Notes under the pieces: generated by a model
Databases searched by the model: none
What the model was told of the DNA's origin: nothing
Seen by the model: the letters and a program-made list of their open reading frames with translations, nothing else
NCBI GenBank assembly: GCA_963719495.1
Contig: CAVRCI010000005.1
Span: 128,001 to 192,000 of the forward strand
DNA length: 64,000 nt
From: an uncultured Verrucomicrobiae bacterium
GTDB taxonomy: Bacteria; Verrucomicrobiota; Verrucomicrobiia; Chthoniobacterales; JAATET01
Reading direction: 5' to 3'
Shown here: positions 1 through 64,000 of the stretch, one piece after another
Layout: each line of letters begins with the position of its first letter
How positions within the stretch are numbered: position 1 is the first letter of the stretch
Position numbers and translations under genes: made by a program

Positions 1-2
1 GA

Positions 3-1220
3 ATCATTCAAGGAGCGGCGGGTTGCCTTCGGCGGTCTCCGCTTCCCTCCGGCTCCAGCCGCCGAAGTCCGGCAAAGCGAAGCGAGCCAAAGTTCAAGGA
101 GCGGCGATTTGCAATTGGCTGCGCCTGTCTCCGCTTCGCTCCGGCTGCCGAACCAACTAGTCGGCGAAGCCGCAAACTCCTCGCCACCCTCACCCTCATC
201 TGTGCCCTCTGCGCCTTTTCGCGGCCAACTCAAGCCGGCCCCACCGAAGACTGGGCCGTCATCACCGAACTCGACCAAGGTCCACAAACCACCCCCAGCA
301 GCCGCGACGAAGCCGTCCGCGTCGCCCGCACCCACTTCACCAAACACCGCGCCGCCCTGCGCGCTTTCATCAGCCGCTACCCCGACGACCCCCGCACCTT
401 CGACGCCCAACTCCGCCTCACCAGCATCGACGCCGCCGAAGGCAATCTCGACAACAAGCCCACCCTCGTCACCGAAGCCCTCCGCGAACTCATGCGGTTG
501 GAGAAAACCCCGGGCATCCCGCGCGAAAAACTCGCCGACGTCACCTTCCGCCGCATCTCCCTCCAGATGCAAACCATCGAAGGGCGCGACCAGGACATTC
601 GCGAAGCCATCGTCACCGCCGCCACCAACTTCGCCGCCCGCTTCCCCGACGACGTCCGCTCGCCCCGACTCCTCGTCGAAGCCGCCACGCTCTGCGACGA
701 AGTCCCCGATACCATGCGCGACCTCCTCACCCGCGCCAAAAGCCTCTCCCGCGAGCCCGCCCTCGATGACCGCATCGCCGACGACTTCCGCCGAATGAAC
801 GCCCTCGGCCGACCCGTCACCGCCAGATTCGAGACCCTCGGCGGCCGCACCATCGACCTCGAGCGCCTTCGCGGCCAGGTCGTCGTCCTCATTTTCTGGG
901 CGGCCGAGTCCCCTCCCGCGGGCCTCTGGATGCAGGACTTCGTCAAAGACATCCGCCAAATCCCCAAGGACGATCTTCAGATCATCACCGTCAGCCTCGA
1001 CGAGGAACGCGCCAACCTCGACGCCGCCCGCGAAGCCCTCGGCATCACGTGGCCGACCTACTTCGACGGCAAAGGCTGGGAAAACGCCGTCGCCCGCCCG
1101 CTCGGGATCAACGCCCTCCCCACCGTCTGGATCCTCGACAAAAAAGGCACCCTTCGAGTCCTAAACGCCCGCAAATCCTACCCCCAATGGATCCGCAAAC
1201 TCCAGCTCGAGCGAAGCTGA
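3..1220 (+). CDS. Exported TlpA/redoxin-fold protein lacking CxxC; 5' end uncertain
   Basis: C-terminal GQVVVLIFWAAESPP...ITVSLDE...GINALPTVWILDKKG is TlpA-like. The frame of ORF 492..1220 stays open back to nt 3 and includes a signal-peptide-like RKLLATLTLICALCAF, but has no ATG/GTG/TTG before 492. Confidence 0.75.
   Translation: MIQGAAGCLRRSPLPSGSSRRSPAKRSEPKFKERRFAIGCACLRFAPAAEPTSRRSRKLLATLTLICALCAFSRPTQAGPTEDWAVITELDQGPQTTPSSRDEAVRVARTHFTKHRAALRAFISRYPDDPRTFDAQLRLTSIDAAEGNLDNKPTLVTEALRELMRLEKTPGIPREKLADVTFRRISLQMQTIEGRDQDIREAIVTAATNFAARFPDDVRSPRLLVEAATLCDEVPDTMRDLLTRAKSLSREPALDDRIADDFRRMNALGRPVTARFETLGGRTIDLERLRGQVVVLIFWAAESPPAGLWMQDFVKDIRQIPKDDLQIITVSLDEERANLDAAREALGITWPTYFDGKGWENAVARPLGINALPTVWILDKKGTLRVLNARKSYPQWIRKLQLERS
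9..157 (+). repeat. Two variant REP-like family A units (CAAGGAGCGGCG...CTCCGCTTCGCTCCGGCT)
   Basis: Related copies at 12208, 30870, 35724, 40243 and 51507. Confidence 0.8.
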
Positions 1221-1225
1221 GGAAT

Positions 1226-1285
1226 TGGGGAACGCACGCCTCCCGGCGTGCGAGATGTACCGTCCCGGTGCATCGCCCGGCAATT
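1226..1285 (+). repeat. REP-like family B, degenerate double hairpin
   Basis: Resembles GGGGAGCGCACGCGTCCCGCGTGCGAGATGCGGCGTCCCGCCGCATC at 60426 and 30792. Confidence 0.7.
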
Positions 1286-1324
1286 TCCGCCCAAGCGGAA
1301 AAGCCGCAACCGACCCGGTGGAGG

Positions 1325-1756
1325 TCAATCCAGCCCGGATTCGAAACACCCGAACAAAGCGAAGTCAGACCAATTCAAAGTCAAGACACGTCGCACCCCG
1401 GCCCCTAGCCAAGTCGCCGCCAATCGCGTGCCCAGCAGCCGCTTTCGCCCAAGTCGGTGTTGCTTCAGCCACCGCAGCATCTTTTCCACGTCGTCCGGCT
1501 GGGAAGCGATGAGCTGAACGCCCTCTCCCGCGCACCAATCATCGATCGCCCGCAAAGCCTGGCCCATTTGCATCGGAACCTCGAAACGCCGGGGATCGGT
1601 CACAACGTGTAAAAATTCCGGCACTACCTGAGCCGCCAACAGCACCTCCCCTTCCGACCGAAGAACTTCGGCGAAATTTTCCCGCACGCGAGCGTGATCG
1701 GGATGCCGCCGCATCTCGAAGGCAACCAGATACGATGTATCAAGTCCGTGTCTCAT
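1325..1756 (-). CDS. PIN-domain VapC-like toxin
   Basis: MRHGLDTSYLV...PEFLHVVTDPRRF...TLNWSDF PIN pattern; overlaps the upstream small gene. Confidence 0.85.
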   Translation of the reverse strand: MRHGLDTSYLVAFEMRRHPDHARVRENFAEVLRSEGEVLLAAQVVPEFLHVVTDPRRFEVPMQMGQALRAIDDWCAGEGVQLIASQPDDVEKMLRWLKQHRLGRKRLLGTRLAATWLGAGVRRVLTLNWSDFALFGCFESGLD

Positions 1757-1994
1757 CCCGCGCTTCCAACATCTCCCCCAGCAAGTCGCCATCACCGTCA
1801 TTCGCCACGGCGAAGACCTCGCCGCAATCCCAGCCCGGGCGATCCAGTAATTGAACCCGCCGCTGAATTCGACTCTGCCAAAACTGCTCCATCGCTTCCC
1901 GGATCACCTCCGCGGTCGACCGATCTCTCTCCCGTGAGTAACGCCGAAAATCCTCATAAACCGGCTCCGATACATTAACCGATATTGTTTTCAT
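1740..1994 (-). CDS. RHH/CopG-type antitoxin
   Basis: MKTISVNVSEPVYEDFRRYSRERDRSTAEVIREAM ribbon-helix-helix pattern, acidic tail, directly upstream of the PIN gene. Confidence 0.8.
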   Translation of the reverse strand: MKTISVNVSEPVYEDFRRYSRERDRSTAEVIREAMEQFWQSRIQRRVQLLDRPGWDCGEVFAVANDGDGDLLGEMLEARDETRT

Positions 1995-2056
1995 ATACTT
2001 ACGTATATTGATCCCCTGATGCAGGTCGTCAAGCGAATCCCCGACCCAACGCCCCT

Positions 2057-4459
2057 CTACTCCGGCGACGATCCCCAGAATCGCTCGAACGCCCTTGCCC
2101 AGTCCCGCGACTCGACCGCCGCACGGGCGGCTTTCCCCATCCGCGCCCGCAGTTCCGCGTCGGCCGCCAATTCCTGGACGCGGCCCGCGATCCCCTCGGC
2201 ATCGAGCGCACGCGTCACGAAGCCATCGGTCCCGTCGTTCACCAAATCCCTCGGTCCTCCCACGTCGCTCACCACCGTCGGCAAACCGCTCGCCTGCGCC
2301 TCGAGAATGACGTTGCCGAAAGTGTCGGTCGTGCTCGGAAACACGAAGAAATCCGCCGAGGCGTAGGCCGCCGCCAGATCCTCCCCTCCCAGAACCCCCG
2401 TAAAAATCGCGTCCGGCAGCAGCCGCTCCACCTCCGCCCGATACGGCCCGTCGCCCACGAAAACCGGGCGCACGTTCACTCCCGCCGCCGCCAATCGACG
2501 CGCGACCGCCACGGTGACGTCCAAGTTTTTTTCCTTCGAAACCCGTCCGACGTAAAGCATCGCCAGTTCACCATCGCGCAGCCCACGCGATTTCCAAAAT
2601 TCCCCGTCCCGCCGCGTGGGGTGAAACAACTCGATGTCCAACCCGCGCGGGAGAATCTTGATCCGTTCCTTGGGAATCCCCCGCTCGATCCACTCCTTGC
2701 GGTAGTCTTCGGAGTTCACCCAGACGACGTCGAGCTGGCTGTAGAACCAGTGCATGAAGTTCCACGTCAGCGTCTCCATGAACGAATCATCCGTGAGAAT
2801 CCGCACGTATTGCGGAAAATCCGTGTGGTAAATCCCCGCCGTCCGCACGCCCAGCACCTTCGCCGCCGCGAGCGCCGCCAGCCCGACCGGCCCCGGCGTG
2901 CTGATGATGACCTCGCCCACGTTCTCGCTTGCCATCCATTCGGCCATTTCCAGCACCGGCGGGAAGCTCAACCGCTGCAATTCATATTCCGGCAACTCGA
3001 ACTCCCCGACCGGCGGGAAATTCTTGAGCGGAATCCCCATATCCCCGATCTCCGCGCTCGACACGACGACCGTGAGGTCACGCCCCGCCGCCACGCCCGC
3101 CGACGTCATCCGTTTGATCGTCGTCGCCACGCCGTTCACGTCCCCCAGCGTGTCGGTGAACCACGCGCGCTTCTGATTCGTCAACGCCGCCGGCACCTCG
3201 CCGCAAAGCCCCCGGCTCATCGACGCCAGCCACTCGCGCTTCGGCATCCGGAACGCGTGAATGTAGGGACTCAGCAGCGCGATGATCGGCACCAGCGGAC
3301 TGATCGTCTGAATGCTCTCGATGATCTTTCCCGAAGTGATCTGGCCGATGAACTGATTGAAAAACCGAAAGCCGAGCTGGTTCGCGATCAGGTTCGCCAT
3401 CAGGAACGCCCGCCGCTCCGACTCCTCCACGCCAGCCGTCGCCTCCGCCAGCGCGGCTTTCACCTTCGGCTCGGAAAAATACGTCGCCAGCTCCTTCCAC
3501 AGCGACGTGTTTCCAGGCTTCGCCATTTCGAAGATCTTTCCGCTCACCACGCCCTGCGCGAGGAAGTTCAACTTCTCGCCGAACGTAAACTCCGTGGGAT
3601 CCCGCCCTTCCATGAACCGCGCAAACATTTTCTCGATCAACCCCACGCCGGGCTCGTGCGCCTTCGACGAAAGCCGTTCCTTCGCGAACGCAAACGCCAC
3701 GTTGTAGGTCCCGTGCGCCATTCCCAACGCGCTCCCCGCCCGACCCGCCGCCCGGCAATCCCCCCGCCGCACGTTTTCCAGAAATTCCCCCACCGCCGCG
3801 CAATCCGCCGTCTCCGTCCAGGCCCGCCCCGGAAAGACCCCGCCGTGATCGTCGCTCCCGCCGACGAACACCTTCCGCTCCGCCTCCTCGTGCGTCGGCA
3901 CGATCCCCGTCGCCGCGGCAAACCGCTCGATGTCCCGCGCCGTCAGCCGCCCCAGCGCAAACGTCGTCGTCTCGCTCAGAATCGACGCATACCGCCCGTT
4001 CACCCCCTCGAAGTGCCGAAACAACAACGCCAGCTTCTGCAAATGCACCGGCTTCAGATCCTCCCGCACCGCGTGCAGCGGGTGCGCCACCGCGTGCGCG
4101 ATCCCCGCCGCCGTCACGTATTTCTGCAGATCGTAAATGTTCTCCCGCAGCCCCCGCAGATCCCGGTGCTGCGCCTCGCTGATCCCATACACCAGCACGT
4201 TCACCCGGCAACCGTCCTCGGGAAACGTCGCCGTCACCTCCTCGCTGATGAACGTCCCCGGCAACCCGCCGATCTCCAGACACCCCGCGATCGTGTTCTG
4301 ATCCGTCAACGTCACGAAGGCCATCCCCTTCGCCCGCAAGGAATCGTAGACCGCCCGTGGGTCCGTGAAGCTGGCCGGGAAGTCCAGCCGCCGCAGCACC
4401 CAGTCCGCCGCCCGGTCGCTGTGTTTCGAGTAAATGTGGAGGTCGGATCGCGCGCTCAT
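2057..4459 (-). CDS. PHP-domain / family 4 glycosyltransferase fusion
   Basis: N-terminal DLHIYSKHSD, TDQN, AHP, GGSDDH (PHP-like); C-terminal YVGRVSKEKN, FPSTTDTFGNVILEAQASGLP (GT4). Confidence 0.9.
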   Translation of the reverse strand: MSARSDLHIYSKHSDRAADWVLRRLDFPASFTDPRAVYDSLRAKGMAFVTLTDQNTIAGCLEIGGLPGTFISEEVTATFPEDGCRVNVLVYGISEAQHRDLRGLRENIYDLQKYVTAAGIAHAVAHPLHAVREDLKPVHLQKLALLFRHFEGVNGRYASILSETTTFALGRLTARDIERFAAATGIVPTHEEAERKVFVGGSDDHGGVFPGRAWTETADCAAVGEFLENVRRGDCRAAGRAGSALGMAHGTYNVAFAFAKERLSSKAHEPGVGLIEKMFARFMEGRDPTEFTFGEKLNFLAQGVVSGKIFEMAKPGNTSLWKELATYFSEPKVKAALAEATAGVEESERRAFLMANLIANQLGFRFFNQFIGQITSGKIIESIQTISPLVPIIALLSPYIHAFRMPKREWLASMSRGLCGEVPAALTNQKRAWFTDTLGDVNGVATTIKRMTSAGVAAGRDLTVVVSSAEIGDMGIPLKNFPPVGEFELPEYELQRLSFPPVLEMAEWMASENVGEVIISTPGPVGLAALAAAKVLGVRTAGIYHTDFPQYVRILTDDSFMETLTWNFMHWFYSQLDVVWVNSEDYRKEWIERGIPKERIKILPRGLDIELFHPTRRDGEFWKSRGLRDGELAMLYVGRVSKEKNLDVTVAVARRLAAAGVNVRPVFVGDGPYRAEVERLLPDAIFTGVLGGEDLAAAYASADFFVFPSTTDTFGNVILEAQASGLPTVVSDVGGPRDLVNDGTDGFVTRALDAEGIAGRVQELAADAELRARMGKAARAAVESRDWARAFERFWGSSPE

Positions 4460-5382
4460 TTCGTCGAATCGACCGCCGCTCGGTCGAGCCAGTCGTCATA
4501 GGTGATCGCCGGACGCGTCGCAAGCGCGCGCTCGACGCAGCGAAAAATGTGCCGCCGAATCCCGGGAAAATCCCAATCCGGCGGGTGCAATCCCACCCGC
4601 ACCAGCGGCGAGTCGCCCAACCCCCGCAGCAGCGCCTCGTTCCAAGCCAGACTGCAAACCCGCCGCCACCGCGCCCGCACGCTCCAGACCAGACTCCGCG
4701 ACCGATCCACCCGGCCACTCACGAGATCCTCCACCGTTCCAATCCGCGTCGTGTAACGAAACCCCGCCCGCCGCACCGCCCGCTCAGCCTCCACCCCCAG
4801 CAACCAAGCCGGCGCGACGAACCCACTCGGCCGCATCCCCATCGCCGCAAACTCCGCCAGGCCCCGCTCGAGCAACTCCATCGCGACATCCTCCGCCAAA
4901 TCAAAAAATTCCCCCTCCCCCGCCGTATAACGCTCCGTCGTCAGTCGCTTCGCAAAAGAATCCCCCGCCCGGCGCGCCCGGCGGTGAAAATACCCGTGAG
5001 CCACCACTTCGTGCCCCTCCGCCACGCGAGCCCGCAGCCAATCCCCAAACGCCGCATCCTCCGAAATCCGCCCCCGCCCATGATGATCCGGAATCACCAA
5101 CAAAGAAGTCCGCCCCACCCCCAGCCCCCGAAGATCCGCGAGCATCCCATCCACCCGCGGCCAAGTCACCGTCGACACATCGTGCACCGACACAACCAGA
5201 CCCCGGGGACCGCGACCAGGAAGGGGACCGCGACCTTCCAGGTCGCTGTCCTGAGCTTCCAGCTCAGGACCCGTCCCAATCCGCGGCGAAGCCGCCACTC
5301 CCTCCGCCACTCCACCGTCCCGAGCCGGCCCGACATTCGACTTTCCGACCTTCTGACCTTCCGCCTCGCCCACCCCCCACAT
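4456..5382 (-). CDS. Polysaccharide deacetylase-like protein (DUF2334-type); start uncertain, N-terminus repeat-derived
   Basis: [28 protein letters not shown] motifs; stop overlaps the GT start. Confidence 0.8.
5201..5268 (+). repeat. REP-like family C (GGGGACCGCGACCTTCCAGGTCGC + GAGCTTCCAGCTC)
   Basis: Same double hairpin at 7511-7562 and 57929-58025. Confidence 0.8.
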
Positions 5383-5444
5383 CGTTTGCAATCCCACCGC
5401 CCGCATGTTACCGAAAAGGGCTACCCAAATCCAAGAAAACCAAA

Positions 5445-7493
5445 ATGTCCGACATCGATCCACGCGCCCCGAAAGAAAAGGGACAGCGACCCAACGGGAA
5501 CGACCCGCAATTCAACTGGCGCGGCCTCGTTCTCATGGCCGTCGCCTTCGGTCTCATCGGCGGCGCGTTCCTCTTCCGCGGCGGCGCGATGTTGCAGACG
5601 GACACCCTCACCTACCCGCAATTCCAAGCCCTCATGGAGGATGAGAAGATCGTCGCGACCGAGGACAAACCCCTTAACTTCGTCAGCGAACAGGGCTCGA
5701 AAAGCGAATACCTCACCGGGTTCTACGACAAAAAACTCACCGACGGCAACGAAGTCGACACCCCGTTCCGCGTCGACGTCTCCTTCACCCTCGTCGGCGA
5801 AGCTCTCCAGAAGCAGTTCAAGGAAGCCAACCTCCCGTTCTCCTTCGTCTACGAGTCGAACCTCTGGTCGAGCGCGATCATCAGCCTTCTCCCGATCGCC
5901 CTCTTTCTCCTCATCCTCTACTTCTTCTTCCGCTCCCAGATCAAAATGGCCGGCAAGGGCGCGATGAGTTTCGGCAAGTCCAAGGCCAAAATGATGGCCC
6001 GCGATAAGAACAAGATCACCTTCAAGGACGTCGCCGGCGTCGAGGAAGCCAAGGACGAGGTCTCCGAACTCGTCGAATTCCTCAAGGATCCGAAAAAATT
6101 CCAGAAACTCGGCGGCCGCATCCCCAAGGGCGTCCTCATGGTCGGCCCTCCCGGAACCGGCAAGACCCTCATCGCCCGCGCCATCGCGGGCGAGGCCGAC
6201 GTCCCGTTCTTCTCGATCTCCGGCTCCGATTTCGTCGAAATGTTCGTCGGCGTCGGCGCGTCCCGCGTCCGTGACATGTTCGAACAGGGCAAAAAATCCG
6301 CCCCCTGCCTCATCTTCATCGACGAAATCGACGCCGTCGGGCGCCACCGCGGCCACGGCATGGGCGGCGGCCACGACGAGCGCGAGCAGACCCTCAACCA
6401 GCTCCTCGTCGAGATGGACGGCTTCGACACCCAGGACGGAGTCATCATCATCGCCGCCACCAACCGCGCCGACGTCCTCGACCCCGCCCTCCTGCGGCCC
6501 GGCCGCTTCGACCGCCAGGTCGACGTCGGCCTCCCCGACGTCAAGGGCCGCGAAGAAATCCTCCGCGTCCATTCCAAGAAGGTGAAACTCGCCGAAGGCA
6601 TCAACATGGCCGTCATCGCGAAAGGCACCCCGGGCTACTCCGGCGCCGAGCTCGCCAACGTCATCAACGAAGCCGCCCTCCTCGCCGCCCGCTCCGGCAT
6701 GAAGGCCATCACCCAACACGAACTCGAGGAAGCCCGAGACAAGGTCCGTTGGGGCAAGGAAAAGCGCAGCATGGCCATGAGCCCGCGCGAAAAGGAGACG
6801 ACCGCCTTCCACGAAGCCGGCCACGCGATGCTCAATCTCCTCTGCGAGCACAGCGACCCGCTCCACAAGGTCTCCATCATCCCCCGCGGCCCGGCCCTCG
6901 GCGTCACGATGTATCTCCCCGAAGGCGATCGCTACACGAACCACCGGCTCGAACTCAAAGACCGCCTCGTCATGATCATGGGCGGCCGCGTCGCCGAGGA
7001 ACTCGCCTTCGGCGACGTCACCAACGGAGCCTCCGGCGACATCCGCCAAGCCACGTCCCTCGTCCGCAGCATGGTCTGTCACTGGGGCATGAGCGACAAA
7101 CTCGGCATGATCGAATACGGCGAGCAGCAGGGTCAGGTTTTCCTCGCCCGCGACATGTCCAGCAAGAGCCGCGACTACAGCGAAGAGACCGCCCGCGAGA
7201 TCGACGCCGAGGTAAAAAGCATCATCGACGAAGCCTACCAGCGCGCCTTCGCGATGCTCTCCGAGCACCGCGACAAGCTCGACCTCATCGCCAACGCCCT
7301 CCTCGAATACGAGACCCTCAGCGGCGACCAGATCAAGGAACTCATGGACACCGGCGAAATGAAAAACCCGCCCATCATGGAAGTAAAACCCCCACCACTC
7401 CCACCACCGCCAACGGCCACTCCAGCCCCCGAGCCAAAGGGCAAAAGAAAGGACGACCTCCCCCCCGGAGGCCTCGCCCCCGCCCCAGCGTAA
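5445..7493 (+). CDS. ftsH: ATP-dependent zinc metalloprotease FtsH
   Basis: Two TM helices, Walker [24 protein letters not shown] zinc motif. Confidence 0.98.
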
Positions 7494-7510
7494 GACAGGC
7501 AGCGCAGCTG

Positions 7511-7562
7511 CCCCGGGGAGCGCGACCTTCCAGGTCGCAGTTCCGAGCTTCCAGCTCGGAAC
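7511..7562 (+). repeat. REP-like family C copy
   Basis: GGGGAGCGCGACCTTCCAGGTCGCAGTTCCGAGCTTCCAGCTCGGAAC. Confidence 0.8.
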
Positions 7563-7599
7563 CTCGTAACCAACGGCAAAGCCGCACTTCCCCCGCCAG

Positions 7600-8073
7600 C
7601 TACTCCCCCAACGCCCGCAATTCCTGTAGAGTCCAAAACCGCTGCCGCACCTTCGTCTCCGCCCGCAGCGCCGCCACCTCCTCACTCGACACCTCCGCGC
7701 CACCCGAAGCGCCGAAGCCCCCCCACTCGCTCCGCACGTAGCCCGCCACGGCCGCGATCTCCTCGTCATCCAGGGAGTCCCGCCAAGCCGGCATCACCCC
7801 GCCGCCAATTGGCCCGCGCAAACCATCGAGCAGGATCGCAATCAACGGACGCACCGGACCCGTCACCAACTCCGCCCCCACCAGCGAACGCACCGACGCA
7901 TTCACGCCCAGCCCCTCCACCCCGTGGCAAACCACGCACGACCGTCGGTAAATCACCTTCCCCTTCGCAATCCCCTCCAACGTCGGCTTCGGACCACACC
8001 CGCCGAACCCGAGCATCACCGCCCCCACTCCGACAGCCGCAGTCACCCAGCGCGTAGCACCCAGCGCCCTCAT
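7600..8073 (-). CDS. Monoheme cytochrome c (probable lipoprotein)
   Basis: CVVCH heme motif, distal MPAW, signal peptide ending GGC. Confidence 0.9.
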   Translation of the reverse strand: MRALGATRWVTAAVGVGAVMLGFGGCGPKPTLEGIAKGKVIYRRSCVVCHGVEGLGVNASVRSLVGAELVTGPVRPLIAILLDGLRGPIGGGVMPAWRDSLDDEEIAAVAGYVRSEWGGFGASGGAEVSSEEVAALRAETKVRQRFWTLQELRALGE

Positions 8074-8738
8074 CCCTTCGAATGCTCCTTCAGCACCCGC
8101 CGAAGATCCTCCGCCATCGCCTCACCGTTCGCCAATTGATCGTGCCGGTAGGTCGCGATCAATTTCCCCTCCGGATCGAGCATGAATACCGTCGACGAGT
8201 GATCCACCGTGTAGTCATCCGTCCCCTCGAGCGGGTGCGCGTCGTAAAAAACCCCGTAGTCCTTCGCCACGGCCGCGATTTGCTCCGGCGTCCCGGTCAG
8301 CCCCACAAACGACGGATCGAAGAACGGAACGTAGCCCTTCAGCACCTCCGGCGTATCCCGTTCCGGATCGACCGAAATAAACACCATCTGAGCTCGCGCC
8401 CGCTCCTCCGGAGTCAGCAGCCGATCCAGCATCGCCAGGTTCGCCAACCCGACCGGACAAACGTTCGGGCAACTCGTGAACCCGAAATACAGGTAACTCA
8501 CCTTCCCCGCCAGATCCGCCTTCCCGAAGGCCTCCCCGTCCTGATCCGTCAGCGAAAAATCCGCCGCCGGCTGCAAATCGTAGAGCAACCCACCGTAAAA
8601 CGGCGCTGGCCTCCGCGAATCCAGATACTTCGGCAAACCAATGATGATCCCCACCGCCAGGATCACGAACACGATCCAGACACCGGTCGTGAACGTGAAT
8701 TTCTTTGGTCGCCGCGCAACCCGCTCGTGATCACTCAC
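8070..8738 (-). CDS. SCO1/SenC family copper-binding protein
   Basis: FGFTSCPNVCP, ISVDPERD, YTVDHS. Confidence 0.95.
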   Translation of the reverse strand: MSDHERVARRPKKFTFTTGVWIVFVILAVGIIIGLPKYLDSRRPAPFYGGLLYDLQPAADFSLTDQDGEAFGKADLAGKVSYLYFGFTSCPNVCPVGLANLAMLDRLLTPEERARAQMVFISVDPERDTPEVLKGYVPFFDPSFVGLTGTPEQIAAVAKDYGVFYDAHPLEGTDDYTVDHSSTVFMLDPEGKLIATYRHDQLANGEAMAEDLRRVLKEHSKG

Positions 8739-9199
8739 GGCTTCGGAGCGGCCATGAGCACCGTCGCCGGAATGTTGACCTTCCGCCCACCCGGCTCGAA
8801 CTCGAGCGTGATCTCCACCGTCTCGCCGAGCTTCGGATGCTCCGACAATTTCATCAGCATCAGGTGATCCCCACCCGGCTTGAGCGTCACCGATTCGCCA
8901 GCCGCGATCTTCACTTCCGGCACCGTCTCCATCCCCATCACCGTCTGACCGCCCTCTTCGCGCTTCGTCGAGATCATCGGCGCCACCATGCCGGCGATGT
9001 CCGTCGATCCACCGACGAGACTCACGTCCTCCGCACCCGTATTCTTGATCACGAAATACGCCGCCGTCGCCGACATCGCCTCCGGCACCGCTCGCACCCA
9101 GGGCGTTTCGATCACGATCGTCTCATCCGCACCCCGCACCCCCGCCAAACTCAATCCCACCAACAAACCAACTGCCGCCAACGTCCGTAATCCAATCAT
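8735..9199 (-). CDS. Periplasmic copper chaperone PCu(A)C
   Basis: PWVRA, TAAYF, MGM, LKPGGDHLMLM. Confidence 0.92.
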   Translation of the reverse strand: MIGLRTLAAVGLLVGLSLAGVRGADETIVIETPWVRAVPEAMSATAAYFVIKNTGAEDVSLVGGSTDIAGMVAPMISTKREEGGQTVMGMETVPEVKIAAGESVTLKPGGDHLMLMKLSEHPKLGETVEITLEFEPGGRKVNIPATVLMAAPKP

Positions 9200-9319
9200 C
9201 GAACCACGTTCCCCGAGATTTTCTCGAAATCAAGCCGAAGAACCCCGAACCCATCCGTACAAGCAAAGGGCACGACGCCCGAAAGCGCCGTGCCCCTCCC
9301 CAGAGAAGACTTTCCCGGA

Positions 9320-10024
9320 TTAAGACCGCGCCGCCCGGCGCCGCCCGACAACCCAGCCGCCGACCGCGAGCCCGGCCACGACCAGCATCCCGACCGTGCC
9401 CGGCTCAGGAACCACTTCGAACTGATACGCCACCGGCCCGCTCGAAGTCGCCATCCCGCCCGGCAGCACCGCCGAGGCTTCAAATTGCACCGAATAGAGT
9501 CCCGTCGCCGTGAACGCCCAGTTGAAGTGCTGATGCGTACTCGTCGAAAGCGTGATCGAATCCGCGGCGGAGATCCCGTCGCCCGAATCGAAGAATTTGG
9601 TGACGACGCCTAAGCCGTCTTCGGTATACAGCGAGAAGGAACCAGGACCGGAGACGCTCACCAGGTTGAACGTAAGCGTATCGCCAACAAAAGTTCCGGA
9701 GTCGATCTCCTCCGTTGCCAGACCGAGATAGAGGAGATTGGGGTCCTGATCCTGGGGTAGGATCCAAACCGCGTCTCCGGGCGAACCGAGGAAGGACTTC
9801 TGAGGATCGGCCGAGACCGTCGTTTGCGCTCCCGCCGCGACGAAGAGCGTCGCGTCGCCTGGCTCGTATTCTTCGTCAGCGGTCTCGTCGTGAACGTGCA
9901 AATCCCAAGCGTCGTCTTCGTAAGCGATGCCGATGTCGACGTCACCGAGCGATAAGACAACCGCGTTGGCCGACCCGAAGAGGGTCATTGCTAGAGTGAA
10001 GGATAGGATGGATGGCAGTTTCAT
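9320..10024 (-). CDS. Choice-of-anchor M-like surface protein with PEP-CTERM anchor
   Basis: Signal peptide, DVDIG..WDLHVHD, WILPQ, HQHFNWAF; VPEP + TM + RRR tail. Confidence 0.85.
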   Translation of the reverse strand: MKLPSILSFTLAMTLFGSANAVVLSLGDVDIGIAYEDDAWDLHVHDETADEEYEPGDATLFVAAGAQTTVSADPQKSFLGSPGDAVWILPQDQDPNLLYLGLATEEIDSGTFVGDTLTFNLVSVSGPGSFSLYTEDGLGVVTKFFDSGDGISAADSITLSTSTHQHFNWAFTATGLYSVQFEASAVLPGGMATSSGPVAYQFEVVPEPGTVGMLVVAGLAVGGWVVGRRRAARS

Positions 10025-10830
10025 ACTTTGGTTTGTTTTGGTTTTGGTTGAGAGATTCGAAAGCGGCAGACGACCGCGATGCCGGCGATCACCAGCAGAC
10101 CGATCACCCCGGGCTCGGGGATGGCCATCGGCTGATGTTCCACTCCGAAGTGCCACGTCGTCACCGGCGAGCTGACCGTCTGCATCGAGCCCGCCAACAC
10201 GCCCGAGAGCTGGAAGTCGATCTGGTAGTAACCCGCGCGACTGAACCCCCAATTCACGTGGGAATGACCGCCCTCGAGCTGATAGTAGATGTCGTCCCCG
10301 GTGATGCCCCCGTCCGCCGTCGACATCCAGACCTTCGGAGCGCCACTCGCGAATTGCCACAACGCGAAGTCCGCACTATCAGGCGTGCCATCGAGATCGA
10401 AAAATCGCACATCGATCAGACTGACCTTTAGCCATCGAGCCGCCGTCGGCGCTCGCGGATCTCCCGTCGGGATCGACGCGAAGGTCCCCGGCGCGATGCT
10501 CTGGGCCTCGAATCCCGCGTAGATCCGACCGGGCTCGCTCAGAACGGGCCAGATAAAAATCGGCTCTCCGGCGGCGACTCCGAGAAAATCCCACTGACCG
10601 CCCGCTGGTCGCGTGGCCGCCGTCGACCCCGAGGGTCCGTCGAAAAACAAGGTATCCGCTGGATCGTAGACCCCTGAATCCGCGTTCGCCCGCACCCCCA
10701 TCCCGTCCGCAGCGGAATACGTGAAGCCCACGATATCCACGTGCTCGTCGGTCACGACGGTGTATCCCCACGTCGGCAACGCCGCGGCCAAGCAGCCCAC
10801 CATAGCCAATCCTAAAGCTCGTCCTTTCAT
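10021..10830 (-). CDS. Second choice-of-anchor M-like PEP-CTERM protein
   Basis: EHVDI, WDFLGVAAGEP, GGHSHVNWGF, IPEP + TM. Confidence 0.85.
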   Translation of the reverse strand: MKGRALGLAMVGCLAAALPTWGYTVVTDEHVDIVGFTYSAADGMGVRANADSGVYDPADTLFFDGPSGSTAATRPAGGQWDFLGVAAGEPIFIWPVLSEPGRIYAGFEAQSIAPGTFASIPTGDPRAPTAARWLKVSLIDVRFFDLDGTPDSADFALWQFASGAPKVWMSTADGGITGDDIYYQLEGGHSHVNWGFSRAGYYQIDFQLSGVLAGSMQTVSSPVTTWHFGVEHQPMAIPEPGVIGLLVIAGIAVVCRFRISQPKPKQTKV

Positions 10831-11555
10831 GAATTGTTCTCCAAATCCGGCGGCCGGGCGATGTTGTCTCCGCGGTCCAACCGCTCCTTCACTTCGCTCG
10901 CCTTGATGTTTTCCACGTGGCCGTCGCCGAACAGATAATTTGCCGAGCCGTTCAAGTTGTCCGCCGCCTCGGATTTCGTGAAGCGATCCGGTGCCAGGTC
11001 GGCGCACAGCGCGGCCCAGTTTCCGTCCCACCGCTCGGAGTGCGTGTGGTCATTTTGCATGCTCGCGCCCTGGTCGTCCGATATGTTGCCAGCGAAAAGA
11101 GTCTTCGATGGCTCGCTCAGGTAGCGCAGATTATTGAGCGATCCCGGCATCACCTCGCCAAAAGGTCCGATTCTCGGCACGAAGACGAAGCTGTTGAGGA
11201 TGTAACTCGTCCCGTCCGCCGCGAGCCGCTCGGCTCCCTTCGGATCCGCCGGGCAGATCCGCACCTCGTCGACGTTGCCCAGGTAGGGCTTCAACGCAAA
11301 GATCCACGCTTGGTCGATGTCCGTCCCGAGTTCGTGCGTCGTCCCGGGCAGAGAGCCATCGTGATCATTCGCGTAAAGCAGAATCGCCGTCCCAACCTGC
11401 CGCAGGTTCGACGAACATTCCGCCCGCTGCGCCGCAACGACCATTCCCTGCACCGACGGCACCAGGAATGCCGCCAGGACGGAAACGATCGCCACCACCA
11501 CCAGGATCTCCACCAGCGTGAATCCTCGCGTCTTTTTCCGTTCCTCGATCCGCAT
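10827..11555 (-). CDS. Prepilin-type N-terminal / H-X9-DG pseudopilin-like protein
   Basis: GFTLVEILVVVAI, CSSNLRQVG, ANYLFGDGHVE. Confidence 0.92.
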   Translation of the reverse strand: MRIEERKKTRGFTLVEILVVVAIVSVLAAFLVPSVQGMVVAAQRAECSSNLRQVGTAILLYANDHDGSLPGTTHELGTDIDQAWIFALKPYLGNVDEVRICPADPKGAERLAADGTSYILNSFVFVPRIGPFGEVMPGSLNNLRYLSEPSKTLFAGNISDDQGASMQNDHTHSERWDGNWAALCADLAPDRFTKSEAADNLNGSANYLFGDGHVENIKASEVKERLDRGDNIARPPDLENNS

Positions 11556-11686
11556 TGCCGGGTCACCTTCGCCAACAAAATCTCTAATGCAAGTGAATTT
11601 TGAATCGAGAGTGTGAAGCTATAGGAATTCAATTTGAACCTTCCCGTGCCGTTGACATCCCGCGCGACCGCCATTACGTCATCCCC

Positions 11687-12091
11687 GTGTTTGCGAACCC
11701 GCGCTCCATTCTTCGCCGCGTCGCGCCGTCGATGCTCTGCGCCGCGCTCTTCGCGCTGGTCGGCGGGCACCTCGCCGTCGTGCAGGTCGTCGCGTGGGGC
11801 CAGATGCTCGGCCAGTATTCGCAGGAGGAAGGCTCCGTGTTCGCCGGGGCGGCCAAGACCTTCGGAGGCGACGCCCCCTGCGACCTGTGTCGTCGCGTCA
11901 CCAAGGCCCGAACCAACGAGGATCAACGCCCACCCGCCCTCAAAGCCGACAAAAAAATCGAAGGCCTCCTCGTGGCAACCGCGGCACTCGTCCGCACCCC
12001 GCCGACCCGCGACGCCACCTACCCACTTTCTCCGACGGCGACTCCGCCGTCCCGCACCGACGCCCCACCCGCGCCCGTCCCGCTAGCCTGA
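11687..12091 (+). CDS. Small membrane protein with CxxC and Pro-rich tail (DUF2946-like); start uncertain
   Basis: GGHLAVVQVVAW...KTFGGDAPCDLC...PPAPVP; TTGACA at 11652 upstream. Confidence 0.65.
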   Translation: MFANPRSILRRVAPSMLCAALFALVGGHLAVVQVVAWGQMLGQYSQEEGSVFAGAAKTFGGDAPCDLCRRVTKARTNEDQRPPALKADKKIEGLLVATAALVRTPPTRDATYPLSPTATPPSRTDAPPAPVPLA

Positions 12092-12188
12092 CGACCTAAC
12101 CCAGGTCCGCCCGAGCACCCGCGTGTCCGGGCAAAACGTCAGAGGAAAACCCCGGGGCAGATCCGCGCCCCGGCACCGGGAACATGTC

Positions 12189-12926
12189 GTGCAAGCCAGC
12201 ATCAATTCAAGGAGCGGCGATTTGCAATCGCCGAACCAACCCAAAAGGCAAAGCCTTCAAATCAAATCGAAAACCGCCGCATGCAGCCACGATCGAGCCT
12301 TCACGCTCATCGAACTGCTCGCCGTCCTCGCGATCGTCGCCGTCCTGACGTCATTCGCGCTCGCCGGTTACCAGCGCACCCTCGATTCCGCCAAGGCGAC
12401 GCAGTGCCTCGGGCACCTGCGCGCCATCGGCGTGGCGGCGGCGCTGTTTTCGTCGGACCACGATGGACTCTTCCCGCAATCGACCCACCAGGGTCCGGGC
12501 GAGGCGTGGCAATACGTCCTTCCGGCATATTTGGAGGGTCGCGATAAGGAAGTGTTCAAGTCCCCGGTCGCACCGAATCCCCGGCAAGACTTCAGCTACG
12601 CCATCAACGATTTCCTCACCCGGAGCCCCTACGGCGCTCCGGATCTCAACCTGTCGCGGCGCCAGAACGTGGGCACCCCGACGGCCACCCTCTTCTTCAC
12701 TCTCATGACCGCCGCCTACGGGCCGACCGATCATTTCCATTTCGCCAGCGCGGAGGACGGCGGCGCTTCCGTCGCCGGCTTCGCGAGCCAGGTGGAAACG
12801 GACGTCGCCAACGGCCGCGGTCATTACCTCTTCGTCGATGGCCACGTCTCGGCCATCCCGTGGGAGCAAATCCAAACCGAACTCCGCCGCCCTGGATCGA
12901 CCTTCGTCGACCCCCGCGGCGACTGA
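12189..12926 (+). CDS. Prepilin-type / H-X9-DG pseudopilin-like protein; start uncertain
   Basis: AFTLIELLAVLAI, CLGHLRAIG, DHFHF, YLFVDGHV; leader contains a REP family A copy. Confidence 0.88.
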   Translation: MQASINSRSGDLQSPNQPKRQSLQIKSKTAACSHDRAFTLIELLAVLAIVAVLTSFALAGYQRTLDSAKATQCLGHLRAIGVAAALFSSDHDGLFPQSTHQGPGEAWQYVLPAYLEGRDKEVFKSPVAPNPRQDFSYAINDFLTRSPYGAPDLNLSRRQNVGTPTATLFFTLMTAAYGPTDHFHFASAEDGGASVAGFASQVETDVANGRGHYLFVDGHVSAIPWEQIQTELRRPGSTFVDPRGD

Positions 12927-12965
12927 TCGAAACAAAAACGAACAAAAACGAACAAAACTCATCAC

Positions 12966-13667
12966 ATGAAAATCACGACCATCCTCGCGGCCCTCGCGGC
13001 CCTCTCCACCATCCCGGCGCTTCCCGCGCAGCACAACCACGCCTACGCCGGCGACTTCAACAACGACGGCTTCCTCGACTTCGGCAACACCGCCACCGGC
13101 GACCCCGTCAGTGATCTCGGCACCCGCACGATGGCCTTCGAGCCGACCGGGAACGACTACGCCGACGAGGGATTCCTCTACAACGGCGCGTGGACCCCGA
13201 CCGTGCTCAGCGGAAGAGACGTCGGCACCGGCAGCAACCCGAGCGGCCCCCGCAGCGGCGATTTCGTGAATCTCGTGCTCTTCGCGGTTTCCGGCCCCGT
13301 CGGGGCGACCTTCGGAATCTACGAGAGCGGAGCCACGGCCGTGACGTTGACGATGACGACTGGCATGACCAACGGCGCGAGCTCGATCCCGCTCACGGCG
13401 CAGAACTTCTTCGACGGCACTCCGTCCAACCCCTACGGGCACATCCACGGTCGCCGCTGGGTCGCGACCGACGCGGGTGATTACACCGTCACCTGGGCGC
13501 TCACCAACACGGGCACCGTCGGCACGCAGAACAGTCAGTTCGCCCCGAGCGGTCTCCAATTCTTCACGCAGACCTTCAGCGCCGTGCCCGAGCCCGGGAC
13601 CATCGCGCTACTCGCCCTTGCCTCTGGCGTGGGTCTCTACGCCTGGCGCCGCCGTCGGCAATCGTAA
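12966..13667 (+). CDS. His-motif PEP-CTERM surface protein
   Basis: Signal peptide, QHNH, PYGHIHGRRW, VPEP-TM-RRRR. Confidence 0.9.
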   Translation: MKITTILAALAALSTIPALPAQHNHAYAGDFNNDGFLDFGNTATGDPVSDLGTRTMAFEPTGNDYADEGFLYNGAWTPTVLSGRDVGTGSNPSGPRSGDFVNLVLFAVSGPVGATFGIYESGATAVTLTMTTGMTNGASSIPLTAQNFFDGTPSNPYGHIHGRRWVATDAGDYTVTWALTNTGTVGTQNSQFAPSGLQFFTQTFSAVPEPGTIALLALASGVGLYAWRRRRQS

Positions 13668-13706
13668 CCTTCCGGTGATCGAATCCCGGTCCGGCCAGCC
13701 CACCCG

Positions 13707-16052
13707 GTGACCTTGTCGGCCCCCGCGATTCGCCCGCCTCTGCCTCGAGCCGCGGCTCTGCTCCTCGCGAGCGGGGCCGCGGGTCTCGCGCACCAGATCC
13801 TCTGGATGCGCCTCATGGTCGACGCGCTTGGTGCCGACAGCGGCACGTTCGCCGTCGTCGCCGGCGCGTTCTTCCTCGGTCTCTCGCTCGGCTCGCTCGC
13901 CGCCAGCCGATTCGTTCCAAAGCGCCCGGCTTTCGCGATCGCCGCCGCGGAAACGTCCGTGGCCCTGCTCGCCGTCGTCGTCCTTCTCGTCGCTCGTTCG
14001 GACTGGTTTCTAGCCGTCCCGCCAGCCGCCGCCGAAGTTCTCAAAAACGTCCTGCCGCTCGTCCTCGTCGGCCTCCCCGCCGCCGCGATGGGCCTCGTTT
14101 TCCCCTGGCTCGTTTGGGCCATCCACGCCACCCCCCGCGCGACCGTCGCGCTCTACGCCGTCAACACCGTCGGCGGCGTCGCGGGCATCGCCGCCACCTG
14201 CCTCGCCATCCTCCCGGGCCTCGGTCTCACCGCCGCCGTCCTGATCACCGCGACCGCCAACCTTTTCGCGGCCATCCTCGCTCTCGGGCTCCACCCATCC
14301 CGCGCCGCCAATCCAACGGCCCGGGAGTCCGCCCCCCGCGACCGCAACCTCGCCGCGCTCGCCTTCGGGTCGGGTTTCCTCATCCTTGCCCAGGAAACGG
14401 TCGTCCAACACCAGGTCGCGCAGATCACGATCAATTCGCTTTTCTCGAGCGCGGCGGTGCTGACCGCCGTCCTCGTCGCCCTCGCCGCCGCGGCGGCGCT
14501 CAATCCGCTCGTGCCGCGCCTCTCGCGCGTCGCCCCGGCTCTCGCCCTCGCGGCGCTCGCGTGCGCCGCCCAGCCGTTCGTTTTTAGCGCCTGGACGGGC
14601 AATCTGATCCCGCTTTCCTGGAAACTCGCCCCGCCCGCGTATTACGCGCAGACGGCCGCGCTACTCGCGATCACCGTCGTGCCGCTTTTCTTCGCCGCCG
14701 GCCTCGTCTTCCCCGCCGCCCTGCGTCTCGCCCGTCCCTCCCAGGTCGGCGTTCTCCTGGCTTGGAACGGCCTCGGCGGCTGGCTCGGCGCGGAAATGAC
14801 CAACCGCTTCCTCGCCCCGACCTTCGGCCTCTGGCAAACGGTTCTGCTCTTCGGCTGCGGTTACGCGGCCCTGCTCACCCTCCGGCGCCCGACCCTGGCG
14901 ATCGCCGCCATCGTCGTCGTCATCGTCGCTCTCCCCTTCGCCGCCCGACTCCCCCAGGCCGCCGCCCAGCGCGGTGAGCATATCAGCCATCTCACCGTCG
15001 CGCGCGAGGGCGTCGTCGCCTTGGTTCAGCGCAACCCGCGAGACCGCCGCATTCTCTTCAATAACACCTACTCGCTCGGCGGCTCGCTCGCCCGGCGCAA
15101 TCAGGAACGCCAGGCCCACCTCCCGATTCTGCTCCACGGCGGGGCGCGCAACGTGGCCACGCTCGGCGTCGCCACCGGCAGCACCCTCGCCGGAGCCGCG
15201 CAACACCCCGACGTCGAGCGACTCACCGCCATCGAACTCAGCCCCGCCGCCGCCCGCATCGCCCGCGAAGAATTTTCGACCGTCAACGAGGACGTTTTCG
15301 CCGACCTCCGCATCGACCTCCGCCTCGGCGACGCCCGGTGGGAGATCGCGCGCCACGCCGCGACTTACGACGTGGTCGTGGGCGACCTCTTCCTCCCGTG
15401 GCGCACCGGCGAAGGCCGACTCTTCACCCGCGAGCACTTCGAAAACGTTCGCCGCTCCCTGCGACCCGACGGCCTCTTCTGCCAATGGCTGCCGCTCTTC
15501 CAACTCACCCGCGCCCAATTCGACGTGATCGTCCGCACGTTTTCGAGCGTCTTCCCCGGCGCGTTTCTCGTGCGCGGCGATTTCTACGCCGACCAACCCA
15601 TCGTTGGCCTCGTCGGCGGACGCGTCCTCGATTCCATCCGTTGGGACGCCGTCGAGACCGCCGCCCGCCGCATCTCCGCCGCCACCTCCGACCCGCTTGT
15701 CACCCACGCCGAGGGCGTCGCGATGCTCACGCTCGGCCCCGCCCCCGAACCGGGACCCGGCCCCATCAACACACTGGGCAACGCCTGGCTCGAGTGGAAC
15801 GCCGGGCGCAACGTCGTCGGTCTCGCCGAGCCTTGGTTCACCGATGACGCCTTTCGCACGTTCGCCGCCGACCTCAGCGCCGCCAGCCGCGACCACCTGC
15901 CCACCGACCTGCGCGACGCCCACGCCGGCGGCGAGAAACTCGCCCGGGATCCCGGCCTCCGACCCGAGTCCGTGCTTCCCGCGAGTCTGCGCGATGACCT
16001 GACAGCCGACTGGACCGAATGGCCGGGGCGCCCGAAACCGTTCGCGCGATGA
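13707..16052 (+). CDS. Multi-TM protein fused to a spermidine-synthase-like SAM-binding domain
   Basis: Many TM helices, LYAVNTVGG, LGVATGST, IELSP, GDAR, DVVVGDLF, GLFCQWLP. Confidence 0.85.
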   Translation: MTLSAPAIRPPLPRAAALLLASGAAGLAHQILWMRLMVDALGADSGTFAVVAGAFFLGLSLGSLAASRFVPKRPAFAIAAAETSVALLAVVVLLVARSDWFLAVPPAAAEVLKNVLPLVLVGLPAAAMGLVFPWLVWAIHATPRATVALYAVNTVGGVAGIAATCLAILPGLGLTAAVLITATANLFAAILALGLHPSRAANPTARESAPRDRNLAALAFGSGFLILAQETVVQHQVAQITINSLFSSAAVLTAVLVALAAAAALNPLVPRLSRVAPALALAALACAAQPFVFSAWTGNLIPLSWKLAPPAYYAQTAALLAITVVPLFFAAGLVFPAALRLARPSQVGVLLAWNGLGGWLGAEMTNRFLAPTFGLWQTVLLFGCGYAALLTLRRPTLAIAAIVVVIVALPFAARLPQAAAQRGEHISHLTVAREGVVALVQRNPRDRRILFNNTYSLGGSLARRNQERQAHLPILLHGGARNVATLGVATGSTLAGAAQHPDVERLTAIELSPAAARIAREEFSTVNEDVFADLRIDLRLGDARWEIARHAATYDVVVGDLFLPWRTGEGRLFTREHFENVRRSLRPDGLFCQWLPLFQLTRAQFDVIVRTFSSVFPGAFLVRGDFYADQPIVGLVGGRVLDSIRWDAVETAARRISAATSDPLVTHAEGVAMLTLGPAPEPGPGPINTLGNAWLEWNAGRNVVGLAEPWFTDDAFRTFAADLSAASRDHLPTDLRDAHAGGEKLARDPGLRPESVLPASLRDDLTADWTEWPGRPKPFAR

Positions 16053-16120
16053 CCGGTCCCCGACCCGGGAAAATTTTCCCGCCTTGCACCGCGGCGCGCC
16101 CGGGTTTCAATTGAAACGCC

Positions 16121-16432
16121 ATGTATGACACCGGAGAAAAAGTCGTTTGCGTCGACGGCAAGTTCGAGCCGCTCCACAAACACATTTACAAAGCCCTGCC
16201 CACCGAAGGCACCGTCTACACCGTCCGCGAGTGCTCGATCGGTCGATCCTCGACCGGCGTAAGTTACCGCGTCCTCCTCGAAGAACTGGTCAACGGCCCC
16301 GACCCCTACATGCACGAGAGCAACGCCGAAGAACTCGGCTTCCGCTCCGACCGCTTCGCCCCCATGATCAGCAACGAGCAGGAAGAAGAAGAAGAAATGG
16401 CCCTCCCCGACGCCATCGGCGTCCCGGGTTGA
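16121..16432 (+). CDS. Hypothetical protein with acidic tail
   Basis: ATG start, host-like codon usage, GEKVVCVD motif. Confidence 0.7.
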   Translation: MYDTGEKVVCVDGKFEPLHKHIYKALPTEGTVYTVRECSIGRSSTGVSYRVLLEELVNGPDPYMHESNAEELGFRSDRFAPMISNEQEEEEEMALPDAIGVPG

Positions 16433-16460
16433 CGAATTGGTCGCGACTCCGGGCGTCGTA

Positions 16461-16937
16461 TCAAAAAATCGCCGCCACCACGAACCATCCGATCATCACC
16501 AACCCGATCCCAAATTTCCCCACGATCCCCGCCGTCGTCCCGACCAACGTCCCCCAGCCTGACTTCCCCGCCGGCAAGATTCCCTTCCCCCCCAGAATTT
16601 CCCCCACGACGGCCCCGACCAGCGGCCCGACGAAAATCCCGATCAGCCCAAAAAACAAACCCACCACCGCGCCTAAAATCCCGCCAATCGCCCCCCACCG
16701 CGTCGCGCCAAACCACTTCGCCCCCAGCGATCCACTCACGATATCGAGCGCCTGCGCCACGATCGCCAGCACGATCAATGCAATCAGCGTCGACCAACCG
16801 ACCACCCCCACGAAGGCGTGCAGGAGAATCGCCCCGGCTAAAATCAGCACCGTCCCGGGGATCAACGGCACCACCGTCCCCGCCAATCCGACCAACATCA
16901 AAAACACCGAAAGCGTCCACCAAAAAATATCCGACAT
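16461..16937 (-). CDS. DUF456 family membrane protein
   Basis: GTVVPLIPG, GAKWFGATRWG, GPLVGAVVGE. Confidence 0.85.
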   Translation of the reverse strand: MSDIFWWTLSVFLMLVGLAGTVVPLIPGTVLILAGAILLHAFVGVVGWSTLIALIVLAIVAQALDIVSGSLGAKWFGATRWGAIGGILGAVVGLFFGLIGIFVGPLVGAVVGEILGGKGILPAGKSGWGTLVGTTAGIVGKFGIGLVMIGWFVVAAIF

Positions 16938-17019
16938 CGCCGCCGAACCTGCGCCGATCCCGGTCGAAAGCAAGCCCTCCGCTCGACTTCTCCGCCCGCC
17001 AAAGTTATCACGACCCGTC

Positions 17020-17544
17020 ATGAAGTTCTGCCTCCTGCTCCTCGCATTTGCCCTTCCGCTCGCCGCCCAAACCCAGCCGACCGATCCCACACCGGGAGGT
17101 TTCCTCGCCTCGGCAACCCAAGTCCTGCCACCCCAATACCGGAACGGAATCGTCAAAGTCTCCGCCGACGACGGCAACCCGAATCCGGAGACCTGGTATC
17201 TTCTCGCCCGCAACGCCGACAAGGCCAACGACACTTACGCGATCGAAATCGAAGGCGGTGCCGTCACCAAGGAAAAGCCCTCCTTCAACCTCGGTGCCGT
17301 CATCGGCCAACCCAGTTCGATCGACCTCTCGCGGGTCGCCATCGACTCCTCCGCCGCGTGGGACATCGCCGCCACCTTCAGCGAAACCAAAGGCCGACAA
17401 CTCGGCACCGTCAGCTACGTCCTCGAGCAGGAAGGCGCCAGCGCCGCCCCGATCTGGTCCGTCTGGTGCTACGACCCCGCCGGCGACGACATCGGCGAAT
17501 TGCGAATTCTCGCCACCAACGGCGCAATCATTTCGTCGGAATAA
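17020..17544 (+). CDS. Secreted hypothetical protein (possibly PepSY-like)
   Basis: MKFCLLLLAFALPLAA signal peptide; IDSSAAWDIA...PIWSV...ILATNGAII. Confidence 0.7.
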   Translation: MKFCLLLLAFALPLAAQTQPTDPTPGGFLASATQVLPPQYRNGIVKVSADDGNPNPETWYLLARNADKANDTYAIEIEGGAVTKEKPSFNLGAVIGQPSSIDLSRVAIDSSAAWDIAATFSETKGRQLGTVSYVLEQEGASAAPIWSVWCYDPAGDDIGELRILATNGAIISSE

Positions 17545-17551
17545 CGCCCGC

Positions 17552-17866
17552 TCAATCGAGGTAAAAAACCTCGCGCAGCTCCTTCACCTCGGGGGTCCCG
17601 TCCGGATTGTAGACCATGATGTCGTCCATGTATTTCCACCAACGCTGACACTCCTCCGTCGCCGCCACCGCCGCGAACCGAGCCTCGTCCTCGATCTCCA
17701 GCGACCCGAAGAGCTGCAGAGTCTCCGCGTGCAAAAAGATCACGTAGTGGTGCACCCCATGCCGCTTGAGCATCGCCACCATCTCCGGCCAGATCTCATC
17801 GTGGCGGCGCTCATACTCGGCCTCTTGACCGGGAAGAAGCTGAAGAACGAAGGCTTTGCGTTTCAT
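17552..17866 (-). CDS. rhaM: L-rhamnose mutarotase
   Basis: EYERRHDEIWPE, QRWWKYM, LREVFYLD. Confidence 0.92.
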   Translation of the reverse strand: MKRKAFVLQLLPGQEAEYERRHDEIWPEMVAMLKRHGVHHYVIFLHAETLQLFGSLEIEDEARFAAVAATEECQRWWKYMDDIMVYNPDGTPEVKELREVFYLD

Positions 17867-17950
17867 AAGGATAGCTGGAATGGCGAAGCCCCGACCCTAC
17901 CAAAACACCGTCAGACCCGACACACGGAAAAGCCTCCCCCATCCAAAACC

Positions 17951-17982
17951 TGTCATGTTGAGCGAAGCGAAACATCTCTGGC
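17951..17982 (+). repeat. TGTC-type REP (TGTCATSnTGAGCGAAGCGAAnnATCTCTGGC)
   Basis: Copies at 22648, 22713 (inverted), 47847, 49813, 50212 (inverted) and 50290. Confidence 0.88.
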
Positions 17983-18011
17983 TTCTCACCCTCACCGTAT
18001 TCTCACCGAAA

Positions 18012-18818
18012 TCACTCCACCGGCCGCACACTGTATTGACCCAATTTCTCGTTCCGCTCCAAAGTCACGATCCCGTCCTTCTCCGCCGCCTTCAGCAAAT
18101 CGTTGAAAGATCGGAACCCGTGAGCCCGCTCATTGAACCCCGGATTCCGCCGCTTCATCGCCGGTTTGATCATGGAAGCCCAGATGATGTCGTCCCCCCG
18201 CTCCTCCACGAGCGCTTCCAACGTCGCCGCCAGCTGATTGAGCGCCTGCTCCAGCGTCGGCCCCGATCCAGCCTTCACCTCGACCGTCGCCCCGTCCTTC
18301 GCCTCGACCACTTTCTTCACCGGGCGGTCCGCCTTTTTAACCGGCTTCTCCCGCACGAGGTCGTCGTAGTAAATGAACTCGTCGCAGTTGTTGATGAACA
18401 GATCCGAACTCGAACTCTTCACCCCGACGCCGACCACCGTCTTCGCGTTCTCCCGCAGCTTGCTCACCAGCGGCGAAAAATCCGAATCCCCGCTCAGCAC
18501 CACGAACGTGTCGAGGTGCGGCTTCGTGTAACAAAGGTCCAGCGCGTCCACGACCATCCGGATGTCGGCGGAATTCTTCCCCGACTGCCGAATGTGCGGA
18601 ATCTCGATCAACTCGAAAGCCGCCTCGTGCAGATCGCGCTTGAACTCCCGATACCGCTCGAAGTCGCAATACGCCTTCTTCACCACGATGTGCCCACGCA
18701 GCAGCAACCGCGTCATCACGAGCTGAATGTCAAACCGGGGAAACTTCGCGTCCTTCGCCCCCAGCGCGATGTTTTCCAGATCGAGGAACACCGCCATCGT
18801 GGCGTCCGAGTCGCTCAC
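18012..18818 (-). CDS. NYN (LabA/DUF88) domain protein with C-terminal OST-HTH/LOTUS
   Basis: VFLDLEN, GKNSADIRMVVDA, SGDSDFSPL, FNERAHGFRSF. Confidence 0.92.
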   Translation of the reverse strand: MSDSDATMAVFLDLENIALGAKDAKFPRFDIQLVMTRLLLRGHIVVKKAYCDFERYREFKRDLHEAAFELIEIPHIRQSGKNSADIRMVVDALDLCYTKPHLDTFVVLSGDSDFSPLVSKLRENAKTVVGVGVKSSSSDLFINNCDEFIYYDDLVREKPVKKADRPVKKVVEAKDGATVEVKAGSGPTLEQALNQLAATLEALVEERGDDIIWASMIKPAMKRRNPGFNERAHGFRSFNDLLKAAEKDGIVTLERNEKLGQYSVRPVE

Positions 18819-18994
18819 GAATTCACGCGCTCGCCCGCCGGTTGCTGCAGCTCCTCGACGTCGCCCGGGGTCGACGGGTCGTCGTCGCCCCACACCGCGA
18901 ATGCGACGAAGATCCCGACCAGCAGAATCGCCCCGGCGACGATGAAGATCAGGTAGGTTTTCGAAAAGGACGGTGGCAGCGGTTCGGTCTCCAT
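18815..18994 (-). CDS. 59-aa single-TM small protein, absent from the ORF track
   Basis: METEPLPPSFSKTYLIFIVAGAILLVGIFVAFAVWGDDDPSTPGDVEELQQPAGERVNS; stop overlaps the NYN GTG start (GTGA). Confidence 0.65.
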   Translation of the reverse strand: METEPLPPSFSKTYLIFIVAGAILLVGIFVAFAVWGDDDPSTPGDVEELQQPAGERVNS

Positions 18995-19077
18995 GCTCTA
19001 TTGACTGCACGATTTTGCGGCGGGCGGCAATTCCGTTCGCACCCGACCAATCCCAACTCCCGAATCGATCCTACCCT

Positions 19078-19491
19078 ATGAACATCCGCCTTCTCCTCGG
19101 TCTCACCGCAACCCTCGCCGCGATCACCCTCACCGGTTGCGTCAACGAACGCGGTCAATTCACCCCCGCCGACCCGATCGGTCGCGCCATCTTCGGAGCC
19201 ATCCGCAACGATCCCGGCTACAGCGACGACTACTACTACGAATACAACGAGCCCCGCGAAGTCGTCGTCACCAGCCCCCGGCCCCGCGCCATCTACGAGA
19301 CCCGTCCCTCCGTCCCATCCGGCTACCGCGATCCCGTCTACGTCCCCGGCAGCTACGCCTACAGCAACAACCGCTGGGCCTGGCAACGCGGTCGCTACGT
19401 GAATCGCCCCCGCTCGGGCGTGAATTACTACCAGCCTCGCTACTACACCCGCGGAGGCCGCTCCTACTACCGCGGCGGCTACTGGCGCTGA
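19078..19491 (+). CDS. Lipoprotein with Tyr/Trp/Arg-rich (YXWGXW-like) repeats
   Basis: Lipobox [33 protein letters not shown]. Confidence 0.75.
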
Positions 19492-19515
19492 TTTCACTCC
19501 TCAATCGCGAGCGCC

Positions 19516-20091
19516 ATGTCCGAGCCCGAGCGCACCGAACGCGAGAAAATGCTCGCGGGCGATCTGTATTTCGCCGGCGGCGACCACCTCACCGCCGAGC
19601 GAAGCAAGGCCCGCCACTGGATGCGCCGCCTCGCCGCCTCCAACCCCGACGACAAATCGGCCCGCCACCGGATCATTCGCGAAGGCTTCGGTGCCGTGGG
19701 TTCCAATCCTTGGATCGAGCCGCCCTTCGCCGTCGACTACGGTTGGAACATCTCCGTCGGCGACGATTTCTACGCGAATTTCAACTGCACGATCCTCGAC
19801 GTCGCCCCCGTCACCATCGGCCACCACGTCCTCCTCGCCCCCAACGTTCAGATCTACACCGCCACCCACCCGCTCGAAGCCGACCTCCGGCTCCGCGACC
19901 TCGAACTCGGTCGCCCGATCACCATCGGCAATAACGTCTGGATCGGCGGTGGCGCGATCATCTGCCCCGGCGTCACGATCGGCGACCACACCGTCGTCGG
20001 CGCTGGCAGCGTCGTCACCCGCTCGCTCCCCGACCGCGTCGTCGCCGTCGGCAACCCCGCCCGCATCCTGCGCAAGCTCCCCGAGTCGTGA
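19516..20091 (+). CDS. maa: Sugar (maltose) O-acetyltransferase
   Basis: [22 protein letters not shown], hexapeptide repeats, GNPAR. Confidence 0.88.
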
Positions 20092-20549
20092 ACAAACCCG
20101 GCCTCCTCGAGGCGATCCGCACCGCCCTCGCCGAGGAATTCGAATCCCTCCGCGCCATCTCGCGCCAAACCCGCGCCGGCGGCAACGACGAGGAAAGCCG
20201 CGCCGAAGACAAATACGACACCCTCTCCACCGAGCAAAATTACCTCGCCGACGGCTTGGCAAAGCAAGCCCAAGCCGCCCGCGAAGCCCTCACCGCCTTC
20301 GAAAAACTTCCCACCCGCGCCTTCGCCCCCACCGACCCCATCGACCTCGGCGCCGCCATCAAGGTCGAGTTCCCGACCGAAACCACTTGGTTCTTCCTCA
20401 CCCCCGCCGGCGGAGGCCACGAAATCACTCACGAAAACACCACAGTCACCCTCATCACCCCCGAATCCCCCTTGGGCCAGCAACTCCGAGGAAAAACCAC
20501 CGGCGAAAAAATCACCCAACCCCCCGCCAAAATCACCGCCATCGCTTGA
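20088..20549 (+). CDS. GreA/GreB-like protein
   Basis: EDKYDT coiled-coil tip, [11 protein letters not shown]. Confidence 0.8.
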
Positions 20550-20707
20550 CGTCACCACCGCGCCGCAAGGCGCGGAGGGGAAAACAGGCATCCTGCCTGT
20601 CGTCCCAGGCCTCCAGCCCGGGACCTCGTGCCCGAGCGCGAAGCGCCAAAAATCAAAAACTTCCCGCTTGCCAACCCACCACTCCCGTGCATAATTCCCG
20701 GTTCCTT

Positions 20708-20977
20708 ATGGCAAAGAAAGCATGGCTCGAGCGGAACGCCCGCAAGCAAAAGACAGTCGAAAAATACGCCGAGCTCCGCGCGGAACTCAAAGCGAACAAG
20801 GACTACATCGGTCTCACGCAGCTCCCCCGCGACGCGAGCCCGACCCGGGTCGTGAATCGCTGCCAGCTCACCGGTCGCCGTCGCGCCTTCCTCCGCCGCT
20901 TCAAGCTCTCCCGGATGACCTTCCGCGAGCTCGCCCTCAACGGCTACATTCCCGGCGTCACCAAATCGAGCTGGTAG
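20708..20977 (+). CDS. rpsN: 30S ribosomal protein S14, 89-aa zinc-independent (C-minus) form
   Basis: MAKKA...[17 protein letters not shown]...[16 protein letters not shown]; one Cys only. Confidence 0.97.
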
Positions 20978-21190
20978 GCGCACGCCTCCCTTCCCGTCGC
21001 CCGGCTTCGCCGGGCGTCTTTCGGGTCGACACCAGCTCATTCCAGTGACGACCCAGATTCTCCCCTCCCAACATTCATCGTTGCCACGCGGCGGCGAACG
21101 CGTTGGACGGAACCCGGAACTCCCAACTCACACCACAACTAACAATCGGGTCCCAGACCCCGGGCGTCGTTTACCCAATTCTGGATTCTA

Positions 21191-22582
21191 ATGGAAATCT
21201 CTCATCTCCTGCTGGCCGCGGCCGACGGTGCCATCATCACCGACTGGGCCTCACCGGGAGTCATCTTCTTCCAACTGGCCTGCATCCTGGCCCTCGTTCT
21301 CCTCAACGGCTTCTTCGTCGCCTCGGAGTTTGCCATCGTCAAAGTCCGCGGCAGCCAGGTCGACGCCCTCATCGACCAAAAGGTCAAGGGAGCCGCCCGC
21401 GCCCGGAAGGTCGTCGCCCACCTCGACGAATACCTCTCCGCCACCCAGCTCGGCATCACCCTCGCCAGCCTCGGCCTCGGCTGGATCGGCGAGCCATTTC
21501 TCGCGGCCATGATCGAGCCGTTCTTCCACCTCGCCGGCATCGAATCCGCCGTCGTGATCCACACCGCCGGCTTCGCCATCGCGTTCTCGATCATCACCTA
21601 CCTCCACATCGTTCTCGGCGAACTCGCCCCGAAATCGCTCGCCATCCGCAAGGCCCTCGACATCACGATGCTCGTTTCCGCCCCGCTCGGCCTCTTCTAC
21701 ACGGTCTTCAAACCCTTCATCTGGTTTCTCAACGGCAACGCGAACTTCCTCCTCCGCCACGCCTTCAAGGTCGAACCCGCCGGTGAATCCGAACTCGCCC
21801 ACAGCGAAGAGGAACTCCGCCTCATCATCGCCGAGAGCCAGAAATCCGACGAAGTCTCCTCCCTCGGCCGCGAGATCAGCATCGCCGCCCTCGACCTCAA
21901 GCGCCGCATCGTCCGCGACATCATGACGCCCCGCGGCGAAGTCATCTACCTCGACCTCGACGAGCCCTTCGACGTCGAAATGAAGACCGCCATGGAGTCG
22001 CGCCACACCCGCTTCCCCCTCTGCCGCGAGCACCTCGACGACGCCGTCGGCCTCGTCCACATCAAAGACCTCCTCGCCCTCATTCGCGAGGACCGGCAGG
22101 ACTTCGACTCCATCAAACGCGAGCTCCTCCACGTGTCGGAAATGATGCCGCTGGAAAAACTCCTCCGTTTCTTCCTCACCAAGCACGCCCACCTCGCCGT
22201 CGCCGTCGACGAATACGGCGGAGCCGTCGGCATCGTCACCCTCGACAACGTCCTCGAAGAACTCGTCGGCGACATCCAGGATGAATTCGACGTCGCCGAG
22301 CAGGACTACCGCAAGATCAACGAAAGTGAATTCGAGACCGACGGCACCCACGCCCTCTACGAACTCGAAGAGAAGCTCGACCACAAATTCGACGAAGCCG
22401 ACGTCACCACCATCGGAGGCTACGTCACCTCCGAACTGGGCCACCTCCCGGTCGTCGGAGAGACCGTCCGAATCGACGACTGGCTGGCCACGGTCGCCAA
22501 ATCCGACAACCGCCGAGTCCTCGAAGTCCACTTCAAAAAAGACCCCGTCGCCGAAACCGAGATCGAACCGACCGAAGCTTGA
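21191..22582 (+). CDS. Hemolysin/CNNM (DUF21-CBS-CorC) family protein
   Basis: NGFFVASEFA, TQLGITLASLGLGW, GELAPKS, VDEYGG, ELVGDIQDEFD. Confidence 0.93.
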   Translation: MEISHLLLAAADGAIITDWASPGVIFFQLACILALVLLNGFFVASEFAIVKVRGSQVDALIDQKVKGAARARKVVAHLDEYLSATQLGITLASLGLGWIGEPFLAAMIEPFFHLAGIESAVVIHTAGFAIAFSIITYLHIVLGELAPKSLAIRKALDITMLVSAPLGLFYTVFKPFIWFLNGNANFLLRHAFKVEPAGESELAHSEEELRLIIAESQKSDEVSSLGREISIAALDLKRRIVRDIMTPRGEVIYLDLDEPFDVEMKTAMESRHTRFPLCREHLDDAVGLVHIKDLLALIREDRQDFDSIKRELLHVSEMMPLEKLLRFFLTKHAHLAVAVDEYGGAVGIVTLDNVLEELVGDIQDEFDVAEQDYRKINESEFETDGTHALYELEEKLDHKFDEADVTTIGGYVTSELGHLPVVGETVRIDDWLATVAKSDNRRVLEVHFKKDPVAETEIEPTEA

Positions 22583-22585
22583 TTG

Positions 22586-22797
22586 GCCGCAAAAAGGCGC
22601 AGACGGCTCAAAAATGGCCGAACTGGCGCTACCGTCCATCCAAGCCTTGTCATCTTGAACGAAGTGAAAGATCTCTGACTTCTCACCGCATTCCTCACCA
22701 AGCCCGGAAAAAGCCAGAGATGTTTCGCTTCGCTCGACGTGACAATTTTGGGATAGGTTCACCGTATTCTTTTGAGCCTTCTGCGCCTCTTTGCGGC
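22586..22797. repeat. Nested inverted repeats: ~9-nt-period outer pair around an inverted TGTC-REP pair
   Basis: 22586-22613 pairs with 22770-22797; 22648-22679 pairs with 22713-22744. Confidence 0.85.
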
Positions 22798-22833
22798 TAA
22801 AAACCACCACCTAATTACCCTCACCTCATCGCC

Positions 22834-23946
22834 ATGACCGATCCCCGCTTCCTCGACCTCGCGAACGTCCTCACCCAGCACTCGACCGACCTCAAACCGG
22901 GCGAAAAAGTCCTGATCGACGCTTTCGACATCCCCGACGAATTCGTGGTCACCCTCGTCCGCGCCGTCCGCGCCGCCAAGGCCACACCCTTCGTCCAACT
23001 CCACAGCGCCCGCATCTCCCGCGAACTCGCCGCGGGAGCCGACGAAGCCCAGCTCGCCGTCACCAGCACCATCGAACTCGCCCGCATGAAGAAGATGGAC
23101 GCCTACATCGCCATCCGCGGCAGCCACAACATCACCGAGATGTCGGACATCCCGGAGGACCGCATGCAGCTCATCGGCGGCAAGATGCGGCCCGTCCTCG
23201 ACTACCGCATCAACAAAACCAAGTGGGTCGTCCTCCGCTGGCCCACCCCGTCCATGGCCCAGCAAGCGCAGATGAGCACCGAGGCCTTCGAGGATTTCTA
23301 CTTCAAAGTCTGCACCCTCGATTACAGCCGGATGATCCCCGGCATGAAGGCGCTCAAGTCCCTCATGGACAAAACGGACAAAGTCCACCTCAACGGCCCC
23401 GGCACCGACCTCCGCTTCTCGATCAAAGGCATCGGCTCCGAAATGTGCGGCGGCGACCGCAACATCCCCGACGGCGAAGTCTTCTCCTGCCCCGTCAAGG
23501 ACAGCGTCGAAGGCACCATCACCTACAACACGCCGACCATCTACCAAGGTATCGCGTTCGAAGGCATCGTCCTCGAATTCTCGAAGGGCAAAATCGTCAA
23601 AGCCACGTCGAACAACACCGAAGCCCTCAACAAAATCCTCGATAGCGACGCCGGTGCGCGCTTCATCGGCGAGTTCGCCATCGGCTTCAATCCGCACATC
23701 CTCCACCCGATGCGCGACATCCTCTTCGACGAGAAAATTTCGGGATCCTTCCACTTCACCCCCGGCCAAGCCTACGCCCGCGCCGGCAACGGAAATAGAA
23801 GCCGCATCCACTGGGACATGGTCAACATCCAGCGCCCCGACTACGGCGGCGGCGAGATCTGGTTCGACGGCAAGCTCATCCGCAAAGACGGCCTCTTCCT
23901 CCCCAAAGCTCTTCAGAAGTTAAACCCGGACCATTTGCTCGGCTGA
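22834..23946 (+). CDS. Aminopeptidase, M29 (AmpS/aminopeptidase T) family
   Basis: [32 protein letters not shown]. Confidence 0.93.
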
Positions 23947-23960
23947 GCTCTGGGCCAACT

Positions 23961-24066
23961 AAACAGGATTTGCAGGATTTACGGGATTGACTGGATTTGA
24001 TGAGAAGGAATTGCAGGCCCCTCATTCCAAATCCTGTTAATCCAGTTAATCCAGTTAATCCCGTTT
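23961..24066. repeat. Inverted arrays of 9-nt units (CAGGATTTA-like / AATCCAGTT-like)
   Basis: About 4 units each way between convergent genes; overlaps the rarA stop. Confidence 0.85.
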
Positions 24067-25389
24067 AGTTTGCTCAAACCGTTCGCGCCAGAAATCGAGC
24101 CGCTCTTTCACCCGCCGCTCCATCCCATTCTCCGTCGGCTCGTAATACCGCCGCCCCTCCGGCAGGTAAGCCTGCGGCACGAAGCCGCCCTCGTAGTCGT
24201 GGCTGTATTTGTAGCCCACCCCGTGCCCCAACTTCTCCGCCCCCGCGTAATGCCCGTCCCGCAAATGTTGCGGCACGGCAAGAGTCCGCCCCTCCCGCAC
24301 GTCCTTGTTCGCCGCGCCAATCGCCACCGTCGCCCGATTGCTCTTCGGAGCCGTCGCGAGATAAATCGCCGCGTGCGCCAGGTTCAACTGCACCTCGGGC
24401 AGCCCCACCAAGTCGATCGCCTGAGCCGCCGCCACCGCGACCGATAGCGCGTTCGAATCCGCCAACCCCACGTCCTCGCTCGCGCAAATCACCATCCGCC
24501 GCGCGATGAACCGAACGTCCTCCCCGGCGTAAAGCATCTTCGCCAACCAATACACCGCCGCGTCCGGGTCCGATCCCCGCATGCTTTTGATGAACGCGCT
24601 GATCGTGTCGTAGTGCCCGTCGCCATCCCCGTCGTAGACCACCGCCTTCCGCTGAATGCTCTCCTCCGCCACCGCCAAAGTGATCCGAACCGAGCCATCG
24701 CCAGCCGCCTCCGTCGTCAACGCCGCCAGTTCCAGCGCATTCAGACACTTCCGCGCATCCCCGTCGCTGATCTTCGCCAAATGCCGCGCCGCCTCGTCGT
24801 CCAGCACCAACCCCCGGCCGCCCAAACCCCGCTCCGCATCCGCCACCGCCCGCTCCATCAGCGTCACCAGATCGTCTTCGCCCAGCGGCTGAAGCTCGAA
24901 AACCTGCGATCGCGAAACGAGCGGCGAGTTCACGTAAAAATACGGATTGTGCGTCGTCGCCCCAATCAGCCGCACCAACCCACTCTCGACGTCCGGTAGC
25001 AAAACATCCTGCTGCGCTTTGTTGAAGCGGTGAATTTCGTCGATGAACAAAGTCGTCCGCGGCCCGCCACCCCGCGCCCGGTTCGCCGCCGCGGCTGCCA
25101 CCCGCCGGATGTCCGCCACGTTGCTCTCCACCGCGTTCATCCGCTCGAACCGCGACTCCGTCGCTCCCGCGATCACCTGCGCCAGACTCGTCTTCCCCGT
25201 CCCCGGCGGCCCGAACAACAAAATCGAAGTCACCCGGTCCGCCTCGATCGCCCGCCGCAGTAATTTGCCCTCCCCCAGAATGTGGCGCTGACCCAACACT
25301 TCCCCGATCGACCGAGGCCGCATCCGCGCGGCAAGGGGAGCATTTGCGTCCACCGCCGTCACCACCACCGAACCAAACAAATCATCCAC
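24055..25389 (-). CDS. rarA: Replication-associated recombination protein A
   Basis: [47 protein letters not shown]. Confidence 0.97.
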   Translation of the reverse strand: MDDLFGSVVVTAVDANAPLAARMRPRSIGEVLGQRHILGEGKLLRRAIEADRVTSILLFGPPGTGKTSLAQVIAGATESRFERMNAVESNVADIRRVAAAAANRARGGGPRTTLFIDEIHRFNKAQQDVLLPDVESGLVRLIGATTHNPYFYVNSPLVSRSQVFELQPLGEDDLVTLMERAVADAERGLGGRGLVLDDEAARHLAKISDGDARKCLNALELAALTTEAAGDGSVRITLAVAEESIQRKAVVYDGDGDGHYDTISAFIKSMRGSDPDAAVYWLAKMLYAGEDVRFIARRMVICASEDVGLADSNALSVAVAAAQAIDLVGLPEVQLNLAHAAIYLATAPKSNRATVAIGAANKDVREGRTLAVPQHLRDGHYAGAEKLGHGVGYKYSHDYEGGFVPQAYLPEGRRYYEPTENGMERRVKERLDFWRERFEQTKRD

Positions 25390-25426
25390 CCGCCCACCAT
25401 CGCCAGCCCGCGCAAAATCATCAACC

Positions 25427-25453
25427 CGTGGAATCGGCTTCCAACCGATCACC
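25427..25453 (+). repeat. REP-like family E (CGTGGAATCGGCTTCCAGCCGATCACC)
   Basis: Near-identical copies at 42858-42884 and 57051-57077. Confidence 0.85.
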
Positions 25454-25523
25454 CACCAAATCGGCGAAGCCGCACTTCGAATTCCCCTCGCCCCCCAAAC
25501 CTCACCCACTTAAAATCCCAGCC

Positions 25524-25985
25524 ATGAAAACTCTCCTAGCCGCCGTCGATTTCAGCGATGCCTCGACCAAGGTCATCGAGCAAGCCCACACCCTCGCGAA
25601 AGCCCTCTCCGCGAAGATCTTCTTCGTCCACGTCGTCGAGCCCGTCGCGAACTACGTCCCCGTCGGAGCCGCCATGGACGTCATCGAAACCGCCCCACCG
25701 CCCATGATGGAACTCGACGTCGAACCCCACGAAGAACGCCTGAAAAAGCTGGTCGCCGCCGCCACCACCGACGGCATCGATGCCGATTCGATCGCCATCG
25801 TCGGCCTAGCCGCCGAAGAAATCGTAGCCACCGCCGAGACCCAGCAAGCCGACACCATCCTGGTCGGCTCCCACGGCCACGGAGCCCTCTACAACCTCTT
25901 CGCCGGCAGCGTAGTCACCGGCATCCTCAAGCGCTCCGAGATCCCCGTCCTGGTCATCCCCATCCCAAAAAAACACCAGCGCTAA
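25524..25985 (+). CDS. Universal stress protein
   Basis: LLAAVDFS, VGSHGHG, GSV, PVLVIP. Confidence 0.93.
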   Translation: MKTLLAAVDFSDASTKVIEQAHTLAKALSAKIFFVHVVEPVANYVPVGAAMDVIETAPPPMMELDVEPHEERLKKLVAAATTDGIDADSIAIVGLAAEEIVATAETQQADTILVGSHGHGALYNLFAGSVVTGILKRSEIPVLVIPIPKKHQR

Positions 25986-26004
25986 AGCCCAAAGAACGCA
26001 TCCA

Positions 26005-26043
26005 CCCCCCGGAGGGCGAGGCTCCCGCCGAGCCGTGACTCCC
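26005..26043 (+). repeat. REP-like family D (CCCCGGAGGGCGAGGCTCCCGCCGAGCCGTGACTCCC)
   Basis: Matching copy at 54820-54857; both lie between convergent genes. Confidence 0.85.
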
Positions 26044-26784
26044 TCACGCCCCCCCCGCACACAAAAACCGCAACGCCCCTCCAACCCGCTCCCGCCAAGA
26101 CCCCGCCGACTGCGTCCCCCCCGCCACCTGCTCGATCGAAAACTCCCGCCCATCGCGCCACCCCCGTTCCCGCAGCAGCGACCCCAGCTCCGCGTGATAA
26201 GGCGAGTAGCACTCGTCCAGTCCTAGCGTCCCGTAGTCGAAATACGCCCGCACCCCTTCCGGCAACCGCTCGAGCTCCGCGATCCACCGCAACATCCCAG
26301 CGTCCTCCGGCAAACTCTGCGACACGTCCTCGAACGAAGTCGACAGACAGGCCACCTTCGAAAAAACGCCGCCGCCACCCAGCGCGACCCGCAGCGCATT
26401 GAGCGCCCCCAACCCCGCGCCGACCAAAATCCGCCCGCCCGGCGAGCCCAACGTCCGCTCATTCGCGTCGATCCAGGCCACCAATTCCTCCCCGACGAAC
26501 CGCGCAAAACCCTCCCCGCCGCCCGCGTCCTCCAAAGAAAAATCCAAAGCCGGATCCGCACCCGTCACCACCCCCACGACCAACGCCGCCGGCATCACCC
26601 CCTCCGCCGACAGCGTCTCCACCCACTCAGGCACCCCCCCGCCGCCGACCGGCACGAACACCTCCGCGTCCAAACCCACCACCACCGGCAGCCGCCGTTC
26701 GGCCGCCACCGCCCCACCCGGACGCCAAACCCGCAACCCAACCTCGCGACCCAGAATCTCAGAAACCATCGTTCGGTCCACCAT
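26044..26784 (-). CDS. Alpha/beta-hydrolase esterase-like protein with degenerate active site
   Basis: FARFVGEELVAWID, YFDYGTLGLD, SWRERV; nucleophile elbow reads GAGLG. Confidence 0.7.
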   Translation of the reverse strand: MVDRTMVSEILGREVGLRVWRPGGAVAAERRLPVVVGLDAEVFVPVGGGGVPEWVETLSAEGVMPAALVVGVVTGADPALDFSLEDAGGGEGFARFVGEELVAWIDANERTLGSPGGRILVGAGLGALNALRVALGGGGVFSKVACLSTSFEDVSQSLPEDAGMLRWIAELERLPEGVRAYFDYGTLGLDECYSPYHAELGSLLRERGWRDGREFSIEQVAGGTQSAGSWRERVGGALRFLCAGGA

Positions 26785-26814
26785 CCCTCATCCATAACCG
26801 AAAATACGAGGTCA

Positions 26815-26955
26815 GACAGGATTTACAGGATTTACAGGATTCACAGGATTGGCCGGAGCAGTTCAGATCGCGGTAATCATTCGCTCACCAAGTGAGTCGG
26901 CATTCTCCTCACAAAGAATCGAAATCCAATCCTGTCCATCCTGTGAATCCTGTCC
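26815..26955. repeat. Inverted arrays of 9-nt units (ACAGGATTT-like / ATCCTGT)
   Basis: 4 forward units 26815-26851, 3 inverted units 26927-26955. Confidence 0.85.
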
Positions 26956-27063
26956 ATTTCAGGATTCAGCCTCACCCGCCCGGTCGCTCCCGCCAACCAC
27001 CCCCGTTTTCCCGAAGATCCCCTTGCACGCCCCTAACGCATGAATACAATCCAATACGTTGAT

Positions 27064-30791
<3,728 letters not shown>

Positions 30792-30792
<1 letters not shown>

Positions 30793-30921
30793 GGGAGCGC
30801 GCGCGTCCCCGCGTGCGAGATGCGGCGTCCCGCCGCATCAACCCGGCAATGCGAAGCGAGCCGACCGCTCAAGGAGCGGCGATTTGCAATCGCCGAACCA
30901 CCCCAAACGCGAAGCGTCAAA
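30792..30921 (+). repeat. Composite REP B + REP A + GCGAAGC mini-hairpin
   Basis: Direct match to the other family copies. Confidence 0.85.
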
Positions 30922-30951
30922 CCCCCACCGCGCACGTAATACCCCAACCAC

Positions 30952-33900
30952 GTGCCCGCCGTCCGCAAACTCCTCCACCGCCTCCGCTGGCCCGCGCTCA
31001 TTCTCCTCGCGCTCGCCGCCCTCCTCCTCGCGTTCCACCGCCCCCTCGTTTTCGAAATCACCCGTCGCCTCATCGTCCGCTCCGCCGAAGACCAGCAACT
31101 CCGCCTCACCTACGAGCTGGGCGGCTCGATCTTCACCACCCTGCGAGTCACCAACGTCGTCGCCGACCCCGACCCCGACAGCCCGATCCGCAAACTCACC
31201 ATCGGCGAGATCGGCCTCCAATACAGCCTCCTTGACTGGATTCGAAAAGGCTACCCCGGCCTCCTCAAAACGATCCGCCTAACCGATTTCAACCTGGAAA
31301 TCGACCAAACCAAATTCCAACCCCGCCAAGCAAATCAAAGCATTTCCACCAATCACCATTCACCAGTCACCAATCACCAATTTCCCCTCCTCTTCCCCGA
31401 AAAGGTCGAAATCACCAACTTCAGCTTCATCGCCCGCTCCCCTCAGGGCGACTTCACCTTCACCGGTTTCACCCTCCTCCTTCTCCCCGACCGCCCCGGC
31501 ACCCTCCGCGTCGGCCGCTTTTCGGCCCCCGGCTCCCCCACCTTCGAAAACCTCGAAGGACGCACGACCTTCACCGACCGCAACCTCATCCTCACCGACC
31601 TCGCCATCGGCCCCAAGATCCGGATCGACCGCTTCAACTTCGACGCCTCCCAGCTCGGCGAAAGCCGCCTCGGCCTCGCCGCCGACGCCACCGTCTTTGG
31701 CGGCACCGCCCACCTCGACGTCGCCCTCCGAGACATCTACGAGACCAACCGCTCGACCCTTCGCACCCGCGTCGAAGGCATCGCCCTCGAACGCGTCGCC
31801 GAGTTCCTCAACCTCCGCCCCGCCCCGAGCGGTCGGATCACCGACCTCACGCTCAACTACGAAGGCGAACTCCTCCGCCCCCTCACGTGGACCGGAAACG
31901 GTCGCGCCGAATTCGACGACCTCCAACTCGACCAACCCCGCATCGACCACCTCCTCGCCGTCTTCACCCTCGCCGACGGCCGCGCCCGGATCGACCTCCG
32001 CGAACTCCGCCGCGACGTCAACGTCCTCACCGGCCAGCTCGTCTCCAACCTCCCCAACGCCGTCACCGCGCTCCCGCCGGACAATTACGCCGGCTCCATC
32101 ACCCTCGACGCCCCCGACCTTTCCACCCTCGTCCCCGGAGTCGGACCCCTCGTCCGCGGGTCCGTCACCGGCTCCGGCCAGCTCGATTACGCCAACCCCG
32201 ACCTCGGCGCCAACCTGCAGATCGCCGCCCGGCAGCTTAACTTCCAGGACCTCCAACTCGCCAACGCCGACCTCGCCGTCACCTTCTCGAAAAAACTTCC
32301 CCCCCGCGGCGAGAATCAGCCGATCACGAGCGACCTCACCACCAGCCTCGGCGGACGCGCCGCCCGCATCACGTTCCGAAACTACGAAGCCGACGAAGCC
32401 CTCATCGAACTCGCTTCGACCGAACAATCCGTCGCGTTGAAAAAACTCGAGCTGAATTACCAAGGCAACTTCATCCGACTCGAAGGCAGCTACGAGGTTC
32501 CCGCCGACCCTCAGCAGGTCAACCTCGACCTCCTCGAACTCAAACTCCAAATCGACGCCCCGCGACTCGAAGATTTCGTCCGCGACACCCGCGGCTCCGT
32601 CCTCTCGGGCTCGCTCAAAGCCAACGCCGACGTCCACCGCGAAGGCGGCAAGTTTCAAGGCGGCCTCACGGTCGAAGCCACCCAACTCGCCGCCCAGGGA
32701 TTTGCCATCCCCGGCATCACCATCGACGCCCCCATCGCCGACGACGTCGCGAATCTCGAAACCTTCGAGATCAACCTCGGCCCAGCCAACTCCATCGAGG
32801 CCACCGGCACCGTCAATCTCACCGCCCCCTACGCCTACTCGGGTGACCTCACCATCGACCTCGCCGACCTCACCGCCCTCGTCCCCGCCGACCGCAATCC
32901 CAGCAACCTCGGCGGCAAACTCCACCTCACGTGGACCGGCTCCGGCGAAGCCGAAACGTTCGATCACTCCGGCCAATTCGCCGTTCAACTCACCGACGCC
33001 CGCACCGACCAATTCACCGACTTCGACGCCGAGGCGACCGGCAGCTACACCCCGACCGAGCTCACCATCCCCACCCTCACCGCCACCCTCGGCGCCGAGA
33101 AACTCCTCACCGGCCACGTCAATCTCCCCCTCGACCTCCGGAACCAGGACCAGCCCATCCCCCGAGACCGTCCCCTCGACCTCGCCCTCTCGACCCCCAC
33201 CCTCACCGTCGCCCAGCTCGCCAGCCTCGCGAACCAACCCGCCCCGCCCGCCGCCGGATCCGTCCAGCTCGACCTCACCGCCGACGGAACGCTCGACGCC
33301 CTCGACGCCAACCTTCACCTCACCGGCACCGACCTCCAGCCCGCCGACTTCCCGCAATTCGAGCCCGCGAAACTCGACCTCCGCCTCACCGTCGCCAAAG
33401 GCGACGCCCGCTTGGCCGCCGCCATCACCCAACGCCGCCTCGAACCCATCACCATCGAAGGCAACGTCCCCTTCATCCCCGGCGAACCGCTCGACCCGGG
33501 CGCGCCCATCAACCTCCGCTTCGACATCCCCAAGATCGACCTCGCCTTCCTCCCCACGCTCACCCCAGCCATCCGATTCGTCGACGGCCAGGCCTCCGCC
33601 CGCATCGACGTCACCGGCACCATCCGAGAGCCCATCCCCGCCGGCACCGCCGCCCTCCAAATCAAGCGACTCACCCTCGCCGGCGAAGGCCTCCCCGAGC
33701 TCGACACCGTCGACACCCGCTTCGCCTTCACCCGCGAAAAAATCGCGATCACCAACTTCACCGGCCGCGTCTCCGGCGGCGAACTCACCGTCAGCGGTGC
33801 CGCGGACATCCGCGACCCCCGATCCCCCCGGCTCGATTTCGCCGTCGAGGGAGACTCACTCCTCCTCTTCCGCAACCCCGACCTCCTCGCCCGCGCCAAC

Positions 33901-34734
33901 GCCAACCTCACCCTGAGCGGCCCGTTGAACTCGGCCAAACTCGCCGGCCACCTCGGCCTCGTCGACAGCCGCCTCTTCAAACAAATCGTCGTCCTCCCCT
34001 TCGGCGCTCCCGGCAAGCGCTCCGCCCCGAAGGCCCCCTCCGGCACGCCGCCCCGACTCAGCTTCCCCGATCCGCCGCTCCGCGATCTCGCCTTCGACGT
34101 CACCATCGGCACCGACACTCCGTTCCTCATCCGCGGCGACCTCGCCAACGGCCGCGCCACCGCCGACCTCCACCTCGGCGGCACCGGACTCGACCCACGC
34201 CTCGAAGGCCGCGCCAACGTCGCCGACCTCATCGTCACCCTCCCCTTCAGCACCCTCGACATCGAATCCGGCGGCGTCTTCTTCAACCCCGACGACCCGC
34301 TCAACCCGATCCTCAACCTCCGCGGCCGCTCCGAACTCCGCGAATACGTCATCACCGTCCTCATCTCCGGCACCGCCAACGACCCCGAGGTCACCTTCAC
34401 CAGCAACCCGCCGCTCCCCCCCGAAGACATCGTCGCCCTGCTCTCCACCGGCGCGACCGCCAAAGAACTCACCGGCGGCACGGACGTCATCGCCGGCCGC
34501 GCCGCCCTCCTCATCCTCCAGCAAGTCTACCAACGCTTCTTCCCCGCCAAGCCCGGCGAGAAGGACAGCTTCCGCGATAAATTCGACCTCGAAGTCGGCG
34601 CCATCGACCCGAAGACCGGCAAGCAAAGCCTCTCCGCCCGCTACCGCCTCACCCCCGCCTTCCACCTCATCGGCGACCTCGACGTCAACGGCGACTTCCG
34701 CGGCCGGTTGCGCTACGTCCTTCGGCTCAAATGA
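30952..34734 (+). CDS. TamB/AsmA-like translocation and assembly module protein
   Basis: N-terminal TM, beta-rich repeats, C-terminal DUF490-like FTSNPPLPPEDIVALL; upstream of an Omp85 gene. Confidence 0.88.
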   Translation: MPAVRKLLHRLRWPALILLALAALLLAFHRPLVFEITRRLIVRSAEDQQLRLTYELGGSIFTTLRVTNVVADPDPDSPIRKLTIGEIGLQYSLLDWIRKGYPGLLKTIRLTDFNLEIDQTKFQPRQANQSISTNHHSPVTNHQFPLLFPEKVEITNFSFIARSPQGDFTFTGFTLLLLPDRPGTLRVGRFSAPGSPTFENLEGRTTFTDRNLILTDLAIGPKIRIDRFNFDASQLGESRLGLAADATVFGGTAHLDVALRDIYETNRSTLRTRVEGIALERVAEFLNLRPAPSGRITDLTLNYEGELLRPLTWTGNGRAEFDDLQLDQPRIDHLLAVFTLADGRARIDLRELRRDVNVLTGQLVSNLPNAVTALPPDNYAGSITLDAPDLSTLVPGVGPLVRGSVTGSGQLDYANPDLGANLQIAARQLNFQDLQLANADLAVTFSKKLPPRGENQPITSDLTTSLGGRAARITFRNYEADEALIELASTEQSVALKKLELNYQGNFIRLEGSYEVPADPQQVNLDLLELKLQIDAPRLEDFVRDTRGSVLSGSLKANADVHREGGKFQGGLTVEATQLAAQGFAIPGITIDAPIADDVANLETFEINLGPANSIEATGTVNLTAPYAYSGDLTIDLADLTALVPADRNPSNLGGKLHLTWTGSGEAETFDHSGQFAVQLTDARTDQFTDFDAEATGSYTPTELTIPTLTATLGAEKLLTGHVNLPLDLRNQDQPIPRDRPLDLALSTPTLTVAQLASLANQPAPPAAGSVQLDLTADGTLDALDANLHLTGTDLQPADFPQFEPAKLDLRLTVAKGDARLAAAITQRRLEPITIEGNVPFIPGEPLDPGAPINLRFDIPKIDLAFLPTLTPAIRFVDGQASARIDVTGTIREPIPAGTAALQIKRLTLAGEGLPELDTVDTRFAFTREKIAITNFTGRVSGGELTVSGAADIRDPRSPRLDFAVEGDSLLLFRNPDLLARANANLTLSGPLNSAKLAGHLGLVDSRLFKQIVVLPFGAPGKRSAPKAPSGTPPRLSFPDPPLRDLAFDVTIGTDTPFLIRGDLANGRATADLHLGGTGLDPRLEGRANVADLIVTLPFSTLDIESGGVFFNPDDPLNPILNLRGRSELREYVITVLISGTANDPEVTFTSNPPLPPEDIVALLSTGATAKELTGGTDVIAGRAALLILQQVYQRFFPAKPGEKDSFRDKFDLEVGAIDPKTGKQSLSARYRLTPAFHLIGDLDVNGDFRGRLRYVLRLK

Positions 34735-34742
34735 TCGCCAAC

Positions 34743-34964
34743 TTACGAAACAATTGCCCGATGCACGATGCGGCGAATGTGCGGGTAGGAAATCAAGTGA
34801 GCCAGACCTTCGTCGTCCTCGATCACGAGCGCAAACTTCGTGGCCAAGGCATGATCCGGCGTCGGAATCGACCAAGCGAGATCTTCCGCTACCTCGACCG
34901 CAAACGGTTCGAACGGGGCAGCTTGCAGCAGCGCTCGGATTTGCTCTTTCACGAGGAAACCCAT
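34743..34964 (-). CDS. 73-aa hypothetical protein
   Basis: IRALLQAAPFEPFAVEV...IPTPDH pattern; lower GC; antisense between the tamB-like and Omp85 genes. Confidence 0.6.
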   Translation of the reverse strand: MGFLVKEQIRALLQAAPFEPFAVEVAEDLAWSIPTPDHALATKFALVIEDDEGLAHLISYPHIRRIVHRAIVS

Positions 34965-34993
34965 ACCTCGAAACTCCGGAATCCGCAACGCGC

Positions 34994-37054
34994 ATGAGCC
35001 ACTGGAGATTCTTGGCGCTCTCCGCGTTCTTCGCGGTCCAAACGCATTCCCACGCCGCAACGGTCGAGTTTCGAGGCAACGAACTTCTCGCCGATTCCAC
35101 TCTCAGCGAGAACGTCGCCGAGCAGATTATCCAGATTGAATCCGAAGGCCTCACCCCCGCCCGAGCCGATGACCTGACTTACTTCACCGGCCTGACCTAC
35201 CGCGACAACGGCTTCCTGGCTCCTACCGTCACGCCGCAAACTTCCGGAGACACCCTCACACTCCACATCAACGAAGGTCCACGCACCGAGCTCGTTGCGA
35301 CGCCCATCAAGGGCGCGACCGCCTACAGCGAAACGAAACTCGAGGATTACATCCTTGGGCCAACCCGTGAGAACGTCACCGGCGACGACCTCCCCTACGT
35401 CCCGGCTCAACTGTCCGCGGGCCTCGCCAATCTCCGTGGTCTCTACCTGAGCGACGGCTACCTCGACGTCGAGATCGATGAACCTAGGATTACCTTCAAC
35501 GTCCCCCGCACCGAGGCCCGCGCAACGATCACGATCCGCGAAGGCAAACCCTACACCTTCGGCCCGATCACCATCCTCGGCAGCACCGCCGTCCCCGCCG
35601 AAACGATCCGCGAAGCCATCGCCGACCTCATCACCCAACCCTACAGCGAAGCCCGCGTCCGCCTGATCGAAGAACGAATCGCCTACGAATTCCAAAAAGC
35701 GGGCTATTACGAAGCGCGCGTTTCAAGGAGCGGCGATTTGCAATCGCCGACCCAACCCAAAGGCGAAGCCTCAAATCTACCCACCAGTCACCAATCACCA
35801 GTCACCAATCACCAGCTCCAAATCCCCCTCACCCTCACAATAACCCCCGCCCCCCCATTCCGCTTCGGCCAGGCGACCGTCACCGGCACCACCCGCCTCC
35901 GCCCATCCTTCGTCCGCAAACGCTTCGGCACCCTCACCGGCAAGCTCTACAACCCCGACGCCCTCAACCGCATCTTCCAGCGCCAACTCGGCACCGGCCT
36001 CTACAACCAACTCCGAGTCCGCCAACTTCCAACCTCGCCACCCCCCACCCCCGGCACCGTCGACTTGGCGATCGAAGTCGAGGAAGCCCCCAGCCAGGAA
36101 ATCGGATTCTCCGTCGGCTACGGGACGTTCGAAGGCGCGGGCGGCGGCATCCGCTTCGTCGAGCGCAACCTCTTCGGCACCGGTCGCCCGCTCACCGCCT
36201 CCATCGAGGCCACCCAGCGCACCTTCGGAGCCGACCTCACCCTCGACGACCCCTGGTTCCTCGAACGCGACGACCTCGCCCTCCAGCTCCGCGCCTACGC
36301 CCTCACCCGCCGCCTCGAAGGCTACACGAAGAACGAACTTGGCTTCCGCCCCGAGCTCACGCTCACCGTCACCCCCCGCTTCACCACGTCCGCCTTCCTC
36401 CTCACCAAGGGCGTTTCCATCGACGACGAAGGCATCAGCGACGACCTCATCGGCCGCACCCCCTACCTCGCGAACAGCGTCGGCCTCACCGCCGTTTACG
36501 ACACCCGCGACAACCCGCTGAACCCCGACCAGGGCTTCGTCCTCGGCACCACCGCCGACGCGGCCACCCGCGTCCTCGGTAGCGACGTCAGCTTCGCCCG
36601 CATCACCGCCCGCGCCGCCTACTACCTCCCGATCGGCGACACCCTCCTCGCCTTCGGAGTCCGCGGCGGCATCATGACCCCGATCGAAGGCGATTCCGGC
36701 GTGCCCATCGACGAACGATTTTTCAACGGCGGCGCGTCCTCCGTCCGCAGTTTCGCCGACCGCGAACTCGGCCCCCACAACAACGGCTACCCGACCGGCG
36801 GCCAGACCTTCACCGTCTTCAACCTCGAATACGTCATCCCCGTTATCGACTCGCTCAAAGCCGCCGTCTTCGTCGACGCCGGCAGCGTCGGTCAATCGAC
36901 CAGAGACTTCGGCATCCTCCGCACCGGCGTCGGGGCCGGTCTGCGCTACGACCTCCCCATCGGCCCCATCCGCCTAGACGCCGCCCTCAACCCCAACCCG
37001 CGCCCCGGCGAAGCCATCGGAGCCATCCACTTCACCATCGGTCTGGCCTTTTAA
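34994..37054 (+). CDS. Omp85 family BamA/TamA outer-membrane protein
   Basis: POTRA-like repeats (GYLDV, EGKPY), RNLFGTG, GGASSVRSF, PIGPIRLD, terminal F. Confidence 0.93.
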   Translation: MSHWRFLALSAFFAVQTHSHAATVEFRGNELLADSTLSENVAEQIIQIESEGLTPARADDLTYFTGLTYRDNGFLAPTVTPQTSGDTLTLHINEGPRTELVATPIKGATAYSETKLEDYILGPTRENVTGDDLPYVPAQLSAGLANLRGLYLSDGYLDVEIDEPRITFNVPRTEARATITIREGKPYTFGPITILGSTAVPAETIREAIADLITQPYSEARVRLIEERIAYEFQKAGYYEARVSRSGDLQSPTQPKGEASNLPTSHQSPVTNHQLQIPLTLTITPAPPFRFGQATVTGTTRLRPSFVRKRFGTLTGKLYNPDALNRIFQRQLGTGLYNQLRVRQLPTSPPPTPGTVDLAIEVEEAPSQEIGFSVGYGTFEGAGGGIRFVERNLFGTGRPLTASIEATQRTFGADLTLDDPWFLERDDLALQLRAYALTRRLEGYTKNELGFRPELTLTVTPRFTTSAFLLTKGVSIDDEGISDDLIGRTPYLANSVGLTAVYDTRDNPLNPDQGFVLGTTADAATRVLGSDVSFARITARAAYYLPIGDTLLAFGVRGGIMTPIEGDSGVPIDERFFNGGASSVRSFADRELGPHNNGYPTGGQTFTVFNLEYVIPVIDSLKAAVFVDAGSVGQSTRDFGILRTGVGAGLRYDLPIGPIRLDAALNPNPRPGEAIGAIHFTIGLAF

Positions 37055-37100
37055 ATCTCACATTCGCGTCCATTCGCGTGTTTAGCGGGCAACGAATTGA

Positions 37101-38216
37101 TCACCGCCCCGCCCGCCGGCTCGGACTCTTCCCCCGCTCGGCCCGCCGAGCGATCCCGTCCAACACCGCCGAAACCTGACGAAATTCCTCGCGCGCCACC
37201 ACCAGCGTCCGTTCCAACTCCCGCCGACGCTTCTCCTCGATCTTTGCGCGCTTCTTCGTCAGCCGCCGAAACCCCCACGCCGCCTGCCGCTTCGCCCGAT
37301 TTGTCGCCTTCTTCATCTCGACCAAAGCCCGCCCGAGTTCCGCCGTCATCCGTCTGAGCGTCCCCACCGGCAACCCAGCCGCATCCCCGCCATCCCCCAT
37401 TTCCACCCGACCCGCCGCCGCCTCGAGCCGCTCGAGATCACCCGATTGGTAAGCCGCCTGCACCTCGTGCCACAGCTCCCGCTCACGCGCGCTCAACTCC
37501 GCCTTCCCGTCCGGGTGCAGCCGACGCACCAACTTTCGGTAGAGCGTTTTCAACCGACGGTCCACCGGCACCTCCGCCGAAACCTCGTCCCCTGCCCGTC
37601 GCGCTCCACCCAACCTCGCCCGCTCGCGATCCAACGCCTCATCCAGATTCGGCGCCCGCCGTCCCGTCATGGTTTCATACATCGATCCCATGAAGTCATA
37701 CTGCTCCCGAAATTCCCGCTGCTTCCGCGCCGACATCGAATCGAACTCCGCCACGTCGAAATCCGGCGGCAAATCCCCGTCACCAAACATACCCCGCGGC
37801 CCTTCATCCCGCCCGTCCTCTCGGGAACCATCCTCCGCGCTCTCGTCCCCCTCACCCCGAGCTTCCCGCTCTCGTCCCGCCATCACGCGCCGGTAAGCCG
37901 TCACCTCCGAACACTCCGTCCAGCGCATCTCATCCTCGATTTCTTCTAAAACCCACCCCTTCTCCGCAACTCCACTCTCGAGCTCCCGAATCTCTGTCAT
38001 GAGCACTCCGAACGTCCGCGCTTCCCACTCCGCGAAGGCGGGCACGTCGCGCGTCTCGAAGACCTCCATTCCCTCCCGCAATTTTCCCAACTCCCGTTCC
38101 GCCGCTCGGTAAGCTCGCAACTCCGCCTCCCGGATCGGGCTTTCATCCACCCACACGAGCCACCAACCCGACCGATCCACGCCCGTTTTCCGGGAATTTC
38201 TCCGTTTCGCCGCCAC
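37101..38216 (-). CDS. Coiled-coil protein with internal J domain
   Basis: LKTLYRKLVRRLHPD...WHEVQAAY. Confidence 0.8.
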   Translation of the reverse strand: MAAKRRNSRKTGVDRSGWWLVWVDESPIREAELRAYRAAERELGKLREGMEVFETRDVPAFAEWEARTFGVLMTEIRELESGVAEKGWVLEEIEDEMRWTECSEVTAYRRVMAGREREARGEGDESAEDGSREDGRDEGPRGMFGDGDLPPDFDVAEFDSMSARKQREFREQYDFMGSMYETMTGRRAPNLDEALDRERARLGGARRAGDEVSAEVPVDRRLKTLYRKLVRRLHPDGKAELSARERELWHEVQAAYQSGDLERLEAAAGRVEMGDGGDAAGLPVGTLRRMTAELGRALVEMKKATNRAKRQAAWGFRRLTKKRAKIEEKRRRELERTLVVAREEFRQVSAVLDGIARRAERGKSPSRRAGR

Positions 38217-38321
38217 CCCTCACACCTCACCCAATCTTCCGCCCGACCGCAACTCCTTCCCCAGAGCCCCCGCTTTTATCGTTCCCGCCGACGCCCAATC
38301 TGATTCCGTAAAGCCCGTCCC

Positions 38322-39173
38322 ATGTTCCGCCGCCACGTGATCACCGTCCCCATCCTCCTCGTCGGCGGCTACCTCGCCATTTGCGTCCTCCTCTACTTCC
38401 GCCAAGACAGCCTGATCTTTTTCCCGCGCCGCGCCACGGAGGCCGAACTCGATCCCGCCGCCCGCGCCGCCGGATTCTCGGCCTGGGTCAACGCCCAGGG
38501 CGATCGAATCGGGTGGCAATCCGCGTCCGGCAACCCCGCCGACGCCCTCCTCATCTGCCACGGCAACGGCGGCTACGCGCTGCACCGGAATTATTTCGCC
38601 TACTCCACCACCGCCACCAGCGGCACGCTCCCACCCAAAGTCTTCCTGCTCGAATACCCCGGCTACGGCGCGCGCCCCGGCACCCCCTCCGAGGCCAGCC
38701 TTACCGCCGCCGCCATCGAAGCCGTCGACACCCTCGCCGCCGAACCCAACCGCCGCCTCACTCTCCTCGGTCAATCCCTCGGCTCCGGTGTTGCCAGCGC
38801 CGCCGCCCACGCGCGCCCCGCCGCCATCGACGCCCTCATCCTCGTCACCCCCTTCGACTCCCTCGTCCACGCCGCCCACTCCCACTACCCCTGGCTCCCC
38901 GTCCCGTGGCTCATCCGCCACCGCTTCGATTCCGTCAAAAATCTAAAAGCGTTCCCCGGCCCCACCGCCTTCCTCGTCGCCGCCGACGACCAAACGATCC
39001 CCGCCACCCTCGGCCAGTCGCTCTTCGACACCTACCCCGGCACCAAACGCCTCTGGCTCATCCCCGAAGCCCACCACAACGACACCGACCGCCTCCTCGC
39101 CGACTGGCCGACGATCTGGACGTGGCTCCAAAACAAGCCAAAATCGAAATTCCAAAATCGAAAATCCCCGTGA
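38322..39173 (+). CDS. Alpha/beta hydrolase (ABHD13/Bem46-like)
   Basis: HGNGG, EYPGYG, GQSLG, HHND. Confidence 0.9.
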   Translation: MFRRHVITVPILLVGGYLAICVLLYFRQDSLIFFPRRATEAELDPAARAAGFSAWVNAQGDRIGWQSASGNPADALLICHGNGGYALHRNYFAYSTTATSGTLPPKVFLLEYPGYGARPGTPSEASLTAAAIEAVDTLAAEPNRRLTLLGQSLGSGVASAAAHARPAAIDALILVTPFDSLVHAAHSHYPWLPVPWLIRHRFDSVKNLKAFPGPTAFLVAADDQTIPATLGQSLFDTYPGTKRLWLIPEAHHNDTDRLLADWPTIWTWLQNKPKSKFQNRKSP

Positions 39174-40189
39174 TCATCCGCACCACCGCCTACCCCCGCG
39201 CCGGCCTCATCGGCAATCCCTCCGACGGCTACTTCGGCAAGACCATCGCCTTCGCCTTCACGAATTTCTCGGCCACCATCGAACTCTGGGAATCGCCCGA
39301 TCTGGAACTCCTCCCCTCCCGCCGCGACCACTCCGTCTTCGCCAGCGTCGCCGACCTCCACGAAGACGTCAAAAAACACGGCTACTACGGCGGCTTCCGC
39401 CTCCTCAAAGCTTCCGTCAAAGCCTTCTACGACTACTGCCAATCCCGCGGCATCAAGTTCGACGACCGCAACTTCACGATGCGCTACGCCTCCGACATCC
39501 CGAACCGGGTCGGCCTCGCCGGCTCCAGCGCCCTCATCACCGCCTGCATCCGCGCCCTCATGGGATTCTACAACGTCACCATGCCCCGCCACGCCCTCGC
39601 CAGCGTCGTCCTCTCCGTCGAGAACACCGAACTTGCCATCCCCGCCGGCCTCCAGGACCGCGTCGCCCAAGCCTACCAGACCCTCACCTACATGGACTTC
39701 TCCCGCGACCTCATCGAAGGCCGCGGCTACGGCCACTACGAGCCCCTCGACACCACTCTCCTCCCCCCCGTCTACGTCGCCTACCGCGAAGACCTCTCCG
39801 AAGGCACCGAAGTCTTCCACAACAACCTCCGCGCCCGCTGGCTCGCCAACGACCCCGAAGTCGTCGACGCCATGGCCCACTGGGCCGACCTCACCACGCA
39901 ATTCCGCGACGCCCTCCTCGCCAAAGACCACGCCACCATCCACCGCGTCATCGATGCAAACTTCGACAAACGCGCCAGCCTCTACGACGTCGGCGAAGGC
40001 AACCGCGACATGATCGCCACCGCCCGCCGCACCGGAGCCAGCGCCAAATTCGCCGGCAGCGGCGGAGCCATCGTCGGCACCTACGAAGACGAAAAAATGC
40101 TCGCCGAGCTGGAGAAAGCCTTCGCTCCGAAATCCATCCGCGTCATCCGCCCAACCATCGCCCCACCCCTCCCGCGAGAGATGAAATGA
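39170..40189 (+). CDS. GHMP kinase, glucuronokinase-like
   Basis: RAGLIGNPSDGYFGKT, YYGGFRLLKA, GLAGSSA, AGLQDRVAQ, KFAGSGGA; GTG overlaps the upstream TGA. Confidence 0.88.
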   Translation: MIIRTTAYPRAGLIGNPSDGYFGKTIAFAFTNFSATIELWESPDLELLPSRRDHSVFASVADLHEDVKKHGYYGGFRLLKASVKAFYDYCQSRGIKFDDRNFTMRYASDIPNRVGLAGSSALITACIRALMGFYNVTMPRHALASVVLSVENTELAIPAGLQDRVAQAYQTLTYMDFSRDLIEGRGYGHYEPLDTTLLPPVYVAYREDLSEGTEVFHNNLRARWLANDPEVVDAMAHWADLTTQFRDALLAKDHATIHRVIDANFDKRASLYDVGEGNRDMIATARRTGASAKFAGSGGAIVGTYEDEKMLAELEKAFAPKSIRVIRPTIAPPLPREMK

Positions 40190-40321
40190 GTCCAAGGTCC
40201 CAAGTCGGAAAGTCATTTTTGAATCGCTGGTGCGATTGAGCTCAAGGAGCGGCGGGTTGACTTCGTCGGTCTCCGCTTCGCTCCGGCTCCAGCCGCCCAT
40301 CCAACCCAAGCGCGAAGCGCC

Positions 40322-40398
40322 ACTTCCGACCTTCCGACCTTCCGACTTTCCGACTTTCCGACTTTCCGACCTTCCGACCTTCCGACTTTCCGACTTTC
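40322..40398 (+). repeat. Tandem 8-nt array (CTTCCGAC/TTTCCGAC, ~9 units)
   Basis: Directly visible; degenerate relatives at ~5335-5362 and ~40517-40550. Confidence 0.92.
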
Positions 40399-40557
40399 CG
40401 ACTTTCCGACCTTCCGACCCACCGACGTTGACTCGCTCGCTCCCGCTCGTCTCGCCCTCCGGGCTGCACCGCAGAGCCGATGCAGTCGGCCCCGAGCCTT
40501 CCCAGGCTCCGGTGCTCTGACCTTCAGACTTTCCGACATTTAGACCTTCGACCAAAA

Positions 40558-41391
40558 ATGAAAGCCATCATCCCCGCCGCCGGCCTCGGCACCCGCTTCC
40601 TCCCCATCGCCAAATGCGTCCCCAAGGAGATGCTCCCCGTCGGTGACCGGCCCGTCATCCACTACGTCGTCGCGGAAGCCGCCGCCGCCGGATTCGACGA
40701 GATCCTTCTCATCCTCAGCCGCGGCAAGGAAATGATCGCCCAATACTTCACGCCCCACCCCGAACTCGAACGCCACCTCGAACGAACCGGAAAAACCGCC
40801 GCCCTCGAAGCCGTCCGCGCCACCAGTCAGTTCGGGACCATCCACTCGATCTACCAGCCCGAGATGCGCGGCCTCGGCGACGCCATCCGGCTCGCCCGCT
40901 CGTTCGTTGGTCGCGACGAAGCCTTCGCCGTCCTCCTCGGCGACACCATCATGCACCGCGCCTCCCCGCTCCCCGCCATGCGCGCCGCCTGGGACCGCCA
41001 CCACAAATCCAGCGTCTGCCTCGAACCCTGCCCCCCCGACCGCGTCTCCCGCTACGGCATCGCCGGCGGACGCCAATTCGACCCCGACACCTTCGACCTC
41101 GACCACCTCGTCGAGAAGCCCGCCCCCGACGCCGCCCCCCAACTCACCGCTCCCGACGGCACACCGCTCCCGCCCCACGCCTTCGCCGCCCGCTACCTCT
41201 TCGCCACCTCGATCTTCGACGACCTCGACGCCACGCCCCCCGGCCACGGCGGCGAAATCCAACTCACCGACGCCATGAAACCCCTCCGCGCCCGCGACGG
41301 CCTCCTCGGCGTCCGCTGGCCCGGCCAACGCCTCGACATCGGCAACCCCACCGGCCTCATCGAAGCCGCCATCGCGATGGACAAGGACTGA
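40558..41391 (+). CDS. UTP--sugar-1-phosphate uridylyltransferase (GalU-like)
   Basis: KAIIPAAGLGTRFLP, PKEMLP, GLGDAI, VEKP, GEIQLTDA. Confidence 0.9.
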   Translation: MKAIIPAAGLGTRFLPIAKCVPKEMLPVGDRPVIHYVVAEAAAAGFDEILLILSRGKEMIAQYFTPHPELERHLERTGKTAALEAVRATSQFGTIHSIYQPEMRGLGDAIRLARSFVGRDEAFAVLLGDTIMHRASPLPAMRAAWDRHHKSSVCLEPCPPDRVSRYGIAGGRQFDPDTFDLDHLVEKPAPDAAPQLTAPDGTPLPPHAFAARYLFATSIFDDLDATPPGHGGEIQLTDAMKPLRARDGLLGVRWPGQRLDIGNPTGLIEAAIAMDKD

Positions 41392-41558
41392 CAAAGTCTC
41401 TCGCGGTCACGCGACAGACCCGGACGCCAGCCGACCATCGAGTTTTTTACCATCCATTCCCGCCGCTCCGCCCGAACTCCCGGTGACTTTCCTTGCGGCC
41501 CATGCGGCCAACTGGCACGTTCCCTGCGTTCATTGTCGCAACCAACCGAATAAAAATT

Positions 41559-41975
41559 ATGCCCGAAGAAGCCACCAATCTCATCACCGGAACCGATCCG
41601 GCCGAAATCAACCTCGAAGCCAGCAAGGCCCACGCCGAAGCCGCTGGGGATACGGCCAAAACAGCCGCCCAAGACATCTACTCCAGCACGAAGGGCAAGG
41701 CCGAAGCCGCGATCGGAAAAGGGAAGGAGCAACTCTCCAAAGCCGCCCAGGATCTCTCCGATGCGGGGAAAGCCAAGTATGAAGACCTGAAAGCGAAGGC
41801 GACCGTGAAGGGCGAGGAATACAAAGGCAAAGCGCAGGACGCTCTCGGGGAAGCGCAGGCCAAGGCCAAGGTCATCCAGTCGGATTCCGAGCAATACATC
41901 CGCGATAATCCGCTGCAGGCCGTCGGCATCGCCCTCGGCGTTGGCTTCGTTCTCGGAATCGTCCTCCGCAAGTAA
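41559..41975 (+). CDS. DUF883/ElaB/YqjD family membrane-anchored protein
   Basis: Ala/Lys-rich helix, YIRDNPLQAVGIALGVGFVLG. Confidence 0.9.
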   Translation: MPEEATNLITGTDPAEINLEASKAHAEAAGDTAKTAAQDIYSSTKGKAEAAIGKGKEQLSKAAQDLSDAGKAKYEDLKAKATVKGEEYKGKAQDALGEAQAKAKVIQSDSEQYIRDNPLQAVGIALGVGFVLGIVLRK

Positions 41976-41984
41976 ATCGTTTCC

Positions 41985-42020
41985 GACCCCCGGTGGATCC
42001 TCCGCGATCCACCGGGGTCC
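41985..42020 (+). terminator. Strong hairpin after the DUF883 gene
   Basis: GACCCCCGGTGGATC...GATCCACCGGGGTCC followed by a weak T tract. Confidence 0.5.
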
Positions 42021-42029
42021 TTCGTTTCA

Positions 42030-42479
42030 ATGACACCAGATCCCGGAGTTCCTCCGAACCCAGCCGAGCCCGAATCCGGCTTCGTCACCGATTGCATTCG
42101 GTTGTTCGGGTCGTTCTCGCGTCACTTTTCCGCGATTTTCTCGCTCGCCGGGCTGGAGATGAAGGAAGCCGTCGGGCTCTACGTCCGCATCATCGTCATG
42201 CTCTTGGCGGCGTTGGTGTTCCTCCTCCTCGGCTACGTATTCTTCATTCTCACCGCCGCCTTCGCGATCGCCTGGCTCTTCAGCGTCGCTTGGGTCTGGA
42301 TCGCCCTCGGATTCACCGTTATCCACTTCCTGATCGCGTTCGTTTGCGCCTTGGCCGCCAAACGGCACTTCCGCACCCCGGTCTTCGGGACCACATCGTC
42401 CGAGTTTCGGAAGGATTTTCAGCTCTTGAGCCAACACGACACCACGCCCGCACCCGCCGCGAGCGTGCCATTCCCATGA
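42030..42479 (+). CDS. YqjE-like (holin superfamily III) membrane protein
   Basis: LAGLEMKE, two TM helices, TSSEFRKD; yqjD-E-K-like gene order. Confidence 0.8.
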   Translation: MTPDPGVPPNPAEPESGFVTDCIRLFGSFSRHFSAIFSLAGLEMKEAVGLYVRIIVMLLAALVFLLLGYVFFILTAAFAIAWLFSVAWVWIALGFTVIHFLIAFVCALAAKRHFRTPVFGTTSSEFRKDFQLLSQHDTTPAPAASVPFP

Positions 42480-42847
42480 CGCGCGCCGAAATTCTCCTCG
42501 AACTCGAAGCGAGCCGCCGTGCGATCAGCCGCGACTATCACGGTGTCCGCGAAGCGGCGAACGTCCCCAAGAGGCTCAAATCGACGTTTAAAAAGCACCC
42601 CGTCCCCTGGCTTGGGGGTGCAGCCGCCATCGGTTGGCTCCTGTCGGGACGCGGTCGCAAGCAAAAGAAAGTGATGGTCGAACGCCAGGTCGACGCCGAC
42701 GGTAACGTCGTGAAGGAAAAGGCCAAAAAGCTCGGCATTTTCACGATTCTGCTCTCGATCCTTCGAGTCGTCATCCCCGTGGTGAAGCCCGCCGTGTTGG
42801 CCTTCACCGCCAAGAAATTCGCCGACGTCGCCGGAAAACTGAACTGA
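42476..42847 (+). CDS. YqjK-like hypothetical protein
   Basis: ATGA overlap; RAEILLELEASRRAI, KHPVPWLGGAAAIG. Confidence 0.7.
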   Translation: MTRAEILLELEASRRAISRDYHGVREAANVPKRLKSTFKKHPVPWLGGAAAIGWLLSGRGRKQKKVMVERQVDADGNVVKEKAKKLGIFTILLSILRVVIPVVKPAVLAFTAKKFADVAGKLN

Positions 42848-43126
42848 CTCCAGAGTCCGTGGAATCGGCTTCCAGCCGATCACCAAACCAAAAATCGGCC
42901 GAAGGCCGGTTTCGATCCGACCGCCTGGAGTTGGACGTCCAAAGGAAGCTCGATGGGTTCCACGCGAGCGCACGCCGCCCACACTGCGACGATCCGACCA
43001 GCAAACAAGACCCCGCTCGTGACCCCGCGACAGCGGCCAGAACCCGCAAAGATCGCTTTCCGTCCCAACGCGCAGCGCGAAAATCGCTCGCGGATCGCCC
43101 TCCGCTTCGTCAGAACTAACAGGCTC

Positions 43127-44422
43127 ATGCGCATCGTGTTCGCCTCCCTTGGTTCGCTGGGCGACCTCCATCCGCTGCTCGCCCTGGCCGCCGCCACCCG
43201 CGACCGGGGCCACGATCCGCTGATCGCCGCGTCCGAAATCTACCGCGACGACATCGGGAAGGTCGGCTTCGCCTTCCACCCGATCCGGCCCGACTTCGAA
43301 TTCGAATCCGGTCTCGTCGCCCGCCTTTTCGATCCCGTTCGCGGCCCCCAGCGCCTCATGCGGGAGCAGGTTTTCCCCAGCGTCCGCGAGACCTACGCCG
43401 ACCTCGTCGCCGCCACCGACAACGCCGACCTCCTCGTCGTCGGCGAACTCCTTTACGTCGCACCACTCGTCGCCGCCAAGCGTAAAATCCCGTGGATAAA
43501 CGCCGTCCTCGCCCCCACCTCGTTCCTCTCCGCCTACGATCCCTGCGTGCTCGCCCCCGCCCCGGCCCTCCACCCCCTACGACACCTCGGGACCTGGCCG
43601 CACCGACTGATCTTCGCCCTCGGTCGCCGGGTCACGTCCCGCTGGAGCGCACCGCTCACCGCCTTCCGCCGCGAACTCGGATTTCCGCCCGCCGGCAGTC
43701 CGATCTTCGACGCCAAACACTCCCCGTCCCTCACGCTCGCGCTCTTTCCGGAATTTCTCGCCGCCCCCCAGCGGGACTGGCCCACCAGCACCCGGCAGAC
43801 GGGATTCGTCTACTTCACCCAGTCCGCCCAGCCGGACGTCGTCCGTCGAATCGAGAAATTCAAAGCCGCCGGCGACCCACCCATCGTTTTCACCCTCGGT
43901 TCCTCGGTCGTCCACATCGCCAGGGAGTTTTACGATTGGGCTGCCCGCGTCGCCTCCGATCTCGGCCGCCGCGCCATCCTCCTCACCGGCAAAAACGCCG
44001 TCCCCGCCGATCTGCCGCCGTCGCTCCTCGCGATCGACTACGCCCCACTCGAACACGTCCTGCCCGGAGCGGCCGCCGTCGTCCACCAAGGCGGCGTCGG
44101 CACCTGCGCCGAGGCGCTGCGCTGGGGCGTCCCGTCGCTCGTCATCCCCTTCGGATTCGACCAACCCGACAACGCCAAACGCCTCCACCACCTCGGCGTC
44201 GCCCACGTCCTCCCCCGCCGCAAACTCTCCGCCGCCCGCCTCGCCGCCCACCTCCGCACTCTCCTCGCCGACGACCGCGTCCAAGCCAAAGCGCGATCTT
44301 TAAGCACCCAAATCGATCCCACCGCCGCGCTCGACGATTCCATCAAAGCGTTGGAAACTCTCGCCGCCGTCCCGACACCACCCACCGCGTCAACGCCACC
44401 CGCCACTCCGTCCCTCCGGTAG
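43127..44422 (+). CDS. Family 1 glycosyltransferase (RhlB-like)
   Basis: GSLGDLHP, FTLGS, VHQGGVGT, PFGFDQPDNA. Confidence 0.92.
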   Translation: MRIVFASLGSLGDLHPLLALAAATRDRGHDPLIAASEIYRDDIGKVGFAFHPIRPDFEFESGLVARLFDPVRGPQRLMREQVFPSVRETYADLVAATDNADLLVVGELLYVAPLVAAKRKIPWINAVLAPTSFLSAYDPCVLAPAPALHPLRHLGTWPHRLIFALGRRVTSRWSAPLTAFRRELGFPPAGSPIFDAKHSPSLTLALFPEFLAAPQRDWPTSTRQTGFVYFTQSAQPDVVRRIEKFKAAGDPPIVFTLGSSVVHIAREFYDWAARVASDLGRRAILLTGKNAVPADLPPSLLAIDYAPLEHVLPGAAAVVHQGGVGTCAEALRWGVPSLVIPFGFDQPDNAKRLHHLGVAHVLPRRKLSAARLAAHLRTLLADDRVQAKARSLSTQIDPTAALDDSIKALETLAAVPTPPTASTPPATPSLR

Positions 44423-44437
44423 CCTCAGTAACGACCC

Positions 44438-46228
44438 ATGCCCGAAGAGACCACACCACCCGTCAGCCGACTCACCTCCCTCCGCCGCGCCGCCGCCGTC
44501 TTCCGAACGATTCGCCCCTACCGCGTCCGTTTCGCCGGGGCCATCGTCGCGCTCGTCGTCGCCACCGGCTTCGGACTCACGTTCCCCTACCTCACCGGCC
44601 TGCTCCTCGACGCCGCCAGCGGGAACAGCGACGCCACCAACTGGACCGGCAGCATCAATTCCATCGCCCTCGTCCTCCTCGGCACGCTGGCGATCCAGGC
44701 CGCCTTCTCGTTCTTTGCAAGCTACTGGTTCTACAGTTGCGGCGAGACGGCCACCGTCGACCTCCGCCGCGAAATCTTCGCCCGCCTGATCGGCCTCCCG
44801 ATGGACTTCTTCGGCCAACGCCGCGTCGGCGAACTCTCCAGCCGGATGACCTCCGACCTCACCCTCCTGCAGGACACGCTCACCATGACGGTCCCGCAAT
44901 TTCTTCGCCAATGCCTCCTCATGTCGGGCGGCCTCACGCTCGTCGCGGTCACTTCGATCAAACTCACCGGCTTGATGATCTGCACCTTCCCGGTCCTCAT
45001 CCTCATCGCCATCCTCTTCGGCAAGCGCGTGCGCGTGCATTCCCGCGAGGCCCAGGACCGCATGGCCGACACAGTCACCACCATCGAGGAATCCCTCCAA
45101 GGCATCGCGAACGTCAAAGCCTTCGGCAACGAAGCCTTCGAACTCCGCCGCTACACCGATGGCCTCCAGGCCTTCCTCCGCGTCATCCTCCGCACCGCCC
45201 GCCTCCGCGCCGCGATGGTCTCGTTCATCATCTTCGGCATCTTTGGCTCCATCGTCGTCGTCTTCTGGTATGGCGCGCAGCTCATGCAAACCGGCCAGCT
45301 GACCTTCGGCGAATTCACCCGCTTCATCCTCTACACCACCTTCGTCGGCGGCTCCGTCGCCTCGTTCGCCGACGTCTTCTCACACGTCCAAAAAACCCTC
45401 GGCGCCACCGAGCGAGTCCGCGAACTCCTCGACGAAACCCCCGAAATCCTCGCGACCGCCGACCCCACCCCCGCCCCCCGCGTCCGCGGCGACGTCCACT
45501 TCGACGCCGTCGATTTCCGCTACCCGTCCCGGCCCGAGATTCCCGTCCTCCGCGACCTCACCCTCCGCGCCGCCGCCGGCGAAAAGATCGCCCTCGTCGG
45601 CCCCAGCGGAGCCGGCAAATCCACCATCGTCTCGCTCCTCCTCCGCTTTCACGAACCCGACGCCGGCGCCATCCGCATCGACGACCGCCCCACCACCGAC
45701 TTCACCCTCCCCGCCCTCCGCGACCAGATGGCCATCGTCCCCCAGGAAGTCCTCCTCTTCGGCGGCACCATCGAGGAGAACATCCGCTACGGCCGGCCAA
45801 CCGCGACCAACGAAGAAATCCTCGCCGCCTCCCGCCAGGCGGCCTGCCACGAATTCATCGAACGCTTCCCCGAAGGTTACGCCACCCTCGTCGGCGAACG
45901 CGGCGTCAAACTCTCCGGCGGCCAACGCCAGCGTATCGCCATCGCCCGCGCCCTGCTCAAGGATCCCGCCATCCTCATCCTCGACGAGGCCACCAGCGCC
46001 CTCGACTCCGAAAGCGAGCACCTCATCCAACGGGCTCTCAATGCCCTGCTCGAGAACCGCACCGCCATCATCATCGCCCACCGCCTCGCCACCGTCCGCA
46101 AGGTCGACCGCATCTACGTCATCGAAGACGGCACCGTCCTCGAATCCGGCAACCACGACGAGCTCATCGCCAAACCCGACGGCCACTACCGCCGCCTCGC
46201 GGAAATGCAGTTCGCCACCCAGGAATAA
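44438..46228 (+). CDS. ABC exporter, fused TMD-NBD (MsbA-like)
   Basis: GPSGAGKST, LSGGQRQR, LDEATSALD, IAHRL. Confidence 0.95.
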   Translation: MPEETTPPVSRLTSLRRAAAVFRTIRPYRVRFAGAIVALVVATGFGLTFPYLTGLLLDAASGNSDATNWTGSINSIALVLLGTLAIQAAFSFFASYWFYSCGETATVDLRREIFARLIGLPMDFFGQRRVGELSSRMTSDLTLLQDTLTMTVPQFLRQCLLMSGGLTLVAVTSIKLTGLMICTFPVLILIAILFGKRVRVHSREAQDRMADTVTTIEESLQGIANVKAFGNEAFELRRYTDGLQAFLRVILRTARLRAAMVSFIIFGIFGSIVVVFWYGAQLMQTGQLTFGEFTRFILYTTFVGGSVASFADVFSHVQKTLGATERVRELLDETPEILATADPTPAPRVRGDVHFDAVDFRYPSRPEIPVLRDLTLRAAAGEKIALVGPSGAGKSTIVSLLLRFHEPDAGAIRIDDRPTTDFTLPALRDQMAIVPQEVLLFGGTIEENIRYGRPTATNEEILAASRQAACHEFIERFPEGYATLVGERGVKLSGGQRQRIAIARALLKDPAILILDEATSALDSESEHLIQRALNALLENRTAIIIAHRLATVRKVDRIYVIEDGTVLESGNHDELIAKPDGHYRRLAEMQFATQE

Positions 46229-46253
46229 TCACCCGCCGCGTGCTTCGATCCGT

Positions 46254-46619
46254 TCAAGTCGGATCGAACCAATCGAAGATCCCCGAAAGATCGAGATCCG
46301 GCCATTCCAGCCACGACAGGTCGATGTCCGGCCACTCGAACCCCGCCCCGTCCGCGAGATCGGCCAGCATCGCCGCCCGCATCGTGGCGTAATCGCACAC
46401 CTCGCCCGCCGCCTCGTGCAACGCCTTGAAATCCTCCGGCGTCGAATAAAAGCAATACGCCCAACAGTGGATGTCCACCGGATAGCCGCGCCTCGTCGCC
46501 GCCCGGCCAACCTCGCCGGGCTTGTAATACTTCCGCTTCCCGTGCCGGGCGACCAACTCCTCGCCGACATCGCTAACGAATCTGCGTTTATCCGATGGCT
46601 CCAAATGACAGGCCGACAC
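46254..46619 (-). CDS. Hypothetical protein
   Basis: Plausible ORF with acidic/Trp tail (WPDIDLSWLEWPDLDLS). Confidence 0.6.
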   Translation of the reverse strand: MSACHLEPSDKRRFVSDVGEELVARHGKRKYYKPGEVGRAATRRGYPVDIHCWAYCFYSTPEDFKALHEAAGEVCDYATMRAAMLADLADGAGFEWPDIDLSWLEWPDLDLSGIFDWFDPT

Positions 46620-46799
46620 GGCGCGAGAATGGCCCCGCTACGACCGCAGAGCAATTCCGCATCACCCCGTAAGCCACCAAGTCACCAGCACCCACGCCAA
46701 CCTTCCCTTTGCACGATTCGCGAGGAGTTGTATGATTCGTAAAAGCACGAAATCTCAAAGCGCGGCCTCCCCCCGGCCCGCGGACCCCTCGTCCCCGCA

Positions 46800-47672
46800 A
46801 TGAAAATCCGTCCCTACATCCACTCCATCGGCATCTGTTTCTCTGCCGCCCTGTCCATCTTCGGCGGTCACGCCGTGCAAGCCACCGGCGGCAATCTCAA
46901 AGACGCTTCCAAGAAAAAAAACCGCGCCAGCCAAAGCGAACGCGAAAAGGCCGAGGACGGGATCACCAGCACCCCCGGCCAATATTTCAATCCAGCCAAG
47001 CGCGGCGGCGAACGGTACCCTTGGAAAACCGGCATCGTCACCACCACGTTTTGGGTCGGCGAAAAACCTTCGCAGAACAACCCCGTCCCCAATCACCAGA
47101 GTTCGTGGGACCGCGACTGGGCGAAGAACTACGGCGGCACCGACACGCCGGACAAGGAACGCCGGAATTCCGAGTTCATCCCCGCCTCGTTCAAGCCGCG
47201 TCAAAACCCCTTCTACATCGCACTCCCCTACAACGACAAAACCATCCATGGCCACAAAAAGGAGGCCGCGAGCGTCATCCCGTGGTTCAAAGACAACTAC
47301 GCCGGACCGCACGAATCCGTCTGCAAGGGACGTTGGATCGCCATCCGCTTTCAGGGAAAAATCGCCTACGCCCAGTGGGAGGACGTGGGCCCCTTCCGGA
47401 CGGATCATTGGGAATACGTCTTCGGCAACGAACGACCGAAGCCAAATCTGAACAAAGGAGCCGGCCTCGACGTCTCACCCGCCGTCCGTGACTACCTTGG
47501 AATGAGCGGCACCGACGTCACCGACTGGAAATTCGTCGAATTCGAAGAGGTCCCGCCCGGCCCGTGGGCGCGCTACGGCGACAACAACACCTTCGTCCAG
47601 CATCGCCGCATCATCGACGCCGCGACCATCACGGCGGACGACGTCGCCGAGGGTGAGACCACGCTGAACTGA
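46800..47672 (+). CDS. Secreted protein, possibly double-psi beta-barrel (RlpA/expansin-like)
   Basis: Signal peptide; YIALP, WEDVGP, GLDVSPAV. Confidence 0.65.
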   Translation: MKIRPYIHSIGICFSAALSIFGGHAVQATGGNLKDASKKKNRASQSEREKAEDGITSTPGQYFNPAKRGGERYPWKTGIVTTTFWVGEKPSQNNPVPNHQSSWDRDWAKNYGGTDTPDKERRNSEFIPASFKPRQNPFYIALPYNDKTIHGHKKEAASVIPWFKDNYAGPHESVCKGRWIAIRFQGKIAYAQWEDVGPFRTDHWEYVFGNERPKPNLNKGAGLDVSPAVRDYLGMSGTDVTDWKFVEFEEVPPGPWARYGDNNTFVQHRRIIDAATITADDVAEGETTLN

Positions 47673-47684
47673 GTTCAGAAAAAA

Positions 47685-47766
47685 TACCGGCGGAGGGGAT
47701 CGAACCCACACTCCGTAAGGAACACGATTTTGAGTCGCGCGCGTCTGCCAATTCCGCCACGCCGGC
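47685..47766 (-). tRNA. tRNA-Leu(CAA), CCA not encoded
   Basis: GCCGGCG acceptor, TGGCAGAC D-loop, CTCAAAA anticodon loop, long variable arm, GTTCGA. Confidence 0.96.
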
Positions 47767-47972
47767 CGTGAACAGGAAAAGATGCGCAACGGTCAGTCGA
47801 AAGACAACCGCAATCTAGCGGCGAAAGCCGCTCCATCGTAGCAACCTGTCATCCTGAGCGCAGCGAAGGATCTCTGGCATACACTCCACCCGCCACCATT
47901 CACCATTCACCACTCACCACTCACCATTCCCTTCCCCTCCCCCGGCGACAATGACACACTCGCCCACGATCC

Positions 47973-48893
47973 ATGGTCGCCTTCGTCATTCGCCGCCTCG
48001 CCGCCCTGGTCGTCGTCCTCTTCCTCGTCGTCTCCGCGACGTTTTTCCTCATCCGGCTCTCCCCCGGTGGTCCGTTCGACTCCGAGCGTAAGATCCCCGA
48101 AGCCATCGAGAAGCAGCTCCTCGCCAAATACAAACTCGACGGCACCCTCTGGCAGCAATACAGCGGCTACCTCGGCGATCTCGTTCGCGGCGACCTCCGG
48201 CTCTCGACCAAATACCGCAGCCGCTCCGTCAACGAGATTCTCGCCCAGACCCTTCCCGTCACGTTCGTCCTCGGCTCCGCGGCCTTCCTGATCGCGTCCA
48301 TCGGCGGCGTCTGGCTCGGAGCGTTCGCCGCCGTCCGCCACCACACCTGGGGCGACGCCGGCTCCATGCTCTTTGCCCTCCTCGCGATCTCGCTCCCCGC
48401 CTTCGTCACCGGCCCGCTCGCCATCCTCGTCTTCGCCCTCGGCCTCGGCTGGTTCCCCGTCGGCGGTTGGGGCGGCCTTTCCCACCTCGTCCTTCCCGCC
48501 ACCATCCTCGCCGCCCCCTACGTCGCCTACATCGCCCGCCTCATGCGCAGCAGTATGCTCGACACCCTGCACCAGGACTTCGTCCGCACCGCTTACGCCA
48601 AAGGCCTCGGAGCCCGCACCGTCCTCTACAAACACGCCCTCCGCGTCGCCATCCTCCCCGTCATCTCCTTTCTCGGCCCCCTCGCCGCCCACCTTCTCAC
48701 CGGCTCCATCGTCGTCGAAACCATCTTCAACATCCCCGGAGCCGGCGGATTTTTCGTGAATTCGATCCAAAACCGAGACGGCTTCCTGCTCGGCGGCGTC
48801 GTCATCGTCTACTGCGTCCTGCTGGTCGTCTTCAACCTCATCGTCGACATTGCCTACACCCTGCTCGACCGGAGGATCGCACTCGATGGCTGA
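47973..48893 (+). CDS. oppB: Oligopeptide ABC permease
   Basis: PGGPF, DFVRTAYAKGL, ETIFNIPG. Confidence 0.9.
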   Translation: MVAFVIRRLAALVVVLFLVVSATFFLIRLSPGGPFDSERKIPEAIEKQLLAKYKLDGTLWQQYSGYLGDLVRGDLRLSTKYRSRSVNEILAQTLPVTFVLGSAAFLIASIGGVWLGAFAAVRHHTWGDAGSMLFALLAISLPAFVTGPLAILVFALGLGWFPVGGWGGLSHLVLPATILAAPYVAYIARLMRSSMLDTLHQDFVRTAYAKGLGARTVLYKHALRVAILPVISFLGPLAAHLLTGSIVVETIFNIPGAGGFFVNSIQNRDGFLLGGVVIVYCVLLVVFNLIVDIAYTLLDRRIALDG

Positions 48894-49779
48894 TCCCCGC
48901 GCCTGGCGTCGCCTCCGCTCCAATCCCGTCGCCATCGCGTCCGCCGCGATCCTGACCTTCGTGGTCCTGGCGGCCATCTTCGGCCCGCTCTTCGTCCCGG
49001 AGTCCTACCGCGACCCCAGCACGCTCCAATACGCCGCGCCGTCCTGGGCGCACCCGTTCGGCACCGATCTCAACGGCCGCGACGTTCTCTACCGCGTCCT
49101 CACCGGCACGCGCCTCTCCCTCATCGTCGGCCTCTGCGGAGCCGTCGTCAGTCTCTTCATCGGCACCGCCTACGGCCTGATCGCCGGCTACGTCGGCGGT
49201 CGCGTCGACGCCGCGATGATGCGATTCGTCGACGTCCTGTATTCCATCCCCCGCCTCATCTTCATCCTCATCGCGATCAACGCCTTCAACGGTTACCTCG
49301 AACAATTCGCCGCCGAGCGCGGCTGGGATTGGTTCGTCGGCTACTCCCGCATTTTCATTCTCATCGTCTCCCTTGGCGTCATCGAATGGCTCACCATGGC
49401 CCGCATCGTCCGAGGCCAGGTCCTCGCATTGAAGACCCGCCAATACGTCCTCGCCGCTCGCTCCCTCGGCCAATCCCACTTCGCAATCCTCATCCGCCAC
49501 CTCCTCCCGAACCTCCTGGGAATCATCATCATCTACCTCACCCTCACGATCCCCTCAGTCATCATCGACGAATCCTTCCTCTCCTTCCTGGGTCTGGGAA
49601 TCCAACCCCCCATGGCCAGCCTGGGCTCGCTCCTCGCCGATGGAGCCGGAGCGATCAATCCAGTGAGAAGCTTCTGGTGGATGATCGTCTTCCCCGCCGC
49701 CGCCATGGCCGCCACCCTCCTGGCGCTCAACTTCCTGGGCGACGCCCTGAGAGATGCCCTAGATCCAAGGGGCAAATAA
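48886..49779 (+). CDS. oppC: Oligopeptide ABC permease
   Basis: HPFGTDLNGRD, ARIVRGQ, ESFLSFLGLG, GDALRDALDP. Confidence 0.9.
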   Translation: MADPRAWRRLRSNPVAIASAAILTFVVLAAIFGPLFVPESYRDPSTLQYAAPSWAHPFGTDLNGRDVLYRVLTGTRLSLIVGLCGAVVSLFIGTAYGLIAGYVGGRVDAAMMRFVDVLYSIPRLIFILIAINAFNGYLEQFAAERGWDWFVGYSRIFILIVSLGVIEWLTMARIVRGQVLALKTRQYVLAARSLGQSHFAILIRHLLPNLLGIIIIYLTLTIPSVIIDESFLSFLGLGIQPPMASLGSLLADGAGAINPVRSFWWMIVFPAAAMAATLLALNFLGDALRDALDPRGK

Positions 49780-49812
49780 AAGGGGACGAAGTCCCCGCCC
49801 CATCCCCCAACC

Positions 49813-50243
49813 TGTCATTCTGAGCGAAGCGAAGAATCTCTGGCATACACTCCTCACTCCATGCGCGACCACGACTACTGGGTCTACATCCTCACCAACA
49901 AAAGCCAATCGACCCTCTACACCGGCGTAACCAGCCAACTCGGCGTCCGCCTAGCCCAGCACAAAACCGGCGAAAAGCCCGGCTTCACCACCCGCTACCA
50001 CCTAGACCGCCTCGTCTGGTTCGAGCACTTCCGAGACATCCGCGACGCCATCACCTGCGAAAAGCGCCTTAAAGGCTGGCGACGGGAACGAAAGATCGAG
50101 GTGATCGAGCGAACGAACCCAAAGTGGCACGACCTGAGCCGGGACCTCTACGAAGAGCCGCCTGTCCCACCTGCGGAGAACGACGCCGAATATCTGTGGA
50201 CGAGAGTGTAAGCCAGAGATCTTTCGCTTCGCTCAAGATGACA
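49813..50243. mobile_element. GIY-YIG gene cassette bounded by ~40-bp inverted TGTC-REP repeats
   Basis: 49813-49852 and 50203-50243 are inverted copies; a third copy lies at 50290. Confidence 0.7.
49861..50211 (+). CDS. GIY-YIG nuclease family protein
   Basis: WVYILTN, LYTGVT, LAQHK, EKRLKGWRR..K, NPKW.DL. Confidence 0.95.
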   Translation: MRDHDYWVYILTNKSQSTLYTGVTSQLGVRLAQHKTGEKPGFTTRYHLDRLVWFEHFRDIRDAITCEKRLKGWRRERKIEVIERTNPKWHDLSRDLYEEPPVPPAENDAEYLWTRV

Positions 50244-50384
50244 TAATTAAGAGGGGATCCCGGAGGTCGCGAAAGCGTGTCGTCCAACCTGTCATGCTGA
50301 GCGAAGCGAAGCATCTCTGGCTGACACTCCTCACCGCCCGGCACCACCCCAACCGCCGCCACGCCTGACACCACCCCCTGCCCC

Positions 50385-51440
50385 CTACCCCCGCATCCCC
50401 GGCAAAATCGCCGGCAAAATCTCATCCAACTCATCCACCACCACAAAATCCCCCGGCTTGCTCATCGTCCGAATCATCGCAATCACCGAATCCCAAAACG
50501 CCACCCCCTCCGCGTTCTTTCGGTTGAAAACCACCACCGGCTTCCCCTCCATCAGCGCGTTCCCCTGATGCTTGAAGATCATCAAAGCCAGCAGCTCCTG
50601 CACCGTCCCCGCCCCGCCCGGGAAGATCACGAACGCGTCCGAATTTTCGATCATCACCTCCATCCGGGTGTAAATGTCCGGCCGCAGCCAGAAGCACGAC
50701 AGCCCGTCCGGAAGCCCTTCCAGCCGAATGATGTGCGGCACGTTCGAACCCGCCGTCCAGCCCCCCGCCTTCACCGCCCCCCGCACCACCGCGCCCATGA
50801 TCCCCGACCGCCCTGCCCCGGAAACGCAACCAATCTTGTTCTCAGCTAAAATCCGACCCAATGCCTCACCGTCGGCCAAATAATTCGGCTCATCCAAGGA
50901 AGCCGAACAGAACACGCAGGCGCTCCCGATGTAGTCCGCGGGAATTGGCGTCTCCATGATCGTCACCTCGGCGTCCTCGAATTTGTGCCGCCCCGCCTCC
51001 GGATGCCCGGTCATCCGAATGAGATCCAGCTGCTCGAGCACCGCTTCCGCCGAGTCGACCATGTGCAGATACAGGTCATACTCCTGCTGCACGGTCCCCA
51101 TCGCTTTCAGATGCGCCAGCACGTCAAAGAGCGAATCCCACGACCCGTCTTCGTTGAGAATCACCGTCGGCTTGCCAGCCAAATTCTGATCCAGCGTTTG
51201 AAACCCCACGAAGATCGAGATCGCCTTGAACATGTCCTCGAGCGTCGCCCCCGGAGTGAACACGAACGCGTCCGACTCGATGATCTTCTTCTCGATGTTC
51301 GCCAGCGATATCCGCTGATCCCCATTCGAATTGTAAATGTCCCACCCCTTCGCAAACAGGAGGTAAAGCAGGCGGGCGCGGGAAGCCCGGTTTGGGTCAT
51401 CCGCACCCGTCACCGTCCCGGAGAGTCTAATTTTTGGCAT
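50385..51440 (-). CDS. LOG family protein with a degenerate N-terminal LOG-like domain
   Basis: C-terminal VFCSAS, GIMGAV, SDAFVIFPGGAGTVQE; N-terminal SDAFVFTPG. Confidence 0.85.
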   Translation of the reverse strand: MPKIRLSGTVTGADDPNRASRARLLYLLFAKGWDIYNSNGDQRISLANIEKKIIESDAFVFTPGATLEDMFKAISIFVGFQTLDQNLAGKPTVILNEDGSWDSLFDVLAHLKAMGTVQQEYDLYLHMVDSAEAVLEQLDLIRMTGHPEAGRHKFEDAEVTIMETPIPADYIGSACVFCSASLDEPNYLADGEALGRILAENKIGCVSGAGRSGIMGAVVRGAVKAGGWTAGSNVPHIIRLEGLPDGLSCFWLRPDIYTRMEVMIENSDAFVIFPGGAGTVQELLALMIFKHQGNALMEGKPVVVFNRKNAEGVAFWDSVIAMIRTMSKPGDFVVVDELDEILPAILPGMRG

Positions 51441-51637
51441 ACGTCTTATGAAGTCAGCGTCACGGTGGAGCAGCTATCACGCCGAAATCAGCGCACCGGG
51501 GAAAACAGGGTTGCGTTCGGCGGTCTCCGCTTCGCTCCGGCTCCAGCCTGTCCCGCCGGGCATCCTTGCCCGGCGGCCGCACGCCACGAATCGACCGTTT
51601 TCACAAAACCCACCGCCGCCAACTCGATCCGCGCCCA

Positions 51638-53599
<1,962 letters not shown>

Positions 53600-53709
53600 T
53601 TAAGAATTAAGCCATTCCCACGCCACGGCACGCCACCGAAGGGTCCGGAAAAAGCCCGGGGAGCCCATCCCCACTTAAAACTTAATTCTTAAGTCTTAAA
53701 ACTTCACCC

Positions 53710-53800
53710 GTCCTCCCTTCGCCGGCATGACCCGGATCAGGTTCAAAGGGTCGTCGGAAATCAGGTCCCAACCTCTCAGCCACATGCGGCTCCCCCGTTT
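53710..53800 (-). promoter_or_regulatory. TPP riboswitch
   Basis: Minus strand GGGGAG..GCTGAGAG...CCCTTTGAACCTGATCCGGGTCATGCCGGCGAAGGGA upstream of thiC. Confidence 0.95.
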
Positions 53801-53889
53801 CCGTTGAAAATAGGCGTGACGCCCCCCGCGTCAATCGTCGACTTTTTGCAACCTCACCCCAATCCGAAATCCGAAATCCGAAATCCGCA

Positions 53890-54852
53890 ATTCTAGTCGT
53901 TTGCCACAAGCAGCTCGGCGACATGGTTCTGCTCGAACCCGCCCTCGCCCGGCTCGCCAGCGCGTCCGGTCGTCCCGTCGAACTCCTCACCCGCAGCGGC
54001 CACGCTCCGCTGATCTCGCTCATGGAGGGCGTCCGCACGACCTCCCGCGCCTGGCTCCGCCGCTTCGACGCGGTCTACTGCTACGACCACCTCGACAAAT
54101 CCGCCCTTCACGCGATCTCTGCCTTCGCCCCAAAAAAGAATCTCCTCCTCCGCTCGCCCGCCGAAATCACCAAGCTCCACCGCATCGCCTTCGACGAAAT
54201 CCGCGCCCCCGGCATTGGCGATAAATTCCTCTCCGACTACAACTGGACCTACACCCCCGCCGACACCCCAGCCCCCTATCGCCTCCCCCGTCTCAACCTT
54301 CCACCCGACGCTTGGGCCCCGCCCGACGCCCCCCACGGCGACTACCTCGTCCTCAACTCCACCGCCGGCTGGAAGAGCAAACGCTGGAAGTCCTCCGCCT
54401 GGGCCGAAGTCCTCCAGCACCTCCTCGACCAGGGCGTTCCCCGCATCCTCGTCACCAGCGGCGGCCAGGATTGGCAAATCGAGCACGCCCGCCGCATCAC
54501 CGAGACCGTCGCCGACCCCCGCGTCACCGGACTCGGCGGCCAAACGAAGCTCGGGGAATTCCTCCACCTCGTTTCGCGCGCCAAAATGATCCTCGGCGTC
54601 GACGGAGCCGCCTCCCACCTGGCCAACGCCTTCGGCGGCCGCAGCCTCACCCTCTTCTTCCGCACCAACCCCCACAACTGGCACCACCCCACCCCCACCA
54701 GCCAAGCCATCCTCGCCGACCACGACGAAGAAACCGACAGTTACGAAATCAACCCGGAAGAAGTCACCAAAGCCGCCACCCAACTCTGGAAAGCCACCAA
54801 CCAAGCGCCGAAGGCATCCACCCCGGAGGGCGAGGCTCCCGCCGAGCCGTGA
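53890..54852 (+). CDS. Family 9 glycosyltransferase (heptosyltransferase-like); no canonical in-frame start before its first motif
   Basis: ILVVCHKQLGDMVL, SKRW, GQTKLGE, GVDGAASHLANA. Confidence 0.85.
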   Translation: MLVVCHKQLGDMVLLEPALARLASASGRPVELLTRSGHAPLISLMEGVRTTSRAWLRRFDAVYCYDHLDKSALHAISAFAPKKNLLLRSPAEITKLHRIAFDEIRAPGIGDKFLSDYNWTYTPADTPAPYRLPRLNLPPDAWAPPDAPHGDYLVLNSTAGWKSKRWKSSAWAEVLQHLLDQGVPRILVTSGGQDWQIEHARRITETVADPRVTGLGGQTKLGEFLHLVSRAKMILGVDGAASHLANAFGGRSLTLFFRTNPHNWHHPTPTSQAILADHDEETDSYEINPEEVTKAATQLWKATNQAPKASTPEGEAPAEP

Positions 54853-54880
54853 CTCCCCACCCCAGACTTCCGCAAAACCG

Positions 54881-55621
54881 CTAATCGCCCGAAGAAGCAA
54901 CCACCCCATCGTCGACGTAGATCTCCCGGTTACTCGCCTGAAACTCCGCCTTGAGCTGCACCTTCAGGGCCGACAAATCCACGAGTTCCCAGTCCACCAA
55001 CCGAAACTTCGACCCACTCTCGCCGTTGTGCGCAAACCCAACGAGCAGATGCACCGCATCCTCCCGCACCTTGCTCGTAGCCGACCGCGGCTCGAAGTAA
55101 AACGTCCGCAATGAGCTGTCCCGGCTCCCGTCCCTAAATAATTTCGGATCGAGGTAAAACGTCCGCCCATCCGGCGAGACGAGCCGCAAATCCGGATACC
55201 CCGACCGCTGCTCCTTCCCCTCCTCCGTCGTCGGCACCTCACACGTCCAGCCGTCCACCGCCCCGATCACCTCCCGCAGCTCATCCTCCACGTAGCGGCT
55301 CGCCTCGTTCACCCGCCCAACCTCGTGAATTGGGTGACTCTCGTGGTTCAAGCGCTTCACCGTCTCGTCGATCGCCGCCCCCAGCTCCTCCAACACCTCC
55401 CCATCCCGCGCCGCATCGACCGGCACAATCCGATGCCCCGTCGTCGCCGCAATCACGTCCCCAAACGGAATCCCCTCCAACCCGTCCCGGTTATCCAACA
55501 ACCAAGGAATCAAAGCCTCCACATCCCCCGCCATCGGCTTCGGTCGAGAACAACCCACTAAAAAGACCCCAATCAGCCCAACGAGAATCAACCTTTCCCA
55601 TCCCCCCAGATCCGCGTCCAT
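54881..55621 (-). CDS. Probable lipoprotein with PD-(D/E)xK nuclease-like motif
   Basis: LVGC lipobox; GYPDLRL...YLDPK; LKAEFQASN. Confidence 0.7.
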   Translation of the reverse strand: MDADLGGWERLILVGLIGVFLVGCSRPKPMAGDVEALIPWLLDNRDGLEGIPFGDVIAATTGHRIVPVDAARDGEVLEELGAAIDETVKRLNHESHPIHEVGRVNEASRYVEDELREVIGAVDGWTCEVPTTEEGKEQRSGYPDLRLVSPDGRTFYLDPKLFRDGSRDSSLRTFYFEPRSATSKVREDAVHLLVGFAHNGESGSKFRLVDWELVDLSALKVQLKAEFQASNREIYVDDGVVASSGD

Positions 55622-55722
55622 CCGCGTCCATTTGCTTCGCTCCACTCTCCCCTTCGGCACTGTCTTCGACAGGCTGCCTCGCTCCGCTCGGCTGTGGTTT
55701 TGTATCAATCGTATGAACCGCA

Positions 55723-56955
55723 TCATCCGAGTTCCAGAGCCCGACGAACCGCCGCCACCGCCCCATCCGCATCCTCCGTGGTCCGCGCATGCACCCGCAT
55801 CACCCGGTCGCCCACCTCGACCCGGTCACCCACCTTCGCGATCTCGCTGAACCCCACCGCAAAATCCACGTCATCACCCGCGGTCCGCCGCCCCGCCCCC
55901 AGCCGCACGCTCGCCCGCCCGACTTCACCCGCGTCCAACCGCCGAATCGTTCCCGCCGTATCCGCCAGCACGTCCCGAATCTCCGGTGCCGCGTGCACCT
56001 CGTCCATCCGCGTGAGCGCCGAGGCGTCGCCGCCCTGCGCCTCGACCAGCTCCACAAATTTCTCCCAAGCCGCCCCCGAAGCCAGCAACCCCGCCAGTTC
56101 CTCCCGTGAGCTTTGCGAAACTTTTGCCGCCAGATCCAAAGTCAGCGCCACGAGATCCTCCGCCCCCCCGCCGCGCAACACCTCGACCGACTCCGCCACC
56201 TCCAGCGCGTTCCCCACCGTCCGCCCGAGCGGCTGATCCATCGCCGACAGCAGGAACGAAGTCCGCACCCCATTCGCCTCCGCCGTCGCCCGCAGCGACT
56301 CCGCCAATTCCTCCGCCTCCCCCCGCGTCTTCATGAACGCACCGGACCCAAACTTCACGTCGAGCACCAGCCGGTCCAGCGACTCCGCCAATTTCTTCGA
56401 AAGAATACTCGCCACGATCAGCGCTTGCGAAGGCACCGTCCCCGTCACGTCCCGCAGCGCGTAAAGCCGCTTGTCCGCCGGACAAAAGCCCCCCGTTTGT
56501 CCCGCCATGAACACCCCGATCCGCTCCAACTGCGCCATCGCCGCCGCCTCCGACAAATTCACGTCAAACCCCGGGATCGACTCCAATTTATCCAAAGTTC
56601 CCCCCGTAATCCCCAGCCCCCGACCCGACACCATCGGCACCCACACCCCGTCGCAAGCCAGCAGCGGAGCCAGAATCAACGACACTTTGTCGCCGATCCC
56701 ACCCGTTGAATGCTTATCAACGATCGGCGGCGCACCCGACGGGTAGGAAAAAACGCTCCCGCTGTCCCGCATGGCTGCCGTCAACGCCGCCGTCTCGCCC
56801 GTGGTCATTCCCCGGAAAAAAACCGCCATCGCGAGCGCGCTCATCTGATAGTCCGGCACCTCGTTCCGCGTGAACGCGGCGATCAGCTCGGCGATTTCCG
56901 CCCCCGTCAGTTCTTCACCATCTCGTTTGCGCTCGATCAGCTGGGGCACGTGCAT
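55723..56955 (-). CDS. pdp: Thymidine/pyrimidine-nucleoside phosphorylase
   Basis: DKHSTGGIGDK, SGRGLGITGGTLDKLESIPG, SILSKK. Confidence 0.93.
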   Translation of the reverse strand: MHVPQLIERKRDGEELTGAEIAELIAAFTRNEVPDYQMSALAMAVFFRGMTTGETAALTAAMRDSGSVFSYPSGAPPIVDKHSTGGIGDKVSLILAPLLACDGVWVPMVSGRGLGITGGTLDKLESIPGFDVNLSEAAAMAQLERIGVFMAGQTGGFCPADKRLYALRDVTGTVPSQALIVASILSKKLAESLDRLVLDVKFGSGAFMKTRGEAEELAESLRATAEANGVRTSFLLSAMDQPLGRTVGNALEVAESVEVLRGGGAEDLVALTLDLAAKVSQSSREELAGLLASGAAWEKFVELVEAQGGDASALTRMDEVHAAPEIRDVLADTAGTIRRLDAGEVGRASVRLGAGRRTAGDDVDFAVGFSEIAKVGDRVEVGDRVMRVHARTTEDADGAVAAVRRALELG

Positions 56956-56983
56956 CGCCCAACCCTGCCGCCCCTGGCGCAAA

Positions 56984-57015
56984 AAGAAAAGCACCCGCCG
57001 AAACGGGTGCTCTTC
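56984..57015 (-). terminator. Intrinsic terminator after rpmA
   Basis: GCACCCG/CGGGTGC stem with an A-run on + (U-run on -). Confidence 0.75.
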
Positions 57016-57108
57016 CTGAACAAAACAACCCGCTGAACGGGCTGTAAAATCGTGGCATCGGCTTCCAGCCGATCACCAACTCAAACGCGAAGCGCCTAAT
57101 CGAGAAAC

Positions 57109-57369
57109 CTAACCCGCCACAGCCTCGGCCAACTCGACGTTCACGCGGCGACCCGCACGGTCGAACTTAACGCGCCCATCGACGAGCGACCAGATCGTGT
57201 AATCGCGGCCCAAGCCGACGTTCGCGCCCGGCAGGAACTTCGTCCCACGCTGACGGATGATGATGTTGCCCGGCCCGACGACCTCGCCGCCGAATTTCTT
57301 CACGCCCAACCGCTTGCTGCGGCTGTCGCGGCCATTCTTGACGCTTCCCTGTCCCTTCTTATGTGCCAT
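57109..57369 (-). CDS. rpmA: 50S ribosomal protein L27
   Basis: [16 protein letters not shown]. Confidence 0.99.
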
Positions 57370-57381
57370 GAGTCGAGTTGG

Positions 57382-57705
57382 TTATTTGTCGGACTTGGTC
57401 GTCAACGACGTGATCTTGAGTTTCGTGAGGCGGCGGCGATGGCCGACCGTCCGGTGGTAGCCCTTGCGGCGCTTGTATTTGAAGGCCACGACCTTCTCAC
57501 CTTTGAATTGATCGACGACCTCGGCGGTGACCTTGGGTCCGTCGAGCAGCGGCGAACCGAGCTGCACGTCGTCGCCATCGGCGAACATGAGAACGTCAAA
57601 GTCGATGGAAGACCCGGCGTCGACGTCGAGTTTCTCCACGTCGATCGTGTCCCCTTCCGCGACCCGGTATTGCTTACCGCCCGTTTTGATAATTGCGTAT
57701 GCCAT
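57382..57705 (-). CDS. rplU: 50S ribosomal protein L21
   Basis: [15 protein letters not shown]...GHRR. Confidence 0.98.
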
Positions 57706-57834
57706 ATAGAATCCTGCGCCTTCGCGAGCCGGGGAAGATGTCACCGGTCGGCGGGCGAGACAAGGTATAAAAATATTTTTCTGACTTGCCACGCCGCACC
57801 ACCGCTGACACCTTCCACCTCCCATCGCGGAAAT

Positions 57835-57918
57835 GCTCGGGTGGTGAAATGGCAGACACGTACGTTTGAGGGGCGTATGCCGCAAGGCATGGGGGTTCAA
57901 GTCCCCCCCCGAGCACCA
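57835..57918 (+). tRNA. tRNA-Leu(GAG) with encoded CCA
   Basis: GCTCGGG acceptor, TTGAGGG anticodon loop, variable arm, GTTCAAG, ACCA end. Confidence 0.96.
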
Positions 57919-57928
57919 TCCGAAAAAA

Positions 57929-58025
57929 GCGCGAGCTTCCAGGGGACCGCGAGCTTCCAGGGGACCGCGAGCTTCCAGGGGACCGCGAGCTTCCAGCTCG
58001 CAGTGTCGAGCTTCCAGCTCGGCAC
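57929..58025 (+). repeat. Three 18-bp tandem units (GCGAGCTTCCAGGGGACC) followed by a complete REP C
   Basis: Units at 57931, 57949 and 57967; hairpins at 57985-58025. Confidence 0.9.
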
Positions 58026-58104
58026 CCGTATCTAAAACGCGAAGCGTCAAACACCCCACCCTTGACGCCCCAGCCCACCACAAGTTAAGAACCACTCAAT
58101 CTCT

Positions 58105-58297
58105 ATGAGCCACTCACCCAAATCCACAATCCCCACCGCACTGGTCAACCGGTTCGTCGCGTGGTGCCTGGATTCCGTGAACCTCCGTCCGATGGTCATC
58201 GTCAGCCCAGGAGGCCCGACCGCGAGCAGCTGATTTCCGAAAGCAAAAAGCCCCCTTTCCGAAAAGCCCCGCTCGCCAACCGCGAGCGGGGTTTTTC
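58105..58297 (+). promoter_or_regulatory. Putative leader-peptide transcription attenuator
   Basis: uORF ending at TGA 58231-58233; terminator 58262-58296; the terminator 3'-arm sequence ACCGCGAGC is repeated at 58219-58227. Confidence 0.65.
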
Positions 58298-58353
58298 GTT
58301 TGGCACCTTTCACCACCCGCCACAAGTCACCCGCCACTCACTCATCACCAACC

Positions 58354-59124
58354 ATGAAAAACCACGAAGCCATCCTCTCCGCCCTCGCCCGCATCGAACG
58401 GGCGCACGGCGTTCGCGTGCTCCTCGCCGTCGAATCCGGCAGCCGGGCTTGGGGCTTCGCGTCCCGTGACAGCGACTTCGACGTCCGCTTCATCTACGCG
58501 CACGCCCCGGAGTGGTATCTGTCCGTCGACGAACACCGCGACGTCATCGAAGTCCCGATCTCCGACGACCTCGACGTCACCGGCTGGGATCTCCGCAAGG
58601 CCCTCAAGCTCCTGCGCAAATCCAACCCCTCGCTCCTCGAGTGGATCAAATCCCCGATCGTCTACCGCGCCGACCCCGCGTTCACGCTCACGTTCGGCCT
58701 GCTCGCGTCCGAGTTCCATTCGCCCGACCGCCTCTTCCGTCACTACCTGCGGATGGCCCGCGGAAACTTCAAGGATCTGGCGCGCGCCGACGGTGTGCGG
58801 CTGAAAAAATACCTCTACGTCCTCCGCCCGATCCTCGCCTGCCGTTGGATCGAGCGGAGTCTTGGCCCCGTCCCCATGCGCTTCCAAACCCTCGCCGACA
58901 CCCTCCTCGACGACGCGAACCTGCGTTTCCACGTCGCCGTCCTCGTCGCGCGCAAACGCGCCGGCGAAGAGCTCGACCTCGCTCCCCGCATCCCCGCGCT
59001 CCACACCTTCATCGAAAGCGAACTCATCCGGTTGGAGAAAATCGCGCCCGCCGAGCCACCCCAGCCCGACAGCCTCTTCCTCAACCAATTCTTCCAGGAC
59101 TACTGCCTCCCAACCGCCGCGTAA
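58354..59124 (+). CDS. Pol-beta superfamily nucleotidyltransferase (RlaP/YcgL-like)
   Basis: ESGSRAWGFASRDSDFDVRFIY, GWDLRKAL, SNPSLLEW, KKYLYVLRP. Confidence 0.92.
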   Translation: MKNHEAILSALARIERAHGVRVLLAVESGSRAWGFASRDSDFDVRFIYAHAPEWYLSVDEHRDVIEVPISDDLDVTGWDLRKALKLLRKSNPSLLEWIKSPIVYRADPAFTLTFGLLASEFHSPDRLFRHYLRMARGNFKDLARADGVRLKKYLYVLRPILACRWIERSLGPVPMRFQTLADTLLDDANLRFHVAVLVARKRAGEELDLAPRIPALHTFIESELIRLEKIAPAEPPQPDSLFLNQFFQDYCLPTAA

Positions 59125-59129
59125 CCACG

Positions 59130-59165
59130 ACCGATAAAACGTAACGGCCGTTACGTTTTATCGGT
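59130..59165. repeat. Perfect 36-bp spacer-less palindrome
   Basis: ACCGATAAAACGTAACGG|CCGTTACGTTTTATCGGT. Confidence 0.95.
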
Positions 59166-59212
59166 AAGCGCGGGACCCGCCTCACCCGAATCGAGCATTC
59201 CACGACCCTCCG

Positions 59213-60421
59213 ATGACAACCACTTTTCAACCCCTTTCCACGCCCGCCCCCTGGCGACAGTGGGGCCACGACCTCGACGCCAACGCCGTCGAGCAAATGG
59301 CCAACGCCTGCACCCTCCCGGTCGCCGTCGCCGGAGCCCTCATGCCGGACGCCCACCTCGGTTACGGACTCCCCATCGGCGGCGTCCTGGCCACGGAGGA
59401 CGCCGTGATTCCCTACGCCGTCGGCGTCGACATCGCCTGCCGGATGCGGCTCACCGTTTACGATCTCAAGCCCAGCCTGATCGCCGGACAGCGCGACCGC
59501 TTGGCGAAAATCATCGAATCCGAGACCCGCTTCGGCGTCGGCGTCGTGTTCAAGGACCGCCGCGACCACAACGTGATGGACGACCCCGACTGGGAGGCGA
59601 TCCCGCTCACGAAGAGACTCCGCGACAAAGCCTGGGGCCAACTCGGCACGAGCGGCAGCGGCAATCACTTCGTGGAATTCGGCACCTTCACCGTCAACGA
59701 CCCGACCCTCGGCCTCGACACCGACCGGAGCTACGTCGCCCTGCTCACCCACAGCGGCTCCCGCGGCACCGGCGCGCAGATCTGCGCCGAATACAGCAAG
59801 CGCGCCATGGCCCGCCACCCCAACCTGCCGAAAAACCTCAAGCACCTCGCCTGGCTCCCGCTCGACGAAGCCGACGGCGCGGAATACTGGACCGCCATGA
59901 ACCTCATGGGCCGCTACGCCGCCGCCAACCACGCGTGCATCCACCACCACATCGCCCGCGCCCTCGGCGAGAAACCCCTCCTCGACGTCGAAAACCACCA
60001 CAACTTCGCGTGGAAGGAGACCCACACCATCGACGGCCAACCCCGCGAACTCATCGTCCACCGCAAAGGCGCGACCCCGGCGGGCGAAGGCGTCCTCGGC
60101 GTCATCCCCGGCAGCATGACCGCGCCCGGATTCCTCGTCCGAGGCAGAGGCGAACCCACGTCCCTGCGCAGCGCCTCCCACGGCGCCGGCCGCGTCATGA
60201 GCCGCACCCAAGCCAAGCAATCCTTCACTTGGAGCGGGACCAAGAAGATCCTCGCCGACCACGGAGTCGAACTCCTCAGCGCCGGCATCGACGAAGTCCC
60301 TGGAGTCTACAAAGACATCCACCAAGTCATGGCCGCCCAGACCGACTTGGTCGACACCCTGGCCCGCTTCGACCCCAAGCTCGTCAAAATGTGCCCCGCC
60401 GGCGAACGCCCCGAAGACTGA
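59213..60421 (+). CDS. rtcB: RNA ligase RtcB
   Basis: MPDAHLGYGLPIG, GVDIACRM, GSGNHFVE, HSGSRG, HRKGAT, SHGAGR, DEVPGVYK. Confidence 0.96.
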   Translation: MTTTFQPLSTPAPWRQWGHDLDANAVEQMANACTLPVAVAGALMPDAHLGYGLPIGGVLATEDAVIPYAVGVDIACRMRLTVYDLKPSLIAGQRDRLAKIIESETRFGVGVVFKDRRDHNVMDDPDWEAIPLTKRLRDKAWGQLGTSGSGNHFVEFGTFTVNDPTLGLDTDRSYVALLTHSGSRGTGAQICAEYSKRAMARHPNLPKNLKHLAWLPLDEADGAEYWTAMNLMGRYAAANHACIHHHIARALGEKPLLDVENHHNFAWKETHTIDGQPRELIVHRKGATPAGEGVLGVIPGSMTAPGFLVRGRGEPTSLRSASHGAGRVMSRTQAKQSFTWSGTKKILADHGVELLSAGIDEVPGVYKDIHQVMAAQTDLVDTLARFDPKLVKMCPAGERPED

Positions 60422-60425
60422 AATC

Positions 60426-60486
60426 GGGGGAGCGCACGCGTCCCGCGTGCGAGATGCGGCGTCCCGCCGCATCACCCGGCAATGCG
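60426..60486 (+). repeat. REP-like family B copy
   Basis: Near-identical to 30792-30852; variant at 62077-62123. Confidence 0.88.
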
Positions 60487-60502
60487 CCAGCGAGCCGAAC
60501 CC

Positions 60503-60943
60503 TCACTTCTCCAAAGCCACCAAACGCCACTCCACGTCCCCACCCTCCAAGACACTCAACCACGCATACCCCGCCCGCACCCCTTTGTTCGGCTTCCCCA
60601 CCGTTCCTGGATTCAAGATCCGCACCCCATCGACGACCTCGTCCCGCGGAACGTGAGTGTGCCCGTGCAGCAAAAAATTCACCTCCCCCAGCCGCTTCGG
60701 CGGCGCGTGAATCAACCGAAAAGTCCGCCTGCCCCGTTCCAAAGTCACCTCCTCCGGCCACCCCTCGAACGAATCCCGGTTCCCCTTTACCACGACCACC
60801 GGAACCCCCAATTCCCGCAATCGCTCCACGATCGCCGGATCCTTCACGTCACCCAGGTGCCAGATTTCCTCCGCACCCGCCAGGTCCGCCAACACCGCGT
60901 CCGGCAATTTGTCGTGAGTATCCGCAATGACCGCGATTCGCAT
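60503..60943 (-). CDS. YfcE-like metallophosphoesterase
   Basis: ADTH, HLGD, GNRD, HGHTH, NPG. Confidence 0.92.
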   Translation of the reverse strand: MRIAVIADTHDKLPDAVLADLAGAEEIWHLGDVKDPAIVERLRELGVPVVVVKGNRDSFEGWPEEVTLERGRRTFRLIHAPPKRLGEVNFLLHGHTHVPRDEVVDGVRILNPGTVGKPNKGVRAGYAWLSVLEGGDVEWRLVALEK

Positions 60944-60997
60944 GATGAGATGAACTAATCGGTGAAAACCCCCGCAAACTATGAGTCAATAGCCCCC

Positions 60998-62071
60998 ATG
61001 TCCACGCCCGCGCACGCCTACGTCGAAAACCTCAACGCCTACCAGACCGGCAAGCCCATCGACGAAGTCGCCCGCGAAATGGGCCTCGACCCCACCGACA
61101 TCATCAAGCTTGCGTCGAACGAAAATCCGCTCGGCCCGTCACCCAAAGCCCTCGCCGCCATGCACGGCGCGCTCGCGCAATCCCACCTCTACCCCGACGG
61201 CGGCGGCTATGCCCTCCGCAACGCCATCGCCGACTCCGTCGGTCTCGACCGCGCCAACATCCTCCTCGGCAACGGCTCGAACGAAATCATCGAGCTCATC
61301 GCCCACGCCTACCTCGACCCGACCACCGAGATCATCGCGCCCCGCCACGCCTTCATTTGCTACCGCCTCGCCGCCCAGCTCTTCGGCGCGACCACCATCG
61401 AAACCGCCGATCCGGGTTACACCGCCGACCTCGACGCCATCCTCGACGCCATCACGCCCCGCACTCGAGTCATCTTCCTCGCGAACCCAAACAACCCCAC
61501 CGGCACGCTCGTCGGCCAAGCCGAGATCGACGCCTTCATGGACCGCGTCCCCGCCGACGTGCTCGTCGTCTTCGACGAAGCCTACTACGAGTTCCTCGAC
61601 ACCCCCCCCGACACGCTCGAATTCGTCCGCGAAAGCCGCAACGTCACCATCCTCCGCACCTTTTCAAAAATTCACGGCCTCGCCGCCCTCCGCGTCGGTT
61701 ACGCCATCTCGCCCGAGCCCCTCTCCCAACTCCTCGAAAAGACCCGCCAACCCTTCAACGTCAACTCGCTCGCCCAGGTCGGTGCCCTCGCCGCCCTCCA
61801 CGACGACGAGCACCTTGCCCGCACCCGCGAAATCACCAACGAAGGCCGCGCCACCCTCGAAAACGAATTCGCCGCCCGCGGCCTCGAATACGTCCCCAGC
61901 ACCGCAAATTTCGTCCTCGTCAACGTCGGCGACGGAGCCGCCGAGTTCCAGGCGCTCCTGAAGCAAGGCATCATCGTCCGCCCCATGGGAGTCTACGACC
62001 TCCCGGCCTGGATCCGCGTCTCCGTCGGAACGCCAACCGAAAACCAACGTTTCATCGACGCCCTCGCCTAG
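60998..62071 (+). CDS. hisC: Histidinol-phosphate aminotransferase
   Basis: KLASNENP, GNGSNE, NPNNPTG, DEAY, RTFSK. Confidence 0.95.
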   Translation: MSTPAHAYVENLNAYQTGKPIDEVAREMGLDPTDIIKLASNENPLGPSPKALAAMHGALAQSHLYPDGGGYALRNAIADSVGLDRANILLGNGSNEIIELIAHAYLDPTTEIIAPRHAFICYRLAAQLFGATTIETADPGYTADLDAILDAITPRTRVIFLANPNNPTGTLVGQAEIDAFMDRVPADVLVVFDEAYYEFLDTPPDTLEFVRESRNVTILRTFSKIHGLAALRVGYAISPEPLSQLLEKTRQPFNVNSLAQVGALAALHDDEHLARTREITNEGRATLENEFAARGLEYVPSTANFVLVNVGDGAAEFQALLKQGIIVRPMGVYDLPAWIRVSVGTPTENQRFIDALA

Positions 62072-62177
62072 CGCATGGGGAGCGCACCCGTCCCGGGTGC
62101 GAGCGGCGGCGTCCCGCCGCCGCCTCACTTCCACGCTTGCAAAGAATGCCTCAGCCCCCACCCTGCCAGCCCGTTCA

Positions 62178-63661
62178 TGACCTTCACCGAAAACCTCAGC
62201 CGCGAATGGTTCTCCAACGTCCCGCGCGACCTCCTCGCCGGCCTCGTCGTCGCCCTCGCACTCATTCCCGAGGCTATTGCCTTCTCGATCATCGCCGGCG
62301 TCGACCCGCAGGTCGGCCTCTACGCCAGTTTCTGCATTGCCGTCACGTCCGCCTTCGTCGGCGGCCGCCCCGGCATGATCTCCGCTGCCACCGGCGCGAT
62401 GGCCCTTCTCATGATCACGCTCGTCCGCGAGCACGGCCTCCAATACCTCCTCGCCGCCACGTTGCTCACCGGCGTTCTTCAGATCATCTGCGGCGCGCTC
62501 AAGCTCGGTGACGCCCTCAAATTCGTCTCCCGCAGCGTGATGACCGGCTTCGTCAACGCCCTCGCCATCCTCATCTTCCTCGCCCAGCTCCCCGAATTCA
62601 AAAACCAAGGCCCGCTCATGTATGCGATGGTCGCCGCCGGCCTCGCGATCATCTACATCCTCCCCCGCTTCACGAAAGCGATCCCCTCCCCGCTCGTCTG
62701 CATCGTCGTCCTCACGCTCGTTTCGGTCTTTGCCAACCTGGACCTCCGCACCGTCGGCGACATGGGCAAACTCCCCGCCACCCTCCCGATGTTCCTCCTC
62801 CCGCAGGTCCCGCTTAATTGGGAAACCCTCGCCATCATCCTCCCCTACGCCATCCCGCTCACCATCGTCGGTCTCCTCGAATCCCTCATGACCGCGACCA
62901 TCGTCGACGACCTCACCGACACGGAAAGCGGAAAAAACCGCGAGTGCGTCGGCCAGGGCGTGTCGAACGTCGTCGCCGGATTCTTCGGCGGCATGGCCGG
63001 CTGCGCCATGATCGGCCAGACCGTCATCAACGTGAAATCCGGCGGCCGCGGCCGACTCTCCACCTTCGTCGCCGGCGTCCTTCTCCTCATCCTCATCGTC
63101 GCGTTCGGCGCTTGGGTGAAGATCATCCCCATGGCCGCCCTGGTCGCGGTCATGATCATGGTCTCCATCGGCACGTTCAGTTGGGACTCGATCCGCAACC
63201 TGCGGACCTACCCGAAGACGTCGAGCCTCGTGATGATCACGACCGTCGCCGTCGTCGTCCTCACCCACAACCTCGCCATCGGCGTCGGCGTCGGCATCCT
63301 CATGTCCGCCATCTCCTTCGCCCGCAAGGCCGCCCTCCTCATGCGAGTCGGCACCGAGCTCAGCGAAGACGGCGAGCACCGCACCTACTTCGTCGAGGGA
63401 AACCTCTTCTTCGTCTCCGCCGGAGCCTTCGCCCGGGCCTTCAACTTCCGCGAGGTCCTCACCAAGGTCACCGTCGACGTCACGAGCGCGCACTTCTGGG
63501 ACATCAGCTCCGTGGCGGCACTCGACAAGGTCGTCCTCAAATTTCGCCGCGACGGCGCCGAGGTCGAGGTCATCGGACTCAACGAAGCCAGCGCCACCCT
63601 CGTCGGCCGCGTCGGCGTGAGCGACAAAGAGGGTGCCGAAGGCGACCTCCCCAGCCACTGA
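62178..63661 (+). CDS. SulP family anion transporter with STAS domain
   Basis: [29 protein letters not shown]-terminal STAS. Confidence 0.95.
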
Positions 63662-63669
63662 ATGGTCGT

Positions 63670-63759
63670 CCGCAGATTACGCAGAAAGTCACAGATCTTA
63701 TTTCAATTCATTCCCTTTTCACCCGCATCAAATCTGCGTCCCTCTGTTTAATCTGCGGA
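63670..63759. repeat. Inverted 9-nt-period arrays (CGCAGATTA-like / AATCTGCG)
   Basis: CCGCAGATTACGCAGA... paired with ...AATCTGCGTCCCTCTGTTTAATCTGCGG. Confidence 0.75.
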
Positions 63760-63776
63760 CAAACCTCACCCCTCGT

Positions 63777-64000
63777 ATGAATCAAATTCTCACGTGCACC
63801 GACGGCTCGACCTACGCGCCCAGCATCTACGACCACACCGCCTGGGCCGCCCGGCACACCCCCAACTCCGCGGTCCACGTGCTGCACACGCTCGACCATC
63901 ACCGCGAGCACGCCGATCTCGCCGACTTCAGTGGTCACGTCGGGCCGGAATCCCGCGACGACCTTCTCCGTGACCTCGTCTCGCTCGAGGAGCAAAAATC
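63777..64000 (+). CDS. Universal stress protein (5' part, runs out of the window)
   Basis: MNQILTCTDGSTYAPSIYDHTAWAA...VHVLH; usual SulP neighbour. Confidence 0.8.
   Translation, partial: MNQILTCTDGSTYAPSIYDHTAWAARHTPNSAVHVLHTLDHHREHADLADFSGHVGPESRDDLLRDLVSLEEQK

Follow-up and report, generated by a model that had tools for sequence, protein, structure and literature searches.

A uORF-bearing leader ahead of rlaP-rtcB and of tRNA arrays in Verrucomicrobiia, a probable ribosome-coupled switch for tRNA rescue

The rlaP-rtcB locus and its surroundings

The window (the whole stretch of 64,000 nucleotides that was analysed) carries rlaP (58354..59124, + strand) and the RNA ligase gene rtcB (59213..60421, + strand, 402 aa), and their products were matched over the full length and above cut-off by PF10127 (296 bits, E 3e-88) and PF01139 (288 bits, E 2e-85), respectively. 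The motifs which we take to serve metal binding and guanylylation are present in the RtcB of the window. With TIGR03073, the model of the prfH-linked RtcB, a score of 114.6 bits was obtained, which is below the cut-off of 271.8, and no match over cut-off to PrfH (TIGR03072) was found in the window's own genome. Neither RtcR (PF06956) nor RtcA (PF01137) was found in this genome (98.6% complete) by searches in which the E. coli controls were matched; an earlier reading of the DNA (hereafter the sequence-only reading) had likewise seen no RtcR.

Upstream, as context outside the switch described below, lies tRNA-Leu(GAG) (57835..57918, + strand), the sole Leu call with a GAG anticodon in the genome, whose transcript may read into the leader. 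By the comparison of relatives, the leader stays with its operon and not with tRNA-Leu. Paralogous leaders were searched for in the own genome by peptide profile, DNA profile and covariance model, and none was found. At the gathering score, Rfam gave only TPP and one tRNA for the window and only tRNAs for seven array loci; the leader family was found neither in Rfam nor in the literature searched. The repeats flanking the operon, and a 34-bp palindrome in the rlaP-rtcB intergenic region, recur genome-wide and were rejected as candidates.

Anatomy, conservation and distribution of the leader

The region 58062-58296 is one member of a leader family spread across Verrucomicrobiia, with a layout of a TTGAC promoter, a uORF of 35-70 codons, a stop codon within an antiterminator and an intrinsic terminator; the window copy stands ahead of rlaP-rtcB. 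The candidate promoter (58062..58091, + strand; TTGACG, 18 nt, TAAGAA) was assigned by sequence comparison. Its form in relatives is TTGACN, mostly 17 nt and then TA, and the TTGAC element lies 38-53 nt ahead of the uORF ATG, with the same spacing, among the 50 leaders listed. The window copy fails a strict sigma-70 scan, and a simple consensus scan for promoters and terminators listed neither it nor the terminator at 58262-58296.

The uORF (58105..58233, + strand) comprises 42 codons from ATG 58105 to the TGA ending at 58233, has in-frame internal starts at GTG 58177 and ATG 58192, lacks a Shine-Dalgarno (SD) sequence ahead of ATG 58105 and uses 17 of the 20 amino acids (E, Q and Y are missing). 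An SD-like GGAGG (58210..58214, + strand) was found near its end by sequence match, and the matching anti-SD was found at the 16S 3' end of the own genome. P1, a long hairpin predicted within the uORF (58114..58180, + strand), is weak in the window copy (z 0.1). The intrinsic terminator (58262..58301, + strand; -25.9 kcal/mol) consists of a stem at 58262-58296, with the 5' arm at 58262-58276, the loop CAACC and the 3' arm plus U run at 58282-58296, and a U-rich tail to 58301. The ATG of rlaP (58354) follows 57 nt past it, and no conserved sequence was found in this gap in relatives. In the predicted antiterminator hairpin (58222..58276, + strand; -18.3 kcal/mol), GCGAGC at 58222-58227 pairs with 58271-58276 and the inner stems span the stop codon.

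The coordinates given for the uORF, its internal starts and the terminator by the sequence-only reading were all correct, and the conserved start is ATG 58105, GTG 58177 and ATG 58192 being not conserved. That reading had also proposed a duplicated arm as the antiterminator. A 9-nt repeat is indeed present (58219-58227 and 58279-58287) and the pairing is predicted, but it involves only GCGAGC of that repeat and forms part of a longer hairpin than had been proposed.

Of the 11 loci in which rlaP adjoins rtcB, 10 have the layout within 400 nt ahead of rlaP, and at the 11th the leader lies about 7 kb upstream, heading a tRNA array; such an arrangement is not due to chance. The ATG is in frame with the conserved stop in all 36 TTGAC-bearing metagenome clusters, with 0 in each other frame, and 15 held-out leaders were recovered among 19 regions examined. 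In the antiterminator, 84.6% of cells are paired (26-46% in slid registers), with 23 double changes versus 10.9 after shuffling (0/500 shuffles as high) and, among near relatives, 7 versus 1.7; the terminator is 93.3% paired with 43 double changes. Since the leaders are related by descent, the shuffle counts are not to be read as probabilities. Only two free positions co-vary weakly across the 36 metagenome clusters (p about 0.02-0.06), where the search pattern itself fixed several paired positions, and one pair was kept in just 18 of the clusters. RNAalifold of near relatives recovered the terminator and neither P1 nor the antiterminator. For P1, no single register stood out in a scan of the near-relative clade; in a 15-member Luteolibacter-type group, the register pairing nt 17-23 with 60-66 is contiguous and conserved. 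P1 is possibly an RNA-polymerase pause or a ribosome brake.

In relatives, the leader heads tRNA arrays (7-27 tRNA calls) with rtcB, rlaP, HNH, TROVE or slipin genes, an association which the sequence-only reading had missed, as it had the amino-acid-complete uORFs described below. Of the 24 clusters with promoter and uORF that extend 1 kb or more downstream, 23 show tRNA, rlaP or rtcB; tRNA arrays were present in 10 of 20 fetched leader regions, 6 of these 10 with rtcB. A genome of the same family as the window (G012) carries the leader, 24 tRNA calls, Fic, TROVE, rlaP, rtcB and HNH, and long same-strand non-periodic arrays with HNH and rtcB neighbours, that is L-arrays, were found in relatives. 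No tRNA array lies behind the leader in the window, and some leader copies precede MFS, EamA or ABC transporters, not repair genes. Convincing matches among 96 RtcB/RlaP loci of mixed phyla were confined to Verrucomicrobia records. On the Planctomycetota side, a search of 121 genomes from the phylum to which G421 belongs, run with no positive control, did not find the leader, and the two contigs matched in a viral scan both carry a bacterial-type leader-rlaP-rtcB. Many weak covariance-model matches are ordinary terminators behind tRNAs or genes, and the tally of 59/151 genomes is therefore not a family count.

Folding of the leader and composition of the uORF

When nascent RNA was modelled, pairing of the uORF tail with the 5' arm of the terminator exceeded a probability of 0.5 in 51 of the 53 leaders, the mean being 0.82 versus 0.38 with shuffled tails. 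By these folds the antiterminator and the terminator share an arm and are mutually exclusive, as in an attenuator, and a ribosome at the uORF end is predicted by the in silico mask to cover the antiterminator arm: in the window, the antiterminator pairing fell from 0.75 to 0.07 once the A site was placed at codon 37. The OFF/ON polarity proposed by the sequence-only reading is thereby supported computationally, as is its expectation that the uORF and the arm are conserved in relatives. The fold of 58170-58300 that it had suggested as a check does not discriminate, the terminator probability being 1.0 with or without the mask. The window terminator is 7.6 kcal/mol stabler than the antiterminator and takes over in the equilibrium fold once the free RNA reaches 58288-58289, so that the ON state would depend on kinetics and may be partial. 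When folded without a ribosome, 41 of 53 full-length leaders favour the terminator. GGAG or GAGG occurs between 24 and 6 nt from the uORF end in 34 of 52 leaders and in 17 of 21 held-out ones, where 3.5 and 0.9, respectively, would be expected from the remainder of the uORFs and 9.5 and 5.7, respectively, from shuffled tails.

The uORF peptides are not conserved family-wide, and no third-position relaxation was seen (0.64/0.69/0.68). All 20 amino acids are present in 16 of 52 uORFs versus 2.1 expected, and in 9 of 16 held-out rows versus 0.5 expected; the off-frames hold all 20 in 3/52 and 4/52. The excess was seen in 20 of 23 peptide clades. It may come partly from hairpin pairing for W, M and H, and leaving out W, H and M still leaves an excess of about 0.8 residue types per uORF; E and V are below the null. 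The clade of the window is less complete (all 20 in 2/19), and the repertoire of the window uORF is unremarkable (17 versus 15.4, p 0.14). Of the traits of amino-acid-specific attenuators (trp, his, ilv), no conserved codon run was found, and the genes downstream are tRNA and repair genes.

Proposed mechanism, rival explanations and known systems

Taken together, it is very likely that the leader is a ribosome-coupled transcription attenuator which senses general slowing of translation, with the uORF sampling the tRNA pool. RNA polymerase would start a few bases upstream of the uORF, and a first ribosome keeping pace would reach the last ~6 codons and cover the 5' arm of the antiterminator, perhaps being held near the uORF end by the GGAGG element; the terminator would then fold and an RNA of ~200 nt would be released (OFF). 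If the ribosome were late, stalled upstream or never loaded, the antiterminator would form first and transcription would read through into rlaP-rtcB (ON). The trigger would be the slowing of translation in general, not a peptide motif. Across the family, a long amino-acid-complete uORF would sample the tRNA pool and the output would be spare tRNAs and RNA-repair enzymes; the window copy, with no array and a less complete uORF, would be a trimmed version. Because the leader heads blocks of spare tRNAs in many relatives and the uORF often holds all 20 amino acids, it is probably a tRNA-rescue switch, turned on whenever ribosomes slow. To a wider proposal we give about even chances: a lineage-wide tRNA-census attenuator, in which the uORF would be selected to need each tRNA, the internal SD would park the ribosome on the antiterminator, and any tRNA loss (by ribotoxin cleavage or starvation) or ribosome block would induce a rescue island that combines up to ~27 spare tRNAs with RtcB, RlaP, Ro60 and HNH.

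A rather unlikely reading, which nonetheless deserves weight, is that the attenuator mainly detects failed initiation, termination or recycling, completeness following as a by-product from length and RNA structure. It accords with the lack of an SD ahead of the uORF ATG in 52 of 53 leaders, with the SD-like element just ahead of the stop, with the low completeness in the window clade and with the hairpin pairing of the ATG in some members. That pairing is confined to some near relatives, and a start-codon-sequestering hairpin was rejected as a family feature (0.50 versus 0.52 for codon shuffles; 26/53 above the control); the by-product part is opposed by the replication of the all-20 excess in held-out leaders and across peptide clades, and by the residue types in excess without W, H and M. 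It is improbable that the uORF product is a nascent arrest peptide (W20-x-x-D-C-V) sensing one ligand, drug or codon set, e.g. Trp/Cys. M1, W20 and V25 are invariant among 10 near relatives, and W and C occur in 50/53 and 45/53 uORFs, respectively, but the motif is restricted to one clade, Ser or Arg can take the place of its Cys, several members have its W/C codons paired in hairpins, and the uORFs show no synonymous relaxation; in 401 genomes a peptide profile matched that family only, other matches having E above 0.003, and the motif was rejected.

We consider it highly improbable that the hairpin does no more than end the tRNA-Leu transcript, or set a fixed leak, with an incidental uORF and rlaP-rtcB on its own downstream promoter. 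The tRNA lies 187 nt upstream of the uORF with no + strand terminator listed between them, the terminator wins at equilibrium in the window, and in leaders L003 and L006, which abut a tRNA (uORF ATG within about 20 nt of its end), TTGAC is missing. Against this stand the conserved TTGAC of the leader itself, the near relatives L004, L007, L008, L012 and L020 without an upstream tRNA, the arrays headed elsewhere, the conserved frame, the antiterminator covariation and the unconserved 57-nt gap; the caveat of the sequence-only reading that the hairpin might merely end the tRNA-Leu transcript was not borne out. Just as improbable is the reading in which the chief product is the terminated ~200-nt RNA, or a small peptide that acts in trans. 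The OFF state would yield a stable, structured RNA, and in 23 of 53 cases the uORF region folds better than its codon shuffles (z below -2), but neither the peptide nor the P1 sequence is conserved family-wide and the leader always lies directly 5' of an operon.

The attenuator logic itself is already known, and with PA5471.1-armZ and TrcR as precedents the novelty of RtcR-independent control had been overrated by the sequence-only reading. As described in the available text of PMC12057347, PA5471.1-armZ (PA5471, RtcB-like)-PA5470 of Pseudomonas aeruginosa is controlled by uORF-dependent attenuation released by ribosome stalling, and it resembles the present leader in placing a uORF attenuator ahead of an RtcB-family gene. 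Unlike that system, the window pairs RlaP with an RtcB that appears intact and belongs to another subfamily; no PrfH was found over cut-off, and the prfH-linked RtcB with adjacent prfH of the PA5471.1-armZ-prfH module was not found. The family has no known MexZ anti-repressor role and would also gate tRNA arrays. PA5471.1, with 13 codons, is much shorter than the family uORFs. For mycobacterial whiB7, the available text of PMC10274678 describes that efficient uORF translation leads to a Rho-independent terminator and poor translation to an antiterminator, and that the uORF sequence is variable, its composition setting the starvation or tRNA defects sensed. By that description, whiB7 uORFs are enriched in alanine and control a transcription factor, whereas the Verrucomicrobiia family is enriched for completeness and would control tRNAs and repair enzymes directly.

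RlaP (PF10127) adds 1-2 NMP to the 3'-OH of damaged RNA according to the accessible part of an enzymology preprint (PMC12776372), in which an unresolved end incompatibility with RtcB is noted and regulation of RlaP was not found; the window protein is likewise a full-length member adjoining an RNA ligase. RtcB operons of E. coli and Salmonella are under RtcR/sigma-54 control (PMC10272220, available text). The output of RtcB, and TROVE/Ro60 in some members, is shared with the leader family; unlike there, neither RtcR nor RtcA was found in the own genome and the signal would pass via ribosome progress, not a protein sensor of damaged tRNA. The operon forms in E. coli and Salmonella are rtcBA and rsr-yrlBA-rtcBA. 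In the TrcR regulon of Anabaena, by the portions available of PMC8421152 and PMC10272220, a cryptic long tRNA array is induced by translational stress, and rtcB and the genes for an HNH nuclease, a slipin and a DMT transporter share its regulation; TrcR is a DNA-binding repressor at promoter direct repeats and is described as cyanobacteria-restricted, and L-arrays are reported in Verrucomicrobia. The same kinds of genes follow the Verrucomicrobiia leader, and the control predicted here is, unlike TrcR, a cis RNA switch.

The regulation of cryptic long tRNA arrays has been worked out only for Anabaena, and little is settled on what induces RtcB operons that lack RtcR. A uORF selected for completeness would invert the classic attenuator design, in which one codon is enriched, and could serve as a general biosensor of tRNA damage. 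The census attenuator, if true, would parallel TrcR and RtcR by means of RNA alone and account for the silencing and induction of cryptic tRNA arrays outside cyanobacteria. The leader, as a portable element of ~240 nt, predicts array regulation for Verrucomicrobiia and points to a third solution, an RNA attenuator beside the RtcR protein sensor and the TrcR repressor, converging on one tRNA-rescue gene set.

Leader of the rlaP-rtcB locus and its near relatives

A ribosome-sensing attenuator was proposed by a sequence-only reading, and its description agreed with the sequence, which has a uORF of 42 codons (58105-58233), a 9-nt direct repeat (58219-58227 and 58279-58287) and a terminator (58262-58296), followed by rlaP (from 58354; PF10127, 296 bits) and rtcB (59213-60421; PF01139, 288 bits). 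A TTGACG element was located 43 nt upstream of the uORF ATG, and a tRNA-Leu(GAG) gene at 57835-57918. Neither the promoter nor the terminator of the leader was listed by a simple promoter/terminator scan, the window leader gave no Rfam match, and its own genome (98.6% complete) carried a single leader copy. RtcR, which the same reading had not seen in the window, was not found over the cut-off in this genome, nor were RtcA and PrfH. PMC12776372 reports that RlaP extends damaged RNA by one or two nucleotides and treats the route of its products to RtcB as unresolved.

Several other elements were recorded in the window. A perfect palindrome of ~34 bp between rlaP and rtcB (59131-59165), with about 41 genome copies and missing from the same place in relatives, is a REP-like repeat. 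Tandem 17-nt repeats 3' of tRNA-Leu (57930-58025) and a repeat 3' of rtcB (60425-60470) belong to genome-wide repeat families of about 62 and 126 sites, respectively. A TPP riboswitch (53697-53806, minus strand) lies upstream of a gene that is probably thiC-like by its sequence features.

Of 41 related genomes, 19 gave an RtcB match, and rlaP adjoined rtcB in 11 near-relative loci. The proposed feature is real, since a uORF of 39-44 codons, the tail repeat and the terminator were kept within 400 nt upstream in 10 of these 11 loci (two of the ten, L007 and L008, being almost identical). The first ATG was the conserved start, and the internal starts also listed earlier were not. The reading of the hairpin as a mere tRNA terminator was ruled out, because the upstream tRNA was missing in 5 near-relative leader loci. 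At two others (L003 and L006), the uORF ATG lies about 20 nt past tRNA-Leu and TTGAC is missing; from this arrangement, the attenuator probably runs on the transcript of the (housekeeping) tRNA promoter. At the 11th locus (G012), the leader was found about 7 kb upstream of rlaP-rtcB, with a 46-codon uORF containing all 20 amino acids and, downstream, 24 sense-strand tRNA calls (relaxed ARAGORN) and Fic, TROVE, rlaP, rtcB and HNH genes; the window locus is thus best regarded as a larger module that has been trimmed. An N-terminal RtcB extension of ~60 residues (about 464 aa in total) was present in many relatives (L008-L010, L013, L088-L091 and others) and absent from the RtcB of the window's genus.

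Distribution and downstream genes

Leader-bearing named records were titled Spartobacteria, Chthoniobacterales, Luteolibacter, Akkermansiaceae and Prosthecobacter, so the setting of the leader is Verrucomicrobiia. A metagenome pattern built from the leader 3' part only gave 108 matches, of which the 99 with at least 250 nt upstream were grouped into 47 clusters (80% identity). TTGAC was present within 300 nt in 36 of the 47, and in all 36 an ATG 33-60 nt past TTGAC began an open frame leading to the conserved stop, with 0 for each other frame; this range was picked after inspection of near relatives and used for every frame. Of the remaining 11 clusters, several are likely leader variants and one is a chance match within coding sequence. 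Across the family the uORF spans 39-70 codons. At E 0.01, a covariance model built on the leader's 3' part matched 59 of the 151 class genomes, a count including many weak matches that are ordinary terminators. A search of 121 genomes from a Planctomycete's phylum, run without a positive control, found no leader. A record titled Chitinophaga (L353, G423) contains, by transfer or misbinning, a leader that encodes all 20 amino acids and precedes a tRNA array. Leader-rlaP-rtcB matching a metagenome cluster is also carried by two IMG/VR contigs (L306 and L307, each about 29 kb), which may be prophage-borne or host DNA.

For 24 promoter-plus-uORF clusters, the downstream sequence extended to 1 kb or more; tRNA, rlaP or rtcB followed in 23 of them, and three or more tRNAs in 18. 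Twenty regions chosen by the analysts (19 from covariance-model matches, 1 from another search) were inspected: 10 were tRNA arrays with 7-27 sense-strand calls each, 6 of these with rtcB; 4 led to MFS or ABC transporters, and 2 were ordinary gene ends. HNH, TROVE/Ro60 and Band 7 genes recurred. Further copies were located upstream of EamA or MFS genes, and the transporter-linked leaders (MFS, EamA or ABC; L320, L322, L326, L349, L347 and L319) suggest a wider translation-stress regulon including efflux. In array loci, a stretch of 300-500 nt with shared motifs recurs between terminator and first tRNA (L277/L313, L314 and L312); it gave no Rfam match and is possibly a structured RNA.

Uncommon anticodons, e.g. 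Ile(TAT), were called in arrays L308, L309, L315 and L193 (ARAGORN, partly relaxed), and one tRNA of L318 was called Gly(ACC) by ARAGORN. In array L311, the tRNAs are interspersed with a Ro60 gene and with two rtcB genes that differ from each other. A repeated motif with inverted arms 5' of long (~630 aa) RlaP-fusion genes (L046, L047 and L051) occurs in another family and is unrelated to the leader.

Pairing and folding of the proposed RNA switch

Across 52 leaders, 93.3% of terminator cells were paired, with 43 double changes vs 12.0 in shuffled data, and 84.6% of antiterminator cells, with 23 vs 10.9, slid antiterminator registers pairing at 26-46%; kinship among the sequences inflates such shuffle tests. 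In the ten near-relative leaders, collected without any pattern, the antiterminator showed 7 double changes vs 1.7; the uORF conservation and covariation suggested earlier as a check are borne out. Several paired columns were fixed by the metagenome pattern itself, and the free positions of the 36 clusters co-varied weakly, one pair holding in 18.

When nascent RNA was folded, the 5' arm of the terminator was captured by the uORF tail in 51 of 53 leaders, at a mean of 0.82 that fell to 0.38 when the tails were shuffled. With a ribosome masking the stop, the terminator was predicted in 53/53; at full length it was also predicted unmasked, in 41/53. For the window, the antiterminator was calculated at -18.3 vs -25.9 kcal/mol for the terminator. 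Without a ribosome it persisted to a free 3' end at 58287 and gave way at 58288-58289, and a ribosome mask abolished it from codon 37 onward, a prediction that favours the masking mechanism of the sequence-only reading. RNA polymerase conceals the last bases of nascent RNA and the time left for strand exchange would thus be short; therefore, an ON state of the window's copy is plausible but kinetic, and perhaps partial.

What the uORF may read and proposed mechanism

The uORF peptides were not conserved family-wide; frame, length, end position and repertoire were. Within the near clade, conservation was equal at all three codon positions (0.64, 0.69 and 0.68), and a W20-x-x-D-C-V motif, overlapping predicted hairpins, was limited to one clade. 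Distinct amino acids per uORF averaged 18.6 vs 17.2 in position-preserving shuffles (n=52, L090 being left out as a duplicate of L261), with the excess seen in 20 of 23 peptide clades. All 20 were present in 16 of 52 uORFs vs 2.1 expected (off-frames 3 and 4), and in 9 of 16 held-out rows, where 0.5 were expected (off-frames 2 and 2). Of these held-out rows, one was an ordinary gene end, and 3 of 19 regions yielded no row; the enlarged held-out set gave 11 of 21. Complete repertoires occurred in 9/21 array-linked leaders vs 2/19 directly before rlaP or rtcB, and the window uORF, with 17 distinct amino acids, was unremarkable (p 0.14). The largest contributors were W, M and H, whose excess may be partly due to hairpin pairing; about 0.8 residue types remained without them (summed over the held-out table, in which E and V were below the null). 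GGAG/GAGG was found close to the uORF end, mostly at -13, in 34/52 leaders and 17/21 held-out ones, and pairing between positions -13 to -11 and the terminator arm was poor (7, 12 and 10 of 36 clusters). An SD-like motif preceded the uORF ATG in 1/53. We infer that GGAG/GAGG parks the ribosome through anti-SD pairing.

In the proposed mechanism, a ribosome arriving on time would mask the antiterminator and cause termination, and a late or absent one would allow readthrough into tRNA rescue genes. Attenuation with this polarity is considered highly probable. That tRNA-pool sampling is the selected uORF function is about evenly balanced family-wide, and less likely for the window's copy.

An attenuator before rtcB is an idea already known. 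The leader would work like PA5471.1-armZ, described in the review PMC12057347 as leader-peptide attenuation upstream of an RtcB-like gene, and like whiB7, with the same logic and sensing set by uORF composition (PMC10274678). Its downstream gene set mirrors the Anabaena trn array/TrcR regulon, for which PMC8421152 and PMC10272220 name rtcB, HNH, slipin and DMT transporter genes. By the membership tests applied, the family lies outside the armZ-prfH, RtcR and amino-acid-specific families. No description of the leader, or of attenuator-controlled bacterial tRNA arrays, was found in searches of mostly openly accessible papers; the arrays may also be covered in Dataset S1B of PMC8421152. What is new here is a probable RNA switch that would control cryptic tRNA arrays across the class, together with a replicated amino-acid-completeness signal; the regulation of such arrays thereby becomes directly testable.
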